Source: an uncultured virus (IMG/VR IMGVR_UViG_3300002026_001292) | Taxonomy: Duplodnaviria > Heunggongvirae > Uroviricota > Caudoviricetes | DNA: 64,000 nt | Direction: 5' to 3' (one strand) | Virus record (IMG/VR): IMGVR_UViG_3300002026_001292 | Part shown: piece after piece, positions 1 through 64,000 of the stretch | Numbering within the stretch: position 1 is the first letter of the stretch | How the letters are laid out: every line of letters begins with the position of its first letter | Made by a program: the position numbers and the translations under genes | The notes under the pieces: model-generated | The model's database searches: none | What the model saw: the letters and a program-made list of their open reading frames with translations, nothing else | Told to the model about the DNA's origin: nothing

Positions 1-8
1 CAGAGGGT

Positions 9-515
9 TTGTTTGGAGATAAATTAGAGTTTGTTTGTTCGCCTATTGAAGCTAATTCTTGTAATAAAGGCGGGGATGTATTTGAAGATTTAGAAATTAC
101 TGAGTTAAATGAAGAATTGTTGAATAAAGTCGAACGGGAAAAGTCCTGTGACGAGATACCGTTGTATACCGACCCAATCCAACCTTTTGCGACGAGATTA
201 TTTGATAAAAAATTGTCTAAAATAGAAGCTGAAATATATTCTAAATATAATGTTAAAAACAATTTGAAAAACATTAAAAGAAAACAAAAAATAAATAATT
301 TTCTTAAGAAGCTGCACTTATCAAGATTTAATTTATCTGTTGAGAAACACAATGTTGAGCTTAACGATGCAGTTAAAGAAGTTATATTGAAAATGAATAA
401 TTTAGACAGCGAATCATGTATTGAAAGAATGCAATTTATTGGAGAAAAGCGAGTCAATGCGGTACGTGAATCGATTGAGTCTGGGAAACCAGTTTTATAT
501 GCTCGTCCATTATAA
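9..515 (+). CDS. hypothetical protein (possibly 5'-truncated by window edge)
   Basis: Open frame at window start; no recognisable motif. Confidence 0.5.
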   Translation: MFGDKLEFVCSPIEANSCNKGGDVFEDLEITELNEELLNKVEREKSCDEIPLYTDPIQPFATRLFDKKLSKIEAEIYSKYNVKNNLKNIKRKQKINNFLKKLHLSRFNLSVEKHNVELNDAVKEVILKMNNLDSESCIERMQFIGEKRVNAVRESIESGKPVLYARPL

Positions 516-518
516 ATC

Positions 519-869
519 ATGAGAGAGTATTGTTTAGATTGTACAATTAAGCACTTGGGACAGGCATACGCTTTGCATGGAGAACTTAAGCAAGGGTATC
601 CAAAACATCTTGTAGGAGTTATAGGACATCTTGCAGAAGCTTCAGAAGAATGTATCGCCATGTCCCAAGAATTAGCTGACAAAATACGCCAATATAGATT
701 GTTACTGTTAGAGAATGCAGTAGATATTGTATTTAACGGTAAAGATGTTGATATCCCATATTTTGATTTATTCATGGAAGTTATGCAAATGAAAAAAGAT
801 ATCGGTTGCGGTAATTGTTCGAAAGCTTCGGATGATTTCAAAGAGAGATTGAAAAATAAATCAAAATAG
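519..869 (+). CDS. hypothetical protein with CxxC/His motifs (possible metal binding)
   Basis: YCLDCxxKH...GHLAEASEEC and CGNC. Confidence 0.55.
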   Translation: MREYCLDCTIKHLGQAYALHGELKQGYPKHLVGVIGHLAEASEECIAMSQELADKIRQYRLLLLENAVDIVFNGKDVDIPYFDLFMEVMQMKKDIGCGNCSKASDDFKERLKNKSK

Positions 870-872
870 TTC

Positions 873-901
873 TTGATTTTTTAAATTCTATATTGTATAG
901 T
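873..901 (+). promoter_or_regulatory. sigma70-type promoter for Ubl-Ro60 operon
   Basis: TTGATT-N17-TATAGT; same pattern recurs through the window. Confidence 0.65.
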
Positions 902-920
902 CTAAATATCGTTGAAATAA

Positions 921-940
921 AAACAAACAAACAAACAAAC
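921..940 (+). repeat. (AAAC)x5 tandem repeat in 5' leader
   Basis: Five perfect AAAC units just upstream of the GGAGGT RBS. Confidence 0.85.
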
Positions 941-959
941 AAAGAAATGGAGGTACATT

Positions 960-1259
960 ATGACAGAGGCAATTAATCAGTTGGATCTTTCGGAAGGTTT
1001 CGTTATGGACAATGAAGTTCGTAGAAATGAAGTCATTGTTACATTGGATGGACGGGATATTGCAACGCCTATGGGTTCTCTTGGAGTATCTATGGAATCA
1101 ACTCCTAAGGAAATTCTGGATGCTGTTGGCGGTATTATCGAGGAAGCGGAAGGAACTCGCGACGGCTATCAGGATGCTTATGGCGATTTTACTTACACCG
1201 TTCGCAAGGCAATGAATTCAAATACTATTTATGTATATCCTAAGCCTGTTGCTGGATGA
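960..1259 (+). CDS. putative ubiquitin-like (beta-grasp) modifier protein
   Basis: 99 aa, strong RBS, ends in a beta-strand plus terminal Gly (IYVYPKPVAG); JAB and ThiF/E1 genes nearby. Fold inferred, not verified. Confidence 0.55.
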   Translation: MTEAINQLDLSEGFVMDNEVRRNEVIVTLDGRDIATPMGSLGVSMESTPKEILDAVGGIIEEAEGTRDGYQDAYGDFTYTVRKAMNSNTIYVYPKPVAG

Positions 1260-1300
1260 TTAAAAGATTGTAAACTAAAATAAAGAAAGAAGGTAAAACT

Positions 1301-2902
1301 ATGGAATCAAAGACAATGAATGTTGACGCACTGAATGAATACTCTGATGAAAAGAGATTGAGTATCTACAAAATGCTTTCTGCGGCATGTACTCATTTGT
1401 ATTCAAAGGGTAAGTTGCAGGAAGATAAGTTTATTAAGGTATCTGAAGTATTTGCTGATTTGGCAGTTAATGATCCTGTTTTTATGGCTCATTTGACCGC
1501 TTATTTGAGCAAGCAGGAATCTAAGGACTTGAAGGTTCTTTCTGTATTCTTTAACTCCTTGAATGATGCAAATGGAACTCCTTTCTTCAAGGGAGCAAAA
1601 CAGTGTAAGCCTAACTATAGGGATGTTAGTTATGCCGTATTGCAGCAGTTTGATCCGCATTTGGCGTTGAGAGTTTTGACGCTTGCACATAAGAAGTTTG
1701 GAGTTAAGGGCGTACTGAATGAGTCTCGCCACTTCCCAACTGGATTGAAGACTGCTTTCCGTAAGTATATTGGATATCGTGAGTCTAATATTGAGTCTTT
1801 GCGTGGAATGAAGAAGAGCGGTTTGACAAAGAAGATGCAGCAGATTTATCGTTTGACTCATACAAAGCCTAGCGATAGTGCCGTTGCTATTCTTCGTTGG
1901 AGTCAGAAGGATGGTAGAGATGTACAGATGGAGAATTTGCCAGACTTTGCTAATATGACTTCTAGTGAAATCGCAAGCAAGTTGGGTGAGATTAAGCTTT
2001 CTCCAACGGTTGCTTTGTCAGTTATTCCACAGGAAAAGATTACAGCTAAAGTTGCGGAAGCTCTTTTGAAGGGATGTACTGGTAATCAGTCTATCATTCT
2101 TTACAATTGGTTTGCAAGTAATGGGTTCTTGGACGTTAAGAGTATTAAGTCTCTTTTCAAGGATAAGGTGGCGACATCTACTACTGCTGTGGACAGAATT
2201 GATACATTGACTAAGAATGCAGATGAAGAAGACAAGCAGGAAATGGCTGAAATTCGTTCGACTGTTAGAAAGAGATCGGCAAAGACATCCGAACTTGGTA
2301 AGATTTATGTTCATATTGACGCAAGTGGTTCTATGCAAAACGCAATTCAGTTTGCTATGGATAATGCATCGACCATTGCAGAATGTGTAACGGAACCTGC
2401 CAAGAACTTCGGTTGGGGTCTTTTTGCAAGTGTTGGACGGAAGTTGCCAATTCCTTCTAATTTTACGAAGGAAGATTTCTACAAGATTCTATATGGTGCT
2501 AAGGCTGGTGGTTCAACGGATTGTATTGCTTTATATGGTGACGCTAGAAGAATGGGGGCGGAAGTTGATATTTACATTACTGATCAAGGTCATAATGTTG
2601 GTACGATTTCTAAGAGGATTCTAGATTTCCATACAAGTAATCCAACAATTAGCAAGCCAAAAGCTGCTGTTATTATCGATTTCAGCGGCAATAGGAATGC
2701 TCAAATTGTAAATCAGTTGGAAGATGGATTGAAAAAGGCTGGAATTCCAGTTTCCATCATGTTCCCTGAAGCACTTAAGGAGTCTGCATTAATCTCTCAG
2801 AGTGTTGCAACTGCTATTAAGGGCGAATTGACGGTTATTGAAGAAATCTTGGAAACTCCATTGCCATCGCTTCCAAAGTGGTGGGATAAAGTTAACAAGT
2901 AA
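1301..2902 (+). CDS. Ro60/Rsr-like TROVE + vWA RNA-binding protein
   Basis: 533 aa; helical N-terminal region with DPVF and YRLTHTKP (cf. Ro60 LRLSHxKP); vWA MIDAS DASGS, GSTDC, ITD. Confidence 0.8.
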   Translation: MESKTMNVDALNEYSDEKRLSIYKMLSAACTHLYSKGKLQEDKFIKVSEVFADLAVNDPVFMAHLTAYLSKQESKDLKVLSVFFNSLNDANGTPFFKGAKQCKPNYRDVSYAVLQQFDPHLALRVLTLAHKKFGVKGVLNESRHFPTGLKTAFRKYIGYRESNIESLRGMKKSGLTKKMQQIYRLTHTKPSDSAVAILRWSQKDGRDVQMENLPDFANMTSSEIASKLGEIKLSPTVALSVIPQEKITAKVAEALLKGCTGNQSIILYNWFASNGFLDVKSIKSLFKDKVATSTTAVDRIDTLTKNADEEDKQEMAEIRSTVRKRSAKTSELGKIYVHIDASGSMQNAIQFAMDNASTIAECVTEPAKNFGWGLFASVGRKLPIPSNFTKEDFYKILYGAKAGGSTDCIALYGDARRMGAEVDIYITDQGHNVGTISKRILDFHTSNPTISKPKAAVIIDFSGNRNAQIVNQLEDGLKKAGIPVSIMFPEALKESALISQSVATAIKGELTVIEEILETPLPSLPKWWDKVNK

Positions 2903-2930
2903 TAGTTGTTTTAATGTAATGGAATGAATT

Positions 2931-3293
2931 ATGAAGATAAACGATATTGTTAAATTAAAAAATGGATATGAATCTATTTTGGATCAAAGGATTCCCGAAG
3001 GTCATTGTAAGGTATTTATTCCGGCAGGTACGAATGGAAGGATACACGGTATGGTTTTTGATGACGATTCTAACGTTAAAGAACTAACTATTTCTTTTCT
3101 GTTGTCGCCACATAGCGGATTGCAATTTATAATTAACAATGTTTGTCCTAATGAGGTGGATGTTGTCAATCATAAAACGAAAACAATCAAGTTCTTATTG
3201 AAAATTTCACCTTATTGGCTAAAACTAAAAATCGCCCAAAACCTAACGAATGATAGGCTTATAAATTATAAAAATTTGAAAGGCTTATTGTAA
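2931..3293 (+). CDS. hypothetical protein
   Basis: ORF in operon; no motif. Confidence 0.55.
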   Translation: MKINDIVKLKNGYESILDQRIPEGHCKVFIPAGTNGRIHGMVFDDDSNVKELTISFLLSPHSGLQFIINNVCPNEVDVVNHKTKTIKFLLKISPYWLKLKIAQNLTNDRLINYKNLKGLL

Positions 3294-3836
3294 GTGAATA
3301 TAATTGACGCTCAAATATGTTACGCAGATACCTCTCTTGATTTTTTGAGAGAGGTATCTTGCTTTATAACTCCAGAACACGGACTTCTATCTTTGACAAC
3401 AAATGATAGTGGTGGTTCAGTTGATTTTGGGTGGGATAAGATATGGGATACATTACGTGCTAGTAAAGTTAAATCTAGTTGTGTAATTATGATTCATTCT
3501 CATCCAATGGGAATGTCTACAATGTCTCCAATTGATTTTAATATGGTACAGGGATGGCGATTGGCTTTGGGAGTGCCTATTCATTTCGATATTGTTACGC
3601 AGGCTCGTGGTTATAGTGGTGGATTGGTTTCATCTTGCAAAGTCGATAGGGATGAAAGTAAGAAAATTGTTATGAACCGTGAAACTTTTAATGACGTAGA
3701 ATGGTGTAATCCTAACTATAGAATTGTGTATGAAATAATTTATGGATTATCTAAATGTCCTATTTTAATTCAAGATGATATATTAGAAATTGAAAATTAC
3801 ATCAAGAGTTCTTCAATTATGGAGTTTGTGTTATGA
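3294..3836 (+). CDS. JAB/MPN+ (JAMM) metallo-isopeptidase
   Basis: N-terminal Glu (REVS) and HSHPxxxxxMSxxD motif. Confidence 0.8.
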   Translation: MNIIDAQICYADTSLDFLREVSCFITPEHGLLSLTTNDSGGSVDFGWDKIWDTLRASKVKSSCVIMIHSHPMGMSTMSPIDFNMVQGWRLALGVPIHFDIVTQARGYSGGLVSSCKVDRDESKKIVMNRETFNDVEWCNPNYRIVYEIIYGLSKCPILIQDDILEIENYIKSSSIMEFVL

Positions 3837-4144
3837 TTGAATTCATTTTTAAGTTAATAGACCGTATAAGACGCCCTGTTCATGTGGTTTCAAGCAATGA
3901 TGACGAAATAGATCGACTTTTATATCAAATCAAAAAACAAAGTAGTGAGATAGAAGAGCAAAAGTTAGAGATAGAAACTTTAAAAAATCAGTTGTTTTCA
4001 AATAGAGTGGAGGTAACTCCTGGTTATAATTCGTTTGATAAACCAATACAAATTAAATTGAATACGTATGGAATTGTTGGCAGAGATAGAGAGAAACTTT
4101 TAGAACATGTGGTGAATGAATTGGTAAAGAAAGCTGGTTGGTAA
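3833..4144 (+). CDS. hypothetical coiled-coil protein
   Basis: ATGA overlap with JAB gene; heptad-like segment. Confidence 0.55.
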   Translation: MIEFIFKLIDRIRRPVHVVSSNDDEIDRLLYQIKKQSSEIEEQKLEIETLKNQLFSNRVEVTPGYNSFDKPIQIKLNTYGIVGRDREKLLEHVVNELVKKAGW

Positions 4145-4159
4145 TAGAACGGAATAAAA

Positions 4160-4705
4160 ATGAAAGCATATAAAGCAACATATAATATGGAATGTCTAGA
4201 AATGACGTATGAAGTTGGTAAAACCTACACCCACGACGGACAACTAGTAATGTGCCAAAAAGGTTTCCATTTCTGTAAAAAAGCCCAAGATACATTGAAA
4301 TATTATTCTTACGATAAAAATTTTAAACTCATGGAAATAGATGTTACAGGATATGTTATTGATAAAGGGGATAAATCAGTTACTAATAAATTCACAGTAA
4401 TCAGAGTAATTCCTAAATCTGAATATCCTGAATTATTGGGTTTAACTTTTGATGAAAACAATAATCTAACAAAAAAAGTCGATGAATATGGTAGAATAAT
4501 TTTGTACGAATATGACGCAAACAATAATAGGAAAAAATTAGTATATCCAGATGGAGCAACTTATTTTTGGGAATATGATGAAAATAATAATTTGACAAAA
4601 TTAGTATATCCAGAGGGAGAGACTTATTTGTACGAATATGACCAAAACAATAACATGATAAAAAGAGTAGATTCAGATGGTAAAATTCAAACGTTTGAAT
4701 ATTAA
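4160..4705 (+). CDS. phage protein: N-terminal YEVGKTY/CxxGFHFC domain fused to YD/RHS-like repeats
   Basis: Four repeats of the form YEYDxNNNxxKxVxPDG at the C-terminus. Confidence 0.7.
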   Translation: MKAYKATYNMECLEMTYEVGKTYTHDGQLVMCQKGFHFCKKAQDTLKYYSYDKNFKLMEIDVTGYVIDKGDKSVTNKFTVIRVIPKSEYPELLGLTFDENNNLTKKVDEYGRIILYEYDANNNRKKLVYPDGATYFWEYDENNNLTKLVYPEGETYLYEYDQNNNMIKRVDSDGKIQTFEY

Positions 4706-4720
4706 AAAGAGTATATTGAA

Positions 4721-5485
4721 ATGAATGTATATGGAGTTATTTTAAATGGAATGTGGTATTCTAATCGTTCTGAATTTAGAATGAATGGAATCGCTAACGG
4801 CATTTATAGCATGGATATGGATGCAGACGATTTTCGTTCAACCATATCTCCAGCCAATATAGATGATGCTCGTAAATTTTTCAGTAAGGCATCAAAAGTA
4901 AAATTAATCAGAGGAATATCGTTTCATGATGGTATTATTCCTGAAAATCCAATTTCCTACAAGTCTATTCCATTAAAGGTGAATGATTCTACCTATGATG
5001 AATTTGAAGAGATTGAAGTTGCCCGGTTGAAAGATAAAGTCTGTTATTATTTGCAAACAGTATATACAAATAAGTCTTATGCGTTGTTGGACGTTAAGAC
5101 TGCATATGAAGAGAAAAAGCCTTTAGATGGCGTTAAGGATGTTACTCCAGAGATGCGAATGGTTTATACTTTCCATTGCTTTGAAAGGAAGCAGGAAGAG
5201 ATTAGAAAGGCTGTTTTGGAGCCTGAGCAAATTATTCGGAGAGCTATGTCTGAGGGCGGTGCTGAAGTTGAGTATGTAAAGAAGAATAATAGAGGATTTG
5301 AAGTTCAGTGGAATTCTGGCGGACATACTATTAATACTCAGTTAGATTCTAATTATAGAGTTGTTGAAGCTGGTTTTTGTGTTAGTAATTGGGACGGGAC
5401 GCAATCAGCTAGGTCGTTGGTGAATGTATTGGATGATTATGTCGAAGGTGGCGATTACGTTCATAAAACAAGAACCGTAAAATGA
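4721..5485 (+). CDS. candidate E2-like conjugating protein
   Basis: C-terminal beta-rich domain ending AGFCVS..D....SLVNVL, resembling E2 GxICL plus helix; context inference. Confidence 0.4.
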   Translation: MNVYGVILNGMWYSNRSEFRMNGIANGIYSMDMDADDFRSTISPANIDDARKFFSKASKVKLIRGISFHDGIIPENPISYKSIPLKVNDSTYDEFEEIEVARLKDKVCYYLQTVYTNKSYALLDVKTAYEEKKPLDGVKDVTPEMRMVYTFHCFERKQEEIRKAVLEPEQIIRRAMSEGGAEVEYVKKNNRGFEVQWNSGGHTINTQLDSNYRVVEAGFCVSNWDGTQSARSLVNVLDDYVEGGDYVHKTRTVK

Positions 5486-5495
5486 GGAGGTTGAG

Positions 5496-5771
5496 ATGAT
5501 TGAAGATTATAACGGTAATATTAAAATAGAAGCGTTTTTGGCAAAGTTGCATTTTGCAGGTAAAACTGGAGTGACATTACCAATTCCAGAAAAACGAGCA
5601 AATGAACGCATTGAATTTTTAATGGAGTGGCTTAAAAAGGGTTTAATATCAGGTGAATTTTACGACAGGGAAACAAAACTTATTAGGTCTCTGTCGTTAA
5701 ATGAAGAAATGTATCAAGAATTTTGCGATTTGGCTTCTATGATAAGACGTAATGGATTCATGCAAGAATGA
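5496..5771 (+). CDS. hypothetical protein
   Basis: GAGGAGG RBS, ORF. Confidence 0.6.
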   Translation: MIEDYNGNIKIEAFLAKLHFAGKTGVTLPIPEKRANERIEFLMEWLKKGLISGEFYDRETKLIRSLSLNEEMYQEFCDLASMIRRNGFMQE

Positions 5772-5778
5772 TTTAGAA

Positions 5779-5806
5779 AGGATTCTTTTAAAGAAAATTT
5801 GAAAAT
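5779..5806 (+). promoter_or_regulatory. SigH-type promoter
   Basis: AGGA-N18-GAAAAT, ATG 6 nt downstream (likely leaderless). Confidence 0.6.
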
Positions 5807-5812
5807 ATTTTA

Positions 5813-6139
5813 ATGAAAATTTTAAAAGTAAGTGAACGAGTTGGCGGAAAAACTCTTAAAGAAAATGGAGTATGTCATCTTGTCGTCATGTATCGAGCTG
5901 TTAATGCAAATGTTCAGTTTTTTAACAATATGGATTACGTTACTTTGAGCAAGAAATTTGCATTAGAACATGCCGAACATATGATGTGGACTGAAGAAGA
6001 AGACCAACACGTAATTCAGGCGATGATAGATCCACAGTATGTAGCTGATGCATCTAATCCTGGAGAATATTTTTATATTGGAAATCAAAAAATAGGTAAG
6101 ACTATAAAAGAATTTAAGTTCGCAGAATATTCTAATTGA
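5813..6139 (+). CDS. hypothetical protein, possible ADP-ribosyltransferase-like fold
   Basis: YRA...YVTLSxxFAxxH...GEY pattern loosely like ART R-S-E elements. Confidence 0.35.
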   Translation: MKILKVSERVGGKTLKENGVCHLVVMYRAVNANVQFFNNMDYVTLSKKFALEHAEHMMWTEEEDQHVIQAMIDPQYVADASNPGEYFYIGNQKIGKTIKEFKFAEYSN

Positions 6140-6148
6140 AAATAAATA

Positions 6149-6177
6149 TTGATTTTTAACTTGATATGTTGTATAAT
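6149..6177 (+). promoter_or_regulatory. sigma70-type promoter for ncRNA 1
   Basis: TTGATT-N17-TATAAT. Confidence 0.7.
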
Positions 6178-6215
6178 AGAAACAGTTCAGGACATGATTT
6201 GATCTTTGAGATTAT

Positions 6216-6352
6216 GGGGATGTAGACAAATGGCAAAGTCACTATTCAATTAAAAAATAGCAAACAGCGATTATTACTTCAATTGTTTAATAGCAATTGC
6301 TCATCTAAACGCTTACAAACTTTTGGGGGTTCGATTCCCTCCTTCCCCACCA
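6216..6352 (+). ncRNA. tRNA-like ncRNA copy 1 with about 60-nt insertion at the variable arm (candidate Y RNA)
   Basis: Acceptor GGGGATG/CTTCCCC+ACCA, D stem GAC/GTC, CTATT/AATAG stem with 9-nt loop, T arm GGGGG-TTCGATT-CCCTC. Confidence 0.75.
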
Positions 6353-6361
6353 CTTTAAAAT

Positions 6362-6676
6362 AAATATTGATTTTTGAAATAATATTTGTATAATGATGAT
6401 ACGAAACGATTTACTTGATCTTTAATAATTTATGGAGAGGACGCCTAACGGTTAGGGCAACTATTATTGGAATAGAAAAACAGCGATTACGTCTTCAATT
6501 GTTTAATAGCAATTGCTTTTTAAACGCTTACAAACATATTAGGTTCGACTCCTAAACTCTCCACCACTTTACAATTTTTAAAAACAAATATTGATTTTTG
6601 AAATAATATTTGTATAATGATGATACGAAACGATTTACTTGATCTTTAATAATTTATGGAGAGGACGCCTAACGGT
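6362..6676 (+). repeat. 91-bp exact direct repeat (promoter + leader + ncRNA 5' end), period 224 bp
   Basis: 6362-6452 identical to 6586-6676; each has TTGATT-N16-TATAAT. Confidence 0.9.
6434..6566 (+). ncRNA. tRNA-like ncRNA copy 2
   Basis: GGAGAG/CTCTCC+ACCA, D stem GCC/GGC, CTATT/AATAG with 5-nt loop, same insert, T arm TTAGG-TTCGACT-CCTAA. Confidence 0.75.
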
Positions 6677-6810
6677 GGACGCCTAACGGTAGGGCACTAT
6701 TCAGTTAAAATAGCAAAAAAAATACAGCGATTATGCCTTCAATTGTTTAACCGCAATTGCTTTATGAACGCTTACAAACATATTAGGTTCGACTCCTAAA
6801 CTCTCCACCA
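6658..6810 (+). ncRNA. tRNA-like ncRNA copy 3 (14-nt duplication in D arm)
   Basis: Paralogue of copy 2; GGACGCCTAACGGT present twice (6663-6690). Confidence 0.7.
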
Positions 6811-6839
6811 CTTTTAATTTAGCGTATGAAATATGACGC

Positions 6840-6955
6840 AAGCCGAACCGAATATGCTCCTTGAGATAGTTAATGGGTTAGGCTTAGATAGCGAAGTTAC
6901 AAGGATTAGATGCATATAATTCTTTCAACATGGTCTTAAGTCCAAATGCCTATCT
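6840..6955 (+). ncRNA. possible structured RNA(s) in array
   Basis: Stems AAGCCGAACC/GGTTAGGCTT (6840-6885) and AGATAG/CTATCT (6886-6955); no ORF. Confidence 0.35.
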
Positions 6956-6981
6956 TGAGATTTTTGTTCTTTTTTAATTTA

Positions 6982-7102
6982 AAGCGATCCCTTATGAAGT
7001 ACTTACAAGCAAGTTCATATTGGTTGAACAAATCACTATTAATGATTCGGATCTGGTTCAAATCCAGAGCAAAAAAAATAGTACCGTTAACTTGGATCGC
7101 TT
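6982..7102 (+). ncRNA. Y-RNA-like ncRNA: terminal clamp enclosing tRNA D/anticodon/T arms without an acceptor stem
   Basis: AAGCGATCC/GGATCGCTT; GTTCA/TGAAC; AATCA-CTATTAA-TGATT; TCTGG-TTCAAAT-CCAGA. Confidence 0.7.
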
Positions 7103-7127
7103 AACTTTTTCTTGTTCTTTATAATTT

Positions 7128-7255
7128 TGACTTGTGGTCTACGAATAATAACCGAGATGTTTGTAGATGAAGCCTTCAATTGCTGCTAAAAGCGATAAAA
7201 CACTTTCTCAGGTTTTGCAGGAGTCGGCGTAGAGTAGACATTCTCTACCAAGTCA
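7128..7255 (+). ncRNA. rod-like structured ncRNA
   Basis: Nested stems TGACTTG/CAAGTCA, GTCTAC/GTAGAC, AACC/GGTT, GAGA/TCTC, TGTTT/AAACA; carries the CTTCAATTG motif of copies 1-3. Confidence 0.55.
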
Positions 7256-7265
7256 TTTCATTTTA

Positions 7266-7401
7266 CCAACAATCCCTTATTCAGTGCTTACACGCGAATA
7301 TAGCTCATTAGGTTAGAGCATTATCCTTCCAAGATAAACGTAGGCGGTTCAAATCCGTCTATTTGCACCAAAAATAAAGCATTTACAACTTGGATTGTTG
7401 G
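7266..7401 (+). ncRNA. Y-RNA-like clamp RNA enclosing a full tRNA-Gly
   Basis: CCAACAATCC/GGATTGTTGG; flanks paralogous to 6982-7102. Confidence 0.7.
7294..7370 (+). tRNA. tRNA-Gly(TCC)
   Basis: Cloverleaf: GCGAATA/TATTTGC, TTATC-CTTCCAA-GATAA, TTCAAAT loop, encoded CCA; discriminator A. Confidence 0.85.
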
Positions 7402-7410
7402 AACTTTTTA

Positions 7411-7442
7411 AAAAGCGTATTATTAATTTAATACGCTTTTTT
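7411..7442 (+). terminator. intrinsic terminator closing the ncRNA array
   Basis: AAAAGCGTATTA/TAATACGCTTTT + T-run. Confidence 0.8.
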
Positions 7443-7507
7443 GTTTTTATCTTGATTATTTGACTGAATGGAGTATAATATTAAAAATAGAAATAGAAAG
7501 GATTTAT

Positions 7508-8116
7508 ATGGAAACAAAAATAGAAAACTTTTTGATTTGTGGTATTGGAGCGGCAGGGGCAAATATCTTCATGAACTTGCTATATGCCTACCCTAATGCA
7601 ACTTTCACTGTCGTTGATTTTGATAAAGTTGAAGATAGAAATGTCAGCCCAGGAACTCAACCTTATACCAAAGCTGATATCAACAGACCAAAAACACAAG
7701 CTTTGCAAAGAATCGCTCAAATGTTAAAGCAAAAAAGAATTGATGCAGCGAATATAAAAATTGCATCGAAGTTAGATATAACAGATAGAGTTAAAGACCC
7801 AAAAACAACATTGATAATTGATGCTTTCGATAATGCTGAATCTAGGAATCTATTTTTAGAATTACCGAAGAAGTATAATGTATTGCATGTTGGATTTAGT
7901 GCCTTATTGAGTGGGGAAGCGGCTTGGAATGAGATTTATGAACCAATGACTAAATCAAAGTCTGATGGTGAGATTGACGTTTGCGAAATGTCTATAGCTC
8001 GCCCTTTCATTATGTCATTAACTGGTATGGCATCTATCGTTATTGCTAATTTCATTGAGAGTGGCAAGAAAATTAATATGTATTTTGATAAGCATTTGAA
8101 TGTTAAGAAGTTCTAA
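7508..8116 (+). CDS. ThiF/MoeB family E1-like adenylyltransferase
   Basis: GIGAAG nucleotide-binding loop, DFDKVEDRN, K, IIDAFDN, candidate catalytic Cys in DVCE; start moved to ATG 7508 after AAAGGA; own promoter 7452-7479. Confidence 0.9.
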   Translation: METKIENFLICGIGAAGANIFMNLLYAYPNATFTVVDFDKVEDRNVSPGTQPYTKADINRPKTQALQRIAQMLKQKRIDAANIKIASKLDITDRVKDPKTTLIIDAFDNAESRNLFLELPKKYNVLHVGFSALLSGEAAWNEIYEPMTKSKSDGEIDVCEMSIARPFIMSLTGMASIVIANFIESGKKINMYFDKHLNVKKF

Positions 8117-8129
8117 AGAAAGGATTAAT

Positions 8130-8546
8130 ATGCATTATGGATATTTAGAAGAAGGAGATAAGTGTCCAGAAAAAGATTGTAAAGGTAGATTGGAATATCC
8201 CCACCCCAAGAATTGTTCATGTCATATAAGTCCTCCGTGTCACGCATGTCCTTCTGTTGTTTTGACTTGTAATGAATGCGGATGGGAAGATAATTCTGAA
8301 GATGAAAAATATATTTCAACAGAATATGAAGGATTGTTTGAAAGAATAATTAAGCCACAACCATTGGATAATACAAAAGTTAGTTATAGATGTGAAGGAC
8401 ACACCAATTCTTCTATGATAAAGAAGGGTGTTTATCCTGAACATATGAGTATGGAAGATGTTCGAAAAGAGGTTGATGGAACATTTGGTGGAAGATTTGA
8501 GTACTTTAAAGATGGGAAGTTTAAATTTATAGCATACACTGATTGA
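8130..8546 (+). CDS. Cys-rich zinc-binding protein
   Basis: CP..C, CSCHISPPCHAC, CNECGW. Confidence 0.7.
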   Translation: MHYGYLEEGDKCPEKDCKGRLEYPHPKNCSCHISPPCHACPSVVLTCNECGWEDNSEDEKYISTEYEGLFERIIKPQPLDNTKVSYRCEGHTNSSMIKKGVYPEHMSMEDVRKEVDGTFGGRFEYFKDGKFKFIAYTD

Positions 8547-8817
8547 AAGGATAATTATGAAAATTAATACACAAGAATGGCTTGACGAAGGAGCTTCAAG
8601 ATTTTTAGGTAAAACGGTATTCTTTTTAGATCCCATTGGTTTGCCGTGTAAAGGCGTCGTATCTAATTATGATGCTAGCCAGTTGTTCGTCGGAAGGAAT
8701 CGCAGCTTGATTTACGGAAAATCTGAATTCTTTTTTTCAATAGAAGAATTGTGCCAGTGGATTAAAGATAATGTTAGAGAAGCATAATACACTGATTGAA
8801 AGGATAATTATGAAAAT
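8534..8817 (+). repeat. 31-bp exact direct repeat flanking a small gene
   Basis: ATACACTGATTGAAAGGATAATTATGAAAAT at 8534-8564 and 8787-8817. Confidence 0.9.
8557..8787 (+). CDS. hypothetical protein
   Basis: RBS and ATG inside the direct repeat. Confidence 0.6.
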   Translation: MKINTQEWLDEGASRFLGKTVFFLDPIGLPCKGVVSNYDASQLFVGRNRSLIYGKSEFFFSIEELCQWIKDNVREA

Positions 8818-9055
8818 GCGAAAAACAAAGAAATGGTTAAAATCTAAGTTTGAATTAATTATCGGTAATATTTTGAGAAAGTTTGGATATTACAAATGCG
8901 ACTATGGCTGTTCATGCGGCAGACATTGGATTTCAATAGACGGTAAAACTATTGCACAAACAAGCGGCGATGATGTTTGGTTAAGAGATGAGGACGTGCA
9001 TAAACTTGGATATATTTGTTTTGATCAGGGAAAACATTGGGATAAGCCAGATTGA
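8810..9055 (+). CDS. hypothetical protein (Cys-containing)
   Basis: Start reassigned to ATG after GAAAGGA. Confidence 0.55.
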   Translation: MKMRKTKKWLKSKFELIIGNILRKFGYYKCDYGCSCGRHWISIDGKTIAQTSGDDVWLRDEDVHKLGYICFDQGKHWDKPD

Positions 9056-9066
9056 AAGGTAAAATT

Positions 9067-9849
9067 ATGAGCGATTTAGATATAAGTTCTATAGAAACAT
9101 ATAATCGAAGAATGTCCACAAGTCTAATCGATAAGATATTTTTCTTAGATAAGGTCAATGTCAAAAACTTTTTAGATTTCGGATGTGCCAATGGAGAATT
9201 ACTATCTTTTATAGTTACTATTGTTGATGGTGACGTGCATCTAATGGGATATGACAAAGACCCTGAAATGATAAAACTAGCCAAAAACAGATTGGGTGGT
9301 ATAAAAGGAGTTACTTTAAGCGACTCATTGGAGAAATTCGAACAAGGCGACTTTAGCGAAACTTGTTTGGTTTTAAGTTCCGTACTGCATGAGATTTATC
9401 ATTATGGAACGCCAAAAGATATAGAAGATTTTTGGGAAATGGTTTGGAAGTCGAATTTCAAGAATATTGTCATTAGAGATACAATTCCCTCATCGACTAT
9501 TGAAAGGTTATCTCACGTAAATGATATCCGTTCAGTTATGACTCATGATTTATTACATAGAGGTCTGTTAAGAGACTTTGAGGATAATTTCGGCAGTATA
9601 GCGAGTAATAAGAACTTAATCCATTTATTGCTTAAATATCAATATATAGAGCCAAATTGGAAGCGAGAAGTCAAGGAGAACTATTTTCCTATATATTATG
9701 AGAATTTACTTAGGTTAATTCCGTCTAAATATGAAACTATATACAGCAATCATTATGTGTTGCCTTATTTTTATCGTCATATAAAGCATGAGTTCGGGAT
9801 AACAATAAAAGACAATACGCATTTGCAATTGATACTTGAAAGGACATAA
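9067..9849 (+). CDS. class I SAM-dependent methyltransferase
   Basis: FLDFGCANG motif I, GYD, SSVLHE. Confidence 0.85.
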   Translation: MSDLDISSIETYNRRMSTSLIDKIFFLDKVNVKNFLDFGCANGELLSFIVTIVDGDVHLMGYDKDPEMIKLAKNRLGGIKGVTLSDSLEKFEQGDFSETCLVLSSVLHEIYHYGTPKDIEDFWEMVWKSNFKNIVIRDTIPSSTIERLSHVNDIRSVMTHDLLHRGLLRDFEDNFGSIASNKNLIHLLLKYQYIEPNWKREVKENYFPIYYENLLRLIPSKYETIYSNHYVLPYFYRHIKHEFGITIKDNTHLQLILERT

Positions 9850-9870
9850 TTCCTATTCCAAAATTGTAAA

Positions 9871-9897
9871 AGGAATCTATTTGCCTTTTCACGAATT
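9871..9897 (+). promoter_or_regulatory. SigH-type promoter
   Basis: AGGA-N18-GAATT. Confidence 0.65.
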
Positions 9898-9934
9898 ATT
9901 AATCTGTTCGATTTTTAACTAAAATTGGGGATAG

Positions 9935-10705
9935 ATGAAAATAGTAAAAGCATCAAGTAATAAAATTATCAATATGTCATCTGCTAAAAATGAGCTGGAA
10001 ATGGGCGTTAAGGTAGAAAAAGAGCATAAAGATATTTATGACGATTTGAAAAAGAAATTCGGAGAAAAATTCCCATGGACATTAGACGAATTCTATAAAA
10101 AAATCGCTATGGCTCATTTAGATGAATTTAAAGACTACTATACAAAGCTTAAAAAAATGGAAGAGGAGGCTAATAAAAATATGAAAAATACAGCATCAGG
10201 TAAACAAACAATTAAACTTTCAAGACAACAATGGGAAAATATTGGTCAGAAAGCAGGATGGATGAAAACCGCACAATTTGGCAATGGAATGGAAACTGTT
10301 GAAATAGGTAGCACTCCTAATGATGAACCTTGTGCCCAAGTTGGATCTGATAACTATAGACAATTAGCACAAATGGAAATAAAAGCATTTGCAAAACAAT
10401 GCGAAAGGATGTTCCCGAATAAGCCGCAAGGAGCTAGATTCGTAGTAACCAATAATCCACACGATTTTGGTACTTATTATGAGCTAGGAGTAAAATTTAG
10501 AACGGACGATGAAGAATCTGAAAATTATGCTTATGAAGTTCAAAACGGTATGCCTTCTAATTGGGATGATCAAGCTAGAGCGGAGTTGGAACAGCAAGGG
10601 TATTTTCAACAGTTAAACGCTAACAGAAAGAAAGATGATTATGAAATACCAGGTTTTGAAGGTACGAATGACGCTCTCAATAATTTAGGAATACGGGGAA
10701 GATGA
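9935..10705 (+). CDS. multi-module phage protein (GxxVExEH...AxxHLxExxDYY domain + KxASG..W..IG.KAGW motif + C-terminal domain)
   Basis: Motifs visible in translation; function unknown. Confidence 0.65.
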   Translation: MKIVKASSNKIINMSSAKNELEMGVKVEKEHKDIYDDLKKKFGEKFPWTLDEFYKKIAMAHLDEFKDYYTKLKKMEEEANKNMKNTASGKQTIKLSRQQWENIGQKAGWMKTAQFGNGMETVEIGSTPNDEPCAQVGSDNYRQLAQMEIKAFAKQCERMFPNKPQGARFVVTNNPHDFGTYYELGVKFRTDDEESENYAYEVQNGMPSNWDDQARAELEQQGYFQQLNANRKKDDYEIPGFEGTNDALNNLGIRGR

Positions 10706-10800
10706 AAATAGTAAAAACAGCTAGCGGAAAGCAAAATATAAGATTAAGTAGAAGCGAATGGAAATCTATTGGAGATAAAGCTGGTTGGAAAAATTATTAA
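10702..10800 (+). CDS. 32-aa peptide MKIVKTASGKQNIRLSRSEWKSIGDKAGWKNY (not in ORF track)
   Basis: ATGA-coupled to the upstream gene; near-copy of its internal motif. Confidence 0.65.
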   Translation: MKIVKTASGKQNIRLSRSEWKSIGDKAGWKNY

Positions 10801-10809
10801 AAATAATTC

Positions 10810-10837
10810 TTGATTTTATAGAGGGATTATGTATAAT
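10810..10837 (+). promoter_or_regulatory. sigma70-type promoter for the attenuated tRNA operon
   Basis: TTGATT-N16-TATAAT. Confidence 0.75.
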
Positions 10838-10882
10838 GATTAAGAACATTAAATAGATTTGGATTTGGAAAGGAATAAAATT

Positions 10883-10960
10883 ATGTACTATAAAACAAAA
10901 ACAGTAAAAACCGTTAAGGTAGTCAAAACGACTGCTACGGGCTTATTCTGTTTTGTTTAA
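10883..10960 (+). CDS. attenuator leader peptide MYYKTKTVKTVKVVKTTATGLFCFV (not in ORF track)
   Basis: GAAAGGA RBS; residues 2-17 are exclusively Y/K/T/V; overlaps the antiterminator arm. Confidence 0.8.
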   Translation: MYYKTKTVKTVKVVKTTATGLFCFV

Positions 10961-11014
10961 GTACAAAATAGATTTTTAAAAGCCCGTAGTTAAAATTTAA
11001 CTACGGGCTTTTTT
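10935..11014 (+). terminator. attenuator: terminator 10978-11014 with competing antiterminator arm 10935-10944
   Basis: AAAAGCCCGTAGTTAA/TTAACTACGGGCTTTTTT; CTACGGGCTT also present inside the leader ORF. Confidence 0.85.
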
Positions 11015-11026
11015 GTTGGAGAAAAT

Positions 11027-11104
11027 GGGCGATTGGCTCAGCGGCAACAGCGCTTGCTTTACACGCAAGTATTATCGGGGGTTCGAGTCCCTCATCGCCC
11101 ACCA
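11027..11104 (+). tRNA. tRNA-Val(TAC)
   Basis: GGGCGAT/ATCGCCC, CTTGC-TTTACAC-GCAAG, TTCGAGT, ACCA. Confidence 0.93.
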
Positions 11105-11129
11105 ATTTTAGAAAGAAAAAGGAGTCGTA

Positions 11130-11312
11130 ATGGAAAAATTAAATATAGATACTAAGATACATGAAGCTTTAGGAATGACTATAATAACGAAAGAAGATGT
11201 CCGTGGTAGAAGATTGCCACCAGCCGTAGAAATATGGCCGAAAGAAGATTCATTTAATCCATCGGGAATCTCTTTGGAAGAAGCTGAAGAAGCAATGAGG
11301 AAAATGTTATGA
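11130..11312 (+). CDS. small hypothetical protein
   Basis: AAGGAG RBS; coupled to next gene. Confidence 0.55.
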   Translation: MEKLNIDTKIHEALGMTIITKEDVRGRRLPPAVEIWPKEDSFNPSGISLEEAEEAMRKML

Positions 11313-12001
11313 AAAGACCATTGGTAGTAGGATATAAGGGCGAAATAGGATCATTTATATTGAATGGACTATTGAGAATAATGCCTAAAGCTCTAGACAT
11401 ATGGTGCATTGATATAAATGAGACTAAGGAAGAAGTAGAACACCGTATAAAGATGTCTGATGTTATATTCCTATGTGTCCCTTTGCAAATGACAGCGGAT
11501 TGGTTAGTAGAGCACAAAGACTTACTAAGGGATAAGATGGTAATTGAGCAAGGTTCTTTGAAAGAATGGATATATGAGGACAAAAGGCTAGAAGGATTAA
11601 ATCTAGTGTCTATGCATATATTGTTTAGACCATCTCAAACGCCAAATCTTGAAGATAGAAAAGTTGGATTTTTGGAAGGACAGTTTGATGATAATTTAGT
11701 CAAAGATATTGCTAGCATAACGCAGTCTCAAGTGGTATGGTATGACAGTTTGCAAGAACATGATATGGAAATGGCAATTCAGCAGGCTTTAACGCATAGG
11801 ATGTTATTGGTTTTAGGAGATAAATTAAAGAAGTGTAATGGGTCAACATATATTGGGAAAAAGGTTATTGAACTTTCAGATAGGATAAGGAAGGGTGATC
11901 TGAAACTATATAGGTCGATTCAGAGTAATAAGTATTTAAACAAACATTTAGAGGAAACAGAAAAACAATTAATGGATTTTGATATTGATAACTATTTTTA
12001 G
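11309..12001 (+). CDS. prephenate dehydrogenase (TyrA)-like protein
   Basis: GxxGxIG Rossmann, DVIFLCVP, GSLK, HILFRP (cf. HPMFGP), EHDxxMAxxQALTH. Confidence 0.8.
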   Translation: MKRPLVVGYKGEIGSFILNGLLRIMPKALDIWCIDINETKEEVEHRIKMSDVIFLCVPLQMTADWLVEHKDLLRDKMVIEQGSLKEWIYEDKRLEGLNLVSMHILFRPSQTPNLEDRKVGFLEGQFDDNLVKDIASITQSQVVWYDSLQEHDMEMAIQQALTHRMLLVLGDKLKKCNGSTYIGKKVIELSDRIRKGDLKLYRSIQSNKYLNKHLEETEKQLMDFDIDNYF

Positions 12002-12009
12002 GATTTAAC

Positions 12010-12083
12010 GCCGGTATGGCAGAAGGGTTATGCATCTTACTTGTAATAAGAACTATGGGGTTTCGATACCTCTGCCGGCTCCA
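12010..12083 (+). tRNA. tRNA-Thr(TGT), atypical T arm
   Basis: GCCGGTA/TGCCGGC, TCTTA-CTTGTAA-TAAGA, TCCA end; T loop appears 6 nt. Confidence 0.82.
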
Positions 12084-12098
12084 TTTTTAGAGAATAAC

Positions 12099-12272
12099 AT
12101 GAATATAAAAAACGATATAGATCTTGATACTGCACTTGAACATATAAATGACAATTGGTATCTATTGGATGTAACCGATGATGCCGATTCTGAATTAGTT
12201 ACTAAACGTGACAATCTTCTTAAATTGATTTATGATGTTGAAGAGTACGAGAAGAAATATGTTTTTGATTAA
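12099..12272 (+). CDS. small acidic hypothetical protein
   Basis: Start moved downstream of tRNA-Thr. Confidence 0.5.
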   Translation: MNIKNDIDLDTALEHINDNWYLLDVTDDADSELVTKRDNLLKLIYDVEEYEKKYVFD

Positions 12273-12292
12273 TGTAAAAGACATAAGTGTAT

Positions 12293-12367
12293 GGGTTGCA
12301 AGCTTTTATGGAGAAGCAACAGACTTTTAATCTGTGGATCGGAGTTCAAGTCTCCGGCGACCTACCA
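12293..12367 (+). tRNA. tRNA-Lys(TTT)
   Basis: GGGTTGC/GCGACCT, ACAGA-CTTTTAA-TCTGT, CGGAG-TTCAAGT-CTCCG, ACCA. Confidence 0.9.
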
Positions 12368-12438
12368 TCTTTTTTATCTTGATTTTTTATCCCCTTAATG
12401 TATAATGTAACATCGATTAGAATAATAGAAAGGAAATT

Positions 12439-13218
12439 ATGAAATTGAAGTTTTTAGGAGTTGGTGGGGCTTTTTGCGATTCAAATCAGTATCAGTCTAA
12501 TTGTGCAATTGAGATAGATGATAAATTGTTTTTAATTGATTGCGGGTCAGACATTCGATTCTCTTTGAAAGAAAAATATCCTCATATCAATAATGGCAAT
12601 ATATCCGATTATGTGAAGTGGGTTTATATTTCTCATTTGCATGGGGATCATTGTCATGGATTGGAATGGTTAGGATATTGTACTTACTTTAATGCATCAG
12701 CCAGTAAGCCTATTTTAATTGGAGATAGTAATGTCATTCATTCGTTATGGGATTATACACTGAAAGGCACAATGGGCGATGTAAAAGGCAAAGAGTTAAA
12801 TTTAAATGATTTCTTCCAAGTTGTTCAAGATATTTCTAGTGATTGTGAATTTAAAGTAAATGCAAATATTTCATTTACACCAGTTGAATCCCCTCATGTT
12901 GATCCTTATAAAAAATCATATGGGCTATTTATTGAGACCGAAAAGAGAAAAACATATTATACTTCAGATGTTAATGACGATAATATGGTTGTCAATAAAA
13001 AATATTATGAAGCTGCCGATATTATATTTCATGATTGTGAAACATATGCTTTTCATTCTGGTGTACATGCTCATTATGAATCGCTTAAGAATTTACCATA
13101 TGAGATAAAGAGGAAAATTTGGTTGTATCATTATAGTGGTGATGCATTTGATAAATACGATCCAGTTTTTGATGGTTTTAGCGGATTTTGCAAAAAAGGA
13201 TATGGGTTTGAAATATGA
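12439..13218 (+). CDS. MBL-fold metallo-hydrolase (Apyc1-like/RNase Z-like phosphodiesterase)
   Basis: LGVGGAF, LIDCGSD, SHLHGDH, HDC, VHA, LYHY; own promoter 12379-12406. Confidence 0.85.
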   Translation: MKLKFLGVGGAFCDSNQYQSNCAIEIDDKLFLIDCGSDIRFSLKEKYPHINNGNISDYVKWVYISHLHGDHCHGLEWLGYCTYFNASASKPILIGDSNVIHSLWDYTLKGTMGDVKGKELNLNDFFQVVQDISSDCEFKVNANISFTPVESPHVDPYKKSYGLFIETEKRKTYYTSDVNDDNMVVNKKYYEAADIIFHDCETYAFHSGVHAHYESLKNLPYEIKRKIWLYHYSGDAFDKYDPVFDGFSGFCKKGYGFEI

Positions 13219-13556
13219 AAACATTATGGGAAGATAAATATGAAGTGTCGTGGTGTGGACTTTGCGAGGTTGCTTCAATAGTTTGTCCTGTTTGTAAAGC
13301 GAGTTCTTGCAATGGCACATCTTGTCCAGTTTGCCATGAGGATTTTATGAGATTTCATGCATTAATTAGTTGTTGTGTAGAAGATTATTGCTCACAAGAA
13401 GAAATGGATGCCTATAACAAAGTAAAAAGAATTCAACGACTAATTGTCAGTTCAATCCAAATGGGAGACAATAAAATAGATTGGGAGCGTATGGAAGAGC
13501 AAGGGAATCTTTGTGAACATGACCGTAAAATCTTCAATCTAAAAGAAAAGGAATAA
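13215..13556 (+). CDS. Cys-rich zinc-finger protein
   Basis: CxxC x3 plus SSCNG. Confidence 0.6.
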   Translation: MKTLWEDKYEVSWCGLCEVASIVCPVCKASSCNGTSCPVCHEDFMRFHALISCCVEDYCSQEEMDAYNKVKRIQRLIVSSIQMGDNKIDWERMEEQGNLCEHDRKIFNLKEKE

Positions 13557-13562
13557 GTAGTT

Positions 13563-13811
13563 ATGGATACAATCAATAATGAATCTCTGTCTACCAATTC
13601 TTCTTTAGCGTTTGTCGAAACAGTTACAGATACATTTTGTGGACATGTTATCTCAAGTACGGTTCGACCTGCTACTGAGAGTGACATCGATATTGCGAAG
13701 GAACTATATTATCAAGGGAAGTGTCCACACAATATAGTTATGGATGAGCGAGGATGGATGTATGACTTCAGGAGTTGTTTTATTTGCGGTAAGGGACTTG
13801 GAACGGTATGA
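13563..13811 (+). CDS. small Zn-ribbon protein
   Basis: CPH...CFICG. Confidence 0.55.
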   Translation: MDTINNESLSTNSSLAFVETVTDTFCGHVISSTVRPATESDIDIAKELYYQGKCPHNIVMDERGWMYDFRSCFICGKGLGTV

Positions 13812-13826
13812 AAGGAGTAAATAATT

Positions 13827-14129
13827 ATGGCATCATTTGAAGAACATTGCAACGATTGCGAAAAACAACTTGGTGACAGATTTGAACAAGTTAATAGATG
13901 GCTTGACGAGTTATTCCAATACGTAGGAAGCGATCACAGGGATATCCGTCATAACGAATTGGGGGTTCAAAAGGTAAAGAGAATGTGGGGCGATGAAGCG
14001 TCAAAAGCTGCGATTATTCATATAACTAAAGATGAAGGATGCATACCTAAAGTTGATTTATCTTTTAAACTGAGAATGGCTATGAAACCAGAAATTGATT
14101 TTGCTTTTAGAAAAGAATATGAGGAGTAA
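13827..14129 (+). CDS. His-rich conserved phage protein (HR..RH...HI..D)
   Basis: H, WLD, HRxxRH, HIxxD motifs. Confidence 0.55.
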   Translation: MASFEEHCNDCEKQLGDRFEQVNRWLDELFQYVGSDHRDIRHNELGVQKVKRMWGDEASKAAIIHITKDEGCIPKVDLSFKLRMAMKPEIDFAFRKEYEE

Positions 14130-14131
14130 GC

Positions 14132-14473
14132 GTGAAAAACAAAACAATTAACGATCATATGAAATGGGCGAAGGATAATGGATTTTGTGAACAATGCATT
14201 CATCCATGGTTTGACGGTATATGCAGTTGCGGCAATTATGAAAAGCATGCCGAGAGAATGGACTCAATCACTATGTTGGCGTTAGAAGATGATTGGGATT
14301 TGAATAGCGAAAAATCAGAAAAGAAACGCCGTAAAATTGAAAAAGAACTGCAAAAACGTGCAAAAAGAATAAACAAACAAACCGTGGACAACCCTGTGTG
14401 GATGAATAAACTTAAAGATTATGTAATGGAAAAAATGATGATGCATTTTGAAAATGATATGTCAAAGGAGTGA
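14132..14473 (+). CDS. hypothetical protein with shared TVDNPVWMNKLK tail
   Basis: CxxCxH..CSC; C-terminus paralogous to the next gene. Confidence 0.6.
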   Translation: MKNKTINDHMKWAKDNGFCEQCIHPWFDGICSCGNYEKHAERMDSITMLALEDDWDLNSEKSEKKRRKIEKELQKRAKRINKQTVDNPVWMNKLKDYVMEKMMMHFENDMSKE

Positions 14474-14634
14474 GTGGTTATGGGAAAAACTAACAATGGG
14501 TATCCGTCTGAAAAAGAATGGGAAGATGCTGAAAAAGAATGGGATAAGGAAGATGCTGAAGTTGAAAAAATAAACATAAAGCGTATGGCAAAAATGAAAA
14601 AGAAAACCGTGGACAACCCTGTGTGGATGAATAA
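14379..14634 (+). repeat. 31-bp exact direct repeat within adjacent ORFs
   Basis: AAACCGTGGACAACCCTGTGTGGATGAATAA at 14379-14409 and 14604-14634. Confidence 0.9.
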
Positions 14635-14707
14635 GCTTAAAAAGCATGTAATGGACAAAATGATGATACATCTTGAGAACAATAACGAAAAGGAGAAAAT
14701 AAAATGA
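14474..14707 (+). CDS. hypothetical protein with shared TVDNPVWMNKLK tail
   Basis: Paralogous C-terminus. Confidence 0.55.
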   Translation: MVMGKTNNGYPSEKEWEDAEKEWDKEDAEVEKINIKRMAKMKKKTVDNPVWMNKLKKHVMDKMMIHLENNNEKEKIK

Positions 14708-15054
14708 ATAGTGCAGACATAATATCGTGGGCAGAAGGTTTGTGGAATGTAAATAGTAAAATACAACAGTTAAACATAGTGCGGTTGCGACCCGACAATT
14801 ACGTAAACTTTAATAAGGGAATTTATAATTCGGCATTCGTATTCAGCAAGCGAGACAAAAAGCTTTATTCATTTGTAGAGGGTGAGTATTTGTCGTCTAA
14901 TTCATTTAAGGTTGACGAAATGAACCAAGATGATTTAATATACATTGGAGATTTCATTAAAACACATAATGGCGGTAATGCAGTGTTTTCTAATATGGTC
15001 GTCTTTTTTAGAGACGGTGAAATGGGTCTGTTTTTAATAGAGCAAAGAAAGTGA
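14704..15054 (+). CDS. hypothetical protein
   Basis: AAGGAG RBS. Confidence 0.55.
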   Translation: MNSADIISWAEGLWNVNSKIQQLNIVRLRPDNYVNFNKGIYNSAFVFSKRDKKLYSFVEGEYLSSNSFKVDEMNQDDLIYIGDFIKTHNGGNAVFSNMVVFFRDGEMGLFLIEQRK

Positions 15055-15066
15055 AGGACATTAAAA

Positions 15067-15684
15067 ATGCAAATAAAATTAGAAAATGACAAAAACATTC
15101 ATATTTGTTTAGGTGACATTACTAAACTTGCTGCTGTAGATGCTATAGTTAACGCTGCACATAGAGCATTACTTGGCGGTGGCGGAGTAGATGGAGCAAT
15201 TCATAAGGCTGCGGGAGAAGGGCTTTTAATGGAATGCAGAGATATCCCATGTGACAATAAAGGTGTCCGATGTAAAACGGGGGAAGCTCATATAACAAAA
15301 GGATATAATCTTCCCGCTAAACATGTAATCCACACAGTTGCTCCAATTTTTGTAGGCGGAATAATTAGAAGGAATATTGATGGAGTAATGACAGCCATCT
15401 TTAATAATGTTAGTCCAGAAGATGGCAATTCGCAAATGGCTGAATGTTACCGTAATTGTATTGAGTTGGCAGAGAGGCACAATCTTAAGTCTATAGCGTT
15501 TCCGTCATTGGGCACTGGTGGTCACGCTTATCCGATAGAGATTGCATGCCCAATTGCTATAAAGACTGTAATTGAATGTCTTAAAAAAACAAAATCGGTT
15601 AAAGATGTTGTTTTTGTTTGTTTCAGTTCTGAGGATTGGGAATATTATGAAGAAACGGCAACTGAAATAATAAAAACTAATTAA
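15067..15684 (+). CDS. macrodomain ADP-ribose hydrolase (YmdB/MacroD-like)
   Basis: GDIT, DAIVNAA, GGGGVDGAIH, HTVAP, SIAFPSLGTG. Confidence 0.95.
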   Translation: MQIKLENDKNIHICLGDITKLAAVDAIVNAAHRALLGGGGVDGAIHKAAGEGLLMECRDIPCDNKGVRCKTGEAHITKGYNLPAKHVIHTVAPIFVGGIIRRNIDGVMTAIFNNVSPEDGNSQMAECYRNCIELAERHNLKSIAFPSLGTGGHAYPIEIACPIAIKTVIECLKKTKSVKDVVFVCFSSEDWEYYEETATEIIKTN

Positions 15685-15913
15685 TAATTGGTATATAGTC
15701 TTTATAAAAGCTAGACATGTATGCTTGTCCCTTTAGTTTGTCTTTTATGTCTTCTGAAATATTTGAATTTATTGATATTTTACCATCTAAAATATCATTT
15801 GGGTCAAGCATTGTGTTGACAGAAGGATGAGATCCGTCAGCGTTCATATATGTTGAAGAGTTAAATACATAATCTTCAACTTCTTTCATTATTGGCGATT
15901 TTCTAAATATCAT
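15677..15913 (-). CDS. hypothetical protein
   Basis: Downstream of the minus-strand HExxH gene. Confidence 0.45.
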   Translation of the reverse strand: MIFRKSPIMKEVEDYVFNSSTYMNADGSHPSVNTMLDPNDILDGKISINSNISEDIKDKLKGQAYMSSFYKDYIPIIN

Positions 15914-15952
15914 AATGCCTTATTATATCTAATTAATCATTGAAATCAAGAA

Positions 15953-16690
15953 TTATTTTGCATTTGGGAATATTTCTTTTATTCTTTTCAAATAGATGTC
16001 AACAATTTGTCGTTCCACATGCTCTGCCATTGTTTCGCCAACTGTTTTTCGTATTTTTTCTTCTTCTATTTTTTTGCTTGAGAATAATTGTTCGTGGATA
16101 AATTGAGTTATATTATCATTTATTGGCACATTTCTTTTTTTGCTTTGTAACATGAATCCTTTTATAAATGGGATTTGTTCGGTTTGGTCGATAAGATATT
16201 GAACCATGCTTTCAAATTTTATTTTAATGTCTTTGGAGCGCAATCCTTCAATTGAATATTGCGGAATTAAAATGTCATTTAGGTCGTCGGCATAATGTTG
16301 TAGTTCGTGCCTTATAACATTTACAGCGTTCATATAGAAATCGTTGTAGCTGTTGTAATCGAAGGATGGACTGAATTTAATAGAGACAGTTATTTCTCTA
16401 ATGACTTCAAGTACTATATCGCCAAATTTTCTTTCGCTTCTGATATATTCCGCCTCAATTAAGTATGGTGGATTCATGTATGCGTCTATAACTTCGATTT
16501 TGATTATATATGCTAAGTTCGTTTTGATTCCATCATAGTTGAGATTTTCTTTACTGGAATAGCCATTGAGATATTCTTTGGTAATTTTCCCTTGTTCTTC
16601 TAGTCGTCTAACTTTGGAAGAAATTTCTTTTGCTAATGTATTTGTTATTACATCCAGAGCGTTGCGGAATGCTATTTTGTAAATTTTCAT
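15953..16690 (-). CDS. putative zincin metallopeptidase
   Basis: RHELQHY (HExxH) plus downstream E; SigH-type promoter 16701-16726. Confidence 0.6.
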   Translation of the reverse strand: MKIYKIAFRNALDVITNTLAKEISSKVRRLEEQGKITKEYLNGYSSKENLNYDGIKTNLAYIIKIEVIDAYMNPPYLIEAEYIRSERKFGDIVLEVIREITVSIKFSPSFDYNSYNDFYMNAVNVIRHELQHYADDLNDILIPQYSIEGLRSKDIKIKFESMVQYLIDQTEQIPFIKGFMLQSKKRNVPINDNITQFIHEQLFSSKKIEEEKIRKTVGETMAEHVERQIVDIYLKRIKEIFPNAK

Positions 16691-16796
16691 ATTTTTTATA
16701 ATTCTTGGTTTTAAATCGTCACTCCTGCATTTTGTAGTTGATTCCCATCTAGTTTAATGTATAATATTCTCGTAAACAAGTTAGAAAGGAATAAAA

Positions 16797-17060
16797 ATGG
16801 AATACTATATACAGAGACACGCAAGCGGATATGTTGGTAATTGTTTATTGTGGTGGAGGAAAGGTGGACATGGATATACATGTGATTTAGATGATGCTGA
16901 AGTTTTTGACGATTCGGATTCAAACTTTGCAAGAATTGTTGATGAGGAATCTAAATATAAGGCTTGGGCAAAACAATATATAGATTCAGCGGCACAAAGA
17001 CATGTTAGTTGTGAATATTTGAATTTTGATTTAACCCCAACGTATACGTATAAGGAGTAA
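16797..17060 (+). CDS. conserved phage hypothetical protein
   Basis: YVGN..LWW....GYT.DL..A motif; promoter 16738-16765. Confidence 0.6.
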   Translation: MEYYIQRHASGYVGNCLLWWRKGGHGYTCDLDDAEVFDDSDSNFARIVDEESKYKAWAKQYIDSAAQRHVSCEYLNFDLTPTYTYKE

Positions 17061-17061
17061 A

Positions 17062-17322
17062 ATGATAACAATAAGAGATTTTTATACAAGTAGATGTGTT
17101 CCATGTCAGCAATTAGCTCCTGTTTTGGAAAAGATTGCTAATGAGAATGATGATGTTAAGTTAGTTAAAATTGATTGTGAGAAGAATCTTGAGTTAGCTA
17201 TTGCAGAAGGAATCCGTTCAGTCCCAGTTTTAATTATTGAATCAGATAATGGTGACGTAGTTAGATTAAATGGTATGCAAACGGAAGCTTCTATCTTAAA
17301 AGAGATTGACCTATTGCGTTAA
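17062..17322 (+). CDS. thioredoxin
   Basis: DFYTSRCVPC, IRSVP. Confidence 0.9.
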   Translation: MITIRDFYTSRCVPCQQLAPVLEKIANENDDVKLVKIDCEKNLELAIAEGIRSVPVLIIESDNGDVVRLNGMQTEASILKEIDLLR

Positions 17323-17326
17323 AATC

Positions 17327-17767
17327 ATGAATAAACCGATTGTATATGTTGATATGGATGGTGTTTTATGTGATTTTAAATCTGCATATGACGCTAAAAA
17401 GCATATCATTAAATATCCTCAGGCGGAATTTGATTTTTTCAGGAAATTAAAACCAATGGAAGGTGCTATAGACGCTTTTAATTCCTTATTTGAAAAATTC
17501 GACACCTATATATTAACCGCTCCATCTATCTATAATCCGATTTGTTATATGGAAAAAAGATTATGGGTTGAAGATCATTTGGGTTTAAGGGCTGTTGAAA
17601 AATTGATATTGAGTAATCATAAAGGTTTGTTGATGGGCGATTATTTAATAGATGATAATTGTAAAGGTCAAGGGCAAGATAAGTTCAAAGGGGAATTGAT
17701 TCATTTTGGGACGGATAAGTTTAAATCGTGGGCTGATGTAATGGCGTATTTTAAGTCAAAGGAGTAA
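17327..17767 (+). CDS. 5'(3')-deoxyribonucleotidase, HAD NT5C family
   Basis: DMDGVLCD, ILTAP, EKRLW, LIDD. Confidence 0.9.
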   Translation: MNKPIVYVDMDGVLCDFKSAYDAKKHIIKYPQAEFDFFRKLKPMEGAIDAFNSLFEKFDTYILTAPSIYNPICYMEKRLWVEDHLGLRAVEKLILSNHKGLLMGDYLIDDNCKGQGQDKFKGELIHFGTDKFKSWADVMAYFKSKE

Positions 17768-17769
17768 TT

Positions 17770-18369
17770 ATGATTAGAGAGATGTTGGGCGAAATATATG
17801 GCGACGATCTTATTTTTATGGATGGATTTGACGATTGCATAGAGGGCATAGTTGAATGTTTCGGTCAACCTAATATTGTCTGTTATGATAAAACCAAAGT
17901 TATTGCGAAACTAATGGAAGACGGAATAGATACTGAATCAATTAATTTAGACACTTATGATATGCCAAGAAGAGAAAAGGCTAAAGCGTTAGGTTGGACA
18001 GACGTTGAATGGACTTACGATGATATATATGGTGGGATATACTTAGGCGGATTAAACCCATTGACAAAAAAATGGGATAAGGTTCCAGAAATGAATATTA
18101 AGATAACAATAGAAGGATGTTGCTCAATGCGTAAGTCTGAAATTGCAAAAATAATTGGCGAAAGACTCAAGGAAAAAGGGTTTGGCGCAGTATCTATAAT
18201 TGGCACCGATTACAAAGGTGAATATTTCAAGGGATTGATAAGTGATGAATCTGCAACAATAGAAGTCGTTCCTGAAAAGTTTGATATTAGAGATGACTTT
18301 GAGGGCAACTTAGAATATGCACTGAAGAGCAGAGAACGAAACAAAATTGAAATAAATACAACTATATAG
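17770..18369 (+). CDS. hypothetical, apparently chimeric protein
   Basis: DGFDDCIxG phage-type N-terminus joined to unrelated segments. Confidence 0.5.
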   Translation: MIREMLGEIYGDDLIFMDGFDDCIEGIVECFGQPNIVCYDKTKVIAKLMEDGIDTESINLDTYDMPRREKAKALGWTDVEWTYDDIYGGIYLGGLNPLTKKWDKVPEMNIKITIEGCCSMRKSEIAKIIGERLKEKGFGAVSIIGTDYKGEYFKGLISDESATIEVVPEKFDIRDDFEGNLEYALKSRERNKIEINTTI

Positions 18370-18379
18370 AAAGGATTAC

Positions 18380-18820
18380 ATGAATACATTAAAAGAGCAG
18401 ATGCAAGAAAGAATTAAACAGTGCATGAAAGATGGTAATGCTTTCGAAAGAGATACGCTAAGAACGGTTTTAGGAGAGACCCAAAGCAAAAATCTTAATG
18501 CTACAGATGAAGATGTTATAAAAACTCTTAAAAAAACAAAACAAGGATGCGTTGACAATTTAAAATATATGCAAGAACCTCAAATTTTAGAAGTCAATAA
18601 AGAAATTGAAATTTATGATAAATACTTGCCTAAAACATTGTCCTTATATGATATTTGTGATAAACTTGCAACAGATGTTATTATCAAAGACATTATAGCC
18701 GCTAAATCAGATGGTCAAGCAACTGGATTGGCAATGGGATTTTTCAAAAAGAATGGTTTGGCAGTAGATGGTAAATATGTTACTGTCGCAGTTCAACAAA
18801 TAAGGAGTACTGACACATGA
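18380..18820 (+). CDS. GatB/YqeY domain protein
   Basis: LKE..I..CMK..RDTLR; EIEIYDKYLPK; GLAMG; DGK. Confidence 0.8.
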   Translation: MNTLKEQMQERIKQCMKDGNAFERDTLRTVLGETQSKNLNATDEDVIKTLKKTKQGCVDNLKYMQEPQILEVNKEIEIYDKYLPKTLSLYDICDKLATDVIIKDIIAAKSDGQATGLAMGFFKKNGLAVDGKYVTVAVQQIRSTDT

Positions 18821-19002
18821 GCTTACTTAACGCACTCAAAAGGTTCTTTAAACCAAATAGGATAAACATTAATGATAGGCAAGTTACTGTAAATGTAAAA
18901 TGCCCTAAGTGTAATAAGGTATATTTTTATAAAATGTCAGCAGATTATAAGGGGCGTAGTAAGCCATGCCCACAATGCAAATATCAAGATATGCACAAAT
19001 AA
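18817..19002 (+). CDS. small Zn-ribbon protein
   Basis: CPKC...CPQC. Confidence 0.55.
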   Translation: MSLLNALKRFFKPNRININDRQVTVNVKCPKCNKVYFYKMSADYKGRSKPCPQCKYQDMHK

Positions 19003-19019
19003 CAATTTAAAAGGAAATT

Positions 19020-19415
19020 ATGAAATTCAGAGTATGGGATAAGTTGAGAAAAACACATATATATTATGATCCGAAAAAGTACCAAGGGCATTTCAATATA
19101 TCGTTAAATGGTAGATTTTTTGATTCTCATAATGGAAGCGGAGGAGATGAATATGTTGTTCAACTTTGTTCTGACGTAAAAGACGCTCATGGTTTTGAAA
19201 TTTACGAAGGAGACATAATCCGTACACTTAGGGGAGATCCTAACATTGGTGTAGTATATTTTGTAGCAGGAACGTTTATGATTGATGGTGCTGGAACATT
19301 ATACGATGAAGTTACTTCTAATGCACCTGATATAGCAATTGATTTAGAAATTATAGGTAATGCTTTTCAGGAATATAACGAAGACAATCATATGTTCGGT
19401 TCAGACGGTCATTAA
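19020..19415 (+). CDS. YopX family phage protein
   Basis: KFRVWD, KDxxGxEIYEGDI, EIIGN. Confidence 0.9.
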   Translation: MKFRVWDKLRKTHIYYDPKKYQGHFNISLNGRFFDSHNGSGGDEYVVQLCSDVKDAHGFEIYEGDIIRTLRGDPNIGVVYFVAGTFMIDGAGTLYDEVTSNAPDIAIDLEIIGNAFQEYNEDNHMFGSDGH

Positions 19416-19423
19416 GGATATTT

Positions 19424-19723
19424 ATGGACAAAGATACTGTAAGAATATATACGATTACAGGGATAACTGATAAATTCCCTAAAGACCAAGTACGACTGTT
19501 TGGATGGTTCCCTTTTTTTGAAGAGGCTGAAAAAGCAGTTTTGGATAATAGTTGCGGAATGGATGAAGGTAGCTTTTTCAAGTGGATTGTAATTGAAGAA
19601 TGCGAAAGTGGGATTTATGGTTTCAATAATTATTCAACATGGTATAAATGGGATGGCGAAAAGTATAATAAGTCTGAAAAACCGTTAGAATATAAACGGA
19701 TGATAAATTTCAGCATTGGTTGA
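19424..19723 (+). CDS. hypothetical protein
   Basis: ORF with RBS. Confidence 0.55.
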   Translation: MDKDTVRIYTITGITDKFPKDQVRLFGWFPFFEEAEKAVLDNSCGMDEGSFFKWIVIEECESGIYGFNNYSTWYKWDGEKYNKSEKPLEYKRMINFSIG

Positions 19724-19737
19724 TTTTAAGGATAAAT

Positions 19738-20526
19738 ATGATTGGATCTATAATTGGAGATGTTGTTGGAAGTTGTTTTGAATTTGGAAATACGGATGAT
19801 CCTAATTTTGAATTATTTAGTGAAACAAGTACGTTTACAGACGATACCATTCTTACAGTTGCGACGGCTCATGTCATAAGGTTTGGCGGTAATTTCCTTG
19901 AGGATTATCAGAAAGCTTTTAATTACTATCCTAATCGGGGGTGGGGCGGTATGTTTCATTCTCTGGCGTCAAAAGGAGAATTAGCACCTTATAATAGCTT
20001 TGGGAACGGTTCTGCGATGCGAGTATCTCCGGTTGGATGGGTCTACGATAGTGTATATAATACAATGTGGTTGGCAAAGGAAACATCTATTGTAACTCAT
20101 GATCATCCTGAAGGGGTAAAAGGTGCTCAAGCAGTCGCAACGGCAATTTATCTGGCTAGAAATGGATACAGTAAAAAAGAGATACTTGATTTGGTTAGTG
20201 TACTTGGTTATGATTTATCGAAGCCTTTAAAAGAGTTCGATAGGACATTTGATGTAACATGCCAAGGTACGATTCCGATATGTATGGCTTTATTTAATGA
20301 GACTGAAGATTTTGAAGAAGCGATACGGGTAACAGTTGCACAGGGCGGTGATTGTGATACCAATGCCTGTATAGTTGGAGGTATTGCGGAAGCTTTTTAT
20401 GGAATGCCACCAAAATATATGATTGAAGAAACACTAAATAGGCTTCCAGTTGAAATGCAGTTCACAGTTGTTAAATTTGTTGAGAAATATTGTTATAATA
20501 GTTTTGAAAGTATGTTTATAAAGTAG
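19738..20526 (+). CDS. ADP-ribosylglycohydrolase (DraG/ARH family)
   Basis: GDVVG, FTDDT, GNGSAMR, THDH, GGDCDT. Confidence 0.95.
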   Translation: MIGSIIGDVVGSCFEFGNTDDPNFELFSETSTFTDDTILTVATAHVIRFGGNFLEDYQKAFNYYPNRGWGGMFHSLASKGELAPYNSFGNGSAMRVSPVGWVYDSVYNTMWLAKETSIVTHDHPEGVKGAQAVATAIYLARNGYSKKEILDLVSVLGYDLSKPLKEFDRTFDVTCQGTIPICMALFNETEDFEEAIRVTVAQGGDCDTNACIVGGIAEAFYGMPPKYMIEETLNRLPVEMQFTVVKFVEKYCYNSFESMFIK

Positions 20527-20547
20527 AAAACAAAATAAGGAGGTAAT

Positions 20548-20793
20548 ATGGCTAAGCTAGTAGATAAGGTTGCGATTAAGAATGGAAGATTGGTTAAGGT
20601 TTGGAACACTTTGAAGAAGAAGTTCTCCAATGCAAAGTTGATGTATTTTGCGATATGGGTTGAAGACGCGAATGGTAAGAATGAACGTTGTTTGTTGTTC
20701 ACGGAAGCTGAAATTGCAAGAGCTGAACATAGAGCTTTGCAGAACAAAGAGGATTTGACTAAGAAATGTCTTATCACTAATCTAATGGACTAA
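20548..20793 (+). CDS. small basic hypothetical protein
   Basis: AAGGAGG RBS. Confidence 0.6.
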   Translation: MAKLVDKVAIKNGRLVKVWNTLKKKFSNAKLMYFAIWVEDANGKNERCLLFTEAEIARAEHRALQNKEDLTKKCLITNLMD

Positions 20794-20826
20794 TTGTAGG
20801 GTTAACTGTAAATACAAAGGAGAAAA

Positions 20827-21372
20827 ATGGCAAGAAAGACAAGATCGTATTCAAGAGTTGGTGAAGCTACAGATATCATTAATAAACTACATGATAAATA
20901 TGCTGATGTTTTTTGGTGTATTAACCCATCTTCAATTGCTGTAATGGGAATTGATAACATGGAAAGATCGGAAAAGGCGGTAGAGAAACAGCCAATTTGG
21001 TCGAGAATGAGAAATGTAAAGGGCGTAGAGAAGGCAATTTTTCAGGAACATAATATTGGCGAACGGTATATTGTGGAGGTGTATTGGTCTGATTATAATA
21101 AATGGAGTGATTCAGTTCGTGCGGCGGTTATTGCTAATCATCTATTGGAAATTACACCCGAAGTTGAAGTTAAGAACAGTCCTGATTGTGTAGGCTTCAA
21201 GATCCTTTATAAGGCGTTGGGCGTTAATTGGGAACATGACATTACTCATATCCCGAATCTTTTGACTTCTGATATTGAGTTTGATTTGGATTTACGTCCC
21301 GGTCTTTCAGAGCTTGAGTCAATGGAAGAGGATGGCGGACCAGAAGATCCAGGTGATGTGGATGACATCTAA
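20827..21372 (+). CDS. putative phage metallopeptidase-like protein (degenerate HExxH)
   Basis: YIVEV..W..RAAVIANHLLEI...PD layout; motif not intact. Confidence 0.4.
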   Translation: MARKTRSYSRVGEATDIINKLHDKYADVFWCINPSSIAVMGIDNMERSEKAVEKQPIWSRMRNVKGVEKAIFQEHNIGERYIVEVYWSDYNKWSDSVRAAVIANHLLEITPEVEVKNSPDCVGFKILYKALGVNWEHDITHIPNLLTSDIEFDLDLRPGLSELESMEEDGGPEDPGDVDDI

Positions 21373-21599
21373 TGACAGTTAAAGCAATTAGTAGAAAAAC
21401 GGAGATTGAGATCAAACCTGCAAAGGAGGTCTCAATCTCTAAAATAATTGTTGGTAAAATCGAGCAAGATCTGTTGGATAGGGCGGGTATTTCTAATGAA
21501 TGGCATGGAATCGATGATGATATTCGACAAGAAATTCGAGATTCTTGGATGAAAATCATTGATGACGAGATTGCAGCGGATTATAATAGTTGGACTTGA
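21372..21599 (+). CDS. hypothetical protein
   Basis: DLxDRxGIxxEWxxIDxDIxxEI motif. Confidence 0.55.
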   Translation: MTVKAISRKTEIEIKPAKEVSISKIIVGKIEQDLLDRAGISNEWHGIDDDIRQEIRDSWMKIIDDEIAADYNSWT

Positions 21600-21666
21600 A
21601 ATAGTTCTTGATAACCATTAGCTTATTTGTTATAGTATGCTCATGAATATAAATCGAAAGGAAATT

Positions 21667-22581
21667 ATGGAAGAAAAAAAGCTAAAACAGTTAAGCAAAA
21701 TGTTATCATTGGTTTTAAGACACGAACCAGAGCATATAGATATCCAATTAGACGAAAACGGTTGGACAAATGTTGATAGGTTAATTGCGAACCTTAATGT
21801 GTATCAATCTGCAAATCTAAAAGTTTATATTAAAAGAGATATACTTGACGAAATCGTTAGAACAAACGACAAGAAGCGTTTTGAGTATAGTCCTGATGGA
21901 TTAATGATTAGGGCGAGACAGGGACATTCTGTATCTGTTGATTTGGGCTATAAACCAGTTAATCCACCAGAAGTTTTATATCATGGAACGTCCGAATATG
22001 TAGTCGATTCTATTTTCGAGAATGGAATTGAAAAACGAAGTCGTCACCATGTCCATCTTTCAGAAAATCATGAAACTGCTATGGCTGTAGGTAAGAGACA
22101 TGGAAAGCCTTGTGCGTTGACGGTAGATTGTAAAAGTATGGTTTCTGATGGATATGAATTTTTCAAGACGGATAACGGAGTTTGGTTAGTTGATCATGTC
22201 CCATCTGTTTATATCTATTCTGAATTAAGATTTAAGTCAAAATCTAAGCAAAGCAACGAAAGAATTCAAAGTTATTTTAACGAAACAGAATCTAAAATTG
22301 AAAAAAAAATAGAAAAAGATAATGGTATAAGTAGATATAGGTTCGAACAAAATCCAGCTGAAAGAATTTTCGTTGAAGAGTTTCTTGAACAAGATAAGTG
22401 GAGTAATACTTTGGAATATCTATTATCCAGCTATCCTAATATAAGACAAGATGTAACAGATGAACAAAGGGCTGTTGCAATGACTATTATTCAGTGGATA
22501 GGTTCACCTTGCGGTCAGTCGTTCCTTCAAGTGGTTGCAGAAAGATGTAAAAAAGAAGGATGTAAGTTGAGAGATTTTTAA
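21667..22581 (+). CDS. kptA: RNA 2'-phosphotransferase Tpt1/KptA fused to an extra C-terminal domain
   Basis: SKxLSxVLRH, KKRF, IRARQGHS, LYHGT, RHHVHLS, NGVWL. Confidence 0.93.
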   Translation: MEEKKLKQLSKMLSLVLRHEPEHIDIQLDENGWTNVDRLIANLNVYQSANLKVYIKRDILDEIVRTNDKKRFEYSPDGLMIRARQGHSVSVDLGYKPVNPPEVLYHGTSEYVVDSIFENGIEKRSRHHVHLSENHETAMAVGKRHGKPCALTVDCKSMVSDGYEFFKTDNGVWLVDHVPSVYIYSELRFKSKSKQSNERIQSYFNETESKIEKKIEKDNGISRYRFEQNPAERIFVEEFLEQDKWSNTLEYLLSSYPNIRQDVTDEQRAVAMTIIQWIGSPCGQSFLQVVAERCKKEGCKLRDF

Positions 22582-22583
22582 AA

Positions 22584-22838
22584 ATGAAAACCGAAAAAGG
22601 AATCCCAATTTTAAATGACAATCACGATATAGAAAAACTATATTTGTCTATTCTTTCCAATGCTTTCAGGGAGATGACTAACTCTTTGGTTGAAATGGAA
22701 ATCCAAGACGCAAATCCAAAAGATATGATGGAAAAATGTGTGTGGCCAATTTTACATGAAGCGGGGAGGAGAGTTTCAACTATATTGAGTGGTGATTTAG
22801 ATGTTCCTGATGGCGGCTTTGATTTGGTAGTTGGTTAA
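22584..22838 (+). CDS. hypothetical protein
   Basis: ORF. Confidence 0.5.
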   Translation: MKTEKGIPILNDNHDIEKLYLSILSNAFREMTNSLVEMEIQDANPKDMMEKCVWPILHEAGRRVSTILSGDLDVPDGGFDLVVG

Positions 22839-22842
22839 TAGC

Positions 22843-22910
22843 AGGAATATATTTAATACTTCTTGAAATAATATTGGATATAGTTATAATTGGGTTATAT
22901 TTGATCTTTG
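22843..22910 (+). promoter_or_regulatory. overlapping SigH-type and sigma70-type promoters plus boxA-like element for tmRNA
   Basis: AGGA-N18-GAAAT (22843-22869); TTGAAA-N16-TATAAT (22863-22890); TTGATCTTTG (22901-22910). Confidence 0.6.
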
Positions 22911-22916
22911 ATTATA

Positions 22917-23276
22917 GGGGGCGATTTGGTATCGACTGGCGGTGAAAAAGTATTATTGCATGCAGAAGATCATGGTTGGCTTCTATAAATATCCATGAAA
23001 AACAAGTAAACGGCGAAAGTCTTAAACTTGCTGCCTAATTAAAGGTAGCCAGAAACGGAGCAAGATAGTCTTGGTAGCTCTTAGTACTGTTGATTACAAG
23101 GCGGCGATTTGATTAAGCCTAATGGTCATGGCAAGAACGGGAAGACGTTCTGCGACTCATAATAAGCAATGAGAAGGTTTCTTTTGTTGAGCCTTTTAAA
23201 TCAGCACAACAAGCATGTGAAGAAGTGATATGGTTTCTCGCACAACACTGGGGTTCGACTCCCCACGCCTCCACCA
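22917..23276 (+). ncRNA. ssrA: tmRNA; tag (A)GESLKLAA at 23012-23038
   Basis: GGGGGCG/CGCCTCC with G3:U70, TCGAC near the 5' end, T arm GGGG-TTCGACT-CCCC, ACCA, tag ending LAA-stop. Confidence 0.95.
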
Positions 23277-23310
23277 CTTTAAATTGTAGATAAAACAACG
23301 AAGGAAGAAT

Positions 23311-23727
23311 ATGATGAAGAGCATTAAGATTATGTATGAAGATTGGATTAACACAACTGGACTTGCTACCTGTATAATTAAAGAAGCAATTGTTGATTTT
23401 GATGGTAATAATACGCCATATGTAGAATCAATGAGCTATTCGGATAATTTTGATAGTTTTATTCATGATGCATTTAATTCTGGTTTTGTTTATCTTACTC
23501 CACGAAAAGCGGTTTCCATTTTACAGATTAAATATTTTGAATTCAATGATGCTGTTGAAAGTGTGAAGGATTCTACTCCGGTTAAGGTAACTAATCAACC
23601 AATGGATTCAAATCATTCTAATCGTAAATCCAATAAAAGAAAAATACGAAAACAAAGAAAACCTATTGAGAAAAAGAATGTTGTAATTAACACTGTTGCA
23701 AAGGATGGAGTGAATAATGAAGGATGA
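23311..23727 (+). CDS. hypothetical protein, basic C-terminus
   Basis: ORF with RBS. Confidence 0.55.
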   Translation: MMKSIKIMYEDWINTTGLATCIIKEAIVDFDGNNTPYVESMSYSDNFDSFIHDAFNSGFVYLTPRKAVSILQIKYFEFNDAVESVKDSTPVKVTNQPMDSNHSNRKSNKRKIRKQRKPIEKKNVVINTVAKDGVNNEG

Positions 23728-24541
23728 GATGGGAGATCGCATGAAGGAATACGAATCTATTTCAAGGACTCGTATGACCAAACGTGTGCCTGTTATTATA
23801 AGGGCTGACGGTAAGGCGTTTCACAATTTCTGTAAACGTTTTGACACTCCATATGATATTTATTTCAATACATATATGAATAATGTCATGAAATATCTTT
23901 GTGCGAATATACAAGGTGCAAAGTTAGCTGAACGTCATTCGGATGAGATTTCTATTTTAGTGACCGACTATGACAATATAAATACAGACTCTTATTTCGA
24001 TTATCAAGTTCAAAAGATATGTTCTATTGTTTCAAGTATGGCAACAGCAGAGTTATGCAGACAATTAATGCTGAAGGAAATTAGAATAGAAAAATACATG
24101 TCAAATGACGATTCTTTTGGTGTTGAAATTCCCAATAAAAGTTTTTTAACAATTGATGAGCCATTCCCAACATTTGATTGTAGATGTTTTAATATTCCAG
24201 AGTCAGAGATTTCTAATTATTTTTGGTGGCGTTTAAAAGATGCTGTTAGGAATTCTATAAACATGACAGCTCAATCTAAATTTAGCCATAAACAGTTGCA
24301 AGGCGTATCTTGTGATAGAATGCAAGAAATGTTATTCAAAGAGCATAATCTTAATTGGAATAATTTGCCTTCAGGACAGAAAACTGGCTTTATATGTTTG
24401 AAAAAGAAAATCAATAGTGAAATTCCTGACGGACCGTATAAAGGTGCTTTATTTGAAAGAAATATATGGTCTGTCCAGCCTGCACCTCCTCAATTGCAGT
24501 ATTTGCGAGATACTGTTTATTTGATTTTTGGCAAAGAATAA
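23717..24541 (+). CDS. tRNA(His) guanylyltransferase Thg1-like protein
   Basis: RMKEYE, IRADGKAFH, SDEIS, FDCRCF, YFxWRxxDAxRNS. Confidence 0.93.
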   Translation: MKDEMGDRMKEYESISRTRMTKRVPVIIRADGKAFHNFCKRFDTPYDIYFNTYMNNVMKYLCANIQGAKLAERHSDEISILVTDYDNINTDSYFDYQVQKICSIVSSMATAELCRQLMLKEIRIEKYMSNDDSFGVEIPNKSFLTIDEPFPTFDCRCFNIPESEISNYFWWRLKDAVRNSINMTAQSKFSHKQLQGVSCDRMQEMLFKEHNLNWNNLPSGQKTGFICLKKKINSEIPDGPYKGALFERNIWSVQPAPPQLQYLRDTVYLIFGKE

Positions 24542-24584
24542 TTTTTATTTAAAGGAATTTTACTTACACCGAAGAATATATAAT

Positions 24585-24674
24585 TAACGACGCCTCATAA
24601 GTATATTTTAAAAATTTTAATAACTCAATTAGATCATTCATGAGGTGTCGTTACCTTGATCTTTTTGAGTTATT
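24585..24674 (+). promoter_or_regulatory. structured 5' leader (interleaved stems) after SigH-type promoter 24553-24578
   Basis: 24585-24598 pairs 24640-24653; 24619-24636 pairs 24657-24674. Confidence 0.6.
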
Positions 24675-24687
24675 TTTTTGGAGTAAA

Positions 24688-25872
24688 ATGACAGATTATA
24701 TATGTAAAATATGTGGTGAAGAATTTGAGAGTAGCTATGCGTTTCATGGACATTTGAGGAATATTGAAAAAATATCCGCTAAAAATTATTATGATAAATT
24801 TATAAAAAGCATGCTAGATGGAATATGCCAGGTATGCGAATGCCCGACTAAATTCGATTGTTTTTCGCGTGGGTATAGGGAATTTTGTTCTGCAAAATGT
24901 TCAAATATAGGTAATGTTTCTAAACGAAAAGAAACATGTTTGAATAGATATGGAGTTGACAACCCAAATAAATCTAAATCGATAAGGGAAAAAACGAAGC
25001 GGACATGTATTGAACGGTACGGCGTGGAAAACCCATTTAAAAGTGGGGAAATCCAAGATAAGTGTAAAACAACTATGATGGAAAAATATGGCGCAGACAA
25101 TCCCTCTCTTATCCAAGATTTCAAAGATAAACGCAAACAAACTTTTATTGAAAAATTTGGCACAGATAACCCTTGGAGAAATGAAGAAGTAAAAGAAAAA
25201 ATACGTGCTACTAACAAATTGCGATATGGCTTTGATTGTTCTGCTTTAAACGCCGATGTAAAGCAAAAAAGAACGGATACTGTAAAACGAGAATATGGCG
25301 TCGATCATTATTCCAAAACCAAAGAATATAAAGAAAAAATAGTTAAAACGTGTCAGGATAAATACGGAGTAGATAATGTATTTCAATCGGAAGTTATCAA
25401 AGCGAAATCAAAGGAAACAAGTTTAAATAAGTATGGTAAAGAATTCCCGTCTCAGTCCGAAGAGGTTAAAGAAAAAGGCAAACAGACGATGATTGATAAA
25501 TATGGAGTAGATAATTATTCAAAAACCGATGAATTCCGTGAACTTGCGAGGAATATGTTAATTGATGATATAGAAGGTCGGTTACTGAATGGGGAGCTAT
25601 TGGGACCTAGAATTGGAAAAATAGAACGAGAGTGTTTAGATGAACTTGAAAGAAATTGTCCTTATGAAATAATTCGACAAGTTAAAATGTTTGGTTTCTT
25701 CCCAGACGGATATATAAAAGAGTTAAATATTATAATTGAATTTTATGAACAATGGCATGAAAGAATTAGATATTATGATAAAGATTTATATCGAGAAGAG
25801 TATTTAAAAAACAAGCTAACTGTAACTTTTTTATTGTTAGAGAGAAACTATGGCTGTATAATAAAGAAGTAG
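24688..25872 (+). CDS. putative homing endonuclease: C2H2/Cys zinc motifs, KYGVDN repeats, C-terminal PD-(D/E)xK/Vsr-like domain; probable C-terminal frameshift
   Basis: CKICG..H, about 9 YG(V/A)xN repeats, PDGYIKELNIIIEFYE.WH. Confidence 0.75.
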   Translation: MTDYICKICGEEFESSYAFHGHLRNIEKISAKNYYDKFIKSMLDGICQVCECPTKFDCFSRGYREFCSAKCSNIGNVSKRKETCLNRYGVDNPNKSKSIREKTKRTCIERYGVENPFKSGEIQDKCKTTMMEKYGADNPSLIQDFKDKRKQTFIEKFGTDNPWRNEEVKEKIRATNKLRYGFDCSALNADVKQKRTDTVKREYGVDHYSKTKEYKEKIVKTCQDKYGVDNVFQSEVIKAKSKETSLNKYGKEFPSQSEEVKEKGKQTMIDKYGVDNYSKTDEFRELARNMLIDDIEGRLLNGELLGPRIGKIERECLDELERNCPYEIIRQVKMFGFFPDGYIKELNIIIEFYEQWHERIRYYDKDLYREEYLKNKLTVTFLLLERNYGCIIKK

Positions 25873-25916
25873 TAATAAATGAATTTAAACAAATAATAAA
25901 AAGCTAAGGAGTAATT

Positions 25917-26528
25917 ATGGGTTTCTTTTGCTGCGTTGAAGGTCCAAACGGAAGCGGGAAAACGTCTTTAATAAAATCATTATCTGAAAAAGGATATAAT
26001 ACTTTATCAAGTCCAAATGGAACACCTTTGGCTAAGATGTTACGTTCTGCATGTAGGGGGACTGAACCATGGACGGATATAGATAAGAAAGTCCAGTTTA
26101 TGCTTTTTAGTGCCGCTCGTTTAGATGAATACATACGATTAGTTCATAATGTAGATAAAATTGTTTTTGCAGATAGATGGTGGACTTCTACATATGTTTA
26201 TCAGGTTGTACTTCAGGGTCTTCCAGTAGAGTTTCTTGAACATACCATACATCCAGAGGAAAAAGTTGATCTAGTTGTTCTGTTGGATGGAGAAGATGAT
26301 GTATTGATTAATCGGGTATCCGCTGAGAGGGCTTTAAATCAAGAACATGGTAAATGCAGATGGACGCAAGATACCGAGATGATGAAACAACTTATACGCA
26401 TCTACAGAGAGGATTTGCCTATATATCTTGCGAGTAAAGGGATAAAGACTTGTAGAATTGATACAACTAACTTAGATAGGCATATGGTTTCTGAAAAAGT
26501 CATTGAAATTATTAAAAAGAATGAATAA
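25917..26528 (+). CDS. tmk: thymidylate kinase
   Basis: EGPNGSGKTS, LFSAAR, DRWWTSTYVYQ. Confidence 0.9.
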   Translation: MGFFCCVEGPNGSGKTSLIKSLSEKGYNTLSSPNGTPLAKMLRSACRGTEPWTDIDKKVQFMLFSAARLDEYIRLVHNVDKIVFADRWWTSTYVYQVVLQGLPVEFLEHTIHPEEKVDLVVLLDGEDDVLINRVSAERALNQEHGKCRWTQDTEMMKQLIRIYREDLPIYLASKGIKTCRIDTTNLDRHMVSEKVIEIIKKNE

Positions 26529-27261
26529 GATAATACAAGGCGATTGTTTAGAGGTTATGAAAGAGATGCCATCAAATAGTGTTAATTTGGTGTTTACATC
26601 TCCGCCATACAATATGCGTACTAGGATTAGTAAAGGTAAATACATCACTCGCGAAAAAACAGAACATTTCAGCAAAAAATATAAGCACTTTGATGATGCT
26701 TTGCCTATTGATGAATTTTATTCCTTCCATAAAGCTTGTATAATGGAAATGTTACGAATATCGCCAATCGTAGTTTATAACTTTCAAATAGTTACTGGAA
26801 GTAAAGAGTCTTTTTTCAAGATTATTGGCGATTTCAATGAGGATATAAAAGACATTATTATATGGGATAAAGGGCATGGACAGCCAGCTATGCACAAAAA
26901 CATATTAAATAGTTCTTATGAGATGATATTGGTGATGGAAGGAGATAAAAAGCGTGGTCGTGCGATTCAAAACGCAAAATTTAAGCGTGGTGAAATGCAG
27001 AATATTTTGAGGATAGGTAGGGGTAAAAAAGTTTCAAATATACATTCTGCTACCTTCCCAGATAAATTGGCTGAGGAAATAATTACAAATTTTTCCAATG
27101 AAGGAGATATTGTTCTTGATCCATTCGCGGGAAGCGGTACAGTAGGTAAAGTAGCTGAAAGATTGAAAAGGAATTATATTCTTATTGAAAAAGAACCAGA
27201 ATATGTTAATATCATTAATGAACAATTAACAAAGGAGCAAAAATGCAACATCTTAATCTAG
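26521..27261 (+). CDS. DNA methyltransferase (N4-C/N6-A, beta class)
   Basis: TSPPYN, HSATFP, VLDPFAGSGT. Confidence 0.93.
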   Translation: MNKIIQGDCLEVMKEMPSNSVNLVFTSPPYNMRTRISKGKYITREKTEHFSKKYKHFDDALPIDEFYSFHKACIMEMLRISPIVVYNFQIVTGSKESFFKIIGDFNEDIKDIIIWDKGHGQPAMHKNILNSSYEMILVMEGDKKRGRAIQNAKFKRGEMQNILRIGRGKKVSNIHSATFPDKLAEEIITNFSNEGDIVLDPFAGSGTVGKVAERLKRNYILIEKEPEYVNIINEQLTKEQKCNILI

Positions 27262-27728
27262 CTTTTATAAAAGAACGAGTCAAAGCGGCTCATTCTAATT
27301 TTATTGATTCGGTTGGTGCATTTCCAGAGAAGATTTCCGCTGATCATCAATTTTTGTTGAAGAGAATGGAAGCAAGACTGTCTTCGATATTGAAATGTTT
27401 TACTGATTTGAAAATTATAGATAGTGCAACGACAATTAAAGATAGTTCATCTGATTCTTCCTGTTTTGGTATTAAATTAACGAAAAAATCATATGATAAA
27501 TCAGTATACATATGGACGAATGGGATAAATATAGTAATAAAATCTGTACATTACCCATCATGGTCTGGTTTAGGTTTGGATATAGGTGAATCAATTACTG
27601 TTAGTGGAATTGATTTTGAGAACCATAATTGGGTTGAATTTTCTGATAATTTGTTGCATTTTATTCATAAGGTTATTTATGCTAGGACTAAATCTATCGA
27701 AGCCCACATCTTTGAAGGAGCTAATTAA
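27243..27728 (+). CDS. hypothetical protein
   Basis: ORF coupled to dnaE. Confidence 0.6.
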   Translation: MQHLNLAFIKERVKAAHSNFIDSVGAFPEKISADHQFLLKRMEARLSSILKCFTDLKIIDSATTIKDSSSDSSCFGIKLTKKSYDKSVYIWTNGINIVIKSVHYPSWSGLGLDIGESITVSGIDFENHNWVEFSDNLLHFIHKVIYARTKSIEAHIFEGAN

Positions 27729-29134
27729 TGATTGAATTTACTGGCGAAAAATATGTTAATCTGCACAACCATTCATATTATAGTGCATTAGATGGATTAT
27801 CTTCTCCTGAGGATATGGTTGACGCTTGTATTGCAAATGGTTCGAGAGCTTTAGCGATTACAGACCATGGAACTTGTGGAGGATGGTATAATTTTCAAAA
27901 ATCATGTTTGTCAAAAGGAGTAAAACCTATACTTGGCAATGAAGTATATATTTCTCCAGACCACACTTCTGTTGATCCTAAAGACCCACGTTATCATTTG
28001 GTTCTTTTGGCGAAGAATCATTTAGGTGTTCAGAACCTAATGGAACTATCAACTATCGCAGAAACAAAAGGCAAATATAAGAAGCCCCGTATTGACTTTA
28101 AATTGTTACAAGAGCATAGTAATGGATTGATATGCATGAGTGCTTGTTGCATTGGCGAATTGCCCTCTAAACTATGGCAGGGGGATAATGATGGTGCTGT
28201 CAAGATGGCTAATGAATATAAGGATTTATTTGGCGACGATTATTATATTGAAATCATGATGCATAAATATAATCAAAACGCCCAAGAACAGGAAAAAAGA
28301 GAGAAGGTTCTTGCCAAGCAGTTGTATTCATTGGCTAAGAAGTTGAATATCAAAACGGTTTGTAGTAACGATGCTCATTACGCTAACAGGTCTGACGCCC
28401 CTTATCATGATGTTATGTTGTCAATGCAAACTCATGACCATATTAAAAATCCAGATCGTTTCACGTTCAACGGAGAACAATTTTATTTGAGACCTTATGA
28501 CGAGATGTATGATTTATATAAGAGTGCTCCTGAAATGTTACTTCATACGGTTGAAATAGCGGAGAAGATAGAGAGCGATGCGATATTGTTGCCTTCAAAA
28601 GATTTGCTGCCTATATTTAAGGTTCCACAAGGTGTTACTAGTGAAACTGCTTATCTAAAAGAATTAGTTAAAGAGGGTATGAGATTGCATGGTTTCATTA
28701 ATGATCCGATATATAGAGAACGGATAAAGATGGAAATGGAACTTATAGTACGATGTGGATTCGTGCGATATTTCTTAACTTTGTGGGATATTATAAATTA
28801 TGCAAAACAACAAGCGATCCGTGTCGGGGTAGGCAGGGGTTGTTTTATTCCTGAAACCAAAGTTCAATGCAAACTAGGGTTGAAGGCTATAAAAGATGTA
28901 ACTCTTGAGGATGAAGTGCTGGCGTATGATGGTAAATATCATGAGGTTACGAATTTATTGGATTATGATATTGACGAAGAAATAGTAGAAATAGAAACGG
29001 AAGACGGAAGAAAGATATCTTGTACATTAGATCATAAAATACATGTTAAAAGAAACGGGATTTTAGTTTTTGTAGAGGCTGGGGATTTGACTGAAAACGA
29101 TGAGATATTTGACATTGAAGACGGTATTGGTTGA
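27728..29134 (+). CDS. dnaE: DNA polymerase III alpha fragment 1 (PHP domain) + split intein N-half
   Basis: HNHSYYSALDG, AITDHG, NDAHY, YFL..WD; ends GVGRG|CFIPETKV...CTLDHK. Confidence 0.95.
   Translation: MIEFTGEKYVNLHNHSYYSALDGLSSPEDMVDACIANGSRALAITDHGTCGGWYNFQKSCLSKGVKPILGNEVYISPDHTSVDPKDPRYHLVLLAKNHLGVQNLMELSTIAETKGKYKKPRIDFKLLQEHSNGLICMSACCIGELPSKLWQGDNDGAVKMANEYKDLFGDDYYIEIMMHKYNQNAQEQEKREKVLAKQLYSLAKKLNIKTVCSNDAHYANRSDAPYHDVMLSMQTHDHIKNPDRFTFNGEQFYLRPYDEMYDLYKSAPEMLLHTVEIAEKIESDAILLPSKDLLPIFKVPQGVTSETAYLKELVKEGMRLHGFINDPIYRERIKMEMELIVRCGFVRYFLTLWDIINYAKQQAIRVGVGRGCFIPETKVQCKLGLKAIKDVTLEDEVLAYDGKYHEVTNLLDYDIDEEIVEIETEDGRKISCTLDHKIHVKRNGILVFVEAGDLTENDEIFDIEDGIG
28841..29131 (+). mobile_element. 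split intein 1 N-half (97 aa)
   Basis: Block A C-F, block B TxDH, then stop. Confidence 0.9.
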
Positions 29135-29220
29135 GGTAGGTTATTTTAATTGGAGTAGGAAGAAGGAGGTTGCGACTAAAATATAGAACTATTACTCATA
29201 AGCAATAAAAGGAGGTACTT

Positions 29221-30177
29221 ATGAGAAAAATAGTTAGAGAAGTGTTAACCTGTCAAGAATGCGGAAATGTTTTTGATATACAAATTGGAGTGCTACAAAA
29301 ACGGAGGGAAAAAACATCTGAACCAATTTGTCCACTTTGTTATAAATTATATAGCCGTGGGGGGCGGTTCGGGAAAGACTATTACCCAGAAATACTTAGA
29401 GATAAATTAAATGATGAATATTGGGATTATGATCTCGTTAAACCTTTTATAGAAACGCTTAAAACAAAAAAGAAAGTAAAGTTTATATGTCAAGAATGCG
29501 GAAATGAAGATATAATGTCTATAAAGGCGATGCAAATACGGAAAATATGTGGAACAAAGCCTATTTGCAGAAAGTGTTCAGAACGATATGCTAAAAATTC
29601 ACAAGAATGGTTAAACAATAATTCAAAGGCTCAAAAGATAGCACAGAATCGACCTGAAACTTTAAAAAAACAAAGAGATTCTCAGTTGAAGTTGATGCGA
29701 GAAGACCCTATGTACGCAGACAAAAGGTGCTCTAAGTCATATGTGAGTGGTAAAATTAGAGATATCAGATTCGATAGTAGTTGGGAATTGTGCTTTTTGG
29801 CATATTGCTGGGAAAACGTTGAGATAAAGTCTATAGAAAGATTTGTAGGAAGTATTAGTTACGTTGATCCAAAGGGTTGTAAAAGAAAATATTATCCAGA
29901 TTTTTTTGTTAAATATTCAAATGGAAAAACTAGAATAGTAGAGATAAAAGGGTCAAAAGAATATAATAATTTTCATGAAAAATTTAATGCTGGAATAAAA
30001 GAATTTGGAAGTAGATATGTTGTTTATGGATTGAATGATTTGTATAATATGGGTATCTATGTTAGGCGTGAAACATACTTAAGGGAGTTTTATAGAAAGT
30101 ACTATGACGAAATTGTTTTTTACGAAAATAGTAAAACAGAAAGTTTGAAGGTGAAAATAAAAAAATGGCTAAAATAA
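29221..30177 (+). CDS. free-standing endonuclease (Zn ribbons + TnsA-like PD-(D/E)xK) inside split dnaE
   Basis: CxxC pairs, FDSSWE, YYPDF, IVEIKG; SigH-type promoter 29164-29190. Confidence 0.85.
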   Translation: MRKIVREVLTCQECGNVFDIQIGVLQKRREKTSEPICPLCYKLYSRGGRFGKDYYPEILRDKLNDEYWDYDLVKPFIETLKTKKKVKFICQECGNEDIMSIKAMQIRKICGTKPICRKCSERYAKNSQEWLNNNSKAQKIAQNRPETLKKQRDSQLKLMREDPMYADKRCSKSYVSGKIRDIRFDSSWELCFLAYCWENVEIKSIERFVGSISYVDPKGCKRKYYPDFFVKYSNGKTRIVEIKGSKEYNNFHEKFNAGIKEFGSRYVVYGLNDLYNMGIYVRRETYLREFYRKYYDEIVFYENSKTESLKVKIKKWLK

Positions 30178-30272
30178 AGAAAATAACCCGAAGAATATAT
30201 CAAGGGAAAGTACACGATTTAACGGTTCCAGATTTAAGTGCATATAATGTAGAAGGTTTATCGGTTCATAAC
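30165..30272 (+). mobile_element. split intein 1 C-half (36 aa)
   Basis: VHDLTV...SVHN then +1 Ser. Confidence 0.9.
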
Positions 30273-33038
30273 TCCGGCGCAGGCAGTTTATGTTTGTACT
30301 GTTTAGGTGTTACAAAACTCGATCCACTTAAGTATGATTTGTTGTTCGAAAGATTTATTAATCCAGAGCGGGTAAGTCCGCCAGATGTAGATATTGACTT
30401 TGATTATTCACGTAGGGATGAAATCTTTGAATATATCATTAGAAAATATGGGACTGATTATTGTTGCAAAATCGGCACATACAATACGTTTAAAGCTAAG
30501 GGTGCGATTAGATATGCCGCTAAAGCGTTAGATATTGGCAATGATTGGGAAACATATCAAGCTGCCAAGAAACGGAATCCAAATGTAAAAGTAGAAATGA
30601 CTAAGAAGAGTCTAGATTTGGCTGATTTTATCGCTAAACAGATTCCAGAAGTTCCAGGTACAACGATTGAATCTGCTTTAAAAGATGATGAATCGTTCCG
30701 TCGTGCTATGCAGAAATACCCTAAGCTTTTAGATGCAGTAAGACATGTTGAGAATACTGTATCTTCTGCTGGTGTTCATCCTGCTGGAATTATTATTTGC
30801 AAAGATCCTATTGCCAAACATATCCCTTTGCGTGAATCTAAAGGGGCTATATGTTCTCAATTCGTAATGTCTGAGGTAGATGAGTTGGGATTGCTTAAAT
30901 TAGACATGCTTGCAATTAAAACATTGACTGTAATTGAAGATACTATCCAAATGATTAAAAAACGTTATGGAATTTATATTGATATTGATAACTTGGAACC
31001 AACCGATAAAAACGTTTTCAAGTTATTTAACGGTGGATATAAGAATATGGACAATAGGGGTATCTTCCAATTTGAAGCACATGGCATTTCTAAACTATTG
31101 AAAAGTATTAGAGTAGATACATTCAATGATTTGGTTGTTTGTAATGCACTGTATCGTCCTGGTCCTTTGGGGGCAGGAGTTCATGAATTATATAGCGATT
31201 ATAAACACGGCAAGAAAAAAATCGAATATTTGCATCCTAAAATGGGAGAAGTACTTGGAGAAACTTATGGTATTATGTGTTTTTCAAAGGATCAAATCGT
31301 TTATACAAACAATGGTCCAAAATGTATCGAAGAAATATGCAAGCAACCGGTGTATTGCTTGGACAATGGTAAATTAAAAAAATATCCTTCTGTTAATGGG
31401 GCGTTTAAAAGTGGAGTGCGAGAAATTTTCGAATATACGTTGTCGAATGGGGCTATTATAAAAAGCACTAACGACCATCCAATTTTTAATGGAGAAGCTT
31501 ATATTGCTATGGATGAAATTTTTTATAAAAAATTACCTATTCATTATACGTTAGGTGATATGAATGATTCAACCGAGAATGTAAAAATGGAGAAGAAAGC
31601 TTATTTGTGGGGGGCTTTAATCGGCGACGGGACTACGAAGCCTTCAACTCCTATATTGTGTGTTGGCAAAAACAAAAGTTATGGCGAAACGATAATAGAC
31701 TTATTTTCCGACGTATATGGTGAGGACGGTGACGCAAAGTTGTTTTATTCTACAAGATCATGGTATGTGAGATTTTCTTTTAAAAGCAATTCTTGCAAAT
31801 GGGTGACGAATAAAAAAAATCCATTGAAAGACGAACTTGAATCTATGGATTTAAGATGTTTGTCAATTAATAAATTTTTGCCATTTGACAGTCTGAAACA
31901 AAATCGTCGAATTTATTTGTCGTTGTTGGCAGGTCTTGTAGATACTGACGGAAGTATCCAAGATGACATCTATTATTCATCGTCAAGTAAACAGTTGTTA
32001 ATTGATGTTGAATATGTTTTGTGGAGGCTTGGATATACGACATACAGAAGTCATCATATGGTTCATGTGTATGAGAGTATTGACCTATTTAATGAACTTC
32101 AGCCGTATCTTATTAATAAAAAAGGTGTAAATCGACTATATTGCAATGGAAGCAATATTCGTTTGAATTCAAAAATGGTTGCTGAATTGCTAAAAAATAA
32201 AATAGGCAATATGTCGGTTCGAAAGTTTTGCGATATAAACAAGTTGAATAGATGTACTGTTATGAGGATTATGTCGCAGAAGAATACATGGTGCAAAAAA
32301 AGCGGTGTCGAAAGAGTATTGAATAAAGATGAAATTAATGCTTGCAAATGCCTTATTGTTGAGCGTCGTAAGTCATTGGGGATGCAGGATGTATATGACT
32401 TAAGTATGCCACATGACGATCACAATTTTATTGTTAACTCTGGGGTATCCGTTCATAATTGCTTCCAAGAAAATATTATGAAAGTTGTTCAGGTTCTTGC
32501 TGGATTCACTTTAGGTCAGGCGGATTGGTTAAGAAAGGTTATTGGCAAGAAAAAACCAGAATTAATCAAAAAAGAAAATTTGGATAATTTATTCATAGAG
32601 GGTTGTAAAAAATATTCGGATATTGACCATAAGGTCGCTAAGGCTATATTTGATCAGATTGAGTATTTCGGTGGATATGGTTTTAATAAGTGTTTATCTG
32701 GTGACACAGAAGTAATTAACGAGATAGATGGTAGAATTTATAGATTGGACGAGTTAGAAGATTTGTTTTTTAGATGTCAAGGATATAAAGAGTTTGGAAT
32801 TGGTGATTTATGCGAATCTCCTTCGATATCTATTAAGTCTCTAAAAAATGGGGATGTTATTAATGACCAAGTTGTAGATGTATTTGAAGTTGGCGTTAGA
32901 GAGCTTTTTGAGGTAGAATTAGATAATGGATTTATTATCAAGTGTACAATGGATCATAAATTCATTTGTTCTGATGGCGAAAAACATGAATTAAAAGAAA
33001 TTATCGAAAATGGTTTAGAGATTTTATGTGAAAGTTGA
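30165..33038 (+). CDS. dnaE: DnaE fragment 2: split intein 1 C-half + palm/fingers with full intein + split intein 2 N-half
   Basis: VHN|SGAGSL, FERF, PDVDIDF, HPAG, GIFQFE, YRPGP, GFNK|CL. Confidence 0.95.
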   Translation: MAKIKKITRRIYQGKVHDLTVPDLSAYNVEGLSVHNSGAGSLCLYCLGVTKLDPLKYDLLFERFINPERVSPPDVDIDFDYSRRDEIFEYIIRKYGTDYCCKIGTYNTFKAKGAIRYAAKALDIGNDWETYQAAKKRNPNVKVEMTKKSLDLADFIAKQIPEVPGTTIESALKDDESFRRAMQKYPKLLDAVRHVENTVSSAGVHPAGIIICKDPIAKHIPLRESKGAICSQFVMSEVDELGLLKLDMLAIKTLTVIEDTIQMIKKRYGIYIDIDNLEPTDKNVFKLFNGGYKNMDNRGIFQFEAHGISKLLKSIRVDTFNDLVVCNALYRPGPLGAGVHELYSDYKHGKKKIEYLHPKMGEVLGETYGIMCFSKDQIVYTNNGPKCIEEICKQPVYCLDNGKLKKYPSVNGAFKSGVREIFEYTLSNGAIIKSTNDHPIFNGEAYIAMDEIFYKKLPIHYTLGDMNDSTENVKMEKKAYLWGALIGDGTTKPSTPILCVGKNKSYGETIIDLFSDVYGEDGDAKLFYSTRSWYVRFSFKSNSCKWVTNKKNPLKDELESMDLRCLSINKFLPFDSLKQNRRIYLSLLAGLVDTDGSIQDDIYYSSSSKQLLIDVEYVLWRLGYTTYRSHHMVHVYESIDLFNELQPYLINKKGVNRLYCNGSNIRLNSKMVAELLKNKIGNMSVRKFCDINKLNRCTVMRIMSQKNTWCKKSGVERVLNKDEINACKCLIVERRKSLGMQDVYDLSMPHDDHNFIVNSGVSVHNCFQENIMKVVQVLAGFTLGQADWLRKVIGKKKPELIKKENLDNLFIEGCKKYSDIDHKVAKAIFDQIEYFGGYGFNKCLSGDTEVINEIDGRIYRLDELEDLFFRCQGYKEFGIGDLCESPSISIKSLKNGDVINDQVVDVFEVGVRELFEVELDNGFIIKCTMDHKFICSDGEKHELKEIIENGLEILCES
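31278..32459 (+). mobile_element. contiguous intein with LAGLIDADG endonuclease (394 aa)
   Basis: YGIM|CFS...TNDH...GALIGDG...AGLVDTDG...VHN|CFQE. Confidence 0.95.
32691..33035 (+). mobile_element. split intein 2 N-half (115 aa)
   Basis: GFNK|CLSGDT...CTMDHK then stop. Confidence 0.9.
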
Positions 33039-33139
33039 AATCTTTCAGTAACTTAAATGAACTTTGCATATCTTATTAATTTTAAATTATAATAAAGGAA
33101 ATTTGAAGTCTCTTTTAGAAATATAGCATATCAAGAAAG

Positions 33140-34270
33140 GTGTATGCAACTAAAGGAGATAATGTGAAAATACCGTACAATAAGGTTGATGTTAATAGGG
33201 AAACAAAAAGAAAAATTCGTTTATTGTTTTTTAGACAAGTTGAAATGGTAGATATTGTTCGTGAAACTAAATTGACCGAAAGAGTCATAAGAAGAATTGT
33301 TAATGAGAATAATTGGAAAAACAAAAGAGAAAGATATTTGAGATTTTTGTGTAATTATGCATATTCTCACGACATACCATTAGTGAAGATGTCAGAAAGA
33401 ACCAATGTCATGAAATATGCGTTAAATAGAATTCATCGAAAATATAAAACTGAAAAGCCGAAGTTAACAGCTTGGAATAAAAAAATAACGGACGAAATAG
33501 AGAATAAAATCATTGAAGATTATAAAAGTGGGAATGCATCTGGTATTATTGCTGAAAAATACGGTTTCAAAACACATAAAACCGTGTTAGATGTATTGGT
33601 TAAAAAAGAAATTGAAAGAAGGCCAAGTAGTAAGCCGACATTTTATGACAAATCGTTTTTTGAGATAATTGATTCGCATGAGAAGGCTTATATTTTGGGA
33701 TTAATAATGGCTGATGGATATATAATTAGAGATTATCTTGGGTTTGGAATACAGTTGATGGAAGAGGACGGATATATATTGGAAAAAATAGCACATATCA
33801 TTGGAGCAAAACATGGGGTTAGTAAAATAAATTGTAACTCAAAAAGGAAAGTGTTTCCAACCGCTAAAGATATGATTAGATTGTCTGTTTATAATAGAAA
33901 AATAGCAGAGGATTTAATGTGTTTGGGCGTTGTCAGGAATAAATCAAAAGTTTTGAGGTATAATGATTGCGTACCGGAAAAATATATGTCTTCTTTTTTT
34001 AGGGGTCTAATAGATGGCGACGGATGTATTCACACAAAAAACAAAAGGATTCAAATACAATTGGCTAGTGCTTCTATAAAATTTGTAGAAGATTTAAAAA
34101 AATCAACAAATCAATTTATTTTTTCAATTCATAAATCGTCACAAATATTTAATTTGTATTTGTATGGCGGTAAAAAAGAACGCATACGATTTTTGAAATG
34201 GATTTACGAAAACAAAGGTGATTTTTATTTAAGGAGAAAATATGCAAAAGTGCAAGATCAAATCGGTTAA
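33140..34270 (+). CDS. free-standing LAGLIDADG homing endonuclease with N-terminal HTH-like region
   Basis: LGLIMADG and RGLIDGDG; SigH-type promoter 33096-33122. Confidence 0.9.
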   Translation: MYATKGDNVKIPYNKVDVNRETKRKIRLLFFRQVEMVDIVRETKLTERVIRRIVNENNWKNKRERYLRFLCNYAYSHDIPLVKMSERTNVMKYALNRIHRKYKTEKPKLTAWNKKITDEIENKIIEDYKSGNASGIIAEKYGFKTHKTVLDVLVKKEIERRPSSKPTFYDKSFFEIIDSHEKAYILGLIMADGYIIRDYLGFGIQLMEEDGYILEKIAHIIGAKHGVSKINCNSKRKVFPTAKDMIRLSVYNRKIAEDLMCLGVVRNKSKVLRYNDCVPEKYMSSFFRGLIDGDGCIHTKNKRIQIQLASASIKFVEDLKKSTNQFIFSIHKSSQIFNLYLYGGKKERIRFLKWIYENKGDFYLRRKYAKVQDQIG

Positions 34271-34952
34271 ATCCATTGGAGAACAAATGACATACAGTGT
34301 TGAAATGGCGGGAGATCAACATAATTATAAAGTAGTAAATAATCGCGGCGGAGGAGTTTACACAGGCAACAGCCATGCCGCATGTTATTCTATGATTGCA
34401 TATCAAACAGCTTGGCTTAAAGTTTACTATCCGCTTGAGTATATGTGTAATCTTTTGTCTTCGGAAATAAATAACAGCGACAAAGGATTTAAATTAAACT
34501 CTTACCTAAGTGAAGCACGAAGAATGAATTTAGTTGTTAAAGGAGCAGATATTAATAAGAGTGGTTTAAAATATAGTATCGCAAGTTTTAGAGATGAAAT
34601 TTCTGGCGAAGAAAAGGATGGGATTAGAACGCCTTTGACAATTGTAAATGGTGTTGGTGAAAAAGCAGTAGAAAGTATTGTTGCGAATCAACCATTCGCT
34701 AATTTAAAAGAGTTTTTGCATTCAGTGGATACTAGAAAGGTTACTAGTCGGGTGTTTACCGCTTTAGTAGAAAATGGATGTATGAGGGACAGTTGGGGGA
34801 TTGGAGATGAAGCTTTGTTGAATCAATATGTGGATGTAAAAGCAGAAGTTGACAAGGAAAAGAAACAGAAGAAGAAAAAGGAAGAACAAATGGATCAATA
34901 TGGAGGTGCTTCTATATTTTCTGCATTTGGTTCTGAAGGATTGGAAATTTAA
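34242..34952 (+). CDS. dnaE: DnaE fragment 3: split intein 2 C-half (43 aa) + C-terminal/HhH region
   Basis: TYSVEM...TGN|SHAACYS..AYQTAWLK.YYP, DINKS, GVGEK. Confidence 0.93.
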   Translation: MQKCKIKSVKSIGEQMTYSVEMAGDQHNYKVVNNRGGGVYTGNSHAACYSMIAYQTAWLKVYYPLEYMCNLLSSEINNSDKGFKLNSYLSEARRMNLVVKGADINKSGLKYSIASFRDEISGEEKDGIRTPLTIVNGVGEKAVESIVANQPFANLKEFLHSVDTRKVTSRVFTALVENGCMRDSWGIGDEALLNQYVDVKAEVDKEKKQKKKKEEQMDQYGGASIFSAFGSEGLEI

Positions 34953-34997
34953 TTTGTATAATAGATGTATCAAAGTAAAAATCAATAGGAGTAAAAC

Positions 34998-35606
34998 ATG
35001 TCACAAAGAAAAATATCAGAATGTATTAATGTAAGGATTAACGTTGGTAATTATCAGCATATCGAATTAAGTAAATATGCGGAAGAGACTGTAGAATATT
35101 CTTCCAAAGAGGAGCTTATTCAAAAGGAAGACTCATTGAGAGATGACCTTATTGCAAGTGTAATGCGTAGTATGAAAGCAATTCCAGAGAGACTTGGTAA
35201 AGGTGTTGAAGCTGCAATTGAGGTAGAAGAGTCTATCAAGAAAGCGATTCCTTCATGGCTTGAAAACGGTGCAGTTCCAAATATCGCCAATCTTCCTAAG
35301 AAAAAGAATCTACAAGATGTGGCTGAGCAAAAGAATAATAAGGATGGAGCTGCCAAAAATCTCGCTGAAGTAACAGAGACAGTTGTTCCTGAAGTAAAGG
35401 CTGAAGAAAAAAAATCAACAGTGACTGTCGTGACTACAAAAACTCCAGTTAGTACTGATGACCTTTTTGAAGATGATTCTCTTGTGACTACATTTGAATC
35501 AAATAATGTTGTCCCACTAGATAAGGTTGAGACTAAGGTTGAGAAAAGTGCAGAATTAGACGGATTTTTTGATGATGACGATGACGATTTGTTTGGTGAT
35601 AAATAA
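34998..35606 (+). CDS. hypothetical protein with acidic tail
   Basis: INVGNYQH motif; DDDDDDLF tail. Confidence 0.6.
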   Translation: MSQRKISECINVRINVGNYQHIELSKYAEETVEYSSKEELIQKEDSLRDDLIASVMRSMKAIPERLGKGVEAAIEVEESIKKAIPSWLENGAVPNIANLPKKKNLQDVAEQKNNKDGAAKNLAEVTETVVPEVKAEEKKSTVTVVTTKTPVSTDDLFEDDSLVTTFESNNVVPLDKVETKVEKSAELDGFFDDDDDDLFGDK

Positions 35607-35619
35607 CATAAGGAGAAAA

Positions 35620-35958
35620 ATGAAAGAAATGAAGTTGGAAAGAATTAGTAGTGAAGAGTTGATTACAATGTTTGAAGAAGCCTTTGAACATCAAGTGGCT
35701 CAATTGAACGATATTGAATCTTTTGGGGTTGAATGTAACGAACGAGGTATGGGTAAGCCTGTACAAATCAACGTTGACATTTCTGGGCATGCAGGAACAC
35801 CAACGGTAGATCAGTTCAAGCGTGGTGATGTTGAAGGTAGTGAGTCTGTAACTATATCTCGCGATGATATTGGCGAGAAAACATTCAAACTAGTTAAGAA
35901 CCTTACGACTTATGTTAGTGGCAATGATTATTTGGTTGTATACGAAGCAGCAGTTTAA
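35620..35958 (+). CDS. hypothetical protein
   Basis: AAGGAG RBS before ATG 35620. Confidence 0.6.
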   Translation: MKEMKLERISSEELITMFEEAFEHQVAQLNDIESFGVECNERGMGKPVQINVDISGHAGTPTVDQFKRGDVEGSESVTISRDDIGEKTFKLVKNLTTYVSGNDYLVVYEAAV

Positions 35959-35978
35959 AAATATCTTAGGTTAATAAA

Positions 35979-36755
35979 ATGGCTAAAGACGACATATTAG
36001 GGGATGATTTTTTCGATGAGCTTAATGCTGATGAGGCTGTCGTAAATGAAGCTGAACCATTGGAAGAAGATATTCCAGAATCAAAATATTCAATACCAGT
36101 GGTTGACCTATCTAGCCATTTGCCAAAACTGGTTGGAGATAATGTACCTAAAGATTATCAATGCGTAATCGACAGGTTTATCTCTATGTATATGACTTTG
36201 CCAATTATTAATTATGATGCTATACACAAGGAACTTTCTGAGTTAAATGTAGATTCAAGTCCTACGCCAACGTTGCAATTAATTAATCTTAAATTGCAAA
36301 GGGTACAGGCGAGTAAAGATAGATTGGCTGAAATATATCAACAAGTAATTAGATGTTATACGTTTAAGAAGAGAGCGGTAAACGTTTTAAGTGAAGCATG
36401 GAACAAATTTGCGGAAGGTTCGAGTGCAGATAAAAGAAAATCTGATTCGTCTTTTAGATTAAGCGAATTTCAAGCCGATTTAGCTCAAGTAGAAGCTTTG
36501 TATAGTGTTTGCGAGCATATTCTTAGGAATTTGGATAGTCAAAGTAATTCTATATCTAGGCAAATAACAATAATACAGTCTCAGTTGAAAATGTTTGATA
36601 TGGGTCGCGGTGCATTGCCTGATTTTGACTTCAACAAATCGGCACTTAATGAGGGATTTGAGTCATTAGGTACGCCTGTTGAATCAGAAAACAATGAACA
36701 CAATAATGAAGTAGATGTCACGGAAAGAAGAAGTGCAGAAGAATTATCTTTTTGA
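35979..36755 (+). CDS. helical protein, possible recombination mediator (UvsY-like)
   Basis: Coiled-coil, SADKRK motif, next to ssb/recA; weak. Confidence 0.35.
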   Translation: MAKDDILGDDFFDELNADEAVVNEAEPLEEDIPESKYSIPVVDLSSHLPKLVGDNVPKDYQCVIDRFISMYMTLPIINYDAIHKELSELNVDSSPTPTLQLINLKLQRVQASKDRLAEIYQQVIRCYTFKKRAVNVLSEAWNKFAEGSSADKRKSDSSFRLSEFQADLAQVEALYSVCEHILRNLDSQSNSISRQITIIQSQLKMFDMGRGALPDFDFNKSALNEGFESLGTPVESENNEHNNEVDVTERRSAEELSF

Positions 36756-36853
36756 AAAATTTTCTGAAAAACGAAAAATTTTCTGAAAAAAAATGTATAA
36801 TTAAGATGTAAACAAACAACGAAGATGAACAACAACAAAAAGGGAGGTAGCAG

Positions 36854-37618
36854 ATGAGCGACAAGACACAAGCTAATGTAGGTAGTTGGGATAGCGATTT
36901 TCCACCAGAAGATGAGAAAAAGAGTGGTGGTGGGGAAGGTGGTGGCGATGCAAAGCGTTTGCCATTTATGAAATTCGAAAAGCCAGGTAATTATACGATT
37001 CGCTTGGTTGGTAATCATGTTAAGTTTCGTAGACATTGGGCACCGTTTACGGATCGAGTGATTACGCATGATGATTACAAGGATCAAGATCCAGCATGGC
37101 AGGCGGGTTTCTATCCTCGTGAAACATTTGCGATTCATGTTATTGACAGAGCTGACGGCAAGTTGAAGATTCTTGAAAAGGGTCGCAGCTTGTTTAAGCA
37201 GTTCGCCAGTTATAAGATCGTAAATGAGATCAATCCTGCTGGCAAGGAAGGTCCAGATTGGGTGATTACGCTAGAGTGGCCAGCGGGTAATAAGCGTCAG
37301 GCTAAGTATTCTGCAACGGCAAAGGCGAAAGCAGCCCCATTTACGGCAGAAGAAGTTGAAATGATTAAGGCTTCTAAGGCTCCTTTGATTGAGATCTATG
37401 CTTCCACACCATTGGCGAAAATTCAGGAACTTTGGGATGCCCTTCCTGATGAAGCTAAGATTCCACCAAAGAAGGATGAGAATGGTAATGAGCATGAGGA
37501 TAAGCCAAAGGCAAAGCCAGCAGCAAGCAAGCCAGCCAAGGTAGAAGAGACGATGCCTGATTCTCCAGCCGAATCTGATGATTTGTTTGGCGATACCGAA
37601 GATGATACATCGTTTTAA
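36854..37618 (+). CDS. phage single-stranded DNA-binding protein (gp32-like)
   Basis: IRL, RHW, VIDRADG..KILE, Y.ATA, acidic C-terminus ending in F. Confidence 0.7.
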   Translation: MSDKTQANVGSWDSDFPPEDEKKSGGGEGGGDAKRLPFMKFEKPGNYTIRLVGNHVKFRRHWAPFTDRVITHDDYKDQDPAWQAGFYPRETFAIHVIDRADGKLKILEKGRSLFKQFASYKIVNEINPAGKEGPDWVITLEWPAGNKRQAKYSATAKAKAAPFTAEEVEMIKASKAPLIEIYASTPLAKIQELWDALPDEAKIPPKKDENGNEHEDKPKAKPAASKPAKVEETMPDSPAESDDLFGDTEDDTSF

Positions 37619-37629
37619 TAAGTAATGTA

Positions 37630-37668
37630 ATAGCTGAGTTAGAGTAAAATCTAACTCGGCTATTTTTA
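37630..37668 (+). terminator. intrinsic terminator
   Basis: ATAGCTGAGTTAGA/TCTAACTCGGCTAT + T-run. Confidence 0.75.
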
Positions 37669-37689
37669 TATGGATAAATAAGGAGAAAA

Positions 37690-38934
37690 ATGGCAACTGT
37701 TAAACAAAGTGCTGTTACAAATTCAAAAAAACCAAAGTCTATAGAGACTATTTTGGCTAATATTGAAAAGTCTATGAAGAATACTGGTGCTCCAGTTGTA
37801 GAAAAAGCCCCTACTATGAAGGACTTTTCTATGGTTCCTGTTATATCATTCGGTTTTGCGGATGTTGATGCGGCGAGTTTTTGCGGCGGCATTCCACAAG
37901 GTAAATTGGTAGAAATATTTGGACCAGAATCAGGTGGTAAATCTCTTTTGTCATTGAATTTAATTGCTTCGGCTCAGAAGTCTGGAATGGCATGTTGTTT
38001 GGTTGATGCAGAAAACTCATACGACCCTATTTGGGCTGATTCGCATGGAGTTTGCACTGATGACCTTTATATCATGAGAAGTCCTATTTCGGCAGAGCAA
38101 ATTCTTGAATATGTAGATAAGCTTTGCGAGAGTGGAGTGTTCGGTTTGATTGTTATTGATTCAACTGCTGCTTTGATTCCTCTGAAAGAATTAGAAGGTA
38201 GCATTACAGATCAGAACTATGCCTTACTTGCTAGAGCTATGTCAACAGCATGTAGGAAGATTGTTTCTCATTGTTCTGTTACTAATACAACTTGTGTATT
38301 CTTGAATCAGATTAGAGATAAGATGGGCGTTATGTTTGGGTCTCCAGAAACCACACCAGGCGGTAAGGCACTTAAATTCTACGCTCATCAAAGAATCAGG
38401 GTTACTCCTGGTAAGAAGATTAAAGTTCAAGAGGGTGAGAAGGAAATCATTATCGCAAGACAGAGTTTTATTCAGTTCGTTAAGAATAAAGCTGCCAGAC
38501 CTTTCGGTGAATGTATTATGGAGATTGTTTTCGATAAGACCGCTAGAAATCCTGTTGTTAAGCTTTGTAAGGTAGCCAAGGATTATAAGGTTGTGTCTTT
38601 GAGAGAAGGTACTTTCCGTATTTCCAAAGAGTTATTTGATGGATGCAAAAAGAATGTAGATACTGGTGCGAAGACTTCTGTAGAACTAGCAGATTATCTA
38701 GTTAAGGAAGAACTTGTGAATGTTGTTCTTGAAGCTTTCGTTTCAAATTACACTGATGAGCATGGTAGCGAAGATAAGATTGACAAAGACATATTGGCGT
38801 TAAGAGACGATCCTACGTTAATTGTGTCGCCTTTAAATGGTGCTATTGTCGATACTATTAACAATGATGCTCCATCTATTACTAATCAAGATATCGAGGA
38901 CACAGATGGTGGACTTGATCTTGGCGACGAATAA
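37690..38934 (+). CDS. recA: RecA recombinase
   Basis: GPESGGKS, DAEN, IDSTAAL, NQIR, ETTPGGKALKFYA. Confidence 0.95.
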   Translation: MATVKQSAVTNSKKPKSIETILANIEKSMKNTGAPVVEKAPTMKDFSMVPVISFGFADVDAASFCGGIPQGKLVEIFGPESGGKSLLSLNLIASAQKSGMACCLVDAENSYDPIWADSHGVCTDDLYIMRSPISAEQILEYVDKLCESGVFGLIVIDSTAALIPLKELEGSITDQNYALLARAMSTACRKIVSHCSVTNTTCVFLNQIRDKMGVMFGSPETTPGGKALKFYAHQRIRVTPGKKIKVQEGEKEIIIARQSFIQFVKNKAARPFGECIMEIVFDKTARNPVVKLCKVAKDYKVVSLREGTFRISKELFDGCKKNVDTGAKTSVELADYLVKEELVNVVLEAFVSNYTDEHGSEDKIDKDILALRDDPTLIVSPLNGAIVDTINNDAPSITNQDIEDTDGGLDLGDE

Positions 38935-38943
38935 AGGAGAAAA

Positions 38944-39171
38944 ATGACAGTTGAAGAAATAAAGATGTTCAATTTAGGAGTTCAGGTTAAAGAAGTTGAA
39001 ATTGAAATTATGAAACAGCAAGTCGAATTGTTGAAGGCTCAGGTTGAATATACTAAGGCTCAAACAAAATCGATTGAATACAATGATTCGTTTAGGTATG
39101 CGTCAGGCGGTACTATTTCAACTATTTCAAATAATGTAAATACTAATTCAAATGGTGCATATACTAATTGA
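38944..39171 (+). CDS. small coiled-coil protein
   Basis: AAGGAG RBS. Confidence 0.5.
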   Translation: MTVEEIKMFNLGVQVKEVEIEIMKQQVELLKAQVEYTKAQTKSIEYNDSFRYASGGTISTISNNVNTNSNGAYTN

Positions 39172-39187
39172 ATTGTAAAGGATTGAT

Positions 39188-39991
39188 ATGTCGGACTTGC
39201 TCCCATTTTTGCAATCGTGTAACAATGATTTATTGAATGGGACAAGTCAGGACATAGATTCTGCTAGAAAATATTTGTTAAATGACAGAAAAATACTTGA
39301 AGAAAGCATAAAATGTCATACAATAGGGTATTGCGGGAAAGATATTGACATACCAGATAACGTTCGTTTTTTTGGAACAATTGATAAAGAAAACAAATGG
39401 GACATTTCTAGTAGGGTAAAAGGTAGGATTATCGTACCTATATATTCGGAGAGCGGCAAGGCTGTAGCATTTGCAACGAGAGTTCCTACAACTGAACCTG
39501 GGAATCCTTGGTGGAATTTACCAAGTCCGTTTCACAAAGGTAATCATTTATTTTTGTTTGATAAAGCGAAAAAAGAGATTTATACTAAGAACAAGATATA
39601 TATTGTTGAGGGCTATATAGACGCATTAATGTTGTATCAGCATGGTCTAAAGAATGTAGTTGCTATTATGGGTACTGCATATACTTTAAGAAAGCTTGGT
39701 TTGACGGCTAGATACTGTAATAATGTATGTTTATGTTTCGATACGGATGCAAATGAAGCTGGCACTAAGGCTAAGAAGATGTCTATTGCTATATTAAACA
39801 AGTATTCATTTTGCGAATCTATTAGTACGATTGATGGTTTGCCAACAGGAGACGACCCTGCTTCATTTGTTGGACGAGAAGGTATAGGTAAGTTTTTAGA
39901 GATGGAAAGAGTTATCGATGAAGAAGAAATTGTAAGAACATGCATTGAAATTTCGAAAGGCAAAAGCGGTAAACTTCTTGATGCAAAATAA
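39188..39991 (+). CDS. dnaG: DnaG-type primase catalytic/TOPRIM domain (no Zn-binding domain)
   Basis: RIIVPI, F.TR, VEGYID, MGTA, FDTD.AG, DP. Confidence 0.88.
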   Translation: MSDLLPFLQSCNNDLLNGTSQDIDSARKYLLNDRKILEESIKCHTIGYCGKDIDIPDNVRFFGTIDKENKWDISSRVKGRIIVPIYSESGKAVAFATRVPTTEPGNPWWNLPSPFHKGNHLFLFDKAKKEIYTKNKIYIVEGYIDALMLYQHGLKNVVAIMGTAYTLRKLGLTARYCNNVCLCFDTDANEAGTKAKKMSIAILNKYSFCESISTIDGLPTGDDPASFVGREGIGKFLEMERVIDEEEIVRTCIEISKGKSGKLLDAK

Positions 39992-40652
39992 ATACATAAA
40001 ACAATCTACCAAATTACTATCGGCATTAGAATTCCCTATAAAAGATGAAATAAAAAGAGGGAATTCTGACTTTAATCACGAAGTATTTAATGTTCTGCAT
40101 TTAACAGAATGCCCACGTCGTATGATGTATCGGGCTAACAATTGTGAAGTCGAAAATAAAAATATTTTAGTTGATTTTCATTCTAAATATCATAAGATCA
40201 AATGGTTGGATATATTTTCGAATTCAAAAGGAATAACTGTTTTAGATAAAAATATTTTGGCAGCAGATTCAGAATATAACATAGTTGGTAAAGTTGATGC
40301 AATCATATCATGCGGAAGTTACGTTAGCGTACTACTGATAGATTCAATTGATGAAAGCTCGTATGAGATTGCAATAAAGAATGGAGGTCTACGACAACAA
40401 ATAGTAGCATTAATGACATCAATGTGGCTTACTGAAGTTAATAATGGTGTATTATTATGCGAGAACAAAAATACAAATGATTATTTTTTATCACATGTTA
40501 TAATTAGTAATGCAATTATTAACGGGGTAAAAACAAAATGTAGAAAATTAATGGAAAATAAAATCTTACAGCAATTTCCTTCCAGACCTTATAAGACAAA
40601 TGATTGTGAGGAATGTAAAAGTTGCGAATATAAAGATAAATGCTGGGAATAA
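39981..40652 (+). CDS. Cas4/AddB-like PD-(D/E)xK Fe-S protein, catalytic motif degenerate
   Basis: CPRR...GKVD...Q...CKSCEYKDKC. Confidence 0.65.
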   Translation: MQNKYIKQSTKLLSALEFPIKDEIKRGNSDFNHEVFNVLHLTECPRRMMYRANNCEVENKNILVDFHSKYHKIKWLDIFSNSKGITVLDKNILAADSEYNIVGKVDAIISCGSYVSVLLIDSIDESSYEIAIKNGGLRQQIVALMTSMWLTEVNNGVLLCENKNTNDYFLSHVIISNAIINGVKTKCRKLMENKILQQFPSRPYKTNDCEECKSCEYKDKCWE

Positions 40653-40672
40653 ACAAAAGGAGAAGTAGGGAT

Positions 40673-41575
40673 ATGGAAGTTATTAATAAAACAATCGAAA
40701 GTGTTAAGACTCATGAAGCTAAATTTGTTGATGAAAATGATCAAAATGAACCAGTTTCGATTGACAGGTATGAAGAAGATGCGGCGGTTGAAGCGTTCCA
40801 GAAGACAGGCGATTTAAAAATATTAGAAGACGTATATAAGGCTAGAATCCCAACTATTAGGAGTTGGGCTAATAAAAATTATTATACAGGACTTGCATTC
40901 AGTGTAGAGGATTTGTTTTCAGATTTTTCTATTGTATTCGTAATGGCGGCTGAAAAATATAATAGAAGTAGAGGCGCATTTAATACATGGTTGTTTACAT
41001 TATTTTCGAATAGACTTAAAAATATCAAAAACAGTAAACATGCGAAGAAGAGACGTTCTGAAGAGTATAGCGGACCAGCAGTTGGGATGATTCTTTCTTT
41101 AGACTATGCATACAATACAAGTGACGGTTCGGAAGTTACGCTTAAAGATGTTATCCCATCTGACAATCCAACCGAAACCGATTATGTTTTAACAAACACT
41201 TATATGGATGAAACATTAAACGTTCTGTCCAATAACGATGAAAATTTCAAACAGTTCTTGTCTAAGATAGGCGATGGTAATAGTTTGGTCTCTTTAATCA
41301 GAGAATATAAGACTAGACAAGGTACAATTAACGTTTCAACCGATGATGCTAAGAAATTCTCATCACGCAATTGTAAACGCTTAGTTACTGATTTGATTAA
41401 GGATAAGATTGATGATGACTTTAAGCTCTTGGGCTACAAAATTGAAGGGACTAGCCGCCTTAGATATGAAGTCGAATTGAAGAGAACAGAAGAGACAGAT
41501 AAATTCATGAAATCACTTCGTGAAATTCGCAAGAACAAAGAATCTTATATGGACAAGTTAGAGCGAGTCTGTTAA
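40673..41575 (+). CDS. RNA polymerase sigma70-family factor (divergent)
   Basis: EDL...AAEKYN.SRGAFNTW..NRL region 2; SLD. Confidence 0.7.
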   Translation: MEVINKTIESVKTHEAKFVDENDQNEPVSIDRYEEDAAVEAFQKTGDLKILEDVYKARIPTIRSWANKNYYTGLAFSVEDLFSDFSIVFVMAAEKYNRSRGAFNTWLFTLFSNRLKNIKNSKHAKKRRSEEYSGPAVGMILSLDYAYNTSDGSEVTLKDVIPSDNPTETDYVLTNTYMDETLNVLSNNDENFKQFLSKIGDGNSLVSLIREYKTRQGTINVSTDDAKKFSSRNCKRLVTDLIKDKIDDDFKLLGYKIEGTSRLRYEVELKRTEETDKFMKSLREIRKNKESYMDKLERVC

Positions 41576-41598
41576 TAATATTTTAGCCATTATTCTTA

Positions 41599-41631
41599 AA
41601 AAGAGACTAAGTGAAATTAGTCTCTTTTTTT
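41599..41631 (+). terminator. intrinsic terminator
   Basis: AAAAGAGACTAA/TTAGTCTCTTTTTT. Confidence 0.8.
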
Positions 41632-41721
41632 GTGTAATTTTTTTTCACCTTTTTATGTATAATAGATTTATATAAATTGTTTTTATATTAATGGAGTAAA
41701 AATCGTAAAAAGGAGGACACA

Positions 41722-42405
41722 ATGCATGAAGAGATGGAGGCAGATTTTAACGAGAATGTAAAGATGGCAGAAATCATTGATGACAAACCATCTTTGAAAG
41801 TTGCGGCAGATCCACATGATATCAGTCCAGAAGATCGTAAGAGAAACGTAAAGAAGCTTGCTGGAGCGATCAGTCATTCTTTAAGAACTGGCGGCGAGAT
41901 TAATGTTAGAGCTTTTGGTAATGCCTGTATCGGTAAATCTACAAAGGCTTTGGCAATTGCAAAGTCATATATAGCGGATACTCATAACCTACAATTGGCT
42001 TATTCGCCAGCGTTTTTAACGGCTCAAATTGGAGATAGCACTTTAACAGGAGTTTGTTTTTGCACATTTACTCAGCCCAAAGATCGAGTTGTAGACTTTG
42101 ATAAGGTTAAGAGTGTTCTTATGGTAAAGGCAGATCCTAAAGATATTAGTCCAGAAGATCGTAAGAGAAATGTAAAGAAGCTTGCTGGTGCTATTACTCA
42201 TGCGGTAGAAGAGCATAAGGAATGTTTAATCCGCTGTTTTGGTAACGCAAGTATTGGTAAGGCATGTAAGGCTTTGGCGATTGCAAGAGGATTTACGGCG
42301 ACAAGAGGGCCAGATTTGTACTGCTGGAACGATTTCATTGTCACTAAAATGGGCGATAATGAAAGAACTGGTATCTGTTTTTACGCTTTTGATAATTCAA
42401 TCTAA
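41722..42405 (+). CDS. tandem SpoVS-domain protein
   Basis: Two copies of LKV...KKLAGAI...RAFG.A.I.KA.KALAIA(K/R).(Y/F)...ERTGI. Confidence 0.85.
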   Translation: MHEEMEADFNENVKMAEIIDDKPSLKVAADPHDISPEDRKRNVKKLAGAISHSLRTGGEINVRAFGNACIGKSTKALAIAKSYIADTHNLQLAYSPAFLTAQIGDSTLTGVCFCTFTQPKDRVVDFDKVKSVLMVKADPKDISPEDRKRNVKKLAGAITHAVEEHKECLIRCFGNASIGKACKALAIARGFTATRGPDLYCWNDFIVTKMGDNERTGICFYAFDNSI

Positions 42406-42422
42406 TTGACAAATACTAAATT

Positions 42423-42459
42423 GCAAAAAAAGGAGTAACGCTTGTTACTCCTTTTTTGT
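42423..42459. terminator. probable bidirectional terminator
   Basis: AAAAAAGGAGTAAC/GTTACTCCTTTTTT. Confidence 0.75.
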
Positions 42460-42471
42460 ATAATAACCTAT

Positions 42472-43710
42472 ATGAAAATTTCAGTAATATCCGATTGCCA
42501 TTTGAATAAATCCCTATACAATATTTTCGACAAAGACAATCCATCATTGCCTTTTCGAACTGTTGATTATATGGTTGCTTTTAATTCAATCATCGAGCAG
42601 AATATAAGTGAAATAAAGCCAGACCTTATCGTTATCGCAGGAGATGTTTACGATAGTTTTGATCCTTCTAATGACTTAAGGGCGTTTTTTAATTTACAAT
42701 GCAAAAAAGTAATTGACAAAGGAATTAAATTAATCGTATTGGTCGGCAATCATGATATTTGCAAAAAGCACCACGCATTGTTGCCGATAAAAGTGTTTGA
42801 GCTAAACAATCTTCACATTGTAGACCAGCCAGTTTTAATGAAATTTGGCAATAAGAATTTAATGCTTTTCCCTTATTCTATGGATGTTGAAAGCGGCAAG
42901 ATAAAGATAAAGGAACAATTTCATCAATTTATCAAATCTAGTCATGAAACAATCGCAAATGACCCTGAATTAAAAGGTAACGAATTGTTCTTCTTCGGGC
43001 ACTTTGGAGTAAAAGGGGCGACACTTAAATCATCTGAAAATCAAACTGTTGTGTCTAAGAAAATGGTGAACAAGAATTCAGAGGATATTGGTATTTCCGA
43101 TCTAGAAGATATTAAGGCGGATTATGTATTTTTGGGGGACTATCATCAGTATCAGATATTGCCAACTAAAAATACAATAGCGATGTACACAGGAAGCATT
43201 GAAAAAACGGATATGTCGGAGATTGGACAGGCGAAGGGTTATGTTGTATATGATGACGATAGGACATATGATGAAAAGACTGGTAAGACTTATTTCGTAG
43301 AATATGCCAATTGTAGACCAATGATTGAGCTTAAGGGTAATGCACAAAGTATTATTGAGGCTATAACTAAATTGCCTGACGGTATGGATGGAGCAATTGT
43401 TAAAATATCTTTTGAAGGTGACCGTAAAGAGTTAGTTGATTTTTCGATTGCTTTAGATGCGATAAGAAGTTCAATTAAGGACAAGTTAGATCCAGTTCAC
43501 ATGTTCTCTCAACAAAAGATAATGGGGTTAAATCCTATTGATAAATCAGAAAGCAAACTCGAAGACGCTATTTTTGAAAAGGGGCATTTAGACGAAGAGT
43601 TGGTTATGAAGGTTGTTGAAGAACTAATAAGCGAAAAAGAATCTGATTTAATTGAACAAGCGGCACTGATTGATTTGGCAAAGAGTATATATAAGGAAAC
43701 TTTGTTATAA
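42472..43710 (+). CDS. sbcD: SbcD/Mre11 nuclease
   Basis: SDCH, AGDVYD, GNHD, GH, LGDYH, YTGS. Confidence 0.9.
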   Translation: MKISVISDCHLNKSLYNIFDKDNPSLPFRTVDYMVAFNSIIEQNISEIKPDLIVIAGDVYDSFDPSNDLRAFFNLQCKKVIDKGIKLIVLVGNHDICKKHHALLPIKVFELNNLHIVDQPVLMKFGNKNLMLFPYSMDVESGKIKIKEQFHQFIKSSHETIANDPELKGNELFFFGHFGVKGATLKSSENQTVVSKKMVNKNSEDIGISDLEDIKADYVFLGDYHQYQILPTKNTIAMYTGSIEKTDMSEIGQAKGYVVYDDDRTYDEKTGKTYFVEYANCRPMIELKGNAQSIIEAITKLPDGMDGAIVKISFEGDRKELVDFSIALDAIRSSIKDKLDPVHMFSQQKIMGLNPIDKSESKLEDAIFEKGHLDEELVMKVVEELISEKESDLIEQAALIDLAKSIYKETLL

Positions 43711-43723
43711 AAAGAGAGATGAT

Positions 43724-46261
43724 ATGCAAGTATACGCCATGAAATTTAATAACTTCCTTCGTTTTGGGGAAGTGAATAATACAATAGTCTTTGATTTGAC
43801 TCCTCAACAAAAGGCTGATTTGTTAAATGAAACTATTACCATGGATTCTATATATGAATCTGTTGCAAAAGATCCGTTTGGACATATTAACACCGTAAAA
43901 GGTAGAGGTATCGAGAAACAAATTGGAATCATGGGTATTATTAATGGAGATTCCGATTCTTCTAATGGGGCAGGTAAAAGTAGCATACTGGAAGGAATTT
44001 GTTATGCACACTATGAGAAGATTGTTCGTAAAACAGCTAATAATGATAAAATTGAAAAAGCAGGATTGTCAGTTGTTACAAAGTTAGATGGTAAATATCC
44101 AGCTAATCTAAAAGATTCATATGTTGAAGAATACTTTGAGGAAAATGGGTCTATCTATCGTTTGAAGCGAGGAAGAACTTTTTCTAAAAACCAATCTAGT
44201 AGTCAACCACTTTTGGAGTTTGAATGCATTAGCGAATCGTCTGTAGATAGCAGAAGCGGACACCGTACTGGAGATACCAAAGATTCAATTTCAGATGTTA
44301 TAACGATGGATTATGACGTATTTGTGAACAGTCAGATGTTTGGTCAAAGTGATGCTGGCAAATATTTAACTGGAACTGATAAAACCAAGAAAGAGATGTT
44401 GATCAGTTTGCTAAGGCTTGAGAAGGTAGTAGATGGATGTCTTGAATTAATTCGTAAGAAGAAAAACGCACAGGAAAAGGTAGTTAATGAGATCACTTCT
44501 AAGATTAAGTTTATGGAAGATATGTTTTCTCAAGGTATGACTAAGTATTGTGAGTCAAAAGACAATTATTCAACAGAGGAATATCCGCAAAGAATACTTG
44601 ACGCCCTTCAATTAACTGTAAAAGACGGCAAGGATAAACTTGAAAAATGTGACAAAAAGAAGTTAGAGCTTCAAGCTAATATCGATTTATTGTTGAAAGA
44701 TGACAGGATAACAAAGGCTTCTAAGATAAAAGAAGAGGGATTGCGTAAAAAGGAAGAAAAGGCAACCAAGGAAAAGGAAAAGAAACAAAGAGTCGATGAA
44801 TGGGAAACCTTGCAGAAATCTTCAGTTAAAGATGTTAGCGATATACAAAATGACATTGCAACTAAAACGAAAAGGATTGTATCTGTTAAGGAGTCGATTA
44901 CTTCATTGAAAGCTAAAGTAGAAGCGTTTGATGGTGAAAAGTGCAAAAAACAACTTGAAATCATTAATAAGGCTAAAGAGAAACAACCGTCCGTCAAGGA
45001 TATGTCTATAAAATTAAATCTTGAAAGAGAGGAGCTAATCAAGAACATTGCTACACTAAATGGCAATAAAAAAGATCTCAATTTGGAAAACAATGAATTA
45101 AAAACTCAAATTTCGAATGTAAAAGATGGCGAGGATTTTATTTGTGAAAAATGCAAAAGCAAAGTGACAAAAGAACATATATTGTCTGAAATAGAAATAA
45201 ATGCAAAGAAGATGGAAGTTATTGATTTGAAAGTTGAAGAAGCGACTAAAAGCAAAGTTGCCATAGAGAAAGATATTGCAGACATAAGTGAAAAAACTGA
45301 AAAGATAAATAAGTATATTCTAGCTGAACCAAAGATACTTGGAGAGATTGAAACAAATAAAGCTTTGCAGAATAATATCGTAACCGTTAATCAAAATTTG
45401 GTAGACTTAGAAGCTGAAATGGTAGATTTGAATAAACGGTTAAAGATTTCCAATGACAAGGTTCAAGAGTATGGATTGAAGATAACTACTATTTCATCGG
45501 AATTTGACACCGATATCAAATCAATTGAAGATAAAATGGTTCAATTGCGATTGGATTATGAAAAAGCCAGTAATGAAGCTAAGGTTGTCGAACAAGAAAT
45601 AACTAAAGTAAAAGAAACAGTCGTTAAAATAGATGAAGTCAAGAATGGTACTAGCGAGAAGTTAGGCTTTTTGGAACGCGAAATAACTCATTTTAATCAG
45701 CTTAAGGACTCATTGGTTGAAAAACGGGCGGAATATATCGTAGAAAGCAAAGTTTTTCATAGATATGGCTTATTAGAGAGCGTATACGGGCTAGAAGGGA
45801 TACAAACGAGAATAGTCAATCGTTATTTGCCATTATTAAACGCTTATACAAAAGAGTTCTTGGATATTTTGAGTCGAGGAACTATAATAGTTGACCAGAC
45901 CATCAATGATCGTTCGAAAATTGATATGAATATATATGGTGGGTCAGCGGATACTTATGAGATGTTGAGTGGTGGCGAAAAGATGATTGTTAGGTTGGCG
46001 GTTGACATCGGATTATCATTGTTGAGTTTTTCAAGGTCATCTCAAAAGCCAGAGATTATATGTTTAGACGAGATATTTGGGCAATTGGATAAAAGCAATA
46101 CGGATTCTGTGTTTGAGATGTTAGATAAATTGCAGGATAAATTCAATAGGGTATTGATTATTACTCACGATCCAAAGATTCAAGCTAGGATAAGAAGCAA
46201 TATAATAATTGAAAAAGACGCAGGAACGTTAGGATTAAGTGCTATAAAAAGGATAGAATAA
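43724..46261 (+). CDS. sbcC: SbcC/Rad50 ATPase
   Basis: NGAGKSS, coiled coil, CEKC zinc hook, LSGGE, LDE, ITH. Confidence 0.93.
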   Translation: MQVYAMKFNNFLRFGEVNNTIVFDLTPQQKADLLNETITMDSIYESVAKDPFGHINTVKGRGIEKQIGIMGIINGDSDSSNGAGKSSILEGICYAHYEKIVRKTANNDKIEKAGLSVVTKLDGKYPANLKDSYVEEYFEENGSIYRLKRGRTFSKNQSSSQPLLEFECISESSVDSRSGHRTGDTKDSISDVITMDYDVFVNSQMFGQSDAGKYLTGTDKTKKEMLISLLRLEKVVDGCLELIRKKKNAQEKVVNEITSKIKFMEDMFSQGMTKYCESKDNYSTEEYPQRILDALQLTVKDGKDKLEKCDKKKLELQANIDLLLKDDRITKASKIKEEGLRKKEEKATKEKEKKQRVDEWETLQKSSVKDVSDIQNDIATKTKRIVSVKESITSLKAKVEAFDGEKCKKQLEIINKAKEKQPSVKDMSIKLNLEREELIKNIATLNGNKKDLNLENNELKTQISNVKDGEDFICEKCKSKVTKEHILSEIEINAKKMEVIDLKVEEATKSKVAIEKDIADISEKTEKINKYILAEPKILGEIETNKALQNNIVTVNQNLVDLEAEMVDLNKRLKISNDKVQEYGLKITTISSEFDTDIKSIEDKMVQLRLDYEKASNEAKVVEQEITKVKETVVKIDEVKNGTSEKLGFLEREITHFNQLKDSLVEKRAEYIVESKVFHRYGLLESVYGLEGIQTRIVNRYLPLLNAYTKEFLDILSRGTIIVDQTINDRSKIDMNIYGGSADTYEMLSGGEKMIVRLAVDIGLSLLSFSRSSQKPEIICLDEIFGQLDKSNTDSVFEMLDKLQDKFNRVLIITHDPKIQARIRSNIIIEKDAGTLGLSAIKRIE

Positions 46262-46275
46262 TAGGAGTAAGGAAA

Positions 46276-47061
46276 ATGGGCAACAAATCAAAGACTAAGA
46301 AAAAGAAAACATCTGTGAAAAATAGAACGGATTTGAAAAGCGTTCTTCAAAGTATTTATCATGATACTGCTGATTTAAGTACTACGTGTTGTCATCAATG
46401 CCAGTGTTGTAATGTTGCAATGCCTCAACTAAATAGCAGTGAATACATTCAAATAGCAACAACCATATGGAAATCTAAATCGCATGAAGACATCTTGGAT
46501 ATTATTTGCAAGAGTGTGGAATATTTTTTCAGATACGAATATACGAAGTGGGGTATGGATGCACTGATTAAACCATGTATGTTCTTGGGCAAAGATAAGA
46601 ATTGCGATATATATGAAGATCGTCCTCTTTCTTGCCGAATTTATGGCTTGTGGCCGGACAGTGTATATAATAATCGCGTTGATAGATTCGCAAAGGCTTA
46701 TGAAAAACATGGACTAAAAAGAGAAGAGTTGCCATTACATAAACAATGCCCAATGGTAAAAAGAGTTAATCCTGAAGTTGAATTGACGGAAGAAGTAATA
46801 AATGGATTGTTTAAGCAACTAGACGATCTTGACAGTAAGATAGGTTCATTTAGTGATCTTCAAATTCGACAGAAAGAAAATTACCGTACATTCCACGATT
46901 GGTTGTTATTGAATATTTTCGGAGAAGATTGGCTTTCTCAATTGACCACCTTTATTTTGGCGGCTGATAGAAAGACTATGGAAGAGCAAATCGAAGCGAT
47001 TAAAACAGTCATACGAGAGAATTTCAAATCAAATTTGCCCCAATTAACAAAAATAGGATAG
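46276..47061 (+). CDS. YkgJ/FliB-like Cys-cluster (CxxCxxCC) protein
   Basis: CCHQCQCC, CMFL..CDIYEDRPLSCR. Confidence 0.8.
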   Translation: MGNKSKTKKKKTSVKNRTDLKSVLQSIYHDTADLSTTCCHQCQCCNVAMPQLNSSEYIQIATTIWKSKSHEDILDIICKSVEYFFRYEYTKWGMDALIKPCMFLGKDKNCDIYEDRPLSCRIYGLWPDSVYNNRVDRFAKAYEKHGLKREELPLHKQCPMVKRVNPEVELTEEVINGLFKQLDDLDSKIGSFSDLQIRQKENYRTFHDWLLLNIFGEDWLSQLTTFILAADRKTMEEQIEAIKTVIRENFKSNLPQLTKIG

Positions 47062-47069
47062 GATTAAAT

Positions 47070-47330
47070 ATGGGTACTCCAGTTAAAAAGTTAGTTAAAG
47101 TGCTTGAAGCTAAGTATGTCAAAGATGCTGATTCGATATTGATTGTTGGAGAATGTGAAGACGGTAAATTCAACAATCAAATAAATAGCTCTTGCTTTAC
47201 ATTTGGCAATAAGGATAGAGTTGTTGAAATGGAAAAAACAGCAGCCCTAATGGTAGGTAAGTCAATTTATATGGTTTTCGATACAGAACTAGAACAAAAA
47301 CTAAAGAGTCATAGTCCGATTAATTATTAA
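47070..47330 (+). CDS. hypothetical protein
   Basis: ORF with RBS. Confidence 0.55.
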   Translation: MGTPVKKLVKVLEAKYVKDADSILIVGECEDGKFNNQINSSCFTFGNKDRVVEMEKTAALMVGKSIYMVFDTELEQKLKSHSPINY

Positions 47331-47339
47331 GGAGGTTTT

Positions 47340-47657
47340 ATGCAACTTGAATTGTTCGATTTAGAGGAAGACAATAGAATTAAATATATGTACACCTATA
47401 TAAAGGTTAAACTATATCGTACTCTTTATTGGTTCCCTGACGCTAAAGAAATAGTTGAAATTGGAGAAAAGTTTAAAGTTACAGGTAGGCTCCCATTAGA
47501 TTGTTTTATCTCTATCGCTAAAGAATATATCAAATTTATGGAAGAGAATTTGGAAGTGCTTGAGTTTGAAGATGAAGATTATTTTGATAAAAATGCGATT
47601 GAAGACCATAAGAAAATAATAGCATTTTATCAAAAACATTTAAAAATAGAGGAATGA
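47340..47657 (+). CDS. hypothetical protein
   Basis: AAGGAGG RBS. Confidence 0.55.
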   Translation: MQLELFDLEEDNRIKYMYTYIKVKLYRTLYWFPDAKEIVEIGEKFKVTGRLPLDCFISIAKEYIKFMEENLEVLEFEDEDYFDKNAIEDHKKIIAFYQKHLKIEE

Positions 47658-47923
47658 TTATGGATATATTTTTTATTTATGCTGAAGATTGCGTTGATTG
47701 TAAAAGGATGGAAACGTTTTTGAAAGTAGCGACCCTATCTAAAAACATAAATATTGTACATATAAATAGTGAATCTAATGAAGCTATTGATGTTGCAGTT
47801 AAATACGGGATAGAAGATTTGCCAGCTTGTGTGATAGGAGATTCGGTATTTTTTGGTAAAGATAGATTCACATACAATGAAATATTAGAGGCAGTTAATA
47901 CAATGGTTGCTAAGAAAGGTTGA
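47654..47923 (+). CDS. thioredoxin/glutaredoxin-like protein
   Basis: CVDC, YGIEDLP. Confidence 0.75.
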   Translation: MIMDIFFIYAEDCVDCKRMETFLKVATLSKNINIVHINSESNEAIDVAVKYGIEDLPACVIGDSVFFGKDRFTYNEILEAVNTMVAKKG

Positions 47924-48764
47924 TAGAATTGTGGATCTTACAGATTTTTTAAAAGATATAAATAATGGGTACTCATTTTATCCATCCCCTTTTAATTATA
48001 CGGGAAGTAAATTCAATCTTTTACGTATACTTAAACCATATTTCCCAAAATCGTCAACACTTATAGATTTGTTTGTTGGTGGCGGGTCTATTTTTGTAAA
48101 CTCGCCAGAATATGAAAACATAATAGCTAATGATTGTATCGTCCCTTTAATAGAATTCTATAGATTTTTGCAGGCGACTAAGTGGGAAGATGTTATTAGA
48201 ACTATTTATGAAAGGAAAATATCAAATGACAAAGAGCAATATCTTAAGCTAAGGGAACGGTTTAATTGCACTCATGATTGTATTGACTTTTTTATTTTGG
48301 TCTGTTCTTGTACAAACAATATGATGCGATTCAACAAAAAACTTCAATTCAATCAAACATTCGGGGAACGTTCATTTAATCAGAATACCGAAAGAAAATT
48401 GCGACAATATCATAATGTGTTATTTAATAATGAAAACATCAAGTTCAGTTGTGATAGTTTTGTCAATATAAAACCACCATCTGGATCTTTCGTGTATTTA
48501 GATCCTCCGTATTTAATAACTGAAGCGGGGTATAATGCTTATTGGACTTCTGAATTAGAAGAGCGGCTTTATTTATATATTGATGAGTTGCATAAAAATG
48601 ATGTTAAATTTATGCTCTCGAATGTATCACAGCATAAAGATAAAATAAATCCAAATCTTCATAAATTAGAAAAATACAATATAATAGATATAACATATGA
48701 TTACAATAAGGTAAGTAGGAGTGGCAATTCAAATTCAAAGGAAATTATTGTTACGAATTATTGA
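47907..48764 (+). CDS. Dam-like DNA adenine methyltransferase (D12 class)
   Basis: YTGSK, DLFVGGG, YLDPPY. Confidence 0.92.
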   Translation: MLRKVDRIVDLTDFLKDINNGYSFYPSPFNYTGSKFNLLRILKPYFPKSSTLIDLFVGGGSIFVNSPEYENIIANDCIVPLIEFYRFLQATKWEDVIRTIYERKISNDKEQYLKLRERFNCTHDCIDFFILVCSCTNNMMRFNKKLQFNQTFGERSFNQNTERKLRQYHNVLFNNENIKFSCDSFVNIKPPSGSFVYLDPPYLITEAGYNAYWTSELEERLYLYIDELHKNDVKFMLSNVSQHKDKINPNLHKLEKYNIIDITYDYNKVSRSGNSNSKEIIVTNY

Positions 48765-48776
48765 AAGGATTGAAAA

Positions 48777-49523
48777 TTGAACAAACCGATAATATTATTT
48801 ACAAATTTTTGGGATGCCAATAAGTTAATAGACAGGAAGTATTTTATATTTTCCAAAGACGATAAAACGTATAAGGTAAATCTAATTGATGATCCGCTTA
48901 ACTATAATGTGCTTTCCATAGCCTTAGCTCATCCGCCGATTAAGAGTCTGCCAAATATCAATTCTAGATTTAATTTAGATAGATTAGACTTTTTCTGTCC
49001 TACATATGATATGCTCATGGATTACAAAGGTGGTGGCGAATGGGATGATTACGTTAAAAAATATAAATTGTTATTGAAGAAAAGAAAATCTCAAATTGTT
49101 CAATGGATAAAGTCTTTGACGCCTGAGAGGGTCTATATATTATGTTGTTGGGAGAATACATCTAAAGGGGCTAATTGTCATCGGGATATCTTATATGATG
49201 TATTTACGGCTTCAGAATCGATGAAAGATAAGGCTATATACATATCTAGAGATGGAACTTGGGATGAAGGTATCGATGATGGATATAAAAAATCTGTATT
49301 GACTGTTAACCAACCTTCAAGTACGCACTCCGTAGAACAAATGAAAATGATGTCGCTATTGGATATGGTTGAACTTTTACAGAATGCTGAACAGAATGCT
49401 GATGGTATGTCTAACGAAAACGAATATATTATACCGGTAAAAATCGTAAAAAACGAAGACCCAACTAAGATTAAAGTACTATTAGATGAATGGTCTGTAT
49501 TTGAGGAAGCTGAAGAGGATTAA
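48777..49523 (+). CDS. DUF488-like protein
   Basis: P..L..Y...W..Y..KY; LCCWE....CHR. Confidence 0.6.
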   Translation: MNKPIILFTNFWDANKLIDRKYFIFSKDDKTYKVNLIDDPLNYNVLSIALAHPPIKSLPNINSRFNLDRLDFFCPTYDMLMDYKGGGEWDDYVKKYKLLLKKRKSQIVQWIKSLTPERVYILCCWENTSKGANCHRDILYDVFTASESMKDKAIYISRDGTWDEGIDDGYKKSVLTVNQPSSTHSVEQMKMMSLLDMVELLQNAEQNADGMSNENEYIIPVKIVKNEDPTKIKVLLDEWSVFEEAEED

Positions 49524-50246
49524 ATGAACACTTATCCAAACATATATGGTTTTAATCATTTTAGCGAGGCGGGACCAGATGAGTTCTCGCCTTCTATTTT
49601 CCTAGGCGGATGCAATTTGAGATGTCCATATTGTATGAATTCAAAGCTTGTTTTAGGTTATGAAAATTTGCCAACCGTAGACATTGAAAGCGTTAAAAAG
49701 TTCGTTATTGAAAACGAATGCGAATGGATTAACATTAGCGGAGGAGAAATAACAATTCAACAAACTGAAGATCTTATAGGATTGTTTGAAGAGATTAAAA
49801 GTTGGGGCTGTAGAATAGCAATATCAACAAACGGTATTTTGACGGATAAAATAAAATCAATAATTAAATATATCGATTATGTAACGATGGATATAAAAAC
49901 ATCTAGGTCTAGATATTATCTGCTATTTGAAGATTCGTTTGACCAAAAATGTTTCAATTATGTAGTTAATTCACTGAATGTATTGCGGGAACAAAAAAAG
50001 AGAAGAGATTTTAATTATGAGATAAGAACCACTTTATATCGTCCTTTAGTCGGGGTGGCGGAAGTCAAGAATATTGGTTCTATTATAAATGATGGGGAAA
50101 AATGGGTTTTGCAGCCATTTCGCAAAACTAAAAACATGTTAGATAAAGAATCGAACTATATTATCCCATACACGGAAGAGGAAGTCGAAAATTTGTTATT
50201 AATCGCTAGAAAGTATACTAATAATGCATCAATAAGGACGGTATAA
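49524..50246 (+). CDS. radical SAM protein, anaerobic RNR-activating (NrdG-like)
   Basis: GCNLRCPYC, SGGE, TNG, MDIK, EIRTT. Confidence 0.88.
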   Translation: MNTYPNIYGFNHFSEAGPDEFSPSIFLGGCNLRCPYCMNSKLVLGYENLPTVDIESVKKFVIENECEWINISGGEITIQQTEDLIGLFEEIKSWGCRIAISTNGILTDKIKSIIKYIDYVTMDIKTSRSRYYLLFEDSFDQKCFNYVVNSLNVLREQKKRRDFNYEIRTTLYRPLVGVAEVKNIGSIINDGEKWVLQPFRKTKNMLDKESNYIIPYTEEEVENLLLIARKYTNNASIRTV

Positions 50247-50809
50247 TGGAAATCATTCAAGATAAAAATATTTTAAAACAGATTTCAACTGAAGCAACGG
50301 TTGAAGAGGCTAAAGATATATTAGAAAAGCTTGCGTATTCGCTTTCTTTTTGTGAGGGTGGCGTTGGACTATCTGCTATACAAATAGGGATAGCAAAGAG
50401 AGTTTTTATAATTAAAGAACATGGTGTTTATCAACATTTCATAAATCCCAAACTCGTTTCTTGCGAAGGTGAATTTGTATTTGAAAAAGAAAGATGTTTG
50501 TCCTTCCCAGGTGTAATTTTAAACACAAAAAGATATTATCATTATGTTCTAACTAGAGACGTTTTGGAAGGAGACTCATTTAGACAGGAAACTAATTATT
50601 TTTATTATCCTGAGGAGATAGACGAAGTTTTCAATAGGCAAAATTTCATATCTTCAATTGCCGTTCAGCATGAAATGGATCATCTAGACGGTAAAATGCT
50701 AATTGATTATGGATTTCAAATTTATAGTAAGGTTGGCAGAAACGATCCTTGTCCTTGTGGTAAAACAATAGATGGTAAACCCGTAAAGTACAAAAAATGT
50801 TGCGGTTAG
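50246..50809 (+). CDS. def: peptide deformylase with C-terminal SEC-C motif
   Basis: GVGLSAIQIG, ERCLS, QHEMDH; GRNDPCPCG...KYKKCCG. Confidence 0.92.
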   Translation: MEIIQDKNILKQISTEATVEEAKDILEKLAYSLSFCEGGVGLSAIQIGIAKRVFIIKEHGVYQHFINPKLVSCEGEFVFEKERCLSFPGVILNTKRYYHYVLTRDVLEGDSFRQETNYFYYPEEIDEVFNRQNFISSIAVQHEMDHLDGKMLIDYGFQIYSKVGRNDPCPCGKTIDGKPVKYKKCCG

Positions 50810-51231
50810 CCTTCCATGTATTCCATGAATTGTTTTAGCAGGTCATCTAGTCGTTGTACTAAGTCTCTGTTGTCTTGTTTTAATTCTTCTAGGCTTTTTG
50901 AACTGTTTTTGCTTTCAACTTTAAGTTTTTCGACTTCTACATGTTGAGCGTTGACGATTTCTTTAATCCCATTTAGTTTGTTTTCTTTATCTTGTATCTC
51001 TTCTTTAAGCTTTTTCTCTTTGTCTTGCATTCCTTTATCAAGTTCCATTAAATAGGGGGAGGTTCTTAGATTTTCGTCATTTATTTTATGATTTGGTCCG
51101 AATATTTTTATAAGTGTACCCATGGCAGTAAGACAAAAAGCCGTTACTGATAGAATTACTGTTAGATTGGCAGTCCCTATCAGAGATGTCCATGTTGCCC
51201 ATGTCGCTAATGTTATAAATTCTAATGCCAT
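50806..51231 (-). CDS. membrane-anchored coiled-coil protein
   Basis: Hydrophobic N-terminus, long coiled coil. Confidence 0.65.
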   Translation of the reverse strand: MALEFITLATWATWTSLIGTANLTVILSVTAFCLTAMGTLIKIFGPNHKINDENLRTSPYLMELDKGMQDKEKKLKEEIQDKENKLNGIKEIVNAQHVEVEKLKVESKNSSKSLEELKQDNRDLVQRLDDLLKQFMEYMEG

Positions 51232-51232
51232 T

Positions 51233-52558
51233 TTATTTCCCTTTTATATCACCATAATTTGCGATGGTGTTTCTTAAATCCCTAATGTTATTTCTTAATC
51301 TATCCCTATTCTTTTCCTTTTGAATTAGTTGTTCCATCTCTTTTCTTTTCTTGGCACTTATATCGGTTAATAATACGAACACTTTTTTATATCCATTATT
51401 AAAAAGACTTGCGTTCATACTAACCCATTTGAATGCAGAGTTTTTTGTTAATGATATTTCAACATTAGTAACTGTTGTACCTGCCATTATTTTTTTCCAA
51501 GCCGTATCATATGCTGGAATGCTTTCGGTGGACACCAAAGCTCTTAATGGCATTTTATTAACACTATTAATTCCGTTATTGAATCCTAATAAATTTATAA
51601 AACTTTCGCTACATTCATTTATATTGCTATCAGTGTTTAATATTAAATAAATTGCATTAGTTGAATCCAATAGTTGTTGATATTTGTGTACATTTTCGAC
51701 AATAGCTAAGCTGACTTTCTTTTCAGAGTCAATATCGACAATTTGACCAACAAAATAAAGAGAATGACCCTCTTCATCTTTGACAAGGCTTATCCCCATA
51801 TAAACCCATATTTTATTTTGCAGTTTATCTATTATTTGTTTTTCGCCTTTGGTTGAAAAGTCATTAGGGTCGTTGGAGATTAAAGTATTAATTTCTTCTT
51901 GTAGGATCTCTGGTTTATCCATGATTTGTTCAATTTTTATATTTTTTAGTTCAGTAAGTGAATATTTTGTCAATTCGCAAAATGCATCATTAGCTTCAAC
52001 AATTTGACCATTCATATTGAAAACAATCATTCCGACAACGCCATGGTAAAAAGATTTGTCGAATTTAGCTTTGCTTTCAATGTATTTATCATTTGTCATT
52101 TTATTTTGGGTTATATCGGTCATTACCAGTATCACGTTCCCATAGCTAGTTTCATCTGGAAATTCAACCTGTATGATAACATGGATCAAATTACCCTTTA
52201 ATGTCATTATTTCGCTTTCTACTTCAAACGTTTGATGACCGCTATAAAGAGCAATCATCTCTTTTTTAAAAGCTTCTTGACTTGATTCTGTAAAAGTCCT
52301 TATAATGGGTGTATTAATGAGTTCTTCTAATGAGTCGGCTTCGTGCATTTCAATCGCTTTTTTATTAGCACGAGTAATCTTAATTGAGTCGGCGAGCTGT
52401 TTAACAAGATCTTTGTTTTGATTGATATAACATTTAAATCCATCAACGGGCACTATATCTCTTAATGAGTTAAGTATAGATTTTACTTCGCTCCAATCTT
52501 CTTCCCATATTCCAATCGGGGCGTTGTTGAATATTGTTTCGTATTTATTGGTTGTCAT
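51233..52558 (-). CDS. triple-PAS sensor protein without output domain
   Basis: FNNAPIGIWEED, DITQNK, NDAFCEL..YS, DID, DISAKK PAS/PAC motifs; SigH-type promoter 52568-52594. Confidence 0.85.
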   Translation of the reverse strand: MTTNKYETIFNNAPIGIWEEDWSEVKSILNSLRDIVPVDGFKCYINQNKDLVKQLADSIKITRANKKAIEMHEADSLEELINTPIIRTFTESSQEAFKKEMIALYSGHQTFEVESEIMTLKGNLIHVIIQVEFPDETSYGNVILVMTDITQNKMTNDKYIESKAKFDKSFYHGVVGMIVFNMNGQIVEANDAFCELTKYSLTELKNIKIEQIMDKPEILQEEINTLISNDPNDFSTKGEKQIIDKLQNKIWVYMGISLVKDEEGHSLYFVGQIVDIDSEKKVSLAIVENVHKYQQLLDSTNAIYLILNTDSNINECSESFINLLGFNNGINSVNKMPLRALVSTESIPAYDTAWKKIMAGTTVTNVEISLTKNSAFKWVSMNASLFNNGYKKVFVLLTDISAKKRKEMEQLIQKEKNRDRLRNNIRDLRNTIANYGDIKGK

Positions 52559-52665
52559 GATTAATATATTTCAGCATTTGTTAGCGGGAATCCTTTAGAA
52601 TGACAAGAAAATTGTATAATAATTCTAAATGCACTAACCAGACATTAATAATATAAGGTAAAAAT

Positions 52666-54696
52666 ATGAAATTATTTATTGTAGAAAGTCCAAGTAAATG
52701 TGGGAAACTAAAGGCTATATTGGGTAATGACTACCATGTTTTAGCTTCTGTTGGTCATATTAGAAGTATACCTAAAAAAGGGCTGAACATTGATGTAAAA
52801 AACAATTTTGCTCCTACTTTTGAGATTTCTAGTGATAAAAAGAAAGTCGTAAAAGAACTTAAAGAAGCGGCTGCAAAGGCAGAATCCATAATTTTAGCAA
52901 CGGACCCGGACAGAGAGGGAGAGGCGATAGCGTGGCATATATACGATTTATTTAACCAAGAATGTAAGAAAAAATGCAAAAGAGTTACTTTCGATTCAAT
53001 TACCAAAGATGCTGTAATGAAGGGGATGAAGAATCAACGAGATATCGATATGGATCAAGTACATGCTCAACAGGCTAGGCAGATTCTTGATAGATTGGTT
53101 GGATACAAAATATCGCCTGTATTATGGTTCTCAGTTGGTTCTGGAACATCTGCGGGTAGAGTTCAATCTATCGCACTGAAATTTGTTTGTCAAAGAGAAA
53201 AAGAAATAATAGATTTCAAACCAACTGATTTTTGGTATATTGATGCTCTTTTGCAATCTAAAAACGGTGATTTTTGGGCGAAAGTAGTAACCAAGGATAA
53301 AGACAATCGATATCTGGACGAACAATTGTCTAAAGATGATTTGGCGAAACTTAATAAATCTAAATTCAATGTAGAATCAATAGATCTTAAAGAAAAGAAA
53401 ACAAATGCCTATGCTCCATTCGACACATCTTCTCTATTACAGGCGGCAACTTCTAATTTTGGATGGTCAGTTAAGAAAGCAACTATGTTAGCTCAAAAGC
53501 TTTATGAGAGCGGTATGGTTAGTTATATTAGAACAGATTCGTTTAATATATCGGATGAAGCGATGAAAGAAGTAAGGGAGTATATTGCAAAATCAATCGA
53601 TAAAACGTATCTTCCATCGCATCCTAATGTATATAAGAAAAAATCGAAAGCTGCTGCTCAAGAGGCTCACGAATGCATTAGACCGACTCATTGTGACAAT
53701 AAGGGAAGTTTGATTGAGGACGCTGATGAAAAGAAACTATATGAATTAATTCGTAGTCGTTTTATAGCTTGTCAAATGAACCCAATGATTATGGATACGG
53801 TTTCTTATACCATTAAGGCGGATTGTGGAAATACATTGGTAGCAAAAGGTCAAACGATAAAGTTCGATGGATGGTCAAAGGTTTATACATATACAAATAC
53901 CCAAGAAACAGAACTTCCAGTTGTTAAAGAGGGTGAGAAGTTGGATCTGAAGGATATCAAAATGACGAAGCATACAACGCAACCGCCATCGAGATATAAT
54001 GAATCAAGTTTGGTAAAGAAGATGGAATCAGAGGGAGTTGGACGACCATCTACTTATGCTTCTATTATGGAAAGCATTCAGAAAAGAGGTTATGTTGAGA
54101 AAGCCAAGGGTAAAGGGGCTTTAGGTTCATCTGAATTAGGAATGAAGGTTTTTGATTTTCTTGAATTAAATTTCAAAGATTTTTTCATGGATGTTGGATT
54201 TACCGTTTCAATGGAAGATGATTTGTCACATATCGCGGATGGAGATAAGGATTATTTAAGCGTAATACAAAATGTTTACGATATTTTGCAAGAAGAAGTT
54301 AAAAAAGTAAAGACAAATGACAAAAATGCTCCTAAGAATGAAGATGCTACTACTGGAGAAAAATGTCAAGTATGTGAAGACGGTTTCATAGTAAAGCGTC
54401 ATGGTAAATTTGGTGATTTTTTTGCATGTAATAAATATCCTACATGTAAAACGGCATATTTGGAAGGTGAAGAAGGTAAATTTACAATTAAAGAGAAGAA
54501 AGTTTATAAGTCCACTGGGAATCCGTGTCCAGAATGTAAAAAGAAAGGAATGAAAGGAGAACTTTTAGAAAGAAGTAACAAAAGAGACGGAAGTGTATTT
54601 TTTGGATGCTCATTGTATCCAAAATGTCGGTATACATTCTCACCCCCAAAAGAATCAAAAGGAGCCGATGAAGTAGATGATTTAGGAATTGAATGA
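52666..54696 (+). CDS. topA: DNA topoisomerase I (type IA)
   Basis: IVESPSK, ATDPDREGE, SAGRVQ, SYIRTD, AHECIRPT, GRPSTY, C-terminal Zn ribbons. Confidence 0.97.
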   Translation: MKLFIVESPSKCGKLKAILGNDYHVLASVGHIRSIPKKGLNIDVKNNFAPTFEISSDKKKVVKELKEAAAKAESIILATDPDREGEAIAWHIYDLFNQECKKKCKRVTFDSITKDAVMKGMKNQRDIDMDQVHAQQARQILDRLVGYKISPVLWFSVGSGTSAGRVQSIALKFVCQREKEIIDFKPTDFWYIDALLQSKNGDFWAKVVTKDKDNRYLDEQLSKDDLAKLNKSKFNVESIDLKEKKTNAYAPFDTSSLLQAATSNFGWSVKKATMLAQKLYESGMVSYIRTDSFNISDEAMKEVREYIAKSIDKTYLPSHPNVYKKKSKAAAQEAHECIRPTHCDNKGSLIEDADEKKLYELIRSRFIACQMNPMIMDTVSYTIKADCGNTLVAKGQTIKFDGWSKVYTYTNTQETELPVVKEGEKLDLKDIKMTKHTTQPPSRYNESSLVKKMESEGVGRPSTYASIMESIQKRGYVEKAKGKGALGSSELGMKVFDFLELNFKDFFMDVGFTVSMEDDLSHIADGDKDYLSVIQNVYDILQEEVKKVKTNDKNAPKNEDATTGEKCQVCEDGFIVKRHGKFGDFFACNKYPTCKTAYLEGEEGKFTIKEKKVYKSTGNPCPECKKKGMKGELLERSNKRDGSVFFGCSLYPKCRYTFSPPKESKGADEVDDLGIE

Positions 54697-54714
54697 TGGG
54701 TTTAGAAGATTTAT

Positions 54715-55482
54715 ATGACTATTACTAATAATATTTATGGATATGCTAATATCGCAGGGACTCCAGTAAGATATACATCATGTAATATTAGTAAAGACCA
54801 ATCCCCATTATTTTATAATACAATTATTGGATTAAGAGATACTGTTCCTTCTGGTCTGTTTGACAGTAAGAGTGATGGTGGATCACTGAATAAGCAAAGA
54901 CAGATTTACAGATCTGGTGTAGGTATATATAAATGCAGTATATCCTATTTTATTGCAGGATCAGAACCGCTGTTTGAATTAGCAAAAACTGGCAATGAAT
55001 TTGATATAGGACATCCAAGTGGAAGTGGTTTGACTGGTTGTCGTGTTAATAGTTATACGTTTACAGTTTCCGCAGGTGATGTGGCAACAGTTAGTGCAGA
55101 TATTATGGCGTTGGATAGTGGCGGATCGTCTGGCGGTGAACCGTTAGAAGAAGTTTTAGCGACCTGGGATTCTTTTTATGTTGGTGGAGAGGCATGTGAT
55201 TTGCAAAGTTTTTCATTTACTATAAACAATAATTGCAAACCGATATATACATGTTCTAATCTATTCCCAACTGAAATAAGAATTGGAACTCAAGCGGTTA
55301 GCATATCTTATGCTACTTATGGTGGGCAATCACTTGGATCTTCCATAACATTAACTGGTGGAGGGATGAATGTTACATTTGGTACATTACTGGATTCGGG
55401 TGGTGGATTGCAGGCGGCAAGTTCTGGACCGCAAATAACTACATTAAATTTTGAAGCAAATGAATATTCTTTAGGAGCATGA
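54715..55482 (+). CDS. possible tail tube-like virion protein
   Basis: G/S/T-rich beta protein (GCRVNSYTFTV, SFSFTINNN..P.Y). Confidence 0.4.
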   Translation: MTITNNIYGYANIAGTPVRYTSCNISKDQSPLFYNTIIGLRDTVPSGLFDSKSDGGSLNKQRQIYRSGVGIYKCSISYFIAGSEPLFELAKTGNEFDIGHPSGSGLTGCRVNSYTFTVSAGDVATVSADIMALDSGGSSGGEPLEEVLATWDSFYVGGEACDLQSFSFTINNNCKPIYTCSNLFPTEIRIGTQAVSISYATYGGQSLGSSITLTGGGMNVTFGTLLDSGGGLQAASSGPQITTLNFEANEYSLGA

Positions 55483-55901
55483 TGCATAATAAATTAATAA
55501 TTGGATTAATTGGAGATGATAAAAACGATAGAGATAAAGTTGCTAAAATATTTTCAGATATTGGATTTTATCGTACATCAATATTTTCAAAAACAAAAGA
55601 ATTAGCTAAATATCTTCTTCCTGAAGACATTTTGTCTGATGAAAATATTGACAAAGTTCGTAAAAAAGGGTATAATGTAAGTAAATGCTATTGGATTAAC
55701 CTCGTACTTGCGTCAATACCAGATGGAAAAGAATTAATAGTAATTGATGATTTAAATCATGAAGACTTAATAAAAGGGATCATATTGCCATATGGAATAC
55801 ATGAGTTACCAAACAAATATGTTGGATTTGAAACAATTAACCCTAATAGTCAAACTCTTGAAGCAGATATACACGTAAAAATAAAACGTATTGCCCATTA
55901 G
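55479..55901 (+). CDS. degenerate dNMP kinase-like protein
   Basis: IIGLIG...D.VA, YWI, IVIDD; P-loop not intact. Confidence 0.4.
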   Translation: MMHNKLIIGLIGDDKNDRDKVAKIFSDIGFYRTSIFSKTKELAKYLLPEDILSDENIDKVRKKGYNVSKCYWINLVLASIPDGKELIVIDDLNHEDLIKGIILPYGIHELPNKYVGFETINPNSQTLEADIHVKIKRIAH

Positions 55902-55975
55902 AATATTCTTGTATAATATATATATTGAACAAAATTGTTGTATAATAAAATCACTGAAAAATGGGAGTTGAAAAA

Positions 55976-58177
55976 ATGGCAAGAGATGACTGGCATTTAA
56001 AGTATAGACCTGCACAATTGGATGATTTAGTAGGACAATCTAGCGTTGTCAATACACTAAAACAAGCATCTAGAATTGATCGTTTCGCTAATTCATATTT
56101 CTTTGTAGGGACTAAGGGTTGCGGAAAGACATCTTCGGCAAGAATATTGGCTAATTTATTGACTTGTGAAAACCCAAAAGACGGAAGATTATGTGGAGAA
56201 TGTATAGCATGCCGCACAATCCCATCAGATGTTGCAATGGATGTAATTGAGCTTGATGGTGCAGCAAATGGCAAAGTTGAACATATTACTGCATTGATAG
56301 ATGGAGCTAGATGGAATCCAAGTCAACTGAAAAGAAAAGTATATATCATTGATGAGTGCTTAGGATATAATTCAAGAGTTGAAACAGAAAACGGTTTAAT
56401 CCCAATTGGTAAAATAGTTAATGATAAATTAAATGTAAAAGTAAAATCATATAATGAAGACAAAAAGGAAATTGAATGGAAAAACATATCTGCATGGCAT
56501 CTTAATTCAGGTAAAGATATTTATTCTATTCATTTAGAAACTTTGGGCGTTTTGCATGCTGCGGATAATCACCAGGTAATGACTCCTAGTGGTTGGAAAA
56601 AAGTAGCGGATTTAGATGTTGGCGATGAAGTTTGTAGACGTGGATTGGCTTTGAATGAATTTCAAGAGCAAGTCGCATTGGGATCTTTAATGGGTGACGC
56701 TTCTATAGGTAAAAATAAACCTACCTTTAAAAAAGGTTCAAGAACAAATTCTAGGTTAAGGTTTGTACATGGATATCAACAGTTGGATTATTTAAAGTGG
56801 AAAGCGAAATTGTTTGGTAATTTTTCACGTCAATTAACGCCCAAGGTTAATTTGTTGACTGGCTTTGCTAAACAACCAACGTCTTATTTCAATACCTCTG
56901 TAAGTTCACAATTTAATCGCCTACATGAACTTTTTTATAAAAATGGCGTAAAAACGATAACCGACACTGTTTTAAATAAATTAAATGCTATTGCTATGGC
57001 GATATGGTTTTGCGATGATGGTTCTTTAAATAGAGTTAAGGTTTCTACTGGTTTTTCAAACTATGTAATGCTTCATACTGAAGGGTTTTCTTGGGAAGAG
57101 AATGAATTGATAAAAAACTGGTTAAAAGATAGTTGGGATATTGATTCTACTGTTCAGCAAGTTAGACCAGGTTTATTCGCAATAAGTATGTCAAAGACAG
57201 GATCTTTAATTTTTTTAAATATTATTGCTGATTATGTTCCAATTTGCATGAAATATAAATTGAAGCGTTTCGGTGAAGATAGGAATCATGCGTCTGAATC
57301 AGTTGTTTTTTGGGATGCTAATAAAACCGAAAATAATGAAGGTTTAATAGTAGAAAAAATAACTAAAAAAACATTTTTTAGAAGAGAGAGTAAAACTTAT
57401 GATTTGGAGATTGAAGGGAATCATAATTATTTTGTTTCTGGGACTCTTGTTCATAATTGCCATCGACTTTCCGGTAGTGCAGTATCGGCTCTTCTTAAGA
57501 TTACAGAAGATCCGCCACCATATTTGAATTTTATATTTTGCACAACCGATCCTGATAAAGTCATCGATACAATAACTTCAAGATCGCAACGTTTTAATTT
57601 TAGGCGATTATTATCTAAGGAAATCGTCGGCAGATTAAGATATATTAGTGAAAAAGAATCCGTAAATATAACGGATGATGCTCTTTTTATTTTGGCGAAG
57701 AAAAGTCGTGGTAGTATGAGAGATGCGGTTGTTTCTTTGGAGCAGATAGCGGTATTGGCTGGTTCAAAAGAAATAACAGGAGCTATTGCACAAAAATATT
57801 TCGGAATGGCGGACAGACAGATCGTTTTCCAAATAATTGATGCTGTAGTTAATAGCAACATCCCTTTGGTTATGGATCAGGTTAACGATTTAATTATGTC
57901 AAATGTAGACACGAAGGAGATAGCTTTTGAAATTTCAGAAGCTTTTAGGAACATTATGCTTTTAAAAGCTAATAATGGGGATTGTAAATGGTTGGATTTA
58001 CCAGAATATGAGGTAGAGTTACTCAAGAAAAACGGTGAGAATATAAAGTTGGCTCAATTGGACAAATTGGCAAAACAATTTTCAACGTTAAGGAAAGAGC
58101 TTGAGTTTAGTATTAACGAAAGGTGGGTTTTGGAGTCAACACTTATTCATTGCACAGCATTGTTGCGAAAAACATAG
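55976..58177 (+). CDS. dnaX: DNA polymerase III gamma/tau clamp loader with intein
   Basis: KYRP, GCGKTS, C..C..C, IIDE|...|CH, SRSQ, GSMRDA. Confidence 0.95.
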   Translation: MARDDWHLKYRPAQLDDLVGQSSVVNTLKQASRIDRFANSYFFVGTKGCGKTSSARILANLLTCENPKDGRLCGECIACRTIPSDVAMDVIELDGAANGKVEHITALIDGARWNPSQLKRKVYIIDECLGYNSRVETENGLIPIGKIVNDKLNVKVKSYNEDKKEIEWKNISAWHLNSGKDIYSIHLETLGVLHAADNHQVMTPSGWKKVADLDVGDEVCRRGLALNEFQEQVALGSLMGDASIGKNKPTFKKGSRTNSRLRFVHGYQQLDYLKWKAKLFGNFSRQLTPKVNLLTGFAKQPTSYFNTSVSSQFNRLHELFYKNGVKTITDTVLNKLNAIAMAIWFCDDGSLNRVKVSTGFSNYVMLHTEGFSWEENELIKNWLKDSWDIDSTVQQVRPGLFAISMSKTGSLIFLNIIADYVPICMKYKLKRFGEDRNHASESVVFWDANKTENNEGLIVEKITKKTFFRRESKTYDLEIEGNHNYFVSGTLVHNCHRLSGSAVSALLKITEDPPPYLNFIFCTTDPDKVIDTITSRSQRFNFRRLLSKEIVGRLRYISEKESVNITDDALFILAKKSRGSMRDAVVSLEQIAVLAGSKEITGAIAQKYFGMADRQIVFQIIDAVVNSNIPLVMDQVNDLIMSNVDTKEIAFEISEAFRNIMLLKANNGDCKWLDLPEYEVELLKKNGENIKLAQLDKLAKQFSTLRKELEFSINERWVLESTLIHCTALLRKT
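56357..57457 (+). mobile_element. LAGLIDADG intein in DnaX Walker B (367 aa)
   Basis: IIDE|CLG...GSLMGDA...WFCDDG...LVHN|CH. Confidence 0.95.
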
Positions 58178-58234
58178 TATAAATCATCGATGAGTCCATA
58201 TTCCGCTCTTTAATCAGCGGGAGATATAAAAGGA

Positions 58235-59116
58235 ATGTCTATAAGAAAAAAGAAAGGGGAAAAGTTAGATAAAATAGTTTGTGAAAATGAAATTTTAATA
58301 TCTGATGTGAATGACGAAACGGAATCGGTTGTTGTAGATGACGACGACGATGAGATTATGGAAAAGCCTTCAGATGTTGAAGAAATATTATTCAGATTGC
58401 CAAATGTTAGAGAACCTTTGATTGGTACTCCGAAGCAGGTTCAAAAGAAATTAGATAAAATGGCTATCCATATAAGGAGAAATCCAGATGACCATTATAA
58501 AAATCAGATGCTTTTTGAAACAATACATCTTTACATGCATGGGTTTTTAATAAATGTGGCTTTAAAGCAATTCCCATATATAAAGGGATTACAGACAGTA
58601 GATATCTATCAGGAATCTTTAATAGCTCTTCGTTTTAAGGCTATACCTGGTTTTAGAATGAGAAAGGGAATGAGTTTCTTAAACTTTGCAAAAATGTGTA
58701 TAAGAAGGCATTTGATAACTATATTGAATTCATCTAAAACAAGATTGAAAGACCAATCCATGAATCAAGCGGTTTCATTAGATAGTGCTACAAATCAGTA
58801 TTCAGATGATGGTGCTACGTTTGCAAATACAATCCCAGATGGTAGTGAACCTGTTGATAAGCAAACTGAAATGAATGAGGCTTATGCTTTCACTTTGGCG
58901 AATCTTTGTAAAACCTTATCACCTTTTGAGCAGCAAGTTCTACATGAATATTTAACTAGTTCTTCTTACAACGAAATTGCAGATGATTTATCTAATAAGA
59001 ATAAAAAGATTAATCCTACCAAATCCGTTGATAATGCTTTGGTTAGGATTAGGAATAAAGCTCAAAAATTGATGGAGATTAGTAAAATAGAAGATATTCC
59101 TTTATTTCAGCTTTAA
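58235..59116 (+). CDS. SigH (Spo0H)-like sigma factor
   Basis: DIYQE, SFLNFAKMCIRRHLIT, VSLD, LSPFE..VL..YL...SYNEIA, KSVDNALVRIRNK match the SigH pattern. Confidence 0.85.
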   Translation: MSIRKKKGEKLDKIVCENEILISDVNDETESVVVDDDDDEIMEKPSDVEEILFRLPNVREPLIGTPKQVQKKLDKMAIHIRRNPDDHYKNQMLFETIHLYMHGFLINVALKQFPYIKGLQTVDIYQESLIALRFKAIPGFRMRKGMSFLNFAKMCIRRHLITILNSSKTRLKDQSMNQAVSLDSATNQYSDDGATFANTIPDGSEPVDKQTEMNEAYAFTLANLCKTLSPFEQQVLHEYLTSSSYNEIADDLSNKNKKINPTKSVDNALVRIRNKAQKLMEISKIEDIPLFQL

Positions 59117-59169
59117 AATTTGTATAATATATTCAACATAGACCAAATAAAACAACGAAAGGAGATTCA

Positions 59170-60492
59170 ATGAAAGTAACACTGAAGCAAGATGTATTGT
59201 TGGAAGCAATTAAGCGTGGGGCATTCGCTGCTTTGTCGGATGAAGCTCAAACCGATTCTAGCACTCTATCATTAATTATTAAATCGGTAAAGATCAAAGC
59301 TGAAAAAAGCAAGATTACATTTGAATCTGCAACTGCTTTAGTATCATCTAGTTATGTTTTGACTACTGTTGACGAAAACACCGTGAAAGAAGAAGGTGAC
59401 GTTATGGTTGCCGCCAACGAACTCTACGAGTGGGTAAGTCGTCAAGGGAATTGTGTCGTTGCATTGGTATCAAAGGATTTAGATGAGCCAGAAACAGTTA
59501 ATGTAGGTGGAGCTACTGAAGCGGTAACTAAAGCTGTAATCAGAAAAGTAGGCAAACTCACTCTAGCATCTAAAGATAGTTCTAAAACAGGTTCTAAATG
59601 GTCGTTGGATAGCTATGACTCATCTCAAATGCCATCTGTTGAATTAGGCAATTTAAAGACTCCATTGTTCGTCCTGCCTTTAGAACAGTTAGCCGATGGA
59701 ATAAAAAACATTGGGTTTGTGGCTATGGCGAAAGATTCTGATCATGTATTTGATACCATTTCATTCCAGCATAGAGACAAAAATATGTATATGGTTGCTA
59801 CAGACTCAGCTAGATGTGCGTTGTGGAATCTTCCTAATGCAGACGGTATAACTTTAGAGAATTCTGTTTCGTCAAAGCAATTGGAAACTTCTGGCGTTAA
59901 GGATTCTTGGAAATATAATTTGTTAGTGCCTTTGAAGATGTTATCTGATGTTTGTAAATTGTCATCAAATGCGGCTCCATTGGAATTTTACAGAGATGAC
60001 GCCAAGAACCGTATATATTTGAGTCAGCCTGGTTTCTTGGTTCGTATGGCAACGGCGGGTAAAGAAATGACTGACAAATTCCCTCCGCTAGACCTTTTCT
60101 TGGTAAAGACATATACTGATTTATGTACTGTACCAAAGGATGTACTTACTAGTCGGTTGAACACTGTTTCTCTAGTAAACAAAAATGCCATTATGTTTGA
60201 TTTCGAGACAGACCAGTTGACATTGTATGGCATTTCTGAGAGTGGACATTCCCCTTGCAAAGCTAATATGTCTGTTGGGGCGGTTAGCGAAAAATTCACA
60301 AAGGTTTGGAATGTAAAGCACTTCTTAGATGTATTAAAAGCGGTAAACTCTGATAATATTAAGGTTTTAATACCAACTGTTTCCAAGAAGACTATTAAAA
60401 TTCTAAATCCATCACAGCCTAATGTTTCTTATTATGCTATGTCGATTGAACGTTCTAAGTACAATTTGGAAGATCCATCTGCTAATTCTTAA
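59170..60492 (+). CDS. dnaN: DNA polymerase III beta sliding clamp (divergent)
   Basis: VATDSARCA, FPP, WNVKHFLDVL; next to dnaX. Confidence 0.8.
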   Translation: MKVTLKQDVLLEAIKRGAFAALSDEAQTDSSTLSLIIKSVKIKAEKSKITFESATALVSSSYVLTTVDENTVKEEGDVMVAANELYEWVSRQGNCVVALVSKDLDEPETVNVGGATEAVTKAVIRKVGKLTLASKDSSKTGSKWSLDSYDSSQMPSVELGNLKTPLFVLPLEQLADGIKNIGFVAMAKDSDHVFDTISFQHRDKNMYMVATDSARCALWNLPNADGITLENSVSSKQLETSGVKDSWKYNLLVPLKMLSDVCKLSSNAAPLEFYRDDAKNRIYLSQPGFLVRMATAGKEMTDKFPPLDLFLVKTYTDLCTVPKDVLTSRLNTVSLVNKNAIMFDFETDQLTLYGISESGHSPCKANMSVGAVSEKFTKVWNVKHFLDVLKAVNSDNIKVLIPTVSKKTIKILNPSQPNVSYYAMSIERSKYNLEDPSANS

Positions 60493-60494
60493 TC

Positions 60495-61715
60495 ATGGAA
60501 ATGCCATCGCCAGTTCTTATATTTGGGGATAAAGTGCTTTCCCAAAATAATGTCAATGCTGCGAAGAAAAAATACTCACAGTATGTTTGGCACACAGTTT
60601 CTGCCACTGACGATAGTCCAGATTTAATACGGGCTATCGTCGGTCAGGGGGATTTTTTCTCTAGTGATAAGGTTGTTTTGATTCAGGATATTCCAAATCA
60701 AAAAGCGGTGCGAGAGTTTATCGTTGAAGTAGTTAAGTTGTCTTCTGATAAGATTAAATTTGTAATTTGGGATTCAAATGGTCAAATAAATATCGACCCG
60801 AAAACCAAAACTTTCAATAAAACTTGGTCTGAATTCATAAGTGAGATAAAAAAGAACAAAGACCATAAAATTGTAAACAATGGATCTGAATTCACTGAAA
60901 AAGAGAATAATGATTGCACAACCTTCATTAAGGAAAGATTTAATAAATGCAAAAAGAATATCTCTCATGATAATGCTTTGTTGTTTTCTGAAATAGTTGG
61001 AAGAAATAGAGGCATGATAGATTCTGAAATTTCAAAATTGGTTTTAACATGTCCTAGTGAAGTATCTAAACAATTCATACTTGACAATGCGTTCCCGTCT
61101 TCTTCAGATGCTATATTGTATAAGTTCGGTAATGTTCTAGATTCATGTTCCTATGGAGACTCGTTGGTAATGATGAGACAATTCATGGATATGGGTATAA
61201 ACGAGAATGTATTGGCTGATATAATGGTTAGGAAGGCAAGGTGGCAATTAGCGGCTGCATCTTATTGGAGTCAAGGTATGTCTTGGAATGAAGTCGTTTC
61301 AGCTTTGATGCAAATGGGCAAATATCCATCTTCTATATGGCATAAGAATTCGATTACTCCAACTGAAAAAAGGAAGTCTTCTGAAACATTAAAAGAAGTT
61401 GAATCAAGAATGGAGTACATGCAGAAAATATGTGGCGTAAAAGACTGGCAAATCGATAAAACTAAGAAAACTGCAAGGGCTGAAACTGTTCCAATGGATT
61501 TCATGGCGGAATTAACCACTAAATTTTTGAGAGAAAATATAATTGCACCGAATGTTAATACTTATCGTGAACCAGAAATGAAAGTCAAGCTGGTAGATAG
61601 ATGTATAAAAGTATATCTATTTGTGTTGGATAAATTAAAAGAGATTCGTTATGGGGTTAATCCACAACAGGATTTGCAAGATATGGTTGCAGCTTTAACG
61701 AGTAAATCAATATAA
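60495..61715 (+). CDS. DNA polymerase III delta (HolA)-like clamp loader subunit
   Basis: FFSSDKVVLI, VG.N...IDSEISKL; context. Confidence 0.65.
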   Translation: MEMPSPVLIFGDKVLSQNNVNAAKKKYSQYVWHTVSATDDSPDLIRAIVGQGDFFSSDKVVLIQDIPNQKAVREFIVEVVKLSSDKIKFVIWDSNGQINIDPKTKTFNKTWSEFISEIKKNKDHKIVNNGSEFTEKENNDCTTFIKERFNKCKKNISHDNALLFSEIVGRNRGMIDSEISKLVLTCPSEVSKQFILDNAFPSSSDAILYKFGNVLDSCSYGDSLVMMRQFMDMGINENVLADIMVRKARWQLAAASYWSQGMSWNEVVSALMQMGKYPSSIWHKNSITPTEKRKSSETLKEVESRMEYMQKICGVKDWQIDKTKKTARAETVPMDFMAELTTKFLRENIIAPNVNTYREPEMKVKLVDRCIKVYLFVLDKLKEIRYGVNPQQDLQDMVAALTSKSI

Positions 61716-62282
61716 TTAAAGTGCTAAAAACTTTTTCATTGTTGATTCAGGTACGCCATATCGATTGGCAAGTTCTGCAACGCTAGTATCATTCATCTGT
61801 CGGTCTAAAACAATTTTCACCTTATCTTTTGAAAGAATATACATGTTTATTCTTTTAATCATGTAAAAATTACCTGTTTTTTCTTTGTATTGATTTTCTA
61901 GATTGTAATAGATCTCTTCATAAGCCGCATTTTCTTCTGTTTGTATATCTTGTCTGTTCTTTACCCATAAATCGTATTTTTCAGGTAAATTTGCTTTCAT
62001 CCAATCTTCAAATCCCCAAGGAGCAGTATGAGCTGAAAGGTGAAGATCAAATTCATGATGTTTTGGGCAGATAAGAATTCCATTGCCAACATCCCATCTG
62101 TATTTAAAAACTCGTCTGGAAATCAAATGATGGGCATTAAGAATTGTGTCATCTGTTGGTATTCCGAGTGATTTGCATATTGGACATTGATTATCGTATT
62201 CTAGTTTGACCAGCATACGCCATAATTCATCGCAGAAATTTTTGCCGCTTTTCTTAGGTAAACAGTATTTTTTTGTTGCCAT
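61716..62282 (-). CDS. NinG/Rap-like HNH nuclease
   Basis: CPIC...AHHLISR...RWD..NGILIC..HH. Confidence 0.7.
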   Translation of the reverse strand: MATKKYCLPKKSGKNFCDELWRMLVKLEYDNQCPICKSLGIPTDDTILNAHHLISRRVFKYRWDVGNGILICPKHHEFDLHLSAHTAPWGFEDWMKANLPEKYDLWVKNRQDIQTEENAAYEEIYYNLENQYKEKTGNFYMIKRINMYILSKDKVKIVLDRQMNDTSVAELANRYGVPESTMKKFLAL

Positions 62283-62328
62283 ATTGTTATTATACAAACA
62301 TTTTAGTGTTATTTGAAGATAATTAGTG

Positions 62329-62742
62329 CTATAGATTGATAAGGGTTCGTGATGGATTAATGTTTTTTTCAAATTCCTCTAGTACGCTCAAAATATCACG
62401 AATTGAAAAGGGTTTTTTAATAAACCTTATATTTTTGTTTCTTACATCGTCCATAGTTCGCGGCTCTACCTGACCTGATATGATCAATATATTATTAACC
62501 TTGCATCCTTTTGATGATAAATCGTTTATGAATTCTATTCCGTTTACTATAGGCATTTCTATATCAGTCATAATTACATCAGTGCATTGAGATTGACCGC
62601 AATTGCACTTCTCATTTATAGAAATAGAACATTCTGATGGATTTCTGTAATCAAAAATCTCATATCCCTTTATTTTAACAACTGCTTTCAAAAGGTCTCT
62701 GATAGCATCGTCATCATCAAAAATTAATACTCTTATTCTCAT
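62329..62742 (-). CDS. stand-alone response regulator receiver (CheY-like)
   Basis: LIFDDD, TDIEMP..NG, ISG, KPF; Cys-rich insert. Confidence 0.9.
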   Translation of the reverse strand: MRIRVLIFDDDDAIRDLLKAVVKIKGYEIFDYRNPSECSISINEKCNCGQSQCTDVIMTDIEMPIVNGIEFINDLSSKGCKVNNILIISGQVEPRTMDDVRNKNIRFIKKPFSIRDILSVLEEFEKNINPSRTLINL

Positions 62743-62855
62743 CCGATATAGTACGATGTTTAGACGATATAACCCTTTAAAACAATTAAAGGATTGTATT
62801 GATAGATGATTGAAACAATTAATAGTTTTCTAAAAATTGTATAATAGCACAATAA

Positions 62856-63104
62856 ATGAATATAGAACAAGCAAAACCAGCATTAGTTAGGCAAAGAATA
62901 AGCGGCAGAACCCCAAACGGTATGCCGATTAATGATTATGCCTTGGAAGTATTGAATATCTCGATAGAAGATACAGGTAATCATCATATCGAATTTGTTC
63001 AATGCCAGAATCCTAAATGTGGTTTTGTTATATCTATGTTATTGACAGAAGGAGGATGTCCTAACTGTGGGGTTGAGAATTTTTCAACTACTATGCGAGA
63101 TTAA
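62856..63104 (+). CDS. Zn-ribbon protein
   Basis: CQNPKC...CPNC. Confidence 0.6.
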   Translation: MNIEQAKPALVRQRISGRTPNGMPINDYALEVLNISIEDTGNHHIEFVQCQNPKCGFVISMLLTEGGCPNCGVENFSTTMRD

Positions 63105-63120
63105 TACTAAGGAGAAAAAA

Positions 63121-63942
63121 ATGAGAGAAATATCAGAACAAGAACAATTGGCGAAATTAATTGGTGGAAGCATTGATGCAGATCCAGTTATAACAGGTGA
63201 CATTCTAGCCGAAGGATTAAAAGCTCAATTAAGCGGAGTAAAGTATTCAGCTCCTGCCAAAGAATCTTCATATAGAGAGGCGTCTAATCAACCACAATAC
63301 GTTCAGGAAGAAGTTCAATATGATTCTGCTATTGTATCTGCATTACAGGATGTACATGGCAATCTAATTTGTGCTTTTTCTGAATGTAAATTAAATAGTA
63401 CAATGGCGAACACTTTGACAGCCCAAATTAATAAGATAGGATCTTGTATCGTCAATATGGGTGGTGAAGCTGAAATGTTCGAACCATTAAATCATGTATC
63501 TGGATTAAAGATGCCTGATACCGTTAAGAATGCCCAAGAAGTGATATCAAGAACCGTCCAATGTTATAGATTGGGAGCCATTAAAGATGCAAAGGTTAAT
63601 GATAAAGGTAACGAGATAAATATTGTTTTCGAAGGAGAAGAAGGCGATACAAGGTATACCGCTTACGGAAGGATTATAGCTAATGCTTGGACTGGAAATG
63701 AAGCTATTGATTATGTATATACTCCTAATGCTGGTAGGATGTCAGTTAAGTCATTCCAAGGGGGTAGATGGATCGATAAGGGGGCTTCTGACGGATACCA
63801 GATATCATGGGAATTAAGCGAAGATAATATTTTAAATGAATCTGCAAAAAATTTAAATGATAAAAAGGAAGTTTCAACAACATTACAGAATGATGAGATA
63901 GAAATTCAAGATGGGGAAGATGATATTGGAAGCCCCATTTAA
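63121..63942 (+). CDS. hypothetical protein
   Basis: AAGGAG RBS before ATG 63121. Confidence 0.6.
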   Translation: MREISEQEQLAKLIGGSIDADPVITGDILAEGLKAQLSGVKYSAPAKESSYREASNQPQYVQEEVQYDSAIVSALQDVHGNLICAFSECKLNSTMANTLTAQINKIGSCIVNMGGEAEMFEPLNHVSGLKMPDTVKNAQEVISRTVQCYRLGAIKDAKVNDKGNEINIVFEGEEGDTRYTAYGRIIANAWTGNEAIDYVYTPNAGRMSVKSFQGGRWIDKGASDGYQISWELSEDNILNESAKNLNDKKEVSTTLQNDEIEIQDGEDDIGSPI

Positions 63943-64000
63943 ATAAAAAGGGATTCCAATATAAATCTGGAATAAAAGTATATCAACTACTCAACGATTA

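What the first reader, a model, noticed from the sequence alone, without database searches (positions are those of the whole stretch)
10810..12367. Leader-peptide attenuator whose codons match the tRNAs and enzyme it controls
Seen: promoter, RBS, then the 25-aa ORF MYYKTKTVKTVKVVKTTATGLFCFV, then a strong terminator. CTACGGGCTT in the distal leader (10935-10944) duplicates the terminator 3' arm and can pair with its 5' arm, helped by an inner stem CTGTTTTGT/ACAAAATAG. Downstream are exactly tRNA-Val(TAC), tRNA-Thr(TGT), tRNA-Lys(TTT) and a TyrA-like enzyme, matching V, T, K and YY; the early codons are AAA/ACA/GTA. Known: trp/thr/ilv-type attenuation. Inference: ribosome stalling from lack of charged or intact tRNA-Lys/Thr/Val/Tyr (starvation or host anticodon nucleases) frees the antiterminator and switches on replacement tRNAs. 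I do not recall attenuation of phage tRNA genes being described.
Basis: partly seen in the sequence, partly recalled or inferred. Interest (0 to 1): 0.92.

Follow-up and report, generated by a model that had tools for sequence, protein, structure and literature searches.

The report
Leader-peptide switch gating phage tRNA genes
An uncultured phage puts three of its tRNA genes behind a tiny test gene spelled in the codons those tRNAs read, followed by a switchable transcription stop, so it probably makes them only when ribosomes read those codons slowly.

Summary
The order is: promoter (10810-10837), ribosome-binding site, 25-codon ORF (10883-10960), strong terminator (10978-11015), then tRNA-Val(UAC), a TyrA-like gene, tRNA-Thr(UGU) and tRNA-Lys(UUU). 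Folding gives a trp-type set of alternatives: a protector hairpin of about -28 kcal/mol (by subtraction), an antiterminator of -26.7 with the stop codon in its apical loop, and a terminator of -22.2.

Among relatives fetched through the TyrA-like gene, 19 distinct modules share this layout, and their leader residues follow the downstream tRNAs:
- YFYF leaders precede Tyr/Phe tRNAs.
- A QQNNNQQNQN leader precedes Gln/Asn.
- LNSLLSSLSW precedes Leu/Ser/Trp.
- VKKVKVVVV precedes Val/Lys.
- An I/K/V/G leader precedes Ile/Lys/Val/Gly.

For eight class representatives, the true pairing is the single best of 40,320 permutations. The leader 3' ends also co-vary with their own terminator arms (0 of 20,000 permutations).

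Stalling-dependent readthrough is inferred, not shown; no RNA data exist. Eight literature searches found no description of this control for tRNA genes. This scan's earlier notes report the same kind of element on other phage DNA, so it is recurrent in the scan but apparently unpublished.

Verdict: a real attenuator (confidence about 0.8) and a new variant of a known mechanism.

The parts
10810..10837 (+). Promoter TTGATT-16 nt-TATAAT, preceded by TG
   Evidence: Same type as the promoters at 6149, 6367, 6591, 7452 and 12379.
10868..10875 (+). Ribosome-binding site GGAAAGGA, 7 nt before the ATG
   Evidence: A similar AAAGGAAT lies before the leader ATG in L019 and L066.
10883..10960 (+). Leader ORF, 25 codons plus stop: MYYKTKTVKTVKVVKTTATGLFCFV
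   Evidence: Homologous 3' half in L019, L066 and L027.
10892..10933 (+). Sensor block: 14 consecutive Lys/Thr/Val codons. The first six (AAA ACA AAA ACA GTA AAA) are exact complements of the three downstream anticodons.
10884..10965 (+). Protector hairpin (region 1:2): 10884-10924 pairs with 10930-10965
   Evidence: full-length MFE -50.1 kcal/mol, z -7.8. A similar 1:2 hairpin appears in the full-length folds of most of the 19 modules (my reading, not counted).
10934..10990 (+). Antiterminator (region 2:3): 10934-10945 pairs with 10974 and 10980-10990; inner stem 10947-10956 with 10963-10972. The stop codon lies in the apical loop 10957-10962.
   Evidence: -26.7 kcal/mol, z -6.9.
10978..11015 (+). 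Intrinsic terminator (region 3:4): stem 10978-10993 with 10997-11012, G+C core 10982-10991/10999-11008, six U
   Evidence: -22.2 kcal/mol, z -6.6.
11027..11104 (+). tRNA-Val(UAC), 11 nt after the terminator
   Evidence: (56.8 bits).
11130..11312 (+). 60-aa ORF, no family
11309..12001 (+). TyrA-like (prephenate/arogenate dehydrogenase fold) gene, 230 aa
   Evidence: PF02153, 25 bits, cut-off 26.5; 2pv7, E 2.5e-5; pLDDT 94.9; top matches are TyrA enzymes, TM 0.69-0.76.
12010..12083 (+). tRNA-Thr(UGU)
12099..12272 (+). 57-aa ORF, no family
12293..12367 (+). tRNA-Lys(UUU), last gene of the unit
12379..12406 (+). Next promoter of the same type; marks the end of the unit

Best explanation
This is a ribosome-mediated (leader-peptide) transcription attenuator that gates a phage operon of three tRNA genes and a TyrA-like gene.

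Proposed mechanism (inferred; only the sequence anatomy and the comparative evidence are shown):
1. Transcription starts at the promoter at 10810-10837, and a ribosome translates the 25-codon leader behind RNA polymerase.
2. If Lys, Thr and Val codons are decoded fast, the ribosome reaches the stop codon. That codon lies in the apical loop of the antiterminator, so the ribosome covers region 2, the terminator forms, and transcription stops 11 nt before tRNA-Val.
3. If decoding is slow because the matching charged tRNAs are scarce, the ribosome stalls in the sensor block (10892 to about 10920). This melts the protector hairpin but leaves 10934-10945 free to pair with 10980-10990. The antiterminator wins and the tRNA genes are transcribed.
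4. Without any translation, the protector hairpin plus the terminator are the most stable state, so the default is off.
5. The products are themselves the tRNAs being sensed, so the circuit should act as a negative-feedback supply controller.

Relatives keep the same scaffold but rewrite the sensor codons to suit the tRNAs they carry.
For: Anatomy of the window:
- Promoter, ribosome-binding site, ORF, terminator and tRNA lie in order, with no room for a standard promoter between terminator and tRNA-Val.
- There are three mutually exclusive folds. Protector plus terminator gives -50.1 kcal/mol. The antiterminator gives -26.7. The terminator alone gives -22.2. None of 200 shuffles does as well for any of them.
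- A 14-codon K/T/V run is expected about 3e-5 times per window.

Comparative evidence:
- A composition-blind script searched all 90 loci then held (the window's own contig and its relatives) for an ATG ORF of 12-45 aa with a ribosome-binding site whose stop lies within 80 nt of a terminator. It gave 22 hits: 21 have tRNAs downstream on the same strand, and 20 have leader runs that match them. Three more modules came, and one clear case (L055) was found by eye.
- Examples: L012 YFYYF precedes Tyr, Tyr, Phe, Tyr, Phe. L017 QQNNNQQNQN precedes Gln, Asn. L019b I/K/V/G/T precedes Ile, Lys, Lys, Val, Gly. L049 LNSLLSSLSWLLL precedes Leu, Leu, Ser, Ser, Trp. L040 VKKVKVVVV precedes Val, Lys, Lys, Val. 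L056 SISLLSSLSSCYL precedes Cys, Tyr, Leu and Ser tRNAs.
- Permutation of leader/tRNA-set pairings: for 18 modules the match is 0.28 against 0.13, reached by 0 of 100,000 permutations. For 8 class representatives the true pairing is the single best of 40,320.
- Matched residues sit in the first 60% of the leaders, 69 of 111 against 25 of 81 in the rest (Fisher p 2e-5).
- Each leader's 3' end fits its own terminator 5' arm: mean -15.4 against -11.4 kcal/mol, sd 0.67, 0 of 20,000 permutations.
- On the alignment of 10 Tyr/Phe-class modules, the antiterminator has 73% of cells paired against 64% in shuffles (0 of 500). It has 17 of 25 pairs with changes on both sides, and slid controls reach at most 50.5% paired.
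- The window's scaffold (GCTACGGGCTT..TCTGT.TTGT plus the GCCCGTAG terminator) is homologous to L019, L066 and L027, which carry other sensor codons.
Against: - There is no experimental or expression evidence. Every step from stalling to readthrough is inferred.
- Not every case fits. In L019a/L023 the first gene after the terminator is tRNA-Asp, yet the leader has no Asp codon; only Ala is matched. L069's 42-aa ORF shows no match. L077 has no tRNA.
- Six of the 10 Tyr/Phe-class modules have only tRNA-Phe downstream despite having Tyr codons.
- In the window, 5 of the 16 matched codons (ACC, GTT, GTC, ACT, GTT) cannot be read by the phage anticodons under strict wobble.
- Script-found modules occur in 21 of 46 tRNA-bearing loci. 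The other 25 showed none, though many are short contigs.
- Modules are related by descent, so there are only about eight truly independent classes.
- The simple MFE-versus-shuffle control for antiterminator pairing was weak for single modules; for the window, 20 of 200 shuffles paired as many arm bases.
- Two weak promoter-like sites could give leader-independent transcription. One is TAGATT-16-TAAAAT at 10969-10996, read by eye and not reported. The other is GTGACA-17-TATGAT at 12208-12236 before tRNA-Lys (where hits are at chance level: 44 found against 37.6 expected).
Confidence: 0.8

Rival explanations
1. An ordinary small-protein gene with its own terminator. The 25-aa peptide would be the functional product, and the tRNAs would be made by leaky readthrough or from separate weak promoters. 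The composition match would be coincidence.
For: The peptide has a hydrophobic tail (GLFCFV), as many small membrane peptides do. Weak promoter-like sites exist at 10969-10996 (by eye) and 12208-12236.
Against: A functional peptide would keep its sequence. Instead the 5' half is rewritten in step with the tRNA cargo, while the 3' half tracks the terminator at nucleotide level. The candidate internal promoter is not conserved in L019 or L066 (by eye).
Confidence: 0.05
2. A translation-independent RNA switch. The codon runs in the leader RNA would bind tRNA anticodons, or a protein, directly, as T-box or PyrR-type attenuators do, with no ribosome involved.
For: The best Rfam match is the protein-dependent PyrR attenuator: 42.2 bits against a cut-off of 54, a full-length match. 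Runs of codons complementary to the encoded anticodons could in principle base-pair with tRNAs.
Against: All Rfam matches are below their gathering scores, and no T-box match appears even at E up to 10. Every module has an in-frame ATG and stop (the script also required a ribosome-binding site), and in the window the stop sits in the antiterminator loop. Synonymous codons are mixed; the window uses all four Thr codons and three Val codons.
Confidence: 0.06
3. A general sensor of translation capacity. The attenuator would report whether ribosomes translate at all (for example after host shut-off) rather than the supply of particular tRNAs.
For: Any attenuator with a protector hairpin turns off when translation initiation fails (fold logic).
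Against: It does not explain why sensor residues follow the identity of the downstream tRNAs across eight classes, nor why they cluster ahead of the antiterminator arm.
Confidence: 0.06
4. The codon content is a by-product of RNA structure. The A-rich Lys/Thr codons would exist only because they must pair with CUGUUUUGUUU in the protector hairpin.
For: In the window, 10893-10904 pairs with 10948-10958, so the sequence here is constrained by pairing.
Against: Structure alone cannot predict which tRNA genes follow. The match holds for classes with quite different sequences, including Gln/Asn, Leu/Ser/Trp and Tyr/Phe.
Confidence: 0.03

Closest known systems
Multivalent leader-peptide attenuators of enterobacterial amino-acid operons (thr leader, Rfam RF00506; ilv leaders). 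Established knowledge, recalled.
   Same: Promoter-proximal short ORF with a run of codons for several amino acids, protector/antiterminator/terminator alternatives, and an intrinsic terminator before the first gene. A full-length though sub-threshold match to Thr_leader.
   Different: The controlled genes are tRNA genes, not biosynthetic enzymes. The element is in a phage. The score is 29.5 bits against a cut-off of 55, so it is not a member of that Rfam family. The sensor codons are rewritten from relative to relative along with the tRNA cargo.
pheST operon attenuator (Phe-codon leader controlling phenylalanyl-tRNA synthetase). Recalled, not read here.
   Same: Leader-peptide attenuation applied to a component of the decoding machinery rather than to amino-acid synthesis.
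   Different: It controls a synthetase, not the tRNA itself, and has one amino-acid specificity in a cellular gene.
pheA leader attenuator (Phe codons controlling an aromatic amino-acid enzyme). Recalled.
   Same: The Tyr/Phe-codon leaders of 10 relatives precede a TyrA-like aromatic-pathway enzyme.
   Different: Here the same unit also carries tRNA-Phe/Tyr, and the window's own leader has switched to Lys/Thr/Val.
T-box riboswitches. Established knowledge.
   Same: They sense the supply of a specific tRNA and decide between a terminator and an antiterminator.
   Different: A T-box binds uncharged tRNA directly with one specifier codon and no translation. No T-box match was found here, and there is a translated ORF instead.
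Earlier notes of this scan: leader-peptide attenuators gating phage tRNA arrays in other genomes.
   Same: Same logic and layout, according to those notes.
   Different: Different DNA, which I did not examine. This window adds a TyrA-like enzyme in the unit and a set of relatives showing one scaffold with swapped sensor codons.

Membership tests
Leader-peptide (ribosome-mediated) transcription attenuators | Short ORF with start codon and ribosome-binding site just after the promoter | tested here: met
Leader-peptide (ribosome-mediated) transcription attenuators | Run of codons that relate to the controlled genes | tested here: met
   14 K/T/V codons ahead of Val/Thr/Lys tRNAs. Co-variation in relatives.
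Leader-peptide (ribosome-mediated) transcription attenuators | Intrinsic terminator between the leader and the first controlled gene | tested here: met
Leader-peptide (ribosome-mediated) transcription attenuators | Antiterminator that uses the terminator 5' arm, and whose other arm a ribosome at the stop codon would cover | tested here: met
   stop codon in the apical loop; co-variation.
Leader-peptide (ribosome-mediated) transcription attenuators | Protector (1:2) hairpin giving termination without translation | tested here: met
   In silico only.
Leader-peptide (ribosome-mediated) transcription attenuators | Readthrough rises when the sensor codons are decoded slowly | not testable with these tools
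   Needs reporter or transcript assays. No RNA run was available.
Leader-peptide (ribosome-mediated) transcription attenuators | Controlled genes are amino-acid biosynthesis or synthetase genes (as in all described cases I know) | tested here: not met
   The controlled genes are three tRNAs, two small ORFs and a TyrA-like gene.
Rfam Thr_leader RF00506 / Trp_leader RF00513 / PyrR RF00515 | Score at or above the family's gathering score | tested here: not met
   29.5 against 55; 14.4 against 41; 42.2 against 54.
T-box riboswitch | Match to the T-box model | tested here: not met
   No T-box row among 71 matches at E up to 10.
TyrA (prephenate/arogenate dehydrogenase), for the 230-aa gene | Pfam PDH_N at or above its cut-off | tested here: inconclusive
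   25 bits against 26.5. The profile hits TyrA 2pv7 at E 2.5e-5.
TyrA (prephenate/arogenate dehydrogenase), for the 230-aa gene | TyrA fold | tested here: met
   pLDDT 94.9. Of the 18 listed rows ranked 1-30, all are prephenate dehydrogenases; cyclohexadienyl and arogenate dehydrogenases follow at ranks 36 and 45. TM 0.69-0.76 for the top rows.
TyrA (prephenate/arogenate dehydrogenase), for the 230-aa gene | Enzyme activity on prephenate or arogenate | not testable with these tools
   His103 is invariant in 28 relatives and aligns with a His of 2pv7. Activity is unknown.

The most novel reading that the evidence does not exclude
Large environmental phages may carry a family of re-programmable, codon-barcoded attenuators: one conserved RNA switch whose sensor codons are rewritten whenever the tRNA cargo changes. 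This would let the phage measure, codon family by codon family, how well the infected cell decodes, and make only the tRNAs that are short. Shortage could arise because the host never supplied enough of them, or because host defence nucleases that cut tRNA anticodons have destroyed them. In the second case the element would be an inducible counter-defence circuit. In relatives, the same switch with Tyr/Phe codons also turns on a TyrA-like enzyme.
Probability: 0.3. Interest if true: 0.92.

Novelty: new variant of a known kind. Interest (0 to 1): 0.85.

Why it matters
Phage tRNA genes are usually discussed as constitutive helpers for codon usage or as decoys against tRNA-cutting defences. How their expression is controlled is largely unknown.

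A leader-peptide attenuator in front of them would mean the phage reads decoding speed directly and corrects it with the very molecules being sensed. Classical attenuation is not known to control tRNA genes; I found no paper on this in eight searches.

The idea is directly testable with standard reporter fusions. The element also offers a natural set of short, portable sensors for the supply of individual tRNAs. Finally, it shows how a regulatory RNA can be re-targeted simply by rewriting a dozen codons.

Tried and rejected
- **Whole genome:** none is held for this window, and the records behind my loci are not held either. The other 54 kb of the contig and the rest of the relatives' contigs were therefore not examined.
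- **Cultured phages:** only tRNA-level DNA matches and no TyrA-like protein, so no laboratory phage can yet be named as a model.
- **Other collections:** no relative in genome contigs. The single-protein scan of viral contigs found nothing. The alignment scan gave 10 loci, of which only L009 has tRNAs and none has a leader.
- **DNA pattern scans for the window's scaffold:** 0 hits. A second scan gave 11 hits that are unrelated G+C-rich hairpins, because the two halves of my pattern are complementary.
- **Expression:** no RNA holder listed.
- **Contigs of four DNA runs laid on the stretch:** these show only one change in the leader (G10955A) and no compensatory pair.
- **MFE-versus-shuffle control:** it did not discriminate for single modules. 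I replaced it with cross-pairing permutations.
- **Motif CTTTGA before tRNAs:** present in 8 of 149 upstream regions against a background of 2.7% per 40 nt, which is too weak to interpret.
- **Supplementary files:** I read none. The papers in the search listings were seen as listings and abstract starts only.
Full report
**What is there**

The window is 34% G+C phage-like DNA. It is the first 64 kb of a 118-kb metagenome contig; L011 is the same DNA. The region between 10810 and 12406 is laid out as follows.
- A promoter, TTGATT-16-TATAAT, lies at 10810-10837. It is one of six near-identical promoters in 6149-12406.
- A ribosome-binding site, GGAAAGGA, lies at 10868-10875.
- A 25-codon ORF runs from 10883 to 10960 and encodes MYYKTKTVKTVKVVKTTATGLFCFV.
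- An intrinsic terminator follows, with G+C core 10982-10991/10999-11008 and six U.
- Eleven bases later comes tRNA-Val(UAC) at 11027-11104.
- Then come a 60-aa ORF, a 230-aa TyrA-like gene (11309-12001), tRNA-Thr(UGU) at 12010-12083, a 57-aa ORF and tRNA-Lys(UUU) at 12293-12367.
- The next promoter of the same type, at 12379, closes the unit.

CTACGGGCTT at 10935-10944 recurs at 11001-11010 and is complementary to 10980-10989.

**Is it more than chance?**

- Lys, Thr and Val together make up 20.6% of residues in the window's long ORFs. A run of 14 such codons is therefore expected about 3e-5 times in all six frames of the window.
- My terminator scan finds only 6 plus-strand and 8 minus-strand terminators in 64 kb. 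This is the only one preceded by a short ORF of this kind.
- The first six sensor codons (AAA ACA AAA ACA GTA AAA) are exact complements of the three anticodons. However, these are also common codons in this A+T-rich genome: AAA is 64% of Lys codons, ACA 35% of Thr and GTA 32% of Val. That detail alone therefore says little.

**Folding**

- The full leader (10883-11016) folds at -50.1 kcal/mol (z -7.8). It forms two hairpins: a protector, in which 10884-10924 pairs with 10930-10965, and the terminator (-22.2, z -6.6).
- Cut before the terminator's 3' arm, the RNA instead forms an antiterminator of -26.7 kcal/mol (z -6.9). Here 10934-10945 pairs with 10974 and 10980-10990, over an inner stem of 10947-10956 with 10963-10972.
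- The stop codon (10958-10960) sits in the apical loop of that inner stem.

This is the four-region logic of the trp attenuator, which I cite as established knowledge.
- With no ribosome, the protector and terminator form, so the unit is off.
- With a ribosome at the stop codon, region 2 is covered and the terminator forms, so the unit is off.
- With a ribosome stalled in the sensor block, the protector is melted but 10934-10945 stays free. The antiterminator forms and the unit is on.

**Relatives**

No cultured phage resembles the region. The TyrA-like protein, however, has 255 relatives at E up to 0.001 among the 380 candidates scored in metagenomes. An alignment of 28 of them fetched 10 viral loci and 80 metagenome loci, one of which (L011) is the window's own contig. 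ARAGORN finds tRNAs in 46 of these 90 loci, usually right next to the TyrA-like gene.

I then ran a script that ignores composition. It looked for an ATG ORF of 12-45 aa with a ribosome-binding site and a stop within 80 nt upstream of a terminator. It returned 22 hits: 21 have tRNAs downstream on the same strand, and 20 have leader runs that match them. A second script, which required an upstream copy of the terminator arm, added L027, L040 and L056. L055 is a further clear case found by eye, and L030 a weak one.

| Locus | Leader | Downstream genes |
|---|---|---|
| L012 | MRNRAYFYYFSK... | Tyr, Tyr, TyrA-like, Phe, Tyr, Phe |
| L041 | ..RAYFYFSES.. | Tyr, Phe |
| L017 | MYINQQNNNQQNQNLNGFW.. 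| Gln, Asn |
| L019 (second module) | MYIYVITGKVIGKTTVGTVVG.. | Ile, Lys, Lys, Val, Gly |
| L049 | MKTTTLNSLLSSLSWLLLC | Leu, Leu, Ser, Ser, Trp |
| L040 | ..SFVKKVKVVVVGYKK.. | Val, Lys, Lys, Val |
| L056 | ..SISLLSSLSSCYL.. | Cys, Tyr, Tyr, His, several Leu, Ser |
| L055 | ..SVLCLRLLCSLCLSYYYL.. | Cys, five Leu, Tyr |

**Statistics on the match**

- The score for each leader is the fraction of its residues for which a tRNA gene follows, up to the next terminator or 3.5 kb.
- Over 18 modules the mean is 0.28, against 0.13 for shuffled pairings; 0 of 100,000 shuffles reach it.
- Many modules are related by descent, so I also took one representative for each of eight classes. The true pairing is the single best of all 40,320 permutations.
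- Matched residues lie mainly in the first 60% of the leaders (69 of 111) rather than the last 40% (25 of 81; Fisher p 2e-5). This is where a stalled ribosome would leave the antiterminator arm free.

**Statistics on the switch**

- The last 45 nt of each leader ORF pairs better with its own terminator 5' arm than with those of other modules. The mean is -15.4 against -11.4 kcal/mol (sd 0.67), and 0 of 20,000 permutations reach it.
- I tested the antiterminator on an alignment of the 10 Tyr/Phe-class modules, deriving it from one member. The results, all, are:
  - 73% of cells are paired, against 64% in shuffles (0 of 500 reach it).
  - 17 of 25 pairs have changes on both sides, against 8.7 expected.
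  - Versions with the partner slid by 1-3 columns reach at most 50.5% paired.
- That structure came from one of the sequences, which favours it somewhat, as the tool itself warns.
- The full-length folds of most of the 19 modules (my reading, not counted) also show a protector hairpin between the sensor codons and the ORF's 3' part.
- The window's own scaffold is visibly homologous to those of L019, L066 and L027. They share the GCTACGGGCTT..TCTGT.TTGT arm and the GCCCGTAG-type terminator but carry Tyr/Lys/Ala/Phe codons where the window has Lys/Thr/Val. The switch is conserved and the sensor is rewritten.

**What does not fit**

- L019a and L023 have tRNA-Asp as the first gene after the terminator, yet there is no Asp codon in the leader. 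L069's 42-aa ORF and L077 do not match.
- Six of the ten Tyr/Phe-class modules have only tRNA-Phe downstream. The Tyr codons there may relate to the TyrA-like gene, but that is conjecture.
- Five of the window's 16 matched codons cannot be read by the phage's anticodons under strict wobble. The sensor therefore reports on the whole codon family.
- No module was detected in 25 of the 46 tRNA-bearing loci, though many are short contigs.
- Two weak promoter-like sites could give leader-independent transcription. One is at 10969-10996 (TAGATT-16-TAAAAT, my reading, not). The other is at 12208-12236, where promoter-like hits are at chance frequency (44 found against 37.6 expected).
- No RNA data exist for this phage.

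**The TyrA-like gene**

- Pfam PDH_N scores just below its cut-off, 25 against 26.5 bits.
- A profile of 28 relatives hits only the Haemophilus TyrA structure 2pv7, at E 2.5e-5. That alignment covers an invariant His103.
- The AlphaFold model is confident (pLDDT 94.9). All 18 listed Foldseek matches ranked 1-30 are prephenate dehydrogenases, at TM 0.69-0.76 for the top rows.
- The protein therefore has the TyrA fold. Its activity is unknown.
- In ten relatives it lies behind a Tyr/Phe-codon leader together with tRNA-Phe/Tyr. This looks like the older arrangement, and the two Tyr codons at the start of the window's leader may be a remnant of it. That is inference.

**Comparison with what is known**

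- Rfam gives only sub-threshold, full-length matches to terminator-type leaders: PyrR 42.2 against 54, trpB 32.5 against 59, Thr_leader 29.5 against 55, Trp_leader 14.4 against 41. There is no T-box match.
- The element works like the multivalent thr and ilv leaders and, in spirit, like the pheST attenuator (recalled knowledge). It differs in controlling tRNA genes, in a phage, with a swappable sensor.
- Eight full-text searches returned nothing on leader-peptide attenuation of tRNA genes. I saw listings and abstract starts only, and journals outside the library are not covered.
- This scan's own earlier notes describe the same kind of element in at least ten other phage genomes, and also found no paper. 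Those are unchecked AI notes on other DNA, not independent evidence. They do show that the pattern recurs.

**Verdict**

- The sequence anatomy, the alternative folds and two kinds of co-variation are shown.
- Stalling-dependent readthrough, the trigger (codon-supply mismatch, tRNA cleavage by defence nucleases, or starvation) and the feedback loop are inferred.
- I put 0.8 on a genuine ribosome-mediated attenuator of these tRNA genes. It is a new variant of a known mechanism and of high interest.

Noticed in passing
window 6136-6814: Three tandem units of about 220-244 nt. Each has a TTGATT-16-TATAAT promoter followed by a tRNA-like gene of about 135 nt that ends in CCACCA and carries a conserved insertion of about 45-60 nt (ACAGCGATTA..CTTCAATTGTTTAA.AGCAATTGCT). 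Only 6216-6349 reaches the Rfam tRNA score (36.5 bits), and ARAGORN calls none of them. They have their own promoters and no leader, unlike the Val/Thr/Lys unit. Further T-arm-like pieces lie in 6820-7290, before tRNA-Gly(UCC) at 7294.
   Followed up: partly
window 12439-13218: The gene after the tRNA unit, behind its own promoter at 12379, matches the anti-Pycsar Apyc1 family (PF23023, E 5.7e-16, 59 bits against a cut-off of 50). It is a metallo-beta-lactamase-fold enzyme annotated as degrading cyclic-nucleotide defence signals. An anti-defence gene therefore sits next to the regulated tRNAs.
   Followed up: partly
window 11399-11884: Contigs of two DNA runs (X2, X3) carry a near-identical variant that skips 486 nt (162 codons, in frame) inside the TyrA-like gene while keeping the leader and the tRNAs. 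The same contigs have G10955A in the last leader codon. The enzyme may be dispensable in this lineage.
   Followed up: partly
loci L012-L090: The TyrA-like gene family lives almost only inside the tRNA arrays of uncultured phages, most often beside tRNA-Phe(GAA) and tRNA-Tyr(GTA). There is no relative in cultured phages or in prokaryote genomes.
   Followed up: partly
window 10702-10800: A 32-aa ORF (MKIVKTASGKQNIRLSRSEWKSIGDKAGWKNY) repeats a segment found inside the preceding 256-aa DUF5661 protein (..NTASGKQTIKLSRQQWENIGQKAGWMK..). Other contigs diverge at 10735 and 10762-10775.
   Followed up: no
L056 2648-2730 and 3684-3776; L072 982-1064 and 2018-2110: ARAGORN calls a tRNA-His with anticodon ATG and a tRNA of undetermined type with a two-base anticodon '(ga)' within long Leu/Ser tRNA arrays.
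   Followed up: no
L016 2231-2374, L017 1974-2117, L018 1905-2048: About 145 nt lie between the Gln/Asn attenuator's terminator and tRNA-Gln. They include a G+C-rich stretch that may be an unrecognised structured RNA or an odd tRNA.
   Followed up: no
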